Position numbers and translations under genes: made by a program. A stretch of DNA of 63,943 nucleotides, counting the filler, from Reticulomyxa filosa (lineage: Eukaryota; Protista; Foraminifera), in NCBI GenBank assembly GCA_000512085.1. It is 21 parts of 21 records of this genome, joined end to end, with 100 filler letters (N's around TTAATTAATTAA, not from the genome) between each part and the next. Parts side by side here need not be neighbours in the genome. Positions count along the whole stretch, not along the records: positions 41,927 to 49,271 come from ASPP01011061.1; 20 more parts are not named here. One strand, given 5' to 3'. This document shows positions 1 to 63,943 of the stretch, piece by piece. Below the pieces are notes generated by a model, which saw only the letters and a list, made by a program, of their open reading frames with translations, was not told the DNA's origin and ran no database searches. How positions within the stretch are numbered: position 1 is the first letter of the stretch; each line of letters opens with the position of its first letter.

Positions 1-63
1 AAAAAAAAAAAAAAAAAAAAATCAAATAAATAAAACAAACCCAAATAAAAAAAGTGGAATTTT

Positions 64-929
64 TTGGTAAATGAAATGATGTTATGGTGCGATTATGCTC
101 GAACGCACAATGAAAAAACGTGGCATCCAGAAGGATTTGACTTTGCATTAATGAAATATAAGTACACGCAAGATTTGGACAATGATTTACATTGGGGCGA
201 TGTCATTGCCCACAAATTGACCAAAAATTCAAAAATGAAAAAAGTCAATGAAAAAGATTACATTATGGAAGAGCTACCAACACTTTATCAACAATACTTA
301 CACCAAAGAAATCGTTTGTTTTTCCCAACTTTGGACCAACCACTTCAACCACAAGAATGGAATGAATCACAAGTTTTCTTTTTTAAAATGTCACTCTTTT
401 CTTTTTTTTTAAAAAAAAAAAAAAAAAAAAGTGTCTGTTTCAAACATAACGATCAAACGTGACATAGAAAAATCCATTAAGAAAAGCCAATCCAAGCATT
501 GATGGTGAGGTAAGGATGACCACATATTGCTTGGACAAAACTCCTCAATGGAGCGATGACTTGCGAGTATTAGATGGTAGTGAACACAATGTACCCACTA
601 TTGTCTATGACTACATTGTCACCGATGACAAGGGACTGTTGTATCCAAACATTGGCCATTTGCCTTTGGAGCAACAACTTGATTTAATTGTTGCGAGTGA
701 CTCTTCATATCTAATGAAAGAAATGGCACGGGCTTTAAAAATCGATCCTCAGATCGTTGAAGAAAGAGTGCAAAAACAAAAAGTCCTCGCTGCTCTGCAT
801 AGTGCACGTCGCAAGAGGGCGCTTCAAGAAAAGCTGAAAAAGATGGAACATGCTCAACAAATGGAGAGCACTTGGAAAAAAAAAAAATTTTTCAAATTCA
901 GCAGAACACTCCAACTGACAAAATTTTGA
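64..929 (+). CDS. Hypothetical protein, two exons, probably 5'-partial
   Basis: A phase-0 intron at 373-467 (GTTTT...CATAG) joins ORF 64 to ORF 516 in frame (WNESQ|KNPLRKANPS...MTTY). No recognisable domain. Confidence 0.7.
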
Positions 930-1577
930 ATTTCTTATTTTATTTTACTCTTTGTACCAAATTTTTGATTATTTGACAGTAATATCAAACTGCATCAGAA
1001 AACAAATTTCGGTGGTCTATTATTTTTTTCACAAAAAATGTAACTTCTGCGAATAGCTCATTGCCGAAGATATGTTCTTCTTTATGATGACTTATAAATG
1101 AGAAACTCGCGATTGACTTATCGATCCATTTTCGCTCGTTGTAAAAAAGAAATTTTGCAAGCTATCTTTTTTTTAGAGATTCAACGTGCACATAAGAGAA
1201 CCAAGTAGCCAGCCTTATCCAAATAGGACAGTGCATTTTTTAAAATAAGAAACAATTTGCCAACACAACAGCAGCACACACATTTTGGCGGGCTTGCTCT
1301 TGATTCCAAAGTCCAAGACATATCTTTGGACCATTTTCGAAAAAATCACACTGCTTAGTGCCACTGGTGAAATGGCCGCCAAACTGCGAGCAATGTGCGA
1401 TGAAGAGTCCTTCGACGACGCCAACAAAACCGAAGAATAAAGATACAAGAGTTTAAAGAGTCAACTTTTGCAAGAGTTGCAATTAATGCAATGTTATATA
1501 TGCATATATACAGTAGGTTGCAAAGAAAACTGAACGCCTAAAACATATCTTATGATGATAATTGATTTTATCAATGA

Positions 1578-1677
1578 NNNNNNNNNNNNNNNNNNNNNNN
1601 NNNNNNNNNNNNNNNNNNNNNTTAATTAATTAANNNNNNNNNNNNNNNNNNNNNNNNNNNNNNNNNNNNNNNNNNNN
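1578..1677. other. Artificial contig-join linker N44-TTAATTAATTAA-N44 (first of 20)
   Basis: Identical 100-bp spacer with stops in all frames, starting at 1578, 2827, 9571, 17275, 18397, 20413, 21929, 24382, 32478, 34098, 35442, 37021, 41827, 49272, 50674, 51795, 53393, 55472, 56572 and 60816. Confidence 0.98.
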
Positions 1678-2926
1678 TGTAGATCGTTTTCCAGATATCA
1701 ATTAATGAATTTGTGGAGCCAATCCCAAATTATTTATTTTCTGAAAATTACTAAATACAATTGCGTTTAATTCTTTTCCAGAAAACTGATAATTTTGCTT
1801 GACGACACAATAAATTGGAATCAACATTAATAAATCGATTGTCGTGTTCGATATTTAATTGTTCGTAGCACATACGATTTAAATAGGATGTAATTTGAGT
1901 AGCAAGAGCTCAGGTAGCTCATAAATAGCGCCAATACCATCAACTATCAACAATACTACATATTACATGCTGACTCTGCACTGGGCATGTTATTAATACT
2001 TTCTAAAGCTTTCACTTGGACATCTATGTATGTATATGTATGTACACATATACAGAGATAACACACCAATTGAAGATGATTAAAGAAAAAACTACTTTTT
2101 CCAAATTGAATCAACCAATCGATCTTTTTCTGTTTTTGATGGGGATATTTGAGCACGTCGGATTTGGTCAAATAGACAGGTATTGATTGATCGCGCTCGT
2201 ATTTACAATTACAGGACTGTTCATTTATTGACGAGACTGGTGATCCTTGAGAACGCAGGCATTACTACAACGACAAGATGTGGAGTTGATAGTTTGTGCA
2301 ATGCGAAAAGAATGAAATTTATTTTCTTGACTCGAATATCGCCTTGGAAAATATCACTAATTTGTATTGATGATTGGATATTGTACTCCCGATATTGTAG
2401 ACGAGCAAATCTTATTTTTTAATCCAATATCTCCATGTTTCTTTCGCATTGACATCATTATCTGTTTATCATGGGAGGCAATAGATTATGTATTACTTTC
2501 TGATATCTTGCACGTAGTATTTGTAACTCCTGCATTCTATTAAGGCAGCACCAATTGTGTCTTGGAAATGTTTCCATATATCGATTGTTCTTTTTCCTCT
2601 TCGTTGGTTTGCTCTTCTTCTGCTTTTCCCTCTTTCCGTTTGTTTCATCCCATCTGTACAATGAAAAGGTTCAGTATGCTTCAAATTTTTTAAAACGAAC
2701 ACACATAAAGAAAGTAATATATAGCTTAACTTGTTGTTATCCTCACACAGGATAATCATTTTTTTTTAATATTATATTATAATTTTTTCTTTCTATTCTT
2801 TTTTTTTCACATTCATTTTATTATTTNNNNNNNNNNNNNNNNNNNNNNNNNNNNNNNNNNNNNNNNNNNNTTAATTAATTAANNNNNNNNNNNNNNNNNN
2901 NNNNNNNNNNNNNNNNNNNNNNNNNN

Positions 2927-3571
2927 CGTGTGGGATTGCTTCGAGCACTTTGGTGCGACAAGATGTCTGTCTCTAGAAGCCATCTTTCAGTCATTAGCGA
3001 TTCTGGTCCACAACGTCACGTCGATTTGCATGTCTTATTGGGGGATCCAAATTTGTTTGACCTATTCATGGAACATGTGTTTTCAGGTAAAATAAATTGT
3101 GTATGTTGTATCTTTAAAAAAAAATGTAAACTAAAAAAAAAAAAAGAATTTTCATCAGAGAATTTATTATGCTATTTGGAATTATGCCAATATCGCCAAG
3201 AAATAAAGAAACAATGCGAAAGAGAGAATATAACAATAGACGATGCACATCCAAACAAATTTATTTTAAGTGAAGTACTGCCGAAATCTAAAATAGTTTT
3301 TAATTCAGAAACATCTACAAAAGATAAAATAATGGCTTTGATTCACAAATACATAAAAACGAGCGCTACTTATGAAATTAATATATCCTATCAAGCAAGA
3401 AATGAAATGATTGCTATCCTTAGAAATCCATCGTTCTTTCTTCAATTTTCACCATCTTTATATCCTTTTATTTTTGACCCTGTTTTGAAAGAATTATTAT
3501 CATTAATGAGAGATAGCTTCTCCAGGTTTTCTAAGACTGTCGCCTTTCAAAAATTTATGACAAATGCATAG
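2927..3571 (+). CDS. RGS-domain protein (5'-partial)
   Basis: RGS motifs LFMEHVFS-EFSSENLLCYLE, KYIKTSATYEINIS and LMRDSFSRF. An in-frame 60-nt intron at 3087-3146 explains the KKKCKLKKKK insert. Confidence 0.9.
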   Translation, partial: RVGLLRALWCDKMSVSRSHLSVISDSGPQRHVDLHVLLGDPNLFDLFMEHVFSGKINCVCCIFKKKCKLKKKKEFSSENLLCYLELCQYRQEIKKQCERENITIDDAHPNKFILSEVLPKSKIVFNSETSTKDKIMALIHKYIKTSATYEINISYQARNEMIAILRNPSFFLQFSPSLYPFIFDPVLKELLSLMRDSFSRFSKTVAFQKFMTNA

Positions 3572-3869
3572 CCTTAAATTTTTGTATTTTTTTTAACGAG
3601 GAATATGTATTTTGTGCAGAGTTTACACTTGTTTTTTATCAAGTTCTTTAACAAGGGATCTCCTCTTTAACTACTGTGGTGGTCCTATTTTCATTGATGT
3701 AAACAATATCGAATATTCTTTGATATAACAAGCTTCAATTTGTTTCACCCGCCAAAATCAATCAATTCAAAAATATTTAAAAAAAGAAATGTCCCAAAAA
3801 ATGTAAGAAAACAATTTGAAATGAAAAAAACAACAATAAAATTAAAAAAAAAGAAAAAAAGCAACTGAA

Positions 3870-5850
3870 ATTTTTTTTCTTCCAGTTTTTATCAACAAAG
3901 AGACATCCATCTCTTTCATCCAACCCTTCATCCCATTCCTTTCTTTGATATGACGTTCCTTGTCCCCCGCACTTTTTTCCAATTTGGATTCCTCGTCCTT
4001 TTTGTTGCATTCTTTCATAAATTGCAGTAAATTTTACACGAAAGCGACACACTGTAATGTACCACTTTCCGTTTTATCTACAAATTACTGCTTCATTTCC
4101 ACCAAAAAGATGACTCCTCTTCAAACGAACAATTTTTCATCTCTTTGTCTCCCATGTCCCAATCTACATTATTGCTGTCGAAGTTTTGTTCATCAATTTG
4201 CTGTTGCAACAGCCGCAATTGTTCACGCAATGCTTCAATTGTAGCATCTTTCATTTGACACTCCCATTCCAGTGATTCCTTCGGCCCATGATCCTCATAA
4301 ACAACATGGATAGCCTTGACCGAAGTCGGTCTTGGTATTTCCTGTATAATTTTTTTGTAATATGATAAATTAGTTCCATAGTATTAAAAAAAATATAATA
4401 TTGCGTACATACGCTAAAAAATAGCAAAAACATAAAAAACTTGAAAAATCTTAACAGTTCGATGCCTGTCACAAACTTCACATTTCAAAGGTTGTTTAAG
4501 CGCGTTGTTGATACACTTCTGGCAGGACAACCGAATCGACTTTTTAGAAAAAATTATATTAAATGTACTTTTTTTTCACGTGCCCCCTTTTTTTTTCCTT
4601 CCCCTCTCCTCTAAAAAATACAATGTCTACGTCCTAATACTCACCCCTTATACGTAGGCGGTACATGGGAATAAAAGGATTACATTTACGTGTATGTAGT
4701 ATAATTAATCTAGGAGAGTGAGAAAAAAAAGAATAAAGCATACACGGCAAATGTCAACAAATTCTTCCTTGTTTGTCGGTTTCTCATAACTAAGACCGAC
4801 CGAACGTGAGCAGTTTTGTATGAGTTCCCACAAATGGTTCGTAAACACATGTTTTTTCGTGAAATACGCACGGAAGATCAGAAACTCTTCTTTATTTTGG
4901 CCGGTTGGACCCGAGTTTGGACTGTACGTGCCCTCCAATAATCGTTCCAGTCTCTGAATATATCGAGAATATTATAGTTTATGAAACAACCCATATTCAA
5001 AACATTATCCTCAGATATAGTGATAAAAACATTTGTTATCACTGAACAAATAAAAAAAACAACTTACGCACACATACTACTCCTTTCTTAAAATGTTTTT
5101 CCATTTGTTTTTTTAATTTATATAACTGCAGAGAGTACCCAAGAGGTTAAATATTCTCTTAGGCTTCCCAACAATGGATCCGTGATTTCAATGGCTATTG
5201 CATTCTATTCAAAGTTTCAATTCAATTGGATTTTTTTTTAATGTTGTTTTTTTATTATTATTATTTTTTTTTGACGTAAAAAAAAAAAAAAAAAATTTAA
5301 GAACCAAAAACAAAAACAGTATTTTTTAGAAATTCTAAAACTCTTTTTAACTTTTGCCAAACGTGTCAATTGATTAAACAAATAGTGATGAGCATAATAA
5401 TCTGGCTTGCAGTCTTTAATTTCTTTTCCATGCGTTTGGCAATAATTGCACAATTTTTTTACAAGTTCCATTTCTGCTGCATCATCATCCATTTCGTCAT
5501 CAAAACGAATTTTAATTGGATTGCTCGGATCATGCAACATCATTCCAAGTATTGACTCGGTGTCCCTATCAGCCTTTATTTTTTAATAAAGGGGTAAAAC
5601 ATAAAAAACTCTGTTCTCTTTTTTTTTACGTCCTCTATAAATATGATCGTCGTAACTTTAACAACTGCATTTTTGAATCCTCTGACATAAGCTTTTGCCA
5701 AGCGTGTTTCACGCTTTTCAATGGTATTATTGTCCTCAATTCCTAGATGACTGAATAACAAACGCAGGACAGCTGTCTTTTTGCTCTTTGACGGAACATG
5801 CAGTCCTTTTTCTCTTGCGAGTCTTACTAGTTGTGGCAGGGTAGAGCCTT
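3870..5850 (-). CDS. Multi-exon hypothetical protein with N-terminal HeH/Rho_N-like motif and CxxC-x10-CxxC motif (boundaries approximate)
   Basis: ORFs at 5576, 5238 and 4705 plus short exons are separated by T/A-rich GT-AG segments. STLPQLVRLAREKGLHVPSKSKKTAVLRLL at about 5756-5846; CQKCINNALKQPLKCEVC at about 4470-4525. Confidence 0.55.
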
Positions 5851-6528
5851 TAAGATTGTTTTGTTAAGAGGTGTGCTTAACATTACTTTCTATATATTTG
5901 GAATTTTCGCTAAGAAAATAACAATAAAACTCGGCCAAAAAAACAAACAACTAAATTGCTTTTTTGTTTTTTAGTCCCTTGCTGTTGCTTAATTTTTACG
6001 TTCAGTTTTGGTAAAAAAACTTTAACACTTTGCATGCGAGGGATTATTGTTGTGGCTAACTCCAACTTTTTTCTCTTTAAATTTAATCAAACATTAAAAT
6101 ATCTTCGTTTGTACTGCTATGTTAAGTTTTTTTTAGAACTGACAAAAGATAATTTTTTATGGATGAATCTACATAAATAGAGTGTTAAAAAAAAATTAAC
6201 AAATTGTGAAACCATATCTGAAAAGGTAATTCAAAATGTTTGAATCTTTCCACGATTACAAAACTTTCATTTCATATGAAGCGTAGCTTTTTTTGAACAA
6301 ATGCTCGCAATATTGGTTTTGTTATTTGATAAACAGTTCGAGCATGGGATGTTATTGATAAGCGTTTTGCTTTTCTTTGTAAAGAAAAACTGAAGAGTGC
6401 ATGTTTCATCTTCTTCATTAGTACTCCTTTTGCACTTATTATATTGGAATATTATACCTTGTATCAACGGGAGAGGTAGTAAACATTGTATTTGGATACA
6501 AAAATCAACAAAGCAAAAAATAAAGAAG

Positions 6529-7970
6529 TTAATATTCCCCACTTTCATCAGTATTATCACTAAAGTAATCATCAGTTGGTTGTTCAAGTAAAACATCCAA
6601 ATAATCTTTTTCCAAAAATCCTAAATCTTCACGAGCTTCAATAAATTCTGCCTCTTCCAATCCTTCCCGAACGTACCAATGAACAAAAGCTTGTTGTGAA
6701 TACATATAATCAAATTTCTGTATAATTCGTTTGGTGAACAAGCGAGAAATACCAGTGTTATTGCCAATCATAACCGCGTTTTTGCAAAACGTGCCAATAT
6801 CATCTGCTTCCAAACAAGCCGGTGCTAGCTCATTTAAACCAATTTTGAACCCAGTTGGACACCACTCCACCAGATACAATTTTTGATTTGATTTAAGCCA
6901 GCCAACAGTAGCACCTGCTTCTTTGGATGTGACATCTCCACGATAATTTAAACTAATAGCCATGTATTTATCTTCTGAAGGATCAAATTCAGTATATTGC
7001 ACCAGCCAATATGAAGGTTTGAAACAATCGTCTGTAATTTTTTGTACATCATTTGGAGCATTGCGCATGTCCATTTTGGGGAAAATTGGACTCATTCCCG
7101 TTACCATAAAATGCAATCTCGGAAAGGGAACCAAGTTCGTTTGCAATTCATTCAAATCAACATTTAGTTCCCCATTGAATCTAAAGGGTGAGGTCATCGA
7201 GGATATCACTTTTGAAATCAATCGGTTCAAATTACCTACATCTGGCTTTTTAATACGTAGTTTGTTTTGACAAAGACCATAGATAGCTTCATTATCCAAT
7301 ACCAATGACAATTCTGTGTGGTCCAATAACCAATGAGTTGCCAACAATGCATTATAAGGTTCAACCACACAAGTGGACAAAGTTGGTGATGGATATATTT
7401 CAAAACCTATTTTTTGCTTTTTCCTGTAATTTACTGCAAGTTGTCCCAACAACAGTGATCCGAAACCAGAACCAGTCCCTCCTCCAACACTATGCGCAAT
7501 CATAAATCCCATCGCATTGTCGCAATTGTCCATCAATTTTCGTAAACTGTCACTCACTTTGTCAATCATTTGTCTCCCAATTGTATAGTGCCCTCGCGCA
7601 AAGTTGTTTGCTGCATCTTCTTTTCCAGATAATAAGAAGGCAGGATTAAACAATGCTGCAGATGGCCCACTTGCTACTTCATCAATTACATTTGGTTCTA
7701 GGTCTACCTTTAATTTTTTGTTTTTGTACTGCATGGACTAACGAATATGTGTATATTGTCTCAAGTCAATAATTCTTTAACTGCTAGATTTCGTGTTACA
7801 AATTGACCACTCTGCATTTCTTCAAAAAACACATTGAACCCATCATTTTTGACTGTATTCATTCGTTTGCCTGCGTCATTAATACTGTGTTCTGCGCTAT
7901 ATTGCTCCCATATTGCGTTCCCAAGTTGAATACCCGCTTGACCAATTTCTATTGTTATTATTTCCCGCAT
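6529..7970 (-). CDS. TUBA: Divergent alpha-tubulin (455 aa; exons 7970-7782 and 7707-6529)
   Basis: MREIIT start, GKEDAANNFARGHYTIG, GGGTGSG, VVEPYN, EWCPTGFKIG, AFVHWY, acidic tail ending GEY. A 74-nt phase-0 intron lies at 7781-7708. Confidence 0.95.
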
Positions 7971-9149
7971 TTTTTCAATAAAAACTAACACAAAAATAAT
8001 TATGAGCAATTAATATTCAAACACAAGAGTTTTTTATTTTTGGTTTGCAAATCAGACACAATAACTAACTCTGAGTCATGTTAACAAGCAATTATATAAA
8101 AGAATGTTTACAAAAAAATATACAAAGTTCAATATATTTACAAACATGTTAATAATCACAGTAATAATATCAATTTGATAAACGAATAAAAATACTTTTT
8201 CCCAATAAAACTCAGATAACTCACACATTGTCACGAACAGGTAACTTAGAATTTATTTCTAAGTTTACTCTTAGAACAATATGTTTTTTTTACTTTTTGA
8301 AAAAAAAAAGCTCAGCATTCCGGGAATATGTAAAATCTTCATATTTTCCGCCATATACTATAAAACCTTGACTGTTCTGGCTTCATTGTGAGCTAACACT
8401 AGCTAAAACTATTCTTTTTTATTTTGTTTATTTATTTGTTTTTAATTTGACAATGTGTAACAAACGCGTCTTATGTGGTCAAATGAAATTTATCATCAGC
8501 ACAATGCTATTTTGCAATATAATGATTCAAGATATTATTTATTGACGACAAATCGCCGTTTAGACTTACAGAATTGATTGAATGTGATCTCGGGTAGTGT
8601 AAGCAATGATGCGCTTATGGAAGTTGTTGTACTTGTGACACAACATAATATTGTTTATTGTCACTACAACAGTAAATATATTATTTGATTATATTATCTT
8701 TGTATTCGTGTAAGCTTAAACAAACACAAACTATATGACAGTTGACGTATAGATTAGCGACTGCTTATATGAAAATGAAAATAATGTTGTATAATATCAA
8801 TACTGAACTCATTATTAGCACAATATTATAGTCGACATTAATACTAACTTAAAGAAAGACTGCCAATATGTAAATGGCGCCAACAAATACAATACGCAAT
8901 CTGACTGCTGCACCAACCAAACTTCAGACGTTAAGTACTATTGATCGGACGAACTGTATGATTGATTATATGACCTTTGACGTTGTGTAAATCATATCAT
9001 CAGCTCAAGATAGAACTCATGATCCAATAAACTTTTTTCGTTTTCGAGCAAAAATTCTTGATAAATATCTTTTTTTTTCGATCTTATTTTATTTCATTTT
9101 TGGATAAAGTGATTAAGATAATAAAAAGCAGATTATCAATAACTAATTT

Positions 9150-9480
9150 GTCTACATTATTATTACAATAAAATCTTTAAAAAAATCATTGCATATAGTA
9201 ATTCAGAAATCTTTTTGAAAGTTTTTCTAATGGTTAAACAAAAAAATGAAAACAATGAATTTCCTGCAAATTCACCTGGTTTAAATCCAATTGAAAATAT
9301 TTGATGGATATTAAATCAAGGTTTCACAAAAATGACCATTTAATACCACTGACGAAATTTGGAACCAATTCGAAACAAAATGTGAAAAATGAAAACAAAA
9401 TTTGTAAAACCTTAATAAAGTCGATTACAAAGAAAATACAGGCATTAAAAAAGCCAAAAAAGATTCAACACGTTGTTAAA
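9150..9480 (+). mobile_element. Decayed Tc1/mariner transposase C-terminal fragment
   Basis: 9260-9307 reads FPANSPGLNPIENI*W, matching the SPDLNPIE catalytic-Glu motif. Downstream ICKTLIKSITKKIQAL... resembles the Tc1 C-terminus. Stops and frameshifts present. Confidence 0.75.
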
Positions 9481-9710
9481 CTTAAATTAAATTTTAAAAA
9501 CAAATCTTATCATACTCAGGCACTACAAAAAATTTTTTTAAAATGAAAGATTAAAATTTTGGAAAAAATTNNNNNNNNNNNNNNNNNNNNNNNNNNNNNN
9601 NNNNNNNNNNNNNNTTAATTAATTAANNNNNNNNNNNNNNNNNNNNNNNNNNNNNNNNNNNNNNNNNNNNATATATATGTATATATACATATATATATGT
9701 AATGAAACAA

Positions 9711-12700
9711 ATGAAAGTTGAATACTGCAATAACCATATTGGCATTGACGCTTCCTGGAACGAAATGGGTGAAAAGTACCTTTCGTGTTATTCGCATCAC
9801 TCGGCCAATGTATTTGTTTTTTAAATCGAAAGACTTGCAGAATTTGACGCAGAATATCTTGCATGGGTTGGTTGCTTTGATCGAAGTTGCGTTGCTCATT
9901 TTAGTTGTTTTGATGATGTTCGGCTTGGTTGGATACTATCTCTTCTGGCAAAAGTTTGTCGTTTTATCCATGCTTTGCAATTGTATTCCATACTCATTAC
10001 GAACAAATCCACATACCTATTTATCCATATGTGTTACCCCCTTTTTTTTTTTTTTTTTTTTTTTGAGTATACATACATTTATAACCCCCCCCCCCCTCCA
10101 ATGGGAAGTAAGAAAAAGGGGAGAGGAGGTCATTTATGCATCATAATCTGTACATGATCCTTGTGTTTTGGTGATGTACATTTATATGTTTGTGTGTGTG
10201 TTTGTGTATGCAATGCATATTCGACAAAAGTGGGACCCTTGGAGAAAACGAGTTTTTTTCCTCGTTTTTGGAGAGTGTGTACTCGTTGCTAATATTGCAA
10301 TCGACGGTCGATTTTCCAGACATTATGATGGCGTCGTATGACGTCAACCAATACACTGCCATTTTCTTTCTTGTGTATAACGCCGTCGGCATCTATTTTT
10401 TGATGGCTTTGGTTTTGGCTGTCATTTACAGCAATTACAATCGCAACATTCTGCACACCGTCAGAAGTACCAAACGAACAAGAGATAATGCCATGAGAGA
10501 AGCAGTTAAGTAATTATTTATTATTGTTATTATTATTATTATTATTATTATTTATTATTATTACCCCTTTTTGTGTCATTAAGAACAATGCACATATATT
10601 TCTAATACGTATAAATATGTACACATATGCGATAAAATACTTTGGATAAGTTTCGAATGTTTACATTCCACCAACGCTTTTCGCACGACGAAAGGGGCAA
10701 GAAACTCAATCGAAAAGTGATCCACACAACGACAAAAAACGCGGGCAGTGGGAACGAGTCCAAGCGATCGAGCATGGAGACTGGTGGTATTTCATGGGTC
10801 ATTTCGATGACGCAGCTGCAGACGCATCCGAGTTCGACGTGGAGTCGTCCGAGTATAAACCCGTTATCTACTACCACGCATTTCACAAAATCTTGGTGGC
10901 AATGCGGCCGGATTTGGCATCCAAAGTATCCCACGAGTTCGTGCGCTACATGTATTTAGCCATTTGTGACGCTAAAATCTCTACTTATGACGATGGTTTG
11001 TAGACACGCATATGGTATATGTGTACGTATATGTATATATTTGTGCACATTTTTTTAGGATAGTGAGCAAACTTCTTATTTTTTTTAAAAAAAAAAAAAA
11101 AAACTGTATATACATTTTATAAAAAAAAGGGATTGACGAAGAACATTGGTGCGCAAATATTGATTTGTTTTTGGATATGCAAGTGCACAAAGATGTGAGT
11201 CAACAGGGCAAGCTGAGTGTGTTGGAAGCCAAAAATACACTAATGAAAGCGAAAACGACATTTCGGGAATTGATACCCGACGTGAAAGATGGCCAAGAAA
11301 AAGACAAAGACAAAGATAAAGATAAAGACAAAGAAAGCCAAACGAACAAAGTGATAGACAAAAATCTTCCTCGTTTGCTTGTATTAAATAATGTCGGATT
11401 GGACGCCATGCAAATTGCCAACCAAGACACACCGACCACCAATGAGGACGTGGCCAAAGAGACGCAAAGTGACGTGGTGTATCACACGCAGCACGACACG
11501 GAGAGCACCAACAACACCGTGGCGAATAAGCGTTGGCTCGATGAAAGCGAAACCGAATTGCTGAAACTGACCTTTTTGGACGAGGAGTTGCCTGCGTGGT
11601 GCTGTTGCTGTTTCGGACGTGAGACGGAATGTTTGGAATTGAGACACGAAATTGCCGAAAGGTGGTTAAATTTCAGATTGCGGTTAATCGCGTTTTGGGA
11701 ATGGAAAAAAGAATGTTCGTTTTTTTTTTTTTTTTAGAAAAACGAACATTTCACATTTTTTAAATGTTATACACATTTTTTTTTTTTTTTTAAAAAAAAA
11801 AAACATAAATAATAAAACGTCCCCTCCCTTTTGCGAGGATAGATACATTGTGTGGTAATCGCCCTGGCGAAGAACATGAAAGCTCCGTGTGGAATTCGCG
11901 CCGATCGAATGCCCTGCCCGAATCGACGACTGACAATGACCAGCACTCGGAAGGGTATTGTCACTCGTTCGTCTTGTCCACGGACTTGTTGATAAACGTG
12001 CTGGTGATGCTGAGCACATCGCTGGTGATTGTGGAAGTATATCTCCCCAATGATCAATACTTGGAAATACTGTCGCTGCTGTTCGTGTGGATTTTTATTT
12101 TGGAAGTTGTGTGCAAAATCATGGCGTGGGGATGGGATGGGTACTTCCAAGAAGACTTCAATAAACTCGATTGCGTCATTTCCGTCACCACCTTTTTTAT
12201 GGAGGCGTTCCTTGGACGTGCAGGCAAGTATGTCTTGGTATTTCGGCTGATACGGCTGTTGCGACTTATGCGAGCTTTCACAAGATTTCGAGTCATTCTC
12301 AAAACTACCACTGCCGTGGTGTCCTCATTTACCGCGTTGTTTTTATTAGAATTTTGTTTGTCGTATATTCTTGCCATCATTGGAATGGAGGTCAGTACAA
12401 CGTATTTGTTTGCATTATATTATACGTGATAACCCCCCTTTCGTATATACTTATAACTTTTTTTTTTTTTTTTTTTTTTGTAAAAAGTTGTATACGTATT
12501 ATGTGCGTGTGCATGTGTTGTACCAGCTGTTCGAAGGTAAAGTGACTCAAGAAAATGTGAAGATCTCATGCGAAGAGGCCGACGACAAGGATCCATTGAC
12601 AGTCGAGTTTTGGTGCTTCATCTACTCGAGTTATTATTATAATAACAATTTCAACTCTTTGTGGAAAGCCATGGTCGTCATCATGGAAGTTATGGCCGTG

Positions 12701-14015
12701 GCTAATTGGCAAATCATTGCACAGATGTTCGTGCTGCGCACATCCAAGTTTGCCCGTGTATATTTCATCCTTGTGTACTACGGCACTGTTGTGGTGGTTA
12801 TGAATGTCCTCACTGCGTTCGTTTTGCAGGCTTTTATTTCACAGTACGAAAAGTCTCTGCGAGTGTCCAAACAACTCGCCAAAGCCAAGTTATATCGTTC
12901 TACTGCAGAGTATTTGGATGGCTTGGCGGAATCGGAAATGCAAGAACGAGAAATAAGTGTCCAAAAATCGGTAAGAGAGAAAAAAAAAACAACAACAAAA
13001 AACATTGCCACGTCATACATTTTTATATTTATACCGAGAACATAAGAGACATTCAACTACTTGCATCAAGTATTAAACAGTTATAATAAATGCCAACTTT
13101 GAATGTAACAGATGTATAGAGTACTGCGATGGTTCAAAGAAGAAGACGAAGTCCATCTTTATCACTTTCAAAGAAAATTAACAAAGGCATCGTTTTACGA
13201 ACAATTGTATCCTGAGATTTTCAAAGAAAAAAAAAAGGAACAAAAGAAAGCATTTGGGGTACATAATCAACCACAATTGCAGCCGGACCACAGCACTAGC
13301 GTATACCACCATTATGATGCGGGAGACAAAGTCTCGCACCACCCTCCGCAACAACAGCAACCACAGCGGCAAAGAAAGGGAAGCATTAAGGCATTGGACT
13401 TTATTGACGAACATGATGGAATGGAATGGGTGGTGCCAATGGGAAGCAAAATGTCAGAGACACCTCATTTTCCATATCCGGCCAATGATATGACTACATA
13501 TCATCAAGCGGACTTTCGAAGAGATACACCACCATTGATACATCAAGACACCAATAATTCTGGTATTTGTTGTTTGAAAACGGGTGACAAAACATTTGTA
13601 ATAACGTGCGAACATCCAAATAAAACATACAGTTGAACCCATAAAAGATACTGATAACACCATTTTCAAACATCAGCCCAGCGAAGAAATGAAAGTATCT
13701 AGCCAAGATGAGGCGAAAGAATCCAAAGGTGATGACTACACAAATGACAACGAAATTGAAATTGAAGATCAAAATCGTCCTCAAGTCATGCGGCTTCTCT
13801 CCACAAACTCAGAGAAAAATGAATCCTTGAGGCGAGATGCTGCGTCTCCTTCAGTACTGACACACTATCGTAAAGTTAATTATCCTACATCGCCAACCGC
13901 AGCGCAGTCTGTTACCAAAGATGTGTCTCATGCATATGATGTCGTATATTCAAATGACAAGCATACATCTCATGGCCAATCAACATTTGGTGATATCACA
14001 AACAATCGACGATAA
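9711..14015 (+). CDS. TPC: Two-pore channel (TPC family), multi-exon, 5'-partial
   Basis: Two S4 segments (FRVIRITRP; FRLIRLLRLMR), pore I SLLILQSTVDFPDIMMASY, S6 GIYFLMALVLAVIYSNY, pore II YYYNNNFNSLWKAM..MAVANWQII, S6 VVMNVLTAFVLQAF. Confidence 0.9.
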
Positions 14016-14386
14016 TCTTAATATAAAACACATGCTCCTTCTTTTTTGCGCAAAATTTGCTCTTTTTTTTTCTCCTCTTTTCCTTTTGTTTGATGTGGTT
14101 ACATTACCACAGCCCTTTGATCCGCATCATTGAGAAAAAACTCATCTCGAATTTGAATAAAATTTTGTGTTGTATCATCCATTTCTAGCAATGATGTATA
14201 GTGCTATCTAATATTTTTCTTCTTTCTTTCCTTTCTTCTTTTATTTATTCATTGAACATGAGCAAATAATATAAAAAAATGCTTGCAAAACAAAACTCAA
14301 GAAATACAATTGCATCCTTTTTATGAAAAAATGAAAAATGTGAAATGAACACATTAAAAAAATTTTTCATTGTTGGAAAAATAGTA

Positions 14387-15776
14387 TTATCCCCAAATAT
14401 GAATAGGGCCATTACCTGAGCCATAACACAGATAAATATAATCTCGATACTTATTGCTTTTTTATCTTTTCTTTTAATTGTATAAATTTAAGACATAATA
14501 TTGAACCATCTTCGTAGAAATCTCCTTTGATCATATGGAACTCTTTCTTATTTGATCGAATATCCCAAAAACGAATTGTAATATCAGTTGATCCGGAACA
14601 TATTACATTTGAACTACCACCAATCTTGCTATTCTTTATTACAAATGGTGAATATTCAACCACATTCACCCAATGTTTATGTCCATTGAACACTTGAATT
14701 TGTTTACCAGATCGAATATCCCACAAACGAACACTTTTATCTTCTGATCCAGATAATATTGTATTTGCACCACCATTAATTCCTAATTCATTTGATCCAT
14801 ATTTTACACTACTAATACGACCTTCATGTCCATAGAATACATTTAATTGTTTAGTTGTTTCAATATCCCATATTCGAATAGTTTTATCACCTGATCCGGA
14901 GCAAATTGTATATCCATTACCACCAATCACACCAATACTATTACATTTATTATTGTTATTGTTGCTTTGCAATGGTGAAATATCTACACACCAAACATAT
15001 TCTGTATGTTCATTGAAAACATGCAATGATTTTGATGTTTCAACATCCCATAAACGAATTGTTTTGTCATCAGATCCAGAACATAAATATCGACCACCAC
15101 TAAATGATGAAAATTCAATTTCATAGATAACATCAGTGTGTCCATTGAATGCTTGCAACTGCTTGTTGTCTTTAAAATCCCAAAAATGAATTGCATTATC
15201 TTCAGCTGAAAAGCAAATGATATTACGATGGTTGTTATGATAATAATATTGTGAAAATTTCACATAATGCACCCAATCTAAATGTTTGAACGATTTAATT
15301 TGCTTGTTAGTATCAACATCCCATACACGAACTGTTCCATCATGTGATCCAGAACAAATGAATTGGCGATCGTCAAATGTCGAGTAATCAATACTATTCG
15401 CGAATTCTGTGTGTCCATTAAATGTTTTGAGTAATTTTGACGTTGAACAAAATGATTCAAGAATAAAAATTGGTGTTGCCTGCAATAATGTCAAAATTTT
15501 CAAATATTTATTGTTGGCAACTATTAAATAAAAATAAAAAACATAACATATTTGACAACAAGTTCGTCAAAATTATGAATCCATCCTGATTTAATATTTA
15601 ATAATCGAGTCCAATGCTGAACAATGATTTGGACATATTCTTCTGGCTGATTCAGTCACAAATCACAGTTAACAAAAAAAACAGCAAACATAAAGAACTA
15701 ATGCTATAAAAGATTGAATGAAGTTTACCAGCTTTAGCTGCGTTGAAACTTCTTTTCCATTGCCGAAAGTTGTCAT
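14387..15776 (-). CDS. WD40-repeat protein of a lineage-expanded family; three exons; +1 frameshift near the 3' end
   Basis: Repeated GH...ICSGSxDKTIRxWD units; N-terminal exon IIVQHWTRLLNIKSGWIHNFDELVVKY. Removing one A from the A6 run at 14458-14463 restores the C-terminus LCYGSGNGPIHIWG*. Confidence 0.9.
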
Positions 15777-16398
15777 TTGTTTTTTCATATGAGCTAGTCT
15801 TCGATGATGTCAAAATATTGCATAGCACGAACTTCAAAATTTTTATTTTTATTTAAACCTTTCCGAAAACGCACATTGTGGTAATTGATTATTTTCATCT
15901 TTATGAGGTTATGTTAATCACTGAATTAAAACAACAATTCAAAAAAAGTTCAAGGTCAGGTCAGTGAAACATTTTTCAACATGTTGATGGAATAACGTTA
16001 AAAAAATGTTGGACAAAGTTCGACTAAAACATTTTTTGCTGAATTTTGTTTCTACGTGAAATCAATTTCTCATCAGCTGCTGTTGAAATCCATTACGTTA
16101 TTCTGTAATCTATTACCATGACCGCCAATATTTTGTATTTTTTTAGTTGTGTAAGAATCTTTTGTGCATATTTAAAAAATAATGTGTGAAGTTGGTAATC
16201 GCAAACCTTCCAAAAGAATACCTTTCTTTATGCAAAAATAATTGCGTGAGAAGTCAAAAAAATAAATTTAATCAGTTTTCACTGTACAAAAGCACAATCT
16301 GTTTAAGTGATCACAAACCCTTTTTTTATTGTTTTTTCCAGTCTCTCTTCCTTCACCTACATCCCCTTTTTTTTTTTACTTGTAGGTTTTTTAATGAC

Positions 16399-17214
16399 CT
16401 ATTTTTGATTTAACAAACGGACTCCCGTGCGTAGGAAATTCAATTGTCGATTGCACTCTTCGATCATACTAAGTTTGGAGGCTTCCAAATGACGAATGTG
16501 TTGATGAAGTTTAGTAATTTCATTCTGATAATTTTTGTTTTCGTGTTCAAGTTTATGAAATGTTTCTTGATTAAATTCTTTCCCTTGAGATGTTGAAGGG
16601 GAATTTAGTACATCCGGTGTTTGGTCCTGTGGTTTTTTGAGTTTGTTCAATTCTTGTTTTAATTGTTGAATTTCAGTTTTAAACTCGGTTTGTTTTTGGT
16701 CCCATTGATGTTTGGCATCGGTATAATCTGCCTCGGCCTCTAACAAAGATTTGAACATGGAGCTGTGAACTTCACTAGCGCGACGAGGCGCACCAACTCT
16801 TATTTCGTCTAGTTGTTGTTCCAATTGTCGAATTTTCTGTTCATAGTCCATTTTTTGTGCCTCTTTTTCTTGTTCAATAAGCAGCAATTTATTGAACATG
16901 GAAGCTGACACTTCGGCATTCGATGTTTTTCGCTTGCGTTCTTCAGCGTGCATTTGCAAATTCAGCACTTTTTTTTCTTCTTCCAAGTTTGTTATCGTGT
17001 CGCGCATTCTACGCACGTCCTATTCATTTACATATGATATGCATTGTCCCACGTATATTGAACTTTTACGTGGCCATTTTCCCTATATGTCAAAAAAAAA
17101 AAAAAAATCAACTTCTGATTCTTTTTCATGTGCTTTGGCCAATTCCCTTTGCAATTCAGTAACACGTTGTTGCAAAGATCTTACATCTTGATTCTGTGAT
17201 ATATCCGTTGTTTC
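16399..17214 (-). CDS. Coiled-coil protein (5'-partial, at least two exons)
   Basis: 205-aa E/Q/K-rich heptad ORF plus upstream exon DVRSLQQRVTELQRELAKAHEKESE. Confidence 0.75.
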
Positions 17215-17929
17215 TATTTTATGATTTTATTTTGTTGCGTTCATTTCCTCTCCACCATCACGTTATTCCAAAAANNNNNNNNNNNNNNNNNNNNNNNNNN
17301 NNNNNNNNNNNNNNNNNNTTAATTAATTAANNNNNNNNNNNNNNNNNNNNNNNNNNNNNNNNNNNNNNNNNNNNAAAAAATTAGGTCTAAATGTTTTTCA
17401 TGGAGAAAATCAATTATCATCAAATGATATCGTTTTAGGCGTTCAGTTTTCTTTGCAACCTACTGTATTACAAAGATAATGGATTTGTTTTTATCTTTAT
17501 TTTAAAAAAAATGCAAAATAATAGATTTTGCTTGTGATATCAGTTTTGAACTGATTTCAACTGTATACATTTGTATAATTTAAAATTTTTATTCTAGTTT
17601 TTGCTTTTTAAGAGTCTATCTTCACAAGTAATTTTGTTGATATGTCAAATTGTTGACATTTTCCCAACTGCAAAAAAAAATATAGTGTTTTCTAAATTTT
17701 AAAATACTATCTAAACCTTTTAGATTGTTTTGCATATTCCTCCAAAGAATGACAAATATGTAATGTTTCTTGAATGCATTGACATGCAGAGTACAACTTT
17801 GTTGAAAGAGGCAAGATTTAATCCGATTTGTTTGATTCATAAAAAAAACCACAAACGATCTTTTTTAGAGGATTAGGTCACAGCCCCTTTTTTTAAAAAA
17901 ATTTAAAAAACTTCCTAAACATTAACAAC

Positions 17930-18396
17930 ATGGGCAATCACATTACAACACAAAAAGTAACTGAACAAAGTCAACAGATTACTACCCACTTTCAAACTTT
18001 GAAGGAGTTGCCACTTCACTTTCTCATTCTCAATGTGTGCTACACAAACACGAACTCCTCATTTGTGGAGGTGCATATAAAACAGCTTGTTATTCTTATC
18101 ATACACTCAAAAACGAATACAAGTTTATTTGTGAGTATCCAAGTGATGTTCAATTATATGGGCACTGTGTAGTGAAACTGGTAGATAGCAACAGTAACAA
18201 CGACAAATACAACAATCAAATCACTTTGTTGTCTTTTGGTGGATTGAATAAACATACATTGGTGATGAAATATGTAAGTGTTTGGAGTAATGACAACAAT
18301 AATGATGATGAAAATCAAAATTACAATCAATGGGTCCCTTTCACAGACAATCACAATCATCCAATTATCATTGGAAGAGGAAGAGATTATGATGAT
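17930..18396 (+). CDS. Kelch-like beta-propeller protein, 3'-partial, one-base frameshift near 18012
   Basis: MGNHITT...FQTLKELP followed in another frame by (T)SLSHSQCVLHKHELLICGG...CYSYH...LYGHCVVKL...LLSFGG. These are GG-containing kelch-like blades. Confidence 0.8.
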
Positions 18397-18496
18397 NNNN
18401 NNNNNNNNNNNNNNNNNNNNNNNNNNNNNNNNNNNNNNNNTTAATTAATTAANNNNNNNNNNNNNNNNNNNNNNNNNNNNNNNNNNNNNNNNNNNN

Positions 18497-19978
18497 CAAT
18501 TGCTTTTTAGAGCACAAAAAGAGATGCTCAAATTTCCCGAAAAACCAGGGGATTGTCACATGATCATTGACATGGGTGGAGGTACCGTAGACATTGTATG
18601 TCACGAAGTAATGTCCGACTATCAAGTGAAAGAGTTGATTTCGCCATCGGGAGGGGCTTGGGGCAGCACGATCATCGACAAAGAGTTTGAGCTAATTTTG
18701 AAAGACATGGTCGGAGAGAAGCTGCTTGCCAATTTCAGAGCACGATATCCAGTGGAATACATGCAGCTTTTGAGCAATTTCGAGGCTTCCAAAATCGCGT
18801 TTTTTAAAAGCGCGAAATATCAAAAGATGAAACTCGAAGAGTTGTACGACAAGCGACACAATGTCGCTGTTCCTTCTGAATTCACTGATTTCATGGAAGA
18901 GCATCTCCCGGATTGGCAACAAAAATTTCAATCTTTTACGCTCAATGATCTTGCTCAGTAAACATTACACATTTACACATTAGATATATACATATATGTA
19001 CACATATACGTATACATCCATCGGCTCCATTTTTTTTTTTTTGTAAAAATAAACAATCAAAGAGGAGGGGGGGGAAAAAAAAAAAAGTTGTGGTTGAATG
19101 TGATGAAAATTGTATGCAAATATCATTTCGACTCTGGTTTCATCTATTCGATTTGATCGTCGGCAAAATCATTGCTCACGTAAAAGTCTTAATAGCCACG
19201 CATTCTGTGATTGAAAGTAAATTAAAGTACATATTTCTGGTTGGAGGACTTTCAACTTCCAAATATGTTGAGTACAGAATGAAGAAGGATTTTGAAGGGA
19301 AATACTCCATCCTTATCCCATCCGACCCACTCCTTTGTGTGGTGGAAGGAGCAGTACTTTTGGCCAGCAAAACAATGAGATTTGTGACACATCGAGTATT
19401 GTCGAAAACATATGGCATTTCTGTTCGTCGTCGACTTGACACTTTTCAAAGCTCCGCCAATAACAATAATTGCTATCGATGTCCTATCGATCAAAGATGG
19501 TATGCCAATGATTGCTTCCGAACTTACGTTCGAAAAGGAGAAATCATTCCTGTAGATAAAGTTTCATTCATTACTCACTCTATATTTTAAGTTTTTAAAT
19601 ATAAAATAACAACATTCTACTGTCAAGGAGGGGGGTGGGGGTGGGGGGAGCATTGCAGGAAATTGAAGAATCCTTTTTTGTGAGAAGACCAGACCAGAAA
19701 AAAAATTTACTATTCAGTTATATGTATCAACGGAAGATGATCCTAAGACGACAAACAATTGCACAATGCTAGGCGAAATACATACTGTTTTACCTCAAGA
19801 CTTCAAATTGGCCACAGAGCGGGTAAAAATAAGGATTCACTTTGGGGAAACAATCATTCGTGTAATTTCTATTGTTAAAGAAAAAATACTGCATGATATC
19901 AACATTCAGTATTACTTTTACTCCAGTGATGAACATAATCCGAAAGTTGATACAGATATTACTTCGATAAAATATTGA
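18497..19978 (+). CDS. HSPA12-like atypical Hsp70, 5'-partial, three exons
   Basis: IIDMGGGTVDI, SGGAWGSTIIDKEF, IFLVGGLSTSKY, DPLLCVVEGAVL, RVLSKTYGI, IHFGETII. Confidence 0.85.
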
Positions 19979-20281
19979 ATGACTAAAAAATGTAAATACA
20001 TAAAACAAAAGTCCATTGATTGTCTTTTATTTGTATGGATATAATCAAAAAGATTTAAATTACTTTTAATTTTATTAAAAAAAAAATTTCGATACAAAAC
20101 TTCACTTCAAAACAAAAAAACAACACAAATAAATCAATTTTCAAATAATAAAAAAGTAACAAAATATGACGCAATGGTCTTATTTTGCTTAGTAGTTGTA
20201 TATGTAGAATCAAGTTTTATTGAATACAGTTGAGATTTCAAAATATACACCAAAAACATCTTTTTGTAGAACTTGGTGAGT

Positions 20282-20407
20282 AAAAAAAAACAGAAAGACA
20301 AAAAGAAAAAAAAGAAAAGTGAAACTATGGGTCATGCGGCACTCCGTGCCGCCTGATCCATAGTTTTACTTTTCTTTTTTTTCTTTTTATCTTTCTGTTT
20401 TTTTTTT
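20282..20407. repeat. Long inverted repeat / hairpin (about 61-bp arms, 3-nt loop)
   Basis: ...AAAAGTGAAACTATGGGTCATGCGGCAC-TCC-GTGCCGCCTGATCCATAGTTTTACTTTT...; four non-Watson-Crick positions, no indels. Confidence 0.95.
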
Positions 20408-20512
20408 TTTTGNNNNNNNNNNNNNNNNNNNNNNNNNNNNNNNNNNNNNNNNNNNNTTAATTAATTAANNNNNNNNNNNNNNNNNNNNNNNNNNNNNNNN
20501 NNNNNNNNNNNN

Positions 20513-21772
20513 AAAAGTGCCAATTGCAAATAATTCCATAAAACTCTGTTATTTGCACATGGCTGCAACAATTATCACGGAGACATGGAGTGCCCAACCA
20601 GTTAAGATAAACAATCATTAGACAACTATTCTTGAATAAAACGCTAATTTATGTGGACTTTTTCTGATGATTTTTCCCAGGAGCAGCAACAAAAGATTCG
20701 AAAAGCACTGAAATATCTGGAAAGCTGTGTTGAATTGTGTAACGACGAGAGTGCAACAGATACGCAAAGTGACGCAAGTGTCGGGCAAGACACAACAGAT
20801 GAACCAAAAATAAAAAAAATACCAAAGACAATCTTACTACCATTGGTACGAACGTTGCAATTCAAAGCAATGCTATGTTTGCGTTTAGCAGACAAGGAAA
20901 TGAGCACATTCTTGGATCATGTATGCCAAAATACTGAAGGAATGGAGTCAAAGCACTACTGGCAAATGTCCGCATATGCAACAGAACCACCATTTCAATG
21001 TGATAATATTGCCATTCAATGCCTGAAAAGAGCTTTAGCTCTTCAGTATGCTCAAACTGCTCCCAATTTAACAGTTTTGATTTCACAGATACTTCAAAAA
21101 AAATATAACTTCTTTTTTTCTGTTTATGGGCGCCACAGGAAGTTGCAAAAATTACACGGACAATTGTGGCCCTGGAAGGAAATGGAAAAGAAACATTAGA
21201 ATACTTTGAAAAATTACTAGAATGTGCCACAAAAGAAATTAAAAATGGAAGACGTGCCAAAGAAAATATGTTTGAAGAAAAAATACACATAAAATGGCTA
21301 ATACTGAAGGCATGGAATAATGCAGTGTTTGAATACAATTACGTTGCTTACGATTTTAACAGCTCATCTTTAGAAAAATTGCAATTGGCACATGCTTGGG
21401 TTCGTATATCCAGTCATTTATGTCAATTTTACGGTTTTGCTGAAAACGAAAAGCACATGCATCTTTACATAGTTAGACGCTTTGTTTCTTTTTCTCTACT
21501 AAATTTTATCATTTTATCAAAAATATTAGGACGAATCTTACCGACTTATCCAACGAAAGTATGAAGAAGCTACACAATTTCAAAAATATCACGAAAACAT
21601 TGAGAAAAACTTGGACTTCAAAAATATTTGGGATACCCCCAGTATTGAAATGACAGGTGGCAACATTGCCCAACCTTCAACAAAAAAGAACTCACAAGAT
21701 CCCACACATAAACAGATCACACAGCCTAGTGCTAATAATGACGTAGTCATGATCAACCAAAATCTCACATGA
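20513..21772 (+). CDS. Probable ZIP4/SPO22/TEX11-like helical-repeat protein, C-terminal part
   Basis: IAIQCLKRAL, IKWLILKAWNNAV (compare TEX11-family WLxxxxWNxG) and AHAWVRISSHL. Intron 21074-21138 joins ORFs 20651 and 21166 in frame; the last exon ends at TGA 21770-21772. Confidence 0.55.
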
Positions 21773-22669
21773 TCAGTAGAAAAGTGTAAAAGCGCTTTCA
21801 GGCCAAAATTGCGAATTTTCTATACAAATATACAAACACAAAAATTTAACCACACAATAAAAATTTCACAACACAATAAAAAAATTAACAAGTTATGTGC
21901 GCCTCAGAGTTGCGCAAATAACCACGAGNNNNNNNNNNNNNNNNNNNNNNNNNNNNNNNNNNNNNNNNNNNNTTAATTAATTAANNNNNNNNNNNNNNNN
22001 NNNNNNNNNNNNNNNNNNNNNNNNNNNNTTTTTTTTTTTTTTACTCCTTACAATGTTTTTGTGTCTGTGTTTTTTATTGTTTTGTTTGTGAGTAATCCCA
22101 AATTTTAAGTTTTGTCGGCCAGACTTGACTGCTTGGAGTTGTTTCATATGTTTTTTTCCGTTTGTCGGCATTATATTTGTTTTTACAGTTCTTGCTTTTT
22201 TGTTTATGTTGTCCCACTTTGTTTTTTTCTCTCTTGACTGTGTAGATTAAGATTTTCCATATCTTTTACTTGAAGCTTTTGTTTGTCTTTTTTTCCCACT
22301 TTTTTTCCCCCATATTGAAAGTCCAATCCAAATACATGTGGTCTTATTATTTGTTTTTTTGTTGTTTTGTGTTTTTTGATCGCAATTGAAACAGACCAAC
22401 ATTTTTCTGATGCAAACATTGTGTAAATCATTTGAAGGAATTGTGCAATTCTAGTTTTTATTGAACGTAACCAATATATATCAATGTGCGACATTCGAAT
22501 ACATAGTGAAAATTTATCAATTGTTTCTAAATTTCGTAAGAGCGTATTATTCAAAAGTGTTTTAATAAGAAAACTTGTATTTCGAAAGAAAAGGAATTTG
22601 GCAGTAAGTTAGCAAAGTTGTGTTAGGACTAGAAAAGGAACGATAATAAAAAATCACTTTTGACAAAAA

Positions 22670-24118
22670 ATGTACATGTTATTGTTTTATGTAGGACTCT
22701 TGTGGTCGAAGGCCTCAGCACTCAAAGAAGGAGATTTAATTGATCTAATACAATTCATTCAAGACAACAATGTGTCATGGTTTTACGACACAGTAGCGAA
22801 AGACTCAAAATTGATTAACTACAAATATTCTTCTCCGAATTTGCAAGACTCGAAACAAACACAAATGGTGCCACATGAATACACATTTTTGGACATTGCC
22901 ACCATTTTCGGCAATTTGGAAATCGTGCAATATTTGTTACACCACAGAATCGGTGGTAATCCTTTGGAGTCGATGTATTACATATGTTTCAATCAAAGTA
23001 GTTTTACTGATCCATGGTTTAATATTCCTGTCTCGTCATTGTCCAACAAGGAGGAATTTGAGGATCGATTTTATTCAAAAAGCGTGTTAGCAATGTATTT
23101 ACACTATGAAGTGGACATTAACGATCGCTCCTCACATAAAGAGAATATAAGTTTGATAACAGAGTGTATGCTCCAAGGCTATTGGGAAGTGACAGAAATG
23201 TTGCTACAAAATGGCGCAAACGTATACAATAAAGATAAAAATGGATTTGATATGATCGATTGGCTTGTTAAAGCTCCTGTTGACAAGTTTTGTTGTTGTT
23301 GTTGTTATCATTTGCTGTTTTGCCGCAAATATACGTGAAAAAACACAGCTCCAAACTTTTGTTTTGTGTAAGTGGATAGAGGTGCAATAAAAAGATGGAG
23401 CCGAACAGTCTTAGGACACAATGCGGTATTGTCTCAAATAATCAAGTTTGGCGAGCTGTTGAAAGCATACAAAGTACCATTCGATGTCAATAGGCTGTCT
23501 ATGTTGACAAAAGCAGACGAATTCGCATTGAAGCATTTGGAGCAGATTTATAGCGACGAACAGAGTTACTCTGAGTCGGTCAAGCAAACCTCGGAGCAAA
23601 GAGTCCAATCGAATCGCGAGTTGATTCGACAGCACTTATGTGACCAAAAGAAAAAAGTTGAAAGGCAAATCAAAGAGCGCTATCAACAAACGCTTTCTGA
23701 CACGCCACGCTTTGGGGGTAAGCAAGAGTCGATACGACAGAGGGTTTTGAAGGCCAAAATATGCTTTCATACAATCGTGTTTTGCTTTCGTTTGGCAAAT
23801 GTCTTTTTTGCAAATAATAAACCCACTATAGGTCGTATTACTGATAGCGACCGACGAGAAAAATGGGAGGCCATGAAAGATGCTGAGAACAAGAGGCTGA
23901 AAAGATTAGAGTCAATTCAAAACGAGGAAATGCGCCAAAGAGACGAATTGAGGAAAATGGCTGCAATAAGACGGACGAATTTCGATATCATTGTCGAGGA
24001 GGGTATACGTGATGGGGAAGATAGCGGGACATCAAAGGAAATCCAAGGGGATCCTGAAGCAAGTCACGAACAAGGAATGAAAACACAAAATCAATCAGAA
24101 CAACATGAAGACCTTTGA
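22670..24118 (+). CDS. Signal-peptide + ankyrin-repeat + coiled-coil protein ending HEDL
   Basis: MYMLLFYVGLLWSKASA leader; TFLDIATIFGNLEIVQYLL and GYWEVTEMLLQNGANVYNKDKNG ankyrin repeats; introns 23287-23379 and 23718-23831. Confidence 0.8.
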
Positions 24119-24481
24119 ACTGATAAACAAAAACAAAAAACAAGTGTCTTTATTAACAGGCATGTAATCGGGTGTACAGGTTCCTTGCTTTTGAAGATAG
24201 TAACCATAAGTGCTATATGTGTTAATAAACAATATGTGGGACGTCTGCTGATAGTATTGGTGTACTAACTGTAATACGAGATGTGTTTACTTAAAAGAGA
24301 ATAGTAGTTTTCGTAAAACGAAAGTAAATTAAATAATAAAACAAAATAACAAAAGTAAAGTAAAGAAAAGTAACAAAGTAANNNNNNNNNNNNNNNNNNN
24401 NNNNNNNNNNNNNNNNNNNNNNNNNTTAATTAATTAANNNNNNNNNNNNNNNNNNNNNNNNNNNNNNNNNNNNNNNNNNNN

Positions 24482-25266
24482 TATCGGGCTGCTAGCCTAA
24501 ATCAGATTCATCAAAGCAGAAAATTCAACCAAAAAAAATTTGATGAAGGATAGTATCCATTCTTACTTTTAACATTTCGAATATTTTTATTATCTGAAAC
24601 ATGTATCCGATTGAAACAAGAAAAGGATATAACATTTACAAAATGTACAAAAAAGGTGTGAAAGAATTGCAAGTTCAATTGGCAACTTATTGAGATTATA
24701 TCACAGTTGAAGAGTTTAAACACAAATGTCCAGATTTGATGGATAATTGGAGTTGCAATGTGGTGGATCGGTTGATGATTTTGAGGTCATGTAATGAAAC
24801 GAGTTTGGTGGTTGGTCATGACGGTCATTGTATTTATTTAAGTTTATGTAAAACATTTGATTATGTTTTGGTTAGAGTAGATAATCGATGGATGGACACA
24901 GTCCCATTGAATACACCACATCCAAAGAATGGTGCATTGATTCAACCTTATTTGATTGCTTATTTCAAATTAAATGGCCCAAATATTGATAAAAACAAGG
25001 AATGGTTGAATGAATATATTAAAAATACAACTAAATTGAAAGATAGTGGAATCAATGATAGTATGAAACATTTGTATTACAGCAATTATAATCCTCGTGA
25101 GTGAAATGTATCATCAATAGTGAAAGATTGGCCATATCGTCCAATTCAAACAAATGCCGAAAATTGTTATTTGAGAAGTCACAATGTTGGATATCGAATT
25201 CGTTTGGGTAATGTTGTTTATCAATGGTTTAGAGATCAGGAACTCAAGAGTTTTGTGTTCATGTGA
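24482..25266 (+). pseudogene. Disrupted gene with a candidate CE-clan-like cysteine protease domain
   Basis: GHDGHCIY, VRVDNRW, then an in-frame TGA at 25102-25104 followed by WPYRPIQTNAENCYLRSH...FVFM*. An upstream TAG and frameshift are also present. Confidence 0.55.
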
Positions 25267-26044
25267 CCCCTTTGTTATCTCCTGTTTCTTAAAATTGAAA
25301 CATCAAATTTTTTTTTGTGGTGTTAATTTATTCAAGTTACTGTATAATTGGAGTTTTAATTAATTATCTTATTGGTGAATAAACGTTTAATTCGTTTCTG
25401 AATTTGATGAAAAATCTTTGTTAGTAATAACATCATTTGCTCAATTTGCATGTAGCCAATGGCATACATTAGTTGTTATGCCATTAGATTTTGTAGAGGC
25501 AATATTCTATAATCATTAATTTTTCAGAATATACCACATATACAACATTGACAAACTTGAAATGTTATTCAACAAACAGTTGCAGTGTTGAGTATTAAAT
25601 AACATGTCCATCAAAGAAAAATATCATCTTTGAATATGAGTTAAAGTAATAATATTCTGTGAAGAAAGGGCTGATGATAGCATTTTTTTATTCTCGATTT
25701 TTGAATTAAATATTTGCTTATTTTTAAGTTTTTAAATGAAGGAAAGTAAATGTTGGGATATCATACCTTTTGTATTAGTTATTTATTCCCGTGTTACATT
25801 GTTATTCTCCAGTTAACACAAAATAATAAGGGTGCAGATGTAAAAATAAAAATAAAAATGTATATCTAGTTGCTTTCTTTGTTAGAAATGGTGCTGTTTG
25901 TCGTAATGCAATGTTTTTGTAATGATCAATGTAAAGATAATAATTAGTGAAATTGTTCTCATTATGTTAATCTTGTAAATGATTCAAAAGTAATGTTAGT
26001 ACCCTTTCACTTCTGCAAGCCAATGTTTTTTTTCTAAAAATTAC

Positions 26045-29000
26045 ATTATCTTTTAAATTGTCTAAGTTGATGCAAAGGCAACGTTTTACCCCTTTGACTT
26101 AAGTAAGAACATGAAAGAGAAAAAAATAAAAAAATGGAACTGTCTCTTTTTAAAACACTTTATACTTCAAATAAACCTTTGTTGCAAAGGACAATTCTGT
26201 TTAAAAAAAAAGTTGTTGAAAAATTTTTTAAAAGTGTTGTTTATATACTTTCTGAACATATACACTTTATATATAGATGATAATTTTTGAAAATTTAAAC
26301 AAGTGCGAACTTTTACTTTCACTGGAATAATAGAAAAACTTATGTCATGAAAGAAACACGTTAAATTAGAGTTTATTAATATTACACATAAATTCAAAAA
26401 AATCACATGCGATTTCAAATGACTTCTTACTTTATGTCATTTCCTACAACAAATTATAAATCAACTCAATTAATAACACGTTTGTTTTTGAAATTATTTG
26501 ATAAATTTGATCCTATCAACAAATATTTACAATATGATAAGAAAAAAGAAACAACTGGAATTTCAAGTACAAACTTACCAAAAAGTTATGCTAGATTGTA
26601 CTTACAAAAGTTATGCAGATAAATGATGAGGCACAAGTGATATTGGAATTTATTGTCATCATTTTGCAAACTTGTTTGTAATTTTTCAAATGTAGTAAAG
26701 ATATACGTCATTTGTTTGTTCATCTGGAGAGTGAAAGAGAAGATCAAACAAATGAACTTTTGTTGTACAAAACACAGTGCATTGAATAAACTAATACAAT
26801 GATTTTAAAATAATATCAATGAGCTTTTGCTGGTCGAATACAATATTTTACTTGTTTGACAATAATTGATATTTGACTCTTACAAAGTATTCAATCATTT
26901 TTTTTTGTATGTTACCATTATCAACATTGAACTAAAATCTTACAATTCTATCATAACATTATCATTACACAATTTCTTTAAACTTTTAATAAGTATAAAT
27001 TAAAATTTCTCACTATTTAAACTTTGCAAAAATTTTTATTAAGTATAATGATAATACTTTCGTAAAAAAAGTGTCATTCATGTACTTATTTTCGAGTGTA
27101 TGAAGTCTATTAAAGCAAATTGAAGATAATAATCTTAATTGATTTATCAATTAAAGCAAAATTTAATATATGTTGCCAATTAAAACACTGTTTAATGCAA
27201 ATTTCTTTTCAAATTACAAATTAATATAAAATCTATTCAAAATAAACTTATTTTATTTTATTTCTTCGATTGAATTGTTCGTATGTAAATGAAAATATTA
27301 TCAACTCGTTAATATATTTATTTAAATATATAAGCATATGTTCAGGAATAAGCACATTCAATGCACATTTTTTAAGAGTTGAATATATTTTTAACTCAAC
27401 AAATTCTAAAGAATTATATGCAATAATAATGTTTAAAAAAGATTATAAAATTAGCTATATGAATGATTTCATTTCACTTATTCGAATATCAAATCTTATA
27501 GTTTTGACAATGTCAAACTCTTTACCGGCAAATACGTATTCTTTTCCTTTTGTAATTGGATGTGAATTGTTCAATAGATTTGGATAAATTCTATGCAAAG
27601 TATTGAACATATTCAAACGACTCACAGCAAAAGCGTGTAGTATTTAAATTTTAAGTAATTTGCACTTGTTCTGAGTGCTGTATCCTTGCATTTAATTTGA
27701 GCAATCAATGTGAAGATTGCAAGGATACGACGCCCAAATGCAGAAATCAATGTCTATTTTTGAAATATGTTAAATGTATTTGCAAATTGCACATTCTCTT
27801 TGGTATAGTCATTGTGTCAATCTGTTAAATAAATAATAATTCCATTGGTTTTCGGCTTTCCTTTTCTCCTTTCTTCCAAGTGTTTTTGTTTTGTATAATC
27901 ATACAAAATTAAATCATCAAAAGTATTACCGAAGCTCCGAAAATGAATAAGTTTGTCTTTTTGGATAAACCAGAATACATTTACAACAATGCAAAACATA
28001 ACCAATGATAATGACAATACAATCAGAGAATCTATAACAAATTTATGTCTCTTTGACAAATAATGTTATTTATCTTTGAAATGGAAAAAAATTAAACAAG
28101 CTATTCAGAGTGATATATGCATTACAAAAAGGAAGATTTTTTTCTTTACTGACAAAATGACGGAAAAGATACAAACAATGACAATGCAAAAGAGTATACG
28201 TCATAAAGGATTTTTTTCTTCGCAAAAACTTATTTGCTATTTAATGGTGTCGTTGCCATTTTTTGAAATAAAGTATTCGGATATCAGCAAATATTTTGTA
28301 CAATGAACAAAGTTTCTTTTGATCCGAAAGAATAATAAATTTCTTTGCATGATATTTGTGTTTATCCTCATGTATAATTGGACAATCATTATCTCAAAAA
28401 AGGAAGACAGTTGATTGAAGTGGTACAACAACTAAATTGTTACAAGTGTACCGACATCTATTTGCAATGCATCTCAGAAATTGTGATAATACTGTCGTTT
28501 TTCTTTAAAAATATGGTTTAGAATTATGTTTTGTTAAAGTGGAAATATAGCAAATAAGTCTTGATAAATGAGAATTATTCAAAAACGTTTGTTTTTTATT
28601 TGTCAAACCAATCACTTTTTTCAAGCAGAGAAGATAGCCTTGTTTTTCATCAATTCTCTTAACAAACAGAGATAAGGCATTTGGCTTTTCAAAAAAATTT
28701 GGTCAGAAAGTAACTTCTTTTCATTATGGGAGAGGCCTTCTGGCGTCTGTGGACGTTGCTTTCACACCAAGAGTCCATTTGTTTGGCCTTCTTTTCCACT
28801 CTCCAGACGAAAAATAAAGAAATGACGATTACTTTTACAATATTTGAAAAATTACAAACAAGTTTGCAAAATGATGGAAATTAATTCTGATGTTACTTGT
28901 ACCTTTCATCATTTGTAAACACAACCCAGCATAACTGTTTATGTGGTAATGTTTGTACTTGTAGAATCATCTGTATTATTGTCATTTCAAAACTGGTTCT

Positions 29001-29785
29001 TTTTTTTCTTGTCATATTGTAAATATTTGACATATCAATTTGTTATATGAAATGACATAAAGTAAGAAGCAATTTGAAATCACTTAATTATTTTTTTGAA
29101 TTTGTGTGATATTAATAAACTATCATTTAAAATATTTTTTCTCAGATATAAGTTTTTCCCATTATTCCAGCGAAGTAAAAGTTCGCACATGTTCAAATGT
29201 TATAAAATGTCATTTATATAAAGTGAATAGCCAAAAAATAAGTACATGAATAACACTTTTTCAAATTTTTTTTTGTTTTGAACATTATTGTCTTTTGCGA
29301 CAAGGTTTGATGTTTATTACGAAATTTGGATTTGTTTGTGCAAATAACAAAATAGACTAGCTAATTTCATGAACATGTCCAGCACAACAATTTTTTTTGA
29401 ATATTGTCTCAATAATTTACTTTCTTTTTTTAGCTTGCAAATGAATATAACATTCACACATTAAATTTCTTTGATAAATATATATTATTATTTATCATTG
29501 TCAACAAATAAGCATATGTTCAAAAATAAGCACATTCAAGACACATTTTTAAAGAGTTACATATATTTTTTTAAGCAATTAATTTTAAAAGAATTATATA
29601 CCAAAATAATGCTAAAAAAAGATTATAAAATTGTTGTATAAATGATTTTATTTGATTTATTTTGAAATATCAACAAAGGAGTAGTTTCATTTTTTTTACT
29701 TTTTTGTCTTTTGTGTTCTTACTTAAGTTAAAGGAGTAAAATATTGCCTTTGTACCGACTTAGAAGACGTAAAGATAATTCTTTG
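26045..29785. repeat. Diverged non-coding repeat modules in inverted and direct arrangement
   Basis: About 26170-26720 is the reverse complement of about 28815-29320; about 26045-26150 is the reverse complement of about 29675-29785; about 27325-27490 is directly repeated at about 29508-29672. Confidence 0.85.
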
Positions 29786-30054
29786 AACAAATTGAAAGAA
29801 TAATCCAATCTGTGTTTTCGTGTAGTTTTCTAACTTATTGATTATTTGATATTTTTAATGTTAAATTTTGTTTGTATGCAATTGTTTTGTAGCTACTTTT
29901 TGATACATAGTTATTTTCTTTTAATCCATGAATAAAACATTGAAAACTCTCTCCAATTGTCTATTATTCAATTTTGTTGATATTGTTTCAAGTGATTTTC
30001 ACATACAACAATAGCATACTTATCTTTGTATTTTAATCAATACTGTGGTGAAAA

Positions 30055-30400
30055 CACAAACAAAGACAAAATAAAGAAAAGAAAATGTTCAAACTAAAAA
30101 AAATTTTCAACTAGTAAAATTTATCTAGATGAAAAGTTATTGCGATTTTGCGCAAGATCAGATATGAACAATACTTCAAGATATTATTAGAAACTACAAA
30201 AACTAGAAGCCAAAACGATCTAAAACAAATATTGCAAATAAAGATTTATATATTTGATATTGATTAAGCTACAATTACAAAATTCAATATTTACACAATC
30301 GATTATTATCAGTATTAAATTTTAAATTTTTTTCTTTAATTTGTTAAAAGAAGTATATTGAATCTAAGTATTTTATGATAATTTGACAATTCGAAAATAT
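30055..30400 (+). repeat. Interspersed repeat, second copy at about 52565-52866
   Basis: Shared blocks AACTAGTAAA, TATTGCGATTTTGCGC(A/G)AGATCAGATAT and CTTTAATTTGTTAAAAGA...TTGAATCT...TTCGAAAA occur in the same order on two contigs. Confidence 0.8.
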
Positions 30401-30815
30401 CATTTTTAATATTTTTTTTATAATTTTATAATTTATTACACTATTGTCTTTAGCTAATGTTGACACATTTTGAACTAAAGCAATATTAAATAGTTACCAA
30501 ATATTGATCTTTTGATTTTAACACTATTTACTAAGTATTAGTTATCATTTGTTTTTCAATTAAAAATTTAATTAGTTCCATTTGCATTGCAAATAAGAAA
30601 TACTCTTTGATATAAAAAATGACATTTTTGACGTCAATCAATTGATAATATCTAACTTAATTCAAATAGATATTCGATATGTAATTTATTCCGACAATTA
30701 TTCTCACAAAGTTGCAAAAATAATTAATTCAGAAATTGACTTTCCAACGGTGTATTTATTATTTATTTGACATTAGCCGTATCTGCACAATAGACAATGC
30801 CAGCATATGAAGCTG

Positions 30816-31805
30816 CTACCGTTTCTGTTTGGAGAAAAGCTGAGGTCCAGTTGATGTACTTGCAGCATGTGCAGTAGAAATGATAAGATTCCCCTGATGT
30901 GAGGGTATTCCCATTTCATCCAACATTTGTTTGGAAATTTGATGTAAAGTGACACATGACTTTGTATTCCAATTTAATGTATCAACGACTTTTGCTGAGT
31001 CGTTCAGTTTGGCTTCTATCTGCACGTTTACATGTTGAGCTTGCATTTGTGCAAGTTTGTTTAACGCAAAAGGCAAGCTAATATTAGGAGTTTTCTGTGT
31101 AGCAGTTGCAGCAGCATTGGACGGATTTTTATTGCTAAGCAAATCATTGAGATTGTCAGTGTTTGCAACAAATTTGAAATACCTAGGATTACTCAATCCA
31201 TGCATTGAAAAGCCTTTGAGCCATTCCGACATTTTTGCTGTAATGCTATCATTTGTCTCTCGATTCAAAAGTCGTTCTTCATTGTTCACTCTACCAGAAG
31301 GAGATGCAGAATTCAACTCCTCTACTTCTGTCACGTCCCCTTGTAGCCATTTATCAAACACTCCTAGTGTCGTATCACAGTACGTCGCCAGTTCAGACAT
31401 GTTTAAATGATATAATGTTATGGCCAAACCCATTTCTTCTCGAACTTTGTCACTCTCTTTTCTTTTGTCGTTTACTTGCAGTGTCGGTTTTACACTGACG
31501 CCAACTTGATTTACTTTTCTTTTTTTATTTGGCGAACTGTTCAGTATCAAGTTCACATGCTCTTCCGTAAAGGCAATGTGCATATTACTGGAGGGACCGT
31601 ATTTTGGTGCTACTCTCCGTGCAAAACTATAATCGTCCTCATCGTTGTCGTTCATTTCGATTTTTTCTTCATGTGTCCTCGTTTCCCTTTGTTCGTTGCC
31701 CGTTTTTGTTTTTCCTGCCTGACGATGTCTGCTTATATGACCGCCCAACGCTTGTCCATTTTTAAAGGTTTTCCCACAGTGCGGGCATTCATGTGTCCAA
31801 GGCAT
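30816..31805 (-). CDS. C2H2 zinc-finger (QALGGH) protein with putative HTH and SNF5-like repeat
   Basis: HECPHCGKTFKNGQALGGHISRH; basic NLS-like PNKKRK; uninterrupted 329-aa ORF. Confidence 0.85.
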   Translation of the reverse strand: MPWTHECPHCGKTFKNGQALGGHISRHRQAGKTKTGNEQRETRTHEEKIEMNDNDEDDYSFARRVAPKYGPSSNMHIAFTEEHVNLILNSSPNKKRKVNQVGVSVKPTLQVNDKRKESDKVREEMGLAITLYHLNMSELATYCDTTLGVFDKWLQGDVTEVEELNSASPSGRVNNEERLLNRETNDSITAKMSEWLKGFSMHGLSNPRYFKFVANTDNLNDLLSNKNPSNAAATATQKTPNISLPFALNKLAQMQAQHVNVQIEAKLNDSAKVVDTLNWNTKSCVTLHQISKQMLDEMGIPSHQGNLIISTAHAASTSTGPQLFSKQKR

Positions 31806-32577
31806 GGAATTTTTTTTAGATAAATATATATATATAATTTTGTCAGTGGAAACACAAAAAAGCTAGCGCAAAAACTTAAAAGTTTCCGTACAGCGATTTC
31901 GGTTCAAGGCAAAAAATAGTTTAATTTAATTTTAAAAGTTGGAAATGATACTTTTTTTTTATAGCGTAGTGACTTTAGACACAAGTTAATTGGAATTTTC
32001 AAAAGACTTTCTGCACTGATACAAAAAAAAACAAATCGTTCCAATTCATCCCAAAAACCGAACAATGGGAGGGAAAAAAAAGACAACCACATAAGTCTCT
32101 CGATCACTAAAAAAAAACAACAGAAAAAACAAATAATGAAAACCAAAGACATCATCATGTTTGATGTCACCCTGCACATACACATGACAGAGGTGATGCA
32201 TTGCAGAAGAACAAGAATAACAACAAAAAAAACAGTTTCTTTTTTTTTTATTTTAGTTTTGTTCCTTTTCCCTTTTTATTTCAAAGAAAGACAACCAAAA
32301 TGACCAATGAACATTTCACGAGAAAAAAAAAACAAAAGGGAAAAAAATCAAAACAAAAAAAAAACATACATATTGGAAAAAAAAAACACCATTGGTTGAT
32401 ACATAAAACACAAGAAAAAAAATAAAAAAATAAAAGTGAAGATTAAGACATAAAAAGGAAGGAGGAAAGAAAAAAAANNNNNNNNNNNNNNNNNNNNNNN
32501 NNNNNNNNNNNNNNNNNNNNNTTAATTAATTAANNNNNNNNNNNNNNNNNNNNNNNNNNNNNNNNNNNNNNNNNNNN

Positions 32578-33157
32578 GGTTTTGTCATATGATGAAGAAC
32601 AAATGACATCTTGACGATGATGATAATGATATGACGAAAATTTCACACAATACACATCATCTGAATGTCCATTGAATGATTGAAATTGTTTATTGTTATC
32701 AACATCCCACACACGAACTGTTTTATCAGCTGATCCAGAACAAATGAATTGACAATCACCAAATGTCGAATAATCAATACTCCACACAATGTCTGTATGT
32801 CCAGTGAACGTATTGATTAATTTGGATGATGAACGAAATGTGTCAAACATGAAGACAGTAGATGCCTATGTTAAATAAACATTTGAGTATTTTAACTGAT
32901 ATTTTTTTAAAAAAGAAAGAACAAATAAACTAACATAATTGACAACAAGTTTGTCAAAATCCTGGATCCATCCTAATTTAATATTTAATGTTCTAATCCA
33001 ATATTTAGTGATTACTTTAATTTCTTCTTCGAACAGATTTATCTGAAATTGCAATCAATCAAACCTTAAAAGTAACTCTTTCTGAAGGATAAGTTAAAAT
33101 GAAATGTACCGCTGCTTGTTGTGCTGCTTGTACTTTTTTACTGACAAAATTTCCCAT
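32578..33157 (-). CDS. WD40-repeat protein, 3'-partial, paralog of 14387-15776
   Basis: Exons MGNFVSKKVQAAQQAA / EEEIKVITKYWIRTLNIKLGWIQDFDKLVVNY / FTGHTDIVWSIDYS...ICSGSADKTVRVWD; same exon layout as the paralog. Confidence 0.9.
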
Positions 33158-34197
33158 TTGCTTTGTCTTAGATGATGATTAGTATGATGCAAGAGTTAAA
33201 CTTGGAACTTTTTTTTATTCTAAAGGGGCTTGTCAAACTGCTTTGATGACAGCAGATCAACATTTTTGCTATGCCATATATTTTTTTTTTAGTTTTAAAA
33301 TAAAGAAATAAACCACCGAAAATTAAAGTCAATTTTTTGGAATGAGAAAATTATAAATTTACCGATTATTTAGAAAGTACTTTGTTATCACATTACAAAC
33401 TTTTTCTGTACTTTATTTATTTTGTTGACTTTTTCATTCTTATTTCTGTTTAATTTACCTATTAATGTACTGCTTCTCTAAAATAGCTACATGTTGATAG
33501 ATGTTTCAGGCAATCAAAATAACGATTATTTCCAAATAAATTACAGTATAATTTTAAGACAATCAAAAATTAGGATTGGCTAAACGCGATCAAACAAAAG
33601 ATCAAAAGTCATTAACTATTAAACATTCAGAATGTTTTATCTTAATTTTTAAATATTTTTACAATCTCTGAGGAAAATATTTTGTTTAAATTCTTAATTT
33701 TTTTATTAAGTTGACAATTACAATCAAAAAGTTTAAATATTTTCATGCTTGCTTTGTTTTTTTCACCATCCAAATTACCGAATGTACTTGGTTTTTAATA
33801 AAGTGTAGAAAATTAAATGCATTTTTGAATTCTCTAGGATGAATATTATTTTAAAAAAAGAATTTATCTTGACAATTTGCTATGTCATTTCTAAGTATAT
33901 GACTTGATCAACCAAACCTCTTTGCGATTGGGTTTTGTGATTTGTTTAATGACATAAAGTAATTCTTTTCTTCGATGTGAAGTAATTGCTTCATCAATAT
34001 TTTCATGACTAATCTATATATCTGCCAATACATTTAAACATTTCAATGTATCAACCAGATTTCTCACAAGTAAAAGTATTCTATAATTTCCTTCGCANNN
34101 NNNNNNNNNNNNNNNNNNNNNNNNNNNNNNNNNNNNNNNNNTTAATTAATTAANNNNNNNNNNNNNNNNNNNNNNNNNNNNNNNNNNNNNNNNNNNN

Positions 34198-34662
34198 CAA
34201 TTTAAGACCATTCCGCTGCAGGAAATTATTGACAATGATAACGTATTACGTACCATTCAACGAAATGATCAATTGCTGGTAGACCATGATACTGGCTTTA
34301 AATACGAGTCTTCTCAGGACCCTTATTATATGGATTTCACGCCCTATGTTCATTTGTCCCCTTTTACGATCCAAGAAAATACACCTGTTTTGCGGTGCTA
34401 TCAACTGTTCCGACAGATGGGGCTGCGACATGTATGCGTATTAAATGACCAGAACGAGGTGACAGGAATCATCACTGCCCACAATTTAACTCAACAATTT
34501 CTGAAGCAGGTGGTGGAAAAAATGAAGTCTCAAATGAAACATGGTTATCGACAATTCGTTGATGATCGCATGGTTTTGCTTCAAAAAAATTGCGATACTA
34601 AACAAATCACTCAATATATTGCTGAACAAATTGAAAAACAACAAGCCAAAACCAAGCAATAG
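34198..34662 (+). CDS. CLC chloride channel/antiporter C-terminus (second CBS domain)
   Basis: MDFTPYVHLSPFTIQENTPVLRCYQLFRQMGLRHVCVLNDQNEVTGIIT matches CLC-6/7-type CBS2. Confidence 0.85.
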   Translation, partial: QFKTIPLQEIIDNDNVLRTIQRNDQLLVDHDTGFKYESSQDPYYMDFTPYVHLSPFTIQENTPVLRCYQLFRQMGLRHVCVLNDQNEVTGIITAHNLTQQFLKQVVEKMKSQMKHGYRQFVDDRMVLLQKNCDTKQITQYIAEQIEKQQAKTKQ

Positions 34663-35541
34663 CCTCAAACTAACAGGAGGATTTTTTTTTCAATTACCTT
34701 CTTGATTGTATTATCTACTCTTCATGTGTTTCAGCCAAATTTTTGTTTCAAAACATCATTATTCACGTTTTGCTTCTATTCCATCTAAGCATATTTTATT
34801 AAGGATTACGTTGCAAATGTTCATTTGATTAATTATTAAAAATTTTTAAAAGATATCTACAGGCGTTGCAGAAAAAACCGTACATAAAATGTCACTCATG
34901 TATTTTTCCAAAAATTAAGGGTTATCATTTCAGAAAGAAAGAAACAGTATTTTAAAACAAAAGTGAAACATTCTCGGGCTTTGTTTCAAATCTCGTTCTT
35001 GTGTTTGTAGTTGTATTGTTTACTGCAAAACTTGAAATTTTTCTACTAGTTTTTTTTGTCATGAATTATGACCAACGACGTATGTACTAGATCTTCTCCA
35101 ACATCATAGCGCATGGTCACAGACGAGTCATCTAGTTTCAAAGTTGTGACTGTACTCGAAATGTGATGACGTTCAAGTTTCAGCAAAGACAACTGTCAAT
35201 GCACACGCTATGCTATTGACAGACATATAGCAATATTTGTCTTATAGTCTCGATATCTTTACAAATTGAGACAAAAAATATAGAAATATCCAACACATTG
35301 AACGGTACGTTCACACTAGACTAGTCAGTTATTGTCGAAATAGCTTACGTCGACAAGATTATCGTTGTAAATTTGATCTACGAATATAATATTCGTAATA
35401 ATATTCAGCCAACGTACGAACAAACTGTTGATTTGATAAAGNNNNNNNNNNNNNNNNNNNNNNNNNNNNNNNNNNNNNNNNNNNNTTAATTAATTAANNN
35501 NNNNNNNNNNNNNNNNNNNNNNNNNNNNNNNNNNNNNNNNN

Positions 35542-37020
35542 TATCCAATCTAATTTTCAATGATTTTTTATGATATTCAATTGCTTTATCATATTCTCTT
35601 TTGTTATTACAAACATTCCCCAAATTGTTGTATGAAATAGCAACATGAGGATGATCATGCCCCAGTTTATCCAATCTAATTTTCAATGATTTTTCATAAT
35701 ATTCAATGGCTTTGTCATATTCTCCTTTCTTCCAATAAACACTTCCCAAATTGTGGTATGAAGTAGCAACATTAGGATGATTATATCCCAATTTATCCAA
35801 TCTAATTTTCAATGATTTTTCGTAATATTCAATGGCTTTGTCATATTCTCCTTTGCTTTCATAAACATTCCCCAAACTGTTATATAAAGTAGCAACATCA
35901 GGATGATCATGTCTCAATTTTTTCAATTCAATTTTCAATGACTTTTTATGATACTTAATTGCCTTGTTATATTCTCCTTTCTTCCAATAAACACTTCCCA
36001 AATTGTGATATGAAGCGGCAACACCAGGATGGTCATATTTCAATTTATCCAAGCTAATTTTCAAATCTTTTTCACGACATTCAATGGATTTGTCATATTC
36101 TCCTTTGCTTTCATAAACATTCCCCAAACTATTGTATAAAGCAGCAACACGAGGATGATCATGTCCCAATTTATCCAATACAATTTTCAATGATTTTTCA
36201 TAATATCCAATTGCTTTGTCATATTCTCCTTTGCTTTCATAGACATTTCCCAAATTGTTATATGAAGTAGCAACATCAGGATGATCATATCCCAATTTAT
36301 CCAAGCTGATTTTCAAATCTTTTTCATAATATTCAATTGCTTTGTCGTATTCTCCTTTGCTTTTATGAACATTTCCTAAATTGTTATATGAAGTAGCAAC
36401 ATCAAGATGATCATGTCCCAATTTATACAAGGTAATTTTCAAATCTTTTTTATAATATTTAATTGCTTTGTCATATTCCCCTTTGCTTTTATAAACAAGT
36501 CCCAAATTGTTGTATAAAGTAGCAACATCAGGATGATCATGTCCCAATTTATCCAATGTAATTTTCAATGATTTTTCATAATATCCAATTGCTTTATCAT
36601 ATTCTCCTTTGTTTTCATAAACATTTCCCAAATTGTTGTATGAAGTAGCAACATGAGGATGATCATGTCCCAATTTACTCAATTGAATTTTCAATGACTT
36701 TTCATAATATTCAATTACTCTGTCATATTCTCCTTTGCTTTCATAAACATTTCTCAAATTGTTGTATAAAGTAGCAACATGAAGATGATCATGTCCCAAT
36801 TTATCCAAACTAATTTTCAAATCTTTTTCATAACATTCAATGGCTTTGTCATATTCTCCTTTGCTTTCATAAACATTTCCCAAACTGTTGTATAAAGTAG
36901 CAACACTAGGATGATCATGTCCCAATTTATCCAATCTAATTTTCAGTGATTTTTCATAATATTCAATTGCTTTGTTATATTCACATCTTCTCTTATATGC
37001 TTTGCCTAACCAGAAATAAG
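35542..37020 (-). CDS. TPR protein fragment: 11 complete tandem 42-aa (126-bp) repeats
   Basis: Consensus DKLGHDHPxVATxYNNLGNVYESKGEYDKAIEYYEKSLKIxL; the frame is open across the whole contig. Confidence 0.95.
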
Positions 37021-37307
37021 NNNNNNNNNNNNNNNNNNNNNNNNNNNNNNNNNNNNNNNNNNNNTTAATTAATTAANNNNNNNNNNNNNNNNNNNNNNNN
37101 NNNNNNNNNNNNNNNNNNNNCCTTTTCAAATTGACTCAGCTTCCATTTTTATAATCAAAATGTGACTAAACATTAAACAAAATGAACACTAGAATATTTA
37201 AATTTAAAACAATTGTAGGATTTTAATAATTTTTGATCGTTCACTTCAAATTCAACAAAACCAAAAATTCTGGAACGAGTGACGTGTACAATAGATAATC
37301 TTATATC

Positions 37308-38332
37308 ATGCCAAAAGAAGAGGACAAATGTATTGAAGCATCAGAAGACGACTCTACCTCCGCTTCAGCAGAGCGTCATAATGACATTGAAGAAGAGTAC
37401 CAAAATGTGTTGAACAAAGCGTTGGAAGAAGCGTTTGCCAGCTATCTGGAAACAAAAAACAAGGAGGAAAGTAGGAACGAGAATAGCACAAAGGCGAGCA
37501 TAGTGATTGATGACAATGACGACCTCAAAGAAATCCAAAGCGAGGAAAAAGAAGAAGAAGGACAACAACAAAGAGAATAAATGGAAGCAGACATTGACAA
37601 ATTGATAAAAAAAGAAAATTCCTTGGGAAACAGAAACACCAAAGATTAAAGAAAGGATAGACAACACCAATGACAGAGACACGCGAGATATGGTATAGTC
37701 GACAGTTAACAGAGAAGCAGCTGAAGCGATTGGAGAGCTTGAAAGCACAGCAACAGCAACAGCAGCAGCAAAGCAAGACAAGCCAATTGAAGCGAGCGCA
37801 CGTGGTGCTAAACAATTACAAAAACTTTTGCATATGGAACATGCTATTATCATGGAGCGACCAAGACGTGTGCAACATGTCCAGTTGTTTCGAAGAGGTC
37901 AGCAGATGCCAAATCACAGATCCGACAAGGAAGGTCATGCGACTGCAAAAGAGGGCTCGCTATGTTAAAAAAAAAAAGACACTTCTTTTGCAGTCGCACG
38001 ACAACTCCAACAGCGACACACCGATCATGTTTCCACTGCTCTGTCCATCTTGGATCGCTTCGCCGTCCTCATCTTCACGTCATCAAGTCCATTCGAGCTG
38101 CGATGTACTTTTGATTCGTCTACTATTGTGCAGCCCTTTTATCAAGGGTCCATTTTATTGGGAAAGACAGTTTGTTTCTTTTAAAAAAAAGGGGTTACAT
38201 ACATACACATATATATATAGAACTGTAAACTTTTTTTTTTAAATAGGAATGTTCAAAGAACTTGGTCGAAATGGAACACCAAAAGACTTCATCGCAGTCT
38301 TCTCATTTTCCACGCTCGACCGCTTCCAATAG
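37308..38332 (+). pseudogene. Disrupted or mis-assembled hypothetical gene (acidic N-terminus, poly-Q)
   Basis: Coding-like ORFs at 37308 and 37670 in different frames with intervening stops; CAG/CAA tract at about 37748-37771. Confidence 0.35.
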
Positions 38333-39400
38333 GTTACATCAAAAAATTAAACATTCGATCCAAAAAACTACTTCGCTTCGAAAAAAGAGAAATTTGAAAC
38401 CTACTTAATCCATTCCGCTTTTGTTGATTTTATGTTTGTTATTTTGGGATTGCTGTGTCATTGCAATCTTTCGATGATGCAAACAAAAAAAATGTAACAT
38501 ATTTAATTGAATCTTGGACTTTGTGCGAGTGAATATGTCATTTCTAATTCAAAGCATTCACTGTTCTCTCTTTCACTAAAAACTAAATAAATCATTCTAA
38601 AATCATAAAATTTGCAACTAGTATATTTATAAGCTTTGAAAATAAAAAATAACTAAAAACAAAAATTGCTGTTTTATTTATCAATAAGACGTTATTGTGA
38701 TAACCCCAAGCGTGTAAACAAAGATTTAGATTATTTTTGATTTCTACGAGAATTTTCGCATTTCTTATTACTTCGCACACATCTATTTGTACAACATATT
38801 CAAATGTGATATTGCATACAAATTGTCGACAACAATTCATTTGTAATACATTACATGCCTTTTGCACAACATGATTTCAAATAATTGTAAGAATGTGATA
38901 AGTTAGTATGTGTAATAAATATATGTATACATATGTCCATTAAATAAATTTTTTATTTTGAATCCTTATGAATATATACATAAATATATTTTTTTGGATA
39001 CACTCAAACTTTCGAAGTGGGCGATTGTGTTTTGCTTAAAGACAAAACCACGAGCCAGTCTCAAAATACTTCTTCATTGTGATTGCTGTTCTCCAATCAT
39101 TTGACAACTGTCTCCCTTGTAACAAACAAGCCATGACCTTCTGTTGAATCCATCCAATTTAATGCTGAACATGTCGTCTTTCCCAAAATGGAATTTTCCA
39201 ATGTATTTGATTACACCTGCAAAAAGTCAATAGATTGTTTTTTTTAAGCTGTCAAAAATCGGTATGCAACTCAACATGTACGTATATAAAAAAACATCTT
39301 TTCTATTGTTAGTTAATTCAACTTTATCACTGACGACATAGTCACGAGTAATTGAGTAGTAAGGGTTATTATAGTGATATCTTGTACGATCTTGCACTTG

Positions 39401-40484
39401 TCAGATCATTGATAGTTCATTCACGTCATTATTGTCTACAAGTGTGTCGTCAGCGAGCTGACGATTGTGAGTGGGAATAATTTGGTCCAATGCAGTTTTG
39501 TTTACAAATTCATTTGAAAAGATATGTTCGTAGTGTCTCTTTGCTGCAATGTTGTCTTCATTCTGTTCGCCCAGCTGCGCAAAATTCTCAGAATCCGTTA
39601 TCATTGCCATCGGCTCTTTTGTCAGTTTCAAGATACCTCTCTTTTGGAGTACGCTGCGATCTTGACGCACACTCAGCCGTCGCTGTAGCGTTTCCACCAC
39701 TGGTTGCAATTGTGGTGTCATGTTTTTCTTTTCGATGGTTCCTTTTTTCATTAACTCTGCTTTGGAAAATCTTGACATCGAAAACAATTGCAAACTTTTG
39801 TCAACATTCATCAAATTTACTTCTTTCCACGGTTGGAGATTCCTTTTTTTTAATTGTGTCTTTTTGATAAGAGAAAAAAAGAAGTGTTTTTGATAGATTA
39901 TTGTATACGTTATTTCCCCCTTAGTGACCACTTTTTCATCATCTACGCAAAAAAAAAAATGTGTTTGTTAATTCAATCCTCACCCCTGGAATACTCAAAA
40001 ATTATAACTTTATCTAAATATTTTTGTTTGCAATGTAACAAGTCGCTTTTTTGTAGGTGCTGTGAATAGCCAATGTATTAAAATATTAGATTTCAAATAT
40101 TTTGAAATGAGATTGATCACAATGAAGTGGTAAACAATACATAAAAACGTGACCTTGTTAAACAGATTGAATGAGACAACAACAAAAATTGACGTCCTCT
40201 CTTGACTGTGAAGATAGGTGTACAACGTCAACCTGAATGCTGCCAATGTAAGGAGAGACCACAATAGGCAAGCGTATTTGTTTTGGCCGTGATGGCAGCA
40301 TCTTTTTTTCGAATGGTGTTGTTTTGAGTACACACTGGTTATTTTCTTTCTTTTTCGGTAACTGTTGCACTTTGCAGAGGAGAGTATTGGTGGAGGAAAT
40401 CTCAAGAGCAAGTTCCATGTTGTAGAATTTTGCTTTATTAGATTGTTTGAAAAGAAGAGCCAAAGCCACAGTTGTAATGTCCAA
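39401..40484 (-). CDS. Multi-exon gene or pseudogene with two degenerate RPEL-like motifs
   Basis: MSRFSKAELMKKGTI and LQRRLSVRQDRSVLQKRGILK at about 39626-39796. Confidence 0.45.
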
Positions 40485-42911
40485 GAGAGTTTTTTCTAAA
40501 AAGGGAAAACTTTTTGCGTCATCAATGTAGAGACTATATTTTCAATGATCGCAGATGCATTACCATTATTTTCTTCGAGTTGTCTCTTCAACTCTTCTTC
40601 CATTACATTACCACACAATCTTATTAGTTCTGTTGGGTACTTTCCTTGATCCTCACAATGTTGCATTCCTCTTTATTTACAGGACTCGTCACTTTTTTAT
40701 CTTCATATACGTACGCATATATTTCCTTTTTGGCCTATGCTATAACAAGGACAATCACGTGCGAACACTAAAAAGAATGTGCGTTTATTTCTACAGATGA
40801 AACAGAATCTTATCTTAACTACATCTGGACTGTATATTCTCCAAATAGTTAATTCTTCGGTTGCTGCAATTATCATTATTCTTTTTTTACTTCAAGGAAA
40901 AATGAAACACAGCTTGCAAACTTGGATGCACGTTATTAACGAGTGATACAGTAATTAAAGCAGATGATTTCCAAAAGAGATTCTCCTCACTTGCTTTGCG
41001 CCAGCCGAAAAAAAAAATTAAAAGGGAATAGAAAAATAAAGTAATTTACACGCTTGCTCATAATTTTGTTGACAACTGATTGCAATTAAAACATTGCAGG
41101 CATTGGACAGTGGGAAGTTATTTGCTTTTTAGTGATTGGGTGCTGTGTTTACAGTAGAGACAAACAACAATTTTTCAATTTGCAAATCACAATGGTTGGG
41201 AACTTCTTTCAATAATAAAGTTTGTTATCCAACACTAGTACTGTAAATTGCAAGCGTATTTTTGTGTCCTTGACGTTTCCATGTCACAATTAATATAAGA
41301 AGGCACCTTTGCTGTGACAATTGATGGGGTAGCTCATCGACTTTTTTTTTCAAAGACCTTTAATACATGCACTGCGATGATGATTGACATATTTCATCAT
41401 GTCGATTTCAAAATTTTATTGAATTTTTGCTTTTCTCATCTTCCATGCGAATCATTTTTGTTGAGTTGAGCAAGCTCAAAGCATCTCAACTCCACAGCTT
41501 TATCAAGCAACCAATTTTATTTTCGTTAAAGAAATCCTGATTTCTTTTCTTCTTGGCGCCACGTGATATATACATATATATATTTATTTAAATCAGCACT
41601 TGTTTCGTCATTCGGAGCCATGATCACAATGAAGAAAATGTATAACACTAAAAAAAGTATATTATACACAACTGACCAATATTGGTCTAATTTAATGAGC
41701 AATTGATCGATCTATCATCCATTAATATTTGTTGGAATGTAATTGGACAAGTTATTAGTAAGAAGCGTGCATGATATTGTTGTTGTTGTTGTTGTTGTTG
41801 TTGTCAAAGTTATTCCATTGATCGAGNNNNNNNNNNNNNNNNNNNNNNNNNNNNNNNNNNNNNNNNNNNNTTAATTAATTAANNNNNNNNNNNNNNNNNN
41901 NNNNNNNNNNNNNNNNNNNNNNNNNNTTTTTTTTTTTTGCACTTTATTACTACCCCTCCTCTAAAAAAGAAATGACTGAATCTATTTCCAATAACATAGT
42001 AGCAAAGAATAAATAATATCAAAAAAAAAGTAAAGGTGACTTTTTTTTTTTTTGGCTACAAACACGTATACTAAAAAAAATAGTGTTACCATAAATCTAA
42101 AAAAAAACAATGCAAAATATGCTCGTTTATCAACAGAAATTCTTTGTCATACCTTCGAATAATGCAATACCACACAGATCCCCCTCGTATTTCTCACTCT
42201 TCTCCACTTTGACAATGTTTTGAAAATTACCAAATCAATCGTTTTAACACAGCCCCCGATACCGTATGGTTTTGTAATGTTGGTAAATTCTTATAACAAT
42301 ATGTTCCCTGTTTGTGTCCCAAGTCCAAGAAGGTGATTTGGAAGATAATAGTAGTAAATGATTACCAAAATATTTTTCAAAAAACTAATGATTGAAATGA
42401 AAGCACGTGTACCAGCTAAACTGTTATAATATGGTTTTTTCCCTCACTTTTCCCACTTTCGGACGGGGTAAATCTTGTTTCGTTCACTTCAGCCAGTTAA
42501 CGCAATTTTTTTTTGCAACTAAGATTTTCTAGACAAGTTTTCAATTATTTGGCCAAAAGGGGTAGAATAATTAAACATAAATGACAAATCCTGCTCATCA
42601 CAAGTACAAAGTTTGTTTAGTATTACATTTTTTCTACCCATCATCGAGAATGTAAAGAAAGACGGAAACAGTCTCAATGCACCAGAAAGTGCTACAAAGA
42701 AGCAGATAAAGGAAAATATATTGACATCCGTCAAAAATTTTCACAACAACGGAAAAAAGCTTTTCGTTGATAGTTTATTATTACTTTTGTTCTAATTCCA
42801 AAGATGATATATTCACGTTTTAACCAATACTGTTAAAATGCACAAATATTTGTAGAGCCTATTAATTACTTATTCAGATTATCTCAAATCTCGTTCACAA
42901 GTTTAGTCCAG

Positions 42912-45661
42912 TCAATTCCTTATTTTTTCCTTTGCTTCAATTGTTTCGTCATGCCACTCTCCTAACACAACATTTGCTATTTTCCACGCCTCCTCATAAT
43001 ATTTTTGTGCTGTTTCAGTGTCTCCTTTTCTTTCAAACGACAATCCCAGATTCCAATTCGAATCACTAATATCTTGGGTCGCACCTAAAAATATCTCCTT
43101 CCTTATTTGCAATGCCTTTTCGTGATATTCTATGGCTTTGTCATATTGTCCTTTATCGTGATAGGCAATTCCTAAATTGTTATATGAATAACCAATATCA
43201 ACATGCTTGGGTCCAAAAATATCCAATCTTATTTTTAGTGACTTTTCATAACATTCAATGGCTTTGTCATGTTGTCCTTCGTCATTATAGACAATTCCTA
43301 AATTGTGATAAGATAAAGCAACATCAGCATGATTAGTTCCAAAGAGATTCAACCGAACATTCAAAGCTTTTTCGCAAAATTCAATTGCTTTATCAAACTG
43401 TCCTTTATCATGATATGCAAGTCCTAAATTGTTGTACGACCAACCGACATCAATGTGATTAGTCCCAAACATGGACAGTCTTATTTGCAATGCTTTTTCA
43501 TAGTATTCAATAGCTTCATCATGTTCCCCAATATTATCATGAATGATTCCTAAATTGTGATATGAAAAAGCAACATCAGCATGATTATTACCAAAAAGCG
43601 CTAATCGAATTGCAAGTGCCTTTTCATGGCAGTCTAATGCCTTGTTATGTTCTCCTTCATCATCATAGATAATTCCTAAATTATGATATGACCAAGCAAT
43701 ATCAACATGATTATTTTCAAAGATCTTCAATCTCAAATCCAAAGATTTTTCATTGTATTCAATTGCCTTTTGATATTGCCTTTTATCATGAAAGATCAGT
43801 GCCAAATTGTGATAGAATTGGGCAACAAAAGCATGCTTGGTTCCAAAATTATCCGCTATAATTTGCACTGCTTTTTCATATGTTGCAATTGCTGTAGCAT
43901 ATTGTGCACTGTCAGAATATGCATTTGCAATCATGTTATATGCGATAGAAACGTAAGGATGATTGCACCCAAATGCGTCAATACAAATCTGTAAATATTT
44001 TTGTAGATGAACAAGAGCGTCATCAAATAATTTTTTTTCCGAACATTGTTCTGCTTTGTCTTCAAGTTCTTGAAGTTGCAATGGAAGATCATGGTTTGTG
44101 TTGGTATTCCATTGTGAAATTGAAATGAACTGTCTTAACCTTTGATCAAAAATGGTATTTTTTGTCACAAATAATTGTGTTGTAATATTGACATTTGCTT
44201 GGCATTGAATTTCACAATTGATCGCATATACATTTCCGTCAATATTCACATCATTCAACACCACCAACTTGGTTTTAATTGCATACATCCAATATTCCCT
44301 AAATTGTTTTTTTTTCCATATTTTCTTTGTTCATTAACAGCATATGGAACGAATTAGCATCATTATTGACTGTAGTTGGATTTGTTGTATTTTGAGATGC
44401 AATAGCGTCATTGGTCACCACCACCAATCCTTGTTCGTTATTTTTCAGCATTTTCTCTACCATCTTTGCTGCTTCTACATTTGCTTTTCTCCAATATGTA
44501 TTCCAATGTTTCTTGAAATCTAAATTTTTTGGAGTGTCATCTATTAACACTGGTACTTCATATTTTTCTTCATCGTGACGAGATCGTGGTGTCAAATAAA
44601 TATCAGAATGAGTCGTTAAAATAGTTTGTATCACTTGTCTTTCTAACATTTGACCAAGAATAAGACTTTTCACTCTTTTAATGACAAACTCGAAGCTTTT
44701 ATCAATATTGTTTTCAATTACTTGGCAAAACACTTCAGTGAAATGACGCTCTTTCTTTTTATTGCCATTCCCTGCAGCTTCAGTGATAGAATTTCTTGGA
44801 TTATTCGCAAAAATTGTAAATATATCAGCATCGTGATTGTACCACAATCTTTTTTGATTATTTTCATTCACTCTTTTGATTTTCATTTGACTTGCTTTTT
44901 CTTGTTCTCCATATATAATTTTCATGAATATTTTTGGCTTCCCCATAAAATAATCAGTTCGAATTGCAAAATCGTCTTGAATATGTTTTAAAGGTTTGGT
45001 CTTCATATCACTTGTAATCAAATTATCTTCATTGCTCCCATATCCACACCATACAAATATCAACCCATCATAAGCATTTTTGTTATTGCTGCAATCATCT
45101 CTCAAATTCAAACAATGCTTCAAAATAAAATTGTTCAAATCATTCAAAGTAAGTGATTCCGAAGTTGGATTTTGGGAATTTAAGGTGTTGAATACATTAT
45201 AACCGAACTTTGTTTGAAATAATGTTTGCAATAAACACAGATCTTGCTTTGCATCTTCCAAATATGACTGCTGCTCATATTTTATTGCCCCTGCCAATAA
45301 TACTAACGGATTTTTTACTTCGTAGGATGACGCTCTTTTCTTTTGTGCGGTATCGTCTTTTTTGTTTTAAAATCCATTTTCATTGGTGTACTTTCTGTTT
45401 TGTATGAGTGTACAAAAAATGCAGAAAACCTGGTTGGAAATGTGCAGTAAAATGTGTTTGACCATCCTCGATAGCCAACTGGAGATGCTTATCTTTTTCA
45501 ATGTCGCAACCATCGCCATCAGTAATTTTAATCAACATGTTTGCTCGTTCGTCGAACTTGCTCTCTTCAATTATTTGTTTTTTTAAACAGTCGACAGTCA
45601 ACGTTGCCAATTTTAGCCGATATTTTTTGGAACCAATGGTTACAAACACATTCTGTGACAT
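42912..45661 (-). CDS. N-terminal PB1/CIDE-N-like domain + catalytically dead caspase-like domain + beta-rich linker + about 8 TPR (about 891 aa if the A9 frameshift is corrected)
   Basis: Phase-1 intron 45429-45357 joins ORF 45661 to the caspase-like frame (NPLVLLAGAIKY, YDGLIFVWCGYG, KPKIF). One A fewer at 44307-44315 fuses it to the TPR ORF (MEKKQFREYW-MYAIK). Confidence 0.75.
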
Positions 45662-45997
45662 TTCTAAAAGTTTTGAAGTTTCACAATAAAAAAATGATTA
45701 TGGATTACACTTTTTTTTTAAACCTTTTTTTTAACTGAAACAATAAAGCACATAACGACTAAATTTTGGACTAAACAATCAAATTTACATTGTATAGAAA
45801 ATTTAAAATGAAGTAAAGTTCAATTGTTGATCCCATAGATGCATTTTCAAAAAAAAAAAATGATTAATATATTGAAGTTTCCTTCTTCCGTGATCTTTCA
45901 CAAGTTCTAAAAATTCGATCCAATGATTTGAGAAAGTATTTCGAAGTGTACTTTTAAAAAAACCAACGTCAGGGGTGTCAAAGTGTTAATTTTGAAT

Positions 45998-47715
45998 ATG
46001 GACGAACATAGTCTAAAAGTGTCGTTCACCGAAGAATGCAAGAAGAAATTAAAGGAGGGAATCAATAATCCAACAGTATTGCAACAGTTGCAAAGTTGGT
46101 TGAAAACAACTAGCAGAAGTTTAGAAGAGTGCACTACAAAAAAAATGGACACAATTAACAAAATCTAAAACATGAAGAAAAACAATAGATTATCAAGATA
46201 AAGTGGAGGCATTGGGGAGCGAAGTCGAAAAGCAATTTGAGCATTTGAAAGCGGTAATAGTGGATAAAAAAGTGCAATTGCTGCAAGAGCTAGCTCGTCT
46301 GTCGGACAGGCATAACCACGAAATGGAAAGAGCGTCAAAAGTGTTAAAGCAGCACAAGATAAATTTAGGATTAAAAGCGACAGATGAAGAGCGATTAAAA
46401 AGTGGAATGGAGTCATTGCAATTATTGGATTGTTCTGTCAACAAAGAATTGCTTCACTTGTTGTCACAACAAATTTCATTGACCTATTTATCCGACGATT
46501 TGCCCTAAAGTTTTTTTTTTTTTTTTTACAAAAAAAAAAGCCACGTTATTTCATTATATACGTATACATCATATATTGTGTGACTCAGAGTCTGTCCAAA
46601 TGCTGGTTTGTAACCACGACAGTGAGTTCTACCATTGTGAATGAATGGTCCAAGATACTAGGTATTACTCTTGTGACCGCTGGAAATGTGCGTACTTGTA
46701 TTTTTGTTGCTGTGTACACACATACACCACCATTCACATATGCTGCAATATGAAATAGGAGATTTCAGATAAGATGTTGGATGAGAGAAACGGATTGCAA
46801 GAGAATATAAAGCAACTGAAATTGGAGGAGGAAATAATTGAAATGGGCCACTATGCACCTAATGACGAGCAACGCACATGCACTTTGGATCAAGTGCACG
46901 TGCAAAAACAAATCGACGTCCATCTATCACACCGGCAAAAGCAAGTCCCTCTGAAAAATGAAAAAGGAGAAGGTGATACTGACAATGGGAATGAAAAAGA
47001 ACGAAGACATGAAAATGACATGAAGAAGAAGAAACGAAAACACTCGAAAAAACAGAGCCATCATCAAAATAACGACGAAGAAGAGAGTCAAAATGAAGAG
47101 GATGAAGACGAGGACGATGAAAGTGATAGTAAGAGTTCGAGTGAAAGTGAAGATAGTGATGGAGATTACAAATCTGAAAAAAGTAGAAAGAGAAGCTTGA
47201 GCAATCACAAAAAAATACAGAGGGAACAAATCAAATATGTGAGCACCAAATTTTTATCACTTAGCGACGGAAAAGATAATTTAGGCCATAGTGTAATAGG
47301 GATATTCCCACTGTCACAACAAATTGATTTCGATTCGCTTTGCCAAACACATGAATCTGTTTGTGTGCGAAAGTTAAAGTGCAAGCTGAAACAATTTCTC
47401 CGTCAATTGGAAAAACAGAAACATGAACGAAAAGCCTCCAATCATGTTTTGGAGTTACAAATTCAGCGTATTACCCAAGTTATTAAAGCTATTTCGCACA
47501 AAACCACTGTCCACTATATGAGACTCTTCAAAGATTTTGACTTGTCTGAAACTTATTCCAATCTTTCGAAACATTATCAATTGGTACTCTTTTGTCGAGT
47601 TTTGTACACTCTTTTTTTTTTTTCCGTTAGTGCTTCTCCTCTTTTTTATAATTGTTTATTTGTGTGTTTTTTTACATAGAAATATAAATTACGAGGACAC
47701 AAAACGAGAAAATGA
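45998..47715 (+). CDS. Multi-exon coiled-coil protein with acidic/basic low-complexity region
   Basis: ORFs at 45983, 46203 and 46774 separated by intron-like segments; helical EVEKQFEHLKAVIVDKKVQLLQEL; transcribed divergently from the caspase-TPR gene. Confidence 0.6.
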
Positions 47716-48183
47716 GTCTTGTCTTTCAGCAAAGACAATGCCCAGCATTTCCAGTTTTTTCATTTCCCTTCTTCATTAAACTTGTGCAAAATTAATTATT
47801 CATTCATTTGCAAGAAACTTAACATTGAATGGAGAAACACTCCTTACTTTTTTTTTTTGAAGGAAAATCAGACTTTGATAGTTGTTGACAAAAGCAAAAG
47901 TGGAGTAATACGCATTCAAGCTTTTTTTTAAAAAGCAAACATCCAAAATGTATTCCACACAAAAACAAAGATAACATAAAAGTGAAGAAAAACAATCGAC
48001 AATGTATTGAAAACTGAACAACGGACAACTACAAAAGGGGAGCGGAGCAATTATGGAGGCATTTCTGGGAGGGTTATGCCTTTTTTTTTCGCAATCTCCC
48101 TAACACTTCGAATGAATTGCCTATTTTCGATATGAACAACAGCAAAAAAGTAATATGAGTAAAAGATAACAAGATTATGGTAT

Positions 48184-49197
48184 TCAATGGAAATTAAAAA
48201 CAAACCTTAATTTGTTAATTTCCAAGGTAGCATTGGAAATCAAATGTATTTTAGAGTCGACGGCTCTTTTGACTTCGTTTTTTAATTCGTCAATTTCTTG
48301 TTGTTTATGTTGCAGTTGATGAACCAGTTCAGTCTCTCTCACATTGTTTGGCACGGGGCTGGATTCGACTTTCAGTTTTTCTCTTTCATTGCCGTTACTG
48401 TTGCCGTTGCCAGTGCCATTGGCATTGCCACTATTGGTACCATTACTGTCATTGCTGTAGACAGGTGGATGAACATCCGAAGGGATTATTTGTGGGGTGA
48501 TCACTTGCACGTTATTTTTCAAAGTGGTGTCATGACCAGATGTGTTCGGATTGCCACGGATATCTATAATCAAGTTATTGTTTACAAACAAACCAATTGT
48601 CCCACGTTTAAAAGTTGAAAAGCAAAAGAGTTTTATTATAATTATTAATATTATTATTATTATTATTTTTGGTCATTTTTGATTGAAAAAGTTGTATGAG
48701 ATGTACAATATCAAGGTTTTTTTTTTTTTTTTATCAATTCATTCGTTTTTGTTTATTTGAATTGGCAATGTCGAAATGCAAGCAACACACCACCAAACAT
48801 GGTATGTTTGTTTTGTTTGTGATGGAGACATGACCAGTTACAATTGCATTCTCTTCTTTCTGCTGTTACATATTTTTGCACAACAAACATTCATTCGCCA
48901 CACGTAATCATAGTTTTTTTTTTTTTTGTAGTACGAACACGCACACATACATACACAGACAATTTATACCACTCAATAAAAAACAAAATGATTTACCTCA
49001 ACGGGTTGAACGGAAGAGTCAGAGGGATGGGGAGGAGGATCACGCGGATTGAGTAGATGAGCAGGGTTCGTGTGATGGCTATTATCATTGGAAGGTTCCA
49101 AGCGAGTTCCGATTTTTATTTTTTGTTCTTCGATGCGATTTGTCTCGTGGGAACCACCACTACTTGGTTCGGGTATCTTTATCAAGTGTAAAGACAA
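48184..49197 (-). CDS. Low-complexity / coiled-coil protein, partial
   Basis: Exon-like ORFs at 48973 and 48184; NG repeats; C-terminal coiled coil. Confidence 0.55.
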
Positions 49198-49371
49198 TCC
49201 ATCACCACAACAACAAAAACAGGAGGGGAGGGGGGTTATGTGTATGTGCGTATGTGCGTATGTGCGTATTCNNNNNNNNNNNNNNNNNNNNNNNNNNNNN
49301 NNNNNNNNNNNNNNNTTAATTAATTAANNNNNNNNNNNNNNNNNNNNNNNNNNNNNNNNNNNNNNNNNNNN

Positions 49372-49403
<32 letters not shown>

Positions 49404-49419
49404 TTATTTATTTTTTAAA

Positions 49420-50575
49420 AAAAAAATTGGAAGAAATAGAGAAAAACGGTGCTCGCACACTACGTATGGCAGCTTATCAAGGATGGGATGGCATAGTGCG
49501 AGAGTGTTTATTATGGCATGCGCACCACAAGACAATCCAAAACGACGAGCAGTTGCAACTGTTGAGCATTGAAATGGAAGCGGAAAATGGCAAGGACAAA
49601 AAGAAGGAGGAGAAGGAAGAGGAGAAGAAAGACGCGGAAATAGAGCTGGTGGAGCAAGAATCGATGCGAAGAAAGAGAACGCATCCAGAAGATCAGAAGG
49701 AAGAGCTGGTGATTCGACATCGCTACAGTGTCGGATCTGCCCCGCGGGCAGTCCTGCGAGCGATGGCAGTCGTCGTCGTCTTCGAGGAAGCAGTATCGCG
49801 GACTTGAAGGAGTTGCAACCACAAAAGTCCTTTGAAAGAGACCCGGAAAACAACAGCAGGATCATCATCATCACCAATGAGAGAGGCGAGCAGTTCGACT
49901 ATATCGACATCAATGCTCAGTCCAAAGAAAAAGAAAACGAAGGTATGTCATCGTTAATGTGGGCCTGTCATCACGGTCATTATCCGATCGTACGAATGCT
50001 TTTGGAACATCAGAAAGTGAGAATCAATCTTAATGCGCAAGACGCTGTTAAGTTGTTTTTTTTTTTTTTTTTTTTTTATAAGTTTGGAGACTAATAAATG
50101 AATACAATTTTTTTTTTTTTTTTTTTTTGCAAACATTGACGAAAAAGAATGGATTTACAGCTTTGCATCATGCAGTGTCCAGAATGTTGATCGACGAAGA
50201 AATGGTACGGTTGCTGGTCATTTCTGGATTGGATTGCAATATTGTCGACGAAAACCAACGGACGGCCTTGTCGTATCTGTGCGAATCGGGCGGACACTTT
50301 GGAACCACCACGGTCTTGGTTCTCTTGCAAGTCGGTGGGAAAAATCTCAATATCAACACGCCAGATGAAGTTTTGCATCATCTTTTTTTTGTTTGTTTGT
50401 TTGTTTGTTTGTTTGGTCGAATGATTCATTGCTATGTTTTGCACTTGCGTAGAATCTCATCACTCCACTTATGTACGCTTGCAGATCAGGACATCGCGAC
50501 ATTGTCGATACGCTACTGACTCGAAATGATTTGGATGTTCGAGCAAAAGACAAAGTTTCATTCTTTTTCTCTCTC
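49420..50575 (+). CDS. Ankyrin-repeat protein, partial, multi-exon, frameshift near 49740
   Basis: TLRMAAYQGWDGIVRECL, SSLMWACHHGHYPIVRMLL, GFTALHHAV, RTALSYLC. One extra C in the C4 run near 49740 joins ORFs 49394 and 49804. Confidence 0.85.
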
Positions 50576-50773
50576 TCTTCTTTTTTTTCTCCCAAGGACA
50601 GTCGAGAGGGATAGAGGGGCAGTCAAGACAAACAAGTGTTGTAATTGTTGTAATTCAAATTAATTATAACAACNNNNNNNNNNNNNNNNNNNNNNNNNNN
50701 NNNNNNNNNNNNNNNNNTTAATTAATTAANNNNNNNNNNNNNNNNNNNNNNNNNNNNNNNNNNNNNNNNNNNN

Positions 50774-51794
50774 TGCATATGAAATGGCCGAAGGAATGGT
50801 ATCTTCGTTGAATCCACAAAATAATTTGCTTAATTCTTGGTTGGAAATGTCATATATTTTGCATAAATATTCTTGAACGGTTTCCGCTTTTTTAATAAGT
50901 AATGGTGGCAGCGATTTACGATAGGATATCCATTGCTTTTCAAATCGATTGAAAAATGCTTTTTCCATCTTTCCACATTAAACAAACATGAAAAAAAATA
51001 CAATCCTTTATTTATTTAGTTTTATTTGTATTATATTGTTATAACTGGATCATTGAAATCCTTTTCTTGAATAACGACAATACATTTGAAGCTATCAGAA
51101 ACATAACACTCTCTACTGCTGCTCTCCACAGACATTCTACAAGTGCGTTGGCCTGTTATCCATTTTTTTTGTCATTTAAAAAAGTTTACAAAAAATAAGA
51201 ATAAAAATAACCTTGATCATTGGTCAGATATCTTTGGTTGAGCATATCATATAGACATTCATGAATGGACTTCAAATTAAATAAAATCACTGTTTTCCCT
51301 GTTTCCATGCAATTGATGACTTTGTGTAAATGATCATAATTTGTGGTAGCAATCAGATCAGCTGGAAATCGACTTTCAAACAAAAAAACCACATCATGGT
51401 CTGGTAGTATATTACGGTCCAATAAAAGTTGCCAAGAATGTTGATTTTCACAAATCAACAAACAATGTCTACAATTCACATTGTCATTGAGATTGGCTCT
51501 GACACATTGCAAAGGTCCCCAGCAATTCATCTTTTCCAACACTTGTTCTTTTTGTAATCTCAATATCTCTTTCAAGAGATATCTCAATCTTTCTTGATAT
51601 TCCTTTCCTTTATAACCACCCAAATTCCTCATTATACCTTCGAAAGATTGACGAGGCTCTTCCTCTTTTTCTAAATAATATCGAATTAAGGCATAAAAAT
51701 CTCTGGTGCCTATCAAATTGGTTTCACCAAATGTGAGGGAATTCACTGTTTTGGTATCAGATAATTTTTTGAATACATCTACAAGTAATTCAAT
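50774..51794 (-). CDS. RNF213/mysterin-like AAA+ region, internal fragment
   Basis: GTRDFYALIR, MRNLGG, FESRFPAD, VINCMETGKTVILFNLKSIHECLYDMLNQRY, FKCIVV, FFNRFEKQ and FCGFNEDTIPS follow RNF213 motifs in the same order. Confidence 0.85.
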
Positions 51795-53194
51795 NNNNNN
51801 NNNNNNNNNNNNNNNNNNNNNNNNNNNNNNNNNNNNNNTTAATTAATTAANNNNNNNNNNNNNNNNNNNNNNNNNNNNNNNNNNNNNNNNNNNNAAAAGA
51901 AAAACAAAAGTTATTTCAATTTAAATTGAGATTTACTTGAAGAAACTTGACAATTATTCAAATCCTTCTCTTGGTATCGATTACAAACTTGGATCACAAC
52001 TTTGATCCTGACATCTGGTTTCCACGATCGATCCCCAATAATGAATTGTTTCATTAAAAAAAAAAAATATATGTCCCCTTGCATCATCATTGACTGACTA
52101 AAGGTCAACAGGGGTAAATGCCGGCGCAAAAGGGAGTGGCAGAAATGCCAAAATAATTCCCCTCATCGCGGCTAGGCATCTCATTAACATGCACTGATGC
52201 CGAATGCGCTCGCGCCAAAAGTACGCGAATGCTCCGAGCATGGCCCGGAAAGCAACAAGAAAGAATGCTTCAACAAATTTTATGTTTGTTTTATTTTATT
52301 TTGATTGCAATAGTCTAGTTTAATTTTGCTAGTGGTGGTGACTGATATTGTTGATTTTTATACATTTTAATTTGATTGATATTTACCTTCGAAACATATA
52401 ACACCATAATTTGCTGAAGTCTCGTAGAATCTGAGTGATTACAAATGTTTTATTGGTTAAATTGACATCATTTTGAATTGTATAAAATGTTGCACTGTAT
52501 ATTTTCACCAAAACAAATTTTAAAGTAAAATTATTGCCTCAATGTTGAAGCATAAATGTTATTTGTTAGAAACAAAGACAAAGAAAATACTTTCAAAGAA
52601 ATTTTAACTAGTAAATTTTTTTTTATCGTGATAAAAATTTTTTTTACTAGTCAGATATCTGATATTGCGATTTTGCGCGAGATCAGATATATACAAGATA
52701 CAAACGAAACATCCAAAATGAACAGTCGAAACAAAATAATGTCAACAAGAAAGAATGGTGAACAAAATTGAGCCATTTTTCTATTTTTTGTTTTAGTTTG
52801 CTTTAATTTGTTAAAAGAGTTGAATTGAATCTCAATATTTCACTGAGACTTCAACACTTCGAAAACAAGGTTCAGAGGATTCGGTTGAGCATTAGCATTG
52901 TTATTGTAATTCCCCCTGACCAGAGCCAAACTTGTTTTCACAACTGTTGATTGATCTCGCCGTACAACTTTGAGATTTTTTTTTGAATATTTTAAAGATT
53001 AAATTAAAACTTAAAATTTTTTTTTTTCATTTGTTGATTGTGTGTGAGTTTTTGATATGTTTTATTGATCTTTTCCTTTTTTTGTTTGTTATAATTAGAG
53101 TACTGTGTTCAACTTTGAGTGAGGTGCTTGTTTTACAATATTTTGCCTTTCTGTCAATTTAATAAATTCATCTAAAAAAAAAAATTGTTTCATA

Positions 53195-53392
53195 ATTGCA
53201 ATTTATAGATATCAGAATCCCATTTGTTGAACATCGAATTAATCACGAATTTGCAATCAGTGAGAATAATCACTCTTCCACAATGTGATCTATAATGATT
53301 ACTCACATATTCCAATTCTTTTTTTTTTTTTTAGGATATTAAACAAATAATCATTCAATCCAATTTTGCCAGTGATCAACCGACAAATGATC
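53195..53392 (-). mobile_element. LINE ORF2 fragments (post-RNase H segment and RNase H segment)
   Basis: IICRLITGKIGLNDYLFNI, then a poly-A run, then RVIILTDCKFVINSMFNK; homologous to 55260-55340. Confidence 0.6.
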
Positions 53393-53492
53393 NNNNNNNN
53401 NNNNNNNNNNNNNNNNNNNNNNNNNNNNNNNNNNNNTTAATTAATTAANNNNNNNNNNNNNNNNNNNNNNNNNNNNNNNNNNNNNNNNNNNN

Positions 53493-54760
53493 TCCAGTAT
53501 TGAATTTCATCCATTCTGAATGAATTCCATTCAATACCACCCTTCCAAGTCGATCCAATAAGAAGCTTTCAATCCACCAATATAATCTTCGATCTAATTT
53601 AAATTCATTTCTCATTTTATATCTCAATCCATTTCTCCAAACACTATCATATGCTACAGAGATATCCAATAACACTACATACGAGACTGGATTACAATCG
53701 AATGACTTGTGGATCGTCTCAGTCAATCTCAATAACAATTCGTCTGTGTGCCAAGACTGGAATCCTGCTTGTGTTTGATTTAATAACTGCTTTTCATTCA
53801 ACCAACACATTAATCTCCTTGTGATGATTCTTTCCATCAATTTACCAACATTTGATAACAATGCAATCGGTCGATGATTCTTGCACTGATTATGATCTCT
53901 GTCAGGCTTATGAATATGCATAATGTTTGCCTTTTTCCACGCAATAGGTATATATCCCATTCGGAAACTCCGTCCAAATAAGAATAACAGTGAATCAATC
54001 ATTGCATTGCTACCATTCTTAAGCATTTGATTATGAATGTTATCAGGACCTGAGCCTTGTACGTGGACAAATGTCTCAATGCCTCAATAACTTCCTCTCT
54101 TGTAATATCGCTTTGATAGATATCAAATGAACAAACATAATTATCATCCAATTCCAATAGTTTGTATATTGCCACTTTAAATTTAATTTTATCTTCAACC
54201 ATTTCATAATGCTTTTCATCAACATCTTTTGAAGGCTGCGGTTCTGCAAATGTCATTGCCAAAAGATAAGCTTTATCAGAATCAGACCTTGCAACTGAAT
54301 TTGTTTCTTTATTCACCAATGCTGGAATAATACATATCTTGTTGGTGTTTAATGCCTTGAATTTCATGGATAAATTCTTGTATTACTTTCATGTAAGGAA
54401 TCAATGCTTTTAATCATATGTTGATGCTTTTCTAATTGCTTGGCAGCTATCTTATACATTATCAGATTCCTTGGTGTTCTTTGCTTACGAAATTTTTCTT
54501 TGATTTTTGAACTCTCTTTCGTAATCGACTTAGAATGTCCTCCACCATAGCTTATTGCCTTTCCATATCGTCCTGATACCAATTGTTGCCTCTCATGCAT
54601 CAATAATATATTTGGTCTAAGATTCAACTATTTTGTAATGTCTCTGTGTTATCCAATACAATAAGATCAATAGATTGCATCCAATTGTCAATGTTTCTTT
54701 TTAATATCATCTAAATTGTTCCCATTTGTTGCTCCTCAGATTCCAAGTCTCAATCTTTTA
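53493..54760 (-). mobile_element. Decayed non-LTR (LINE) retrotransposon reverse transcriptase
   Basis: KAQGPDNI (across a frameshift), WKKANI, HRPIALLSNVGKLMERII, QAGF, LLDISVAYDSVW, WIESFLLDR; broken into three ORFs. Confidence 0.92.
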
Positions 54761-55259
54761 TCGTTCAATTTTTTTTTTAAACAATAGCTAGAAAGTCAAA
54801 TATTACTTTCCAAGTTAAAAAAGAAGCACCTCGTCAAAAAATTGACACAGTACTTCGTTAAAAAAACAAAACATTTTCAACATTGCAATTTTGTGGTAAA
54901 ATTGTAAAACAAAATAAAAGAAAGTATTTTTACTTTGAAATTTGAATAGATATATTGGTCAGGTCAGCTGCAAGTTGTGATTGTTGGTTAACTAACATCG
55001 TATGCAAAGCCTTTATCTCTAATCAAATCTCATTTCAAAATCCAAATTAATTAAAATGTTTACACAAAACACACAATATGCAACTATAATATCAAAAACT
55101 CTTCACTGACAACAAAATAAAATAACAAAAAATCTTTTATTTAAGAAAAGTTAAAACGAAAATTAAAAAGTATTAAAAAAAAATTTATTCTCGATCTCCC
55201 TTGTGCGACCAATATTAGATCTTAAATTGAAGCAATGATACTTGCATTGATATATGTCG

Positions 55260-55340
55260 TAATCATATATATTCCATTATTGAAGAGTGATTATCCTGAC
55301 TGATTGCAAGTTCGTGATTAATGCAATATTCAACAAACGG
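55260..55340 (+). mobile_element. RNase H fragment of the LINE family
   Basis: RVIILTDCKFVINAIFNK; near reverse-complement copy of about 53216-53290. Confidence 0.6.
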
Positions 55341-57358
55341 GAACGGGCGGTGGGTGTAGACTTCCGTGGGGAGATAGCATCTCTTCTGTGGATTTCCTGC
55401 GCTGCGTCCACTCGGACACAACCTCTTTGGCCTGGACCTCTTGCGCTGTAACAAGCTTCGGATGCAAGCGANNNNNNNNNNNNNNNNNNNNNNNNNNNNN
55501 NNNNNNNNNNNNNNNTTAATTAATTAANNNNNNNNNNNNNNNNNNNNNNNNNNNNNNNNNNNNNNNNNNNNTCTGTGTTATGGATCATACAATGGCTATA
55601 TTCGTATTTGAGGAACATATTTCCTTTCAATCTTTCAGAAAGCTAGTTCTTTTTAAATCTTTTAAAAATTATAATTTAAATGAATGAATATTATTTACTT
55701 TTATTCACACAGCAGTTCAGAGATATGTCTCCAATTGCTGTTATCTTTGACCGACTTTTAAGTTGCAGGATTACCTTTCAAAAGGTAAGAAAGCGAGCAT
55801 TGCCTAACTAACAAGAAAAATAAGCTGTGCTCATTCTTTGAAACAAAAAGAAAATGTGTTTTGAGTTGGAGATAGATATACACGTCATTGGCACGTTGTC
55901 TCAAAATGTATGTCTATGTATGTTTTTTGCTTTCGCAATTTCAAAGAACGTGCAAAAGATACTATATCAATAACTGTAGAAAATCCTTGCGGTGGCAAGG
56001 GAACAAAATTATTTGTTACATAATATTTCAATGTGCACTCAGTATTTACTTCAATATATGGTGTTGTATTTTTGTTTGAAAAGATTGATTTATACTTAGT
56101 TTGCATATATATGTGGACTGCGTCTGATTTTACAAATAAAAAAAATTATTAGTAACAATATTGATCATCCTAAGTATCAATAAAGAAATAAATTTTTAAT
56201 GAACACAGATAATTCAACTTTCTTTAAATTGTGTCATTCTATTCAATGAAAATCGAAATGTAAAAACATAACTTGAAATGTTTATTTGTAGTACTGATTT
56301 TGTACCACAAGTTAATGTGTTTTCTAGTCAAACACATTATTTTCATTTAATACAAATCTGTTCCATAAACAGTATCAAAATGTCCTTTTAAAATTATAAT
56401 TTATTTTCATTGGCATCATATTTTTTTCATTGATAAGACTAGTTGTTTTTCTGTAAACTGTAAAATATGTTTCATTTGTATTTATTACGTAAAACAAAAA
56501 AAAATGAAAATGATATATACCTTTACTAGCAAATTAACTTGTATATCCAATTATGATTCATTATCTCCAAANNNNNNNNNNNNNNNNNNNNNNNNNNNNN
56601 NNNNNNNNNNNNNNNTTAATTAATTAANNNNNNNNNNNNNNNNNNNNNNNNNNNNNNNNNNNNNNNNNNNNTTGTTAGTGCTATACTTTCAAAAAATACA
56701 ACGCACTTTTTTGCTTTGTATTTGTTCTTTTTTTTAACCCCATTGGCAACATGTCGTTGTTCGACGCACACAAAATAAAACACAGACACCAAAATTTCAT
56801 TACGTACATCCAGTCGCAATTATAACTATTTTGTTGTTGTAAAAACACATTCGCTATATGCTTATTTTTTTATTTTTGCTTCTCGTTTTCGTCTTCTGAG
56901 TTAATGATGAAAACCAACCGTAGTCGAGTTCATGGTTCGTACTTGTCGAACTTACTGCAGACGTTGTCGTGGTAATGTTTATATTCATTAGTGCACTAGT
57001 GTTATCAAGAATATAGTGGACTTATACAAGCGTCAACAAATATAAACATTTATTGATGATAGATTTTATTAATATTTCCTTTTTTTACCAACATTTTATG
57101 GATTTTTTCATTTGTTACAAATCATCGTCTAACCTTTTTAATTTAATTTTATGACTTTCTATTTTATCAGATGGATGACGTGTTTGAAAAAGATTGATTT
57201 CTTTTCGAAAAGAATGATGTTACGATCCTTTATAAAAGCAAAAGCTAGAATGTGAACAAAAATGTAATGAGTTGTAAAAATCTGGCATTAAAAAAGTGCA
57301 ATTTGCAAAATTGTTGTGTGCTTTGAAACAATAAACTAAAAATAAGAAAAAAGTTAGT

Positions 57359-60742
<3,384 letters not shown>

Positions 60743-60780
60743 CAGCAGCAGAGATTATTATATTTTGTTATTTATTATTA

Positions 60781-60815
<35 letters not shown>

Positions 60816-61099
60816 NNNNNNNNNNNNNNNNNNNNNNNNNNNNNNNNNNNNNNNNNNNNTTAATTAATTAANNNNNNNNNNNNNNNNNNNNNNNNNNNNN
60901 NNNNNNNNNNNNNNNGGCAAGCGTTAAATACTTGCAATTAAATATGCCATAAACTTGATGTTGTTTGATTTCATCTCATTCTTGCTCGCTGACATTACCA
61001 ATTGCTCCATAGATAGATATTGGAAGATCTATATGTTATATATATATGTTTTCACATTATTATAAAAAAAAAAGATAACATCAGCTCACCACTTTCAAA

Positions 61100-63250
61100 T
61101 TATTCATTTCTTTACATGATTCAATGTATTGGATATTTCCATAAGCAAAAATTCGACCATTGAGTTACCTTTGCTTTTATTATTTCCATGTACTGCAACA
61201 ATAATCGAACTTCTACTTCTGTTACCGTTGTTATCACTGCAGCATCAATAGCAATACAAACAGCAACAATTTATCCATCTGCAATCCACACTTCATGTAG
61301 TATACGTCCATTTGCATACCTATTCAAACATTTCAAATATACGTATAAAAATATTATTATGTCGAACGTGTACATAAAAAAACAAAACAAAACAAAACTT
61401 TTTTAAGTAATGGATCCAAGCACGATCATAGCATCAGGTAACATGAAAGAGGACAGGTGCACAAATGACAAAAGAATAACAGCAACTCTTGGATTCTCGT
61501 GTTCAAATGAGCGCTTTTGATTTCAACGACAATGCTTCCATCGAGTATTCCGTTATTTCGAGCGACTGAACGGACTTGGAGGAAGATGATATCATTAAAA
61601 TGCTCTGGTCCTCTAGAGCTACCGTTTTTCGAGTATCGGTCTTGTCAATAGCAGCCCTTCCACTTTTCGAATCCGAATGACTCGGTTTTTGGTAACCGAA
61701 TAACTTCATATAACAATTGCGATGTGTTTTAGAGAGAGATAGAGGGATTCGACATGCTGACACAAAATATTGTGCACGTTCCCACCCAGCAGGGCCCATT
61801 GCCACCAACCAATACACACATTGCCAATATCTAAACCTTTTGCCTTAATTCGCCAAATAATTTGCACGACGTTTGAATCGTCGATCCAATTATCGACTGG
61901 CAAGACAGGGCACGGTTGTTTGTCATAACCAATGGCACAGCACCAAATCAAAGTCGCTGAAATACATCAGTGGGCAACCAAATATTGGCCCGCACAACAC
62001 CATTCCAATGTCTTGAAACAATTGCCTAATAAATGAAAGAATATAGACCGCGTATCGTCATTGTCATCATTGGCACTGTGCTTAATATTGCCATACCTTC
62101 ATCAGTATCTTCCATGGGGGGCGCACTATGTGGATTTGTCCATGTCGAAGGATGCGCAAAGCCGCCACTTAGGAATGTGAATAGCAACTCCAGATAACCA
62201 AATTCAATAAAGTCGACAAACTGCTTTTTTTTTTTTTTTAATTCCAACGTGGTATGTCTTCCAAATACTTTTTCTTCTCTTTGTTATTATCTTATTCATC
62301 ATTCAAATTCTTGTTTGCTGGTGATCTTGATTTTCGCTTCGCGCAACTCCTTTACCAAATTACACCACGACATCGAGAGAATAGTTCCGTGTGATAGTGA
62401 CTTCACTCGACCGTCACATGTATGATCGTTTCATAACAACATCCACGTCATCTTCTTTGCTTTCTTTCACTTCTCGGTCAATCCATAGCCTCGCTGCTGC
62501 CGTTGAGATATCGCATAATATGATGATATCGCGCAAAATGGAAACAATGTACGATATATATATATTTTTTTTCTTCTCAGCAATCTTGCTTTTGTGGTCG
62601 GGCAGCACCACAAGATACATATTATCCCGCGATTGCACTTCCAACGCATAATATAGTGAATATTTTCTAAAGGCGAAGTTCATTCGGCTATTGTCGCACT
62701 TGTGATGATGAGACTACACTTTGCCTTGTCGAATGGACGTATGTTGATGGATGCAAGAATTTCCAAGAACGACCATTATCCAACTTTTGCATTGGCAATT
62801 CAATGAGTGATGGGGAGTGATATTCTTATTTTTTTTCCCCCATTATTGGACGTGTTCAATGAACTTCTTGCTTTCTTGCTGCCTTTGCTTGCCATAATTC
62901 AACGGCATTATCGAGTATGCCAAAGGTACCCACGTGATTTACAATTCAAATCAGATTGACTTGAATCCAATTACAAACAAATACAAATTGACGATTTGCA
63001 CTTCATCGTCATAGCCAACAAGTCTATAATCGATCCCAGAGACAATTCATCAAAGATTAATTAGCGCTTGTTCGATAAACGCAAAAAGATACTCAATTCT
63101 TTCTGTCTATCGCGAGCACACGATACCTACCCATCAGCGTACGCACTATCCAAAATATAAAGTTGCGCAGATTCGCAGGCAATCAGTTTCAACATGAGCA
63201 ATCAATATCTGCGTTTTGACTATTGTCATATCTATCTTCACATTGAACCG
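61100..63250 (-). pseudogene. Degraded coding-like sequence of unknown family
   Basis: GC-richer than its flanks, with overlapping short minus-strand ORFs (61503, 61706, 62026, 62414) in shifting frames and intron-like AT segments. Confidence 0.35.
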
Positions 63251-63943
63251 ACGATCGATGATCTGGCTAGTGCAACTCAACTACTTGTGACTATGTCATC
63301 ATTGATCGATTTGGATTAACTATCGAAAAGGTATTTTTTGTAACGTACAAATTATGTATACATACATATGTATATGTATGTTTAAATATGTGTGATCTTG
63401 CTAAATCAAGCAAAAATGATTGGCGTGAAAGATAGAAAAAACAAAAACGCAATAAAAACTTGAAATATATCATCTATCATACTGTTTGCTTAGTTTTTTC
63501 GAGGCTGGAAAATTTTGAAATCGATCTGGTGAAATATATTAGTCATTGTTGCAATGCGTGCGTTAAAGCCTTTGAAGGAAATGAAAAAAAAAGTTAATGA
63601 GCTGCTCCATCAATCGCAGTACTTGGGATTAGGAGCCGTTGAAAATGCTCGACTCAGGATGTACTGCTTGCATTGTCCATTCTCCTCGCATATTTCATTC
63701 GTGGAGTTTGTCTGACTTGAGTCTTTGCTTCGCAAGAGCAAATGGGTATGCAAACACGATTGTTACTCATGGTCTTGATTTTTCGAAAAGCACTAAGTTC
63801 TTTTTTTTTTTTTTTTAAACGTATACATATAACACCAATCCCGCAAACCAAACAGACAAAAATAAATAAATAAAGTATACATATTAATACTTACCTTTTT
63901 TGTTTTGACTTTTTTTAAAATTAATTTTTTTTTTTTTTTTTTT

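What the first reader, a model, noticed from the sequence alone, without database searches (positions are those of the whole stretch)
42912..45661. Receptor-like pseudo-caspase-TPR fusion with both catalytic residues replaced
Seen: three ORFs join via one intron and one homopolymer base into one protein of about 891 aa. It has a 77-aa N-terminal domain (ITDGDGCDIEKD), a caspase-fold-like block, a beta-rich segment (VVLNDVNIDGNVYAINCEIQCQANVNIT) and about 8 TPRs. Known: C14 peptidases use a His in (S/G)HG and a Cys in KPK-h-h-h-h-(Q/D)ACRG. Here these positions read CGYG and KPKIFMKIIYG, so both residues are absent. Inference: a dead caspase scaffold coupled to a repeat sensor and a PB1/CIDE-N-like oligomerisation domain, resembling effector-plus-repeat immune receptors or cFLIP-like decoys. 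It could recruit or inhibit active caspase-like paralogs in a protist defence or cell-death pathway.
Basis: partly seen in the sequence, partly recalled or inferred. Interest (0 to 1): 0.8.

Follow-up and report, generated by a model that had tools for sequence, protein, structure and literature searches.

The report
Dead caspase-TPR fusion gene in Reticulomyxa
This is one gene of the foraminifer Reticulomyxa filosa that joins a small PB1/CIDE-N-like domain, a caspase-fold domain with both catalytic residues changed to tyrosine, and eight TPR repeats; it belongs to a large species-specific family that is mostly catalytically dead and has not been described as such.

Summary
The piece is Reticulomyxa filosa contig ASPP01011061.1. 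The three minus-strand ORFs are the gene annotated as hypothetical protein RFI_15137 (ETO22064.1, 868 aa).

- **Gene structure.** A 73-nt GT..AG intron (45357-45429) joins ORF1 to ORF2. Its position is conserved in 5 of 5 family loci examined. A one-base frame break in an A9 run (44307-44315) joins ORF2 to ORF3. Paralogs read straight through this point.
- **N-terminal domain.** The 77-aa domain folds confidently (pLDDT 90.5) as a beta-grasp. PB1 and CIDE-N are the top structural matches (Z 9.6 and 9.3).
- **Middle block.** It has no Pfam hit, but its model matches only caspases (Foldseek E 3e-7, Z 12.6). Paralogs do hit Peptidase_C14. Tyr (TAT) stands at both the His and the Cys site.
- **C-terminal part.** Eight 42-aa kinesin-light-chain-type TPRs follow a family-specific beta-rich linker.
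- **Family.** Among 57 family representatives, His is kept in 22, Cys in 9 and both in 6. R. filosa also has intact-dyad caspases carrying the same beta-grasp domain.

A scaffold or regulator role (cFLIP-like decoy, or a repeat sensor) is plausible but untested. Expression is not shown, and the frame break may be an assembly error or a real lesion. I rate it a new variant of a known kind, of moderate to high interest.

The parts
45431..45661 (-). Exon 1: start codon and a 77-aa beta-grasp (PB1/CIDE-N-like) domain. Base 45430 is the first base of the split codon.
   Evidence: AF2 with 36 family sequences gives pLDDT 90.5 and topology bb-a-bb-a-b. VIA-align: MAP2K5 PB1 Z 9.6, MEKK3 PB1 9.4, p62 PB1 9.4, FSP27 CIDE-N 9.3; ubiquitin-type rows 7.3-7.7. 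Foldseek top hits are NBR1 PB1 and CIDE-N. No Pfam hit for the window's copy; 6 of 36 members weakly match GRHL1_C.
45357..45429 (-). 73-nt GT..AG intron, phase 1, between the beta-grasp domain and the caspase-like domain.
   Evidence: Frame change and in-frame stop. The same intron is used by the GenBank model P0009. Same position and phase in L001, L002, L004 and L006; in L004 and L006 it carries in-frame stops. No RNA evidence is available.
44587..45312 (-). Pseudo-caspase domain (NPLVLL ... DIYLTP), with both p20-like and p10-like halves.
   Evidence: AF2 pLDDT 55, pTM 0.59. Foldseek: caspase-3, -8, -7, -9, -11, Dronc and c-FLIP, E 3e-7 to 7e-6. VIA-align: Z 12.6, 183-190 residues aligned, model residues 3-241. 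Paralogs P0005, P0045 and P0013 hit PF00656. The window's copy has no Pfam hit.
45040..45042 (-). Tyr codon (TAT) at the catalytic His position (WCGYG).
   Evidence: The family profile aligns G-y-G to S-H-G of the caspase-6 large subunit. Family members with GHG occupy the same HMM column. Paralog L002 has CAT here.
44911..44913 (-). Tyr codon (TAT) at the catalytic Cys position (GKPKIFMKIIYG).
   Evidence: GKPKIF aligns to GKPKIF of caspase-6, and the Cys lies five residues on. Intact paralogs read KIACx or KNACRG in that column. Paralog L002 has TGT here.
44316..44586 (-). Family-specific linker (LDFKKHWNTYWRKANVEAAK..., GLVVV...).
   Evidence: Conserved in paralogs. Pfam gives no credible hit. 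No informative match for the Atlas's own model (TM below 0.45).
44307..44315 (-). A9 homopolymer where the reading frame breaks. One base fewer restores collinearity with paralogs.
   Evidence: Frames, run length, paralog alignment. L004 and L006 carry caspase-like domain plus TPRs in one uninterrupted ORF of about 690-735 codons.
44124..44306 (-). Beta-rich segment (QFREYWMYAIKTKLVVLNDVNIDGNVYAINCEIQCQANVNIT...), fold unknown.
   Evidence: Conserved only in R. filosa paralogs at E 1e-31 to 2e-41.
42915..44066 (-). TPR array: N-terminal cap helices, eight exact 42-aa KLC-type units (42969-43976) and a C-terminal cap. Stop codon at 42912-42914.
   Evidence: TPR_12 E 1.1e-86; TPR_10 and TPR_1 with 8 stretches each. 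42-aa register. 126-nt period, 6.3 copies, 68% matches.

Best explanation
Shown. The locus 42912-45661 (minus strand) is a single Reticulomyxa filosa gene, RFI_15137. In order, it encodes:
- a beta-grasp domain of the PB1/CIDE-N type;
- a complete caspase-fold domain in which both the catalytic His and the catalytic Cys are Tyr;
- a family-specific linker with a beta-rich segment;
- eight kinesin-light-chain-type TPRs.

It is a typical member of a species-specific radiation of at least about 50 clusters at 50% identity. Most members have lost one or both catalytic residues.

Inferred. The protein is not a peptidase but a scaffold or regulator.
- The TPR array binds a ligand or partner.
- The beta-grasp domain mediates head-to-tail homo- or hetero-oligomerisation, as PB1 and CIDE-N domains do.
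- The dead caspase domain could pair with or titrate active paralogs, as c-FLIP does with caspase-8. R. filosa caspases with intact dyads carry the same beta-grasp domain next to the protease domain.

The recurrent Tyr at both sites is what an AT-biased genome produces once catalysis is dispensable: CAT to TAT and TGT to TAT are single transitions. The frame break in the A9 run is more likely an assembly error than a real lesion, but this is not settled.
For: - Identity of the gene: P0009 = ETO22064.1 maps to all three ORFs at 97-100% identity and lies on a 7345-bp contig.
- Architecture continuous in paralogs.
- Caspase fold. Pfam C14 hits in paralogs.
- Dyad columns. Tally over 57 family representatives: His kept in 22, Cys in 9, both in 6; Y/Y in 14, H/Y in 13. 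In the other 75 representatives, 65 keep H and C.
- Family clade support is SH-aLRT 97. All 17 named members checked are R. filosa.
- Beta-grasp fold.
- The same beta-grasp HMM hits intact-dyad R. filosa caspases just upstream of their C14 domain: RFI_10549, RFI_11690, RFI_12165, RFI_04677, RFI_03392, and the proteins annotated 'caspase-3' and 'caspase 8-like'.
- Codons: TAT in dead copies against CAT and TGT in the intact copy.
- The nearest relatives outside the family are metagenomic C14 proteins fused to NACHT, WD40 or ankyrin repeats.
Against: - There is no expression or splicing evidence.
- The assembled sequence carries a frame break, so the copy could be non-functional.
- The window's caspase-like block has no Pfam hit, and its AF2 model has low confidence (pLDDT 55). 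The fold call therefore leans on paralogs and on the consistency of the hits.
- No interaction, oligomerisation or activity data exist.
- PB1 or CIDE-N membership is at fold level only; no sequence-profile match was found.
- There is no NTPase switch domain, so the analogy with immune receptors is loose.
Confidence: 0.72

Rival explanations
1. The copy is a recently inactivated pseudogene. The extra A in the A9 run is real, and the locus no longer makes the full-length protein.
For: The assembled sequence is out of frame at 44307-44315. Two other family loci also carry single frame breaks that the annotators bridged or split: L001 at a short T run, and L002 between RFI_15520 and RFI_15519. The breaks in L001 and L002 are not in long homopolymers. 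Large, fast-evolving families usually contain pseudogenes.
Against: There are no in-frame stops in about 891 codons of 32% GC DNA apart from the single break. All conserved family positions are intact. The break lies in a 9-base homopolymer, a classic site of sequencing error. From memory, unverified, this draft assembly included 454 reads; the genome paper is not held. All three breaks are indels and none is a nonsense change.
Confidence: 0.25
2. The protein is a cytoskeletal or transport adaptor. Its KLC-type TPRs bind cargo or motors, and the dead caspase domain serves only as a structural module, with no link to cell death or defence.
For: The repeats are of the kinesin-light-chain / NPHP3 type (TPR_12 E 1e-86, TPR_NPHP3 E 3e-39). 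From general knowledge, R. filosa is known for intense microtubule-based transport.
Against: The Pfam scan named no family besides TPRs, so nothing suggests the heptad-repeat region that lets kinesin light chains bind the motor (the latter from general knowledge). The nearest non-family relatives of the caspase-like domain are fused to NACHT, WD40 or ankyrin, which are typical conflict-system architectures. The family keeps a few intact-dyad members.
Confidence: 0.15
3. The domain is still a peptidase that uses non-canonical residues, for example the nearly invariant Cys of the WCG motif.
For: The Cys two residues before the His site is conserved in almost all family rows. The core strands YDGLIFV and GKPKIF are invariant.
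Against: Both dyad positions vary freely across the family (Y, N, G, W, F, S, T, I, E, K, H). This is the pattern of relaxed catalytic constraint. The same Cys occurs in intact-dyad relatives (ICGHG), so it is not a replacement nucleophile.
Confidence: 0.05
4. The three ORFs are separate genes or chance ORFs.
For: They are in different frames in the assembly.
Against: ORF2 has no ATG before residue 117 of its exon. Paralogs read continuously across both joints. L004 and L006 hold the caspase-like domain and TPRs in one ORF. The GenBank model also joins the three.
Confidence: 0.03

Closest known systems
c-FLIP and other metazoan pseudo-caspases
   Same: Caspase fold without a catalytic nucleophile. 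The c-FLIP protease-like domain (3h13) is among the Foldseek hits. Active paralogs in the same genome share the recruitment domain, as the DED is shared by c-FLIP and caspase-8.
   Different: The recruitment domain is a beta-grasp, not a death-fold domain. Both His and Cys are lost. A C-terminal TPR array is present. The family numbers dozens of members instead of one gene. No heterodimerisation has been shown.
Bacterial pseudo-orthocaspases (Klemencic et al. 2019, PMC6426788)
   Same: C14 p20 domains with His changed to Tyr and Cys changed to Ser or other residues. One variant class (FS) is consistently fused to TPRs.
   Different: Those are prokaryotic p20-only proteins. Here both sites are Tyr, the fold has both p20-like and p10-like halves and resembles animal caspases, and the N-terminus carries a beta-grasp domain. 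This is a separate eukaryotic radiation.
Reticulomyxa caspase-like proteins reported by Klim et al. 2018 (PMC5982838)
   Same: Same organism and same C14 superfamily. Those authors reported that R. filosa proteases group with animal caspases.
   Different: That paper does not mention TPR fusions (0 occurrences of 'TPR'), and the passages I retrieved did not mention loss of catalytic residues or a beta-grasp prodomain. The intact-dyad clade (ICGHG / IDACRG) is distinct from the WCG(H/Y)G clade to which this gene belongs.
Caspase-like domains fused to NACHT, WD40, TPR or ankyrin sensors (CHAT / conflict-system architectures)
   Same: An effector-plus-repeat layout. The nearest non-family relatives are metagenomic C14+NACHT (P0071), C14+WD40 (P0056) and Ank+C14+Ank (P0055).
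   Different: Those relatives keep the dyad, and some have an NTPase switch. The window protein has neither. The comparison with CHAT rests on general knowledge and was not tested here.
PB1 and CIDE-N domains
   Same: Beta-grasp fold with an acidic beta3-beta4/alpha2 stretch (DGDGCDIEKD). Best structural matches have Z 8.9-9.6.
   Different: No Pfam PB1 or CIDE-N match. Z is only about 2 units above generic ubiquitin-like domains. The conserved basic residue on beta1 of many paralogs is Asn in this copy. Oligomerisation was not tested.

Membership tests
Peptidase C14 (caspase) as an active enzyme | Caspase/hemoglobinase fold with p20 and p10 halves | tested here: met
   Foldseek E 3e-7, all top hits are caspases. 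VIA-align Z 12.6 over residues 3-241. The model's confidence is low (pLDDT 55).
Peptidase C14 (caspase) as an active enzyme | Pfam PF00656 match above the gathering score | tested here: not met
   No hit for the window's ORF2. Paralogs P0005 (E 2e-12) and P0045 (E 2e-11) pass, so homology is established through the family.
Peptidase C14 (caspase) as an active enzyme | Catalytic His in (S/G)HG | tested here: not met
   WCGYG; Tyr codon at 45040-45042.
Peptidase C14 (caspase) as an active enzyme | Catalytic Cys in QACxG after KPK-hhhh | tested here: not met
   GKPKIFMKIIYG; Tyr codon at 44911-44913.
Pseudo-caspase acting as regulator of active paralogs (c-FLIP-like) | Shares a recruitment domain with active paralogs | tested here: met
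   The beta-grasp HMM (A3) hits 7 intact-dyad R. filosa caspases directly upstream of their C14 domain, E 4e-8 to 9e-6 in a set of 166 proteins.
Pseudo-caspase acting as regulator of active paralogs (c-FLIP-like) | Heterodimerises with, and modulates, an active caspase | not testable with these tools
   Needs pull-down, activity assays or multimer modelling.
PB1 domain | Beta-grasp fold, bb-a-bb-a-b | tested here: met
   pLDDT 90.5. PB1 domains score Z 8.5-9.6.
PB1 domain | Sequence-profile match (Pfam PB1), and an OPCA motif or conserved Lys used in front-to-back binding | tested here: inconclusive
   No PB1 hit among the families matched by more than one of 36 members. An acidic cluster is present, but its role was not tested.
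CIDE-N domain | Fold and profile match | tested here: inconclusive
   Fold matches: FSP27 Z 9.3, DREP3 8.6, CIDE-A 8.0. No Pfam match.
TPR (TPR_12 / kinesin-light-chain type) | Repeated 34-aa helix pairs within 42-aa units; Pfam match | tested here: met
   TPR_12 E 1.1e-86. Eight units in exact 42-aa register.
NLR / STAND receptors | Central NACHT or NB-ARC NTPase domain | tested here: not met
   No NTPase family was found in any of the three ORFs. A metagenomic relative, P0071, does have NACHT.

The most novel reading that the evidence does not exclude
The family could be an NTPase-less sensor/helper system of a giant syncytial foraminifer.

- Dozens of TPR-bearing, catalytically dead members such as this gene would act as ligand sensors or decoys.
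- They would co-polymerise through the PB1/CIDE-N-like beta-grasp domain with the few intact-dyad beta-grasp caspases.
- This would trigger or restrain proximity-induced protease activation in defence, non-self fusion control or regulated cytoplasm death.
- The beta-grasp filament would then be a functional replacement for CARD/DED death-fold assemblies.
Probability: 0.2. Interest if true: 0.85.

Novelty: new variant of a known kind. Interest (0 to 1): 0.6.

Why it matters
Caspase-type (rather than metacaspase-type) proteases outside animals are rare and debated. R. filosa is the protist usually cited for them, and one of its sequences serves as the outgroup in animal caspase trees.

This locus shows three things about most of the R. 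filosa 'caspase' complement:
- it forms a lineage-specific radiation of pseudo-enzymes fused to TPR sensors;
- the family's prodomain is a beta-grasp of the PB1/CIDE-N type rather than a death fold;
- active and dead members share that domain.

This makes a concrete hypothesis testable: polymer-driven regulation of caspase-like proteases arose independently of death-fold domains. It also warns that a count of C14 homologs in this genome is not a count of active proteases.

Tried and rejected
- **RNA and DNA reads.** The look-up of sequencing runs listed no run. Read laying was therefore not used, and splicing and the A-run could not be checked.
- **Sequence-only searches of the window's caspase-like block.** Pfam gave nothing. 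phmmer against PDB gave nothing. The family profile against PDB gave only E 0.4 and 0.9 to caspase-6 and caspase-3, though in the right register.
- **Alternative ORF2-ORF3 joins.** I considered a 40-nt GT..AG intron at 44299-44338, and the 46-nt intron of the GenBank model at 44325-44370. I rejected both because they delete about 13-20 residues that are collinear with paralogs (NDANSFHMLLMNKENMEKK against NDNFSSFITSISSESIDKK).
- **The GenBank model's 24-nt in-frame intron (44666-44689).** It removes part of helix alpha5 of the caspase fold, which paralogs retain. It is probably an annotation artefact.
- **Beta-rich linker.** The Atlas search gave no usable match.
- **N-terminal domain.** The word-index search found only the protein itself.
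- **Genome paper.** The R. filosa genome paper is not held, so the sequencing technology is quoted from memory only.
- **dN/dS.** Not attempted, because the closest paralog is only 61% identical and synonymous sites would be saturated.
- **Joined model.** I did not build, fold or search a joined 891-aa model. Exons were searched separately by reference, and the database model P0009 was used where a full-length entry was needed.
Full report
**Origin and gene model.** Paralog searches with ORF2 returned only Reticulomyxa filosa proteins (E 5e-81 to 1e-40). The exhaustive profile search returned as top hit an 868-aa protein, P0009. P0009 maps at 97-100% identity onto all three ORFs. It is ETO22064.1, 'hypothetical protein RFI_15137', on the 7345-bp contig ASPP01011061.1, which is this piece. 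The finding is therefore an annotated but uncharacterised gene of a foraminifer.

**First joint (ORF1 to ORF2).**
- ORF1 (45380-45661) ends its conserved part at ..HFTAHFQP.
- A GT follows at 45429-45428, and an AG ends at 45357. This gives a 73-nt phase-1 intron.
- The GenBank model uses exactly this intron.
- An intron lies at the same codon position and phase in four other family loci: L001 (62 nt), L002, L004 and L006. In L004 and L006 it contains in-frame stops, so it must be spliced out there.
- ORF2 has no ATG until residue 117 of its exon, so it cannot stand alone.

**Second joint (ORF2 to ORF3).**
- ORF2 runs into a stop just after an A9 run at 44307-44315.
- One base fewer gives ..NMEKKQFREYWMYAIK... 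This is collinear residue for residue with paralogs (..SIDKKQFKDYWVYIIK..).
- The GenBank model instead bridges the break with a 46-nt 'intron' (44325-44370) and removes 24 nt at 44666-44689. Both delete sequence that paralogs keep, and I regard both as annotation patches.
- In L004 and L006 the caspase-like domain, linker and TPRs lie in a single uninterrupted ORF of about 690-735 codons. The fusion is therefore real in the family.
- Whether the window's extra A is an assembly error or a real lesion cannot be decided here, because no reads were listed.
- L001 and L002 also carry single frame breaks, but not in long homopolymers. I give the pseudogene rival 0.25.

I did not construct or search the joined protein. 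The pieces were analysed by reference.

**N-terminal domain (45431-45661).**
- With 36 family sequences, AF2 gives pLDDT 90.5 and the topology b1-b2-a1-b3-b4-a2-b5.
- Unbiased structural comparison ranks PB1 domains first: MAP2K5 Z 9.6, MEKK3 9.4, p62 9.4, Par6 9.1, NBR1 8.9.
- CIDE-N domains rank alongside them: FSP27 9.3, DREP3 8.6, CIDE-A 8.0.
- Ubiquitin-type rows score 7.3-7.7. Foldseek agrees.
- No Pfam PB1 or CIDE-N match was found. The only family hit by several members is GRHL1_C (6 of 36, best E 3e-4).
- The result is therefore a PB1/CIDE-N-like fold, with family membership not shown.

**Caspase-like domain (about 44587-45312).**
- The window's copy has no Pfam hit. The family profile reaches caspase-6 and caspase-3 in the PDB only at E 0.4-0.9.
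- That alignment is nevertheless in exact register: G-y-G aligns with S-H-G, and GKPKIF aligns with GKPKIF.
- Paralogs P0005 and P0045 pass Pfam Peptidase_C14.
- The AF2 model has low confidence (pLDDT 55, pTM 0.59), but its order of secondary-structure elements is that of a caspase.
- Every one of the top 50 Foldseek hits is a caspase or the c-FLIP protease-like domain (E 3e-7 to 7e-6).

**Catalytic residues.** In the family HMM alignment the window reads Tyr at the His column and Tyr at the Cys column. Intact relatives read GHG and (A/G)CRG in the same columns. The tallies over representatives with both columns aligned are as follows.

| Set | Representatives | His kept | Cys kept | Both kept | Commonest states |
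|---|---|---|---|---|---|
| WCG family | 57 | 22 | 9 | 6 | Y/Y 14, H/Y 13 |
| More distant relatives | 75 | not tallied | not tallied | 65 | H/C 65 |

- The family forms one clade (SH-aLRT 97), but its interior is a poorly resolved radiation.
- On that tree the His state needs at least 11 changes and the Cys state at least 9.
- The codons explain the recurrent Tyr. The intact paralog L002 has CAT and TGT, while the dead copies have TAT at both sites. Each change is a single GC-to-AT transition in a 32% GC genome.

**C-terminal part.** A family-specific linker and a beta-rich segment, found only in R. filosa paralogs, precede eight exact 42-aa KLC-type TPR units at 42969-43976. Cap helices flank the array.

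**Context in the genome and beyond.**
- All named family members are from R. filosa.
- The same species has a second clade with an intact dyad (ICGHG / IDACRG). Some of its members are annotated 'caspase-3' or 'caspase 8-like'.
- The beta-grasp HMM also matches directly upstream of the C14 domain in that clade. There the sensors (Kelch or TPR_12) lie N-terminal to the module.
- The nearest relatives outside the species are metagenomic C14 proteins fused to NACHT, WD40 or ankyrin repeats.

**Literature.**
- Klim et al. 2018 reported caspase homologs in Reticulomyxa, with no mention of TPRs.
- Later papers use one of these proteins as an outgroup.
- Pseudo-orthocaspases with Tyr/Ser dyads, and an FS variant fused to TPRs, are known in bacteria.
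- I found no description of this family's architecture or of its loss of catalytic residues. Absence from the held library is not proof that none exists.

**Mechanism.**
- Shown: the domain order, the folds, the loss of the dyad, the family radiation, and the beta-grasp domain shared with active paralogs.
- Inferred: the protein is a non-catalytic scaffold or regulator. Its TPRs bind a partner, and its beta-grasp and pseudo-caspase domains engage other family members, including active ones.
- A defence, allorecognition or cell-death role is speculation by analogy. A cytoskeletal adaptor role is a live rival.

**Verdict.** The feature is a new variant of a known kind, with interest 0.6.

Noticed in passing
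window 44325-44370 and 44666-44689 (minus strand): The GenBank model RFI_15137 contains a 46-nt and a 24-nt 'intron'. They remove sequence conserved in paralogs, including part of helix alpha5 of the caspase fold. They look like gene-finder patches around a frame break rather than real introns.
   Followed up: partly
L001:790-830 (ASPP01003686.1, RFI_04018): This paralog has a one-base gap in ..GTT(T)GGTGTGGATATGG.., which hides its WCGYG motif. The annotation skips it with a 26-nt 'intron'.
   Followed up: partly
L002:1435-3902 (ASPP01011397.1, RFI_15520 + RFI_15519): The family member that keeps both His and Cys (GHG, KIACY) is annotated as two adjacent genes, C14 and TPR. These are one family-type gene split by a frame break near L002:2600-2660.
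   Followed up: partly
P0102 (RFI_12165), P0130 (RFI_04677), P0147 (RFI_03392): Intact-dyad R. filosa caspases have the opposite domain order: Kelch or TPR_12 repeats, then the beta-grasp domain, then C14 at the C-terminus.
   Followed up: partly
P0071, P0056, P0055 (metagenomic contigs, ENA/JGI): The closest non-Reticulomyxa relatives of the caspase-like domain are fused to NACHT, WD40 or ankyrin repeats and keep the dyad. Their organisms are unknown.
   Followed up: no
window 45983-47679 (+ strand) and 48184-48591 (- strand): Neighbouring ORFs encode Lys/Glu/Ser-rich, coiled-coil-like proteins with no significant Pfam match. The annotation calls two uncharacterised genes here, of 167 and 362 aa.
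   Followed up: partly
Family N-termini in P0001, P0012, P0015, P0020, P0024, P0043: Many deposited family models read through the conserved intron after the beta-grasp domain, giving spurious ..(S/P)SFFF.. stretches. Protein-level comparisons of this family need re-annotation first.
   Followed up: no
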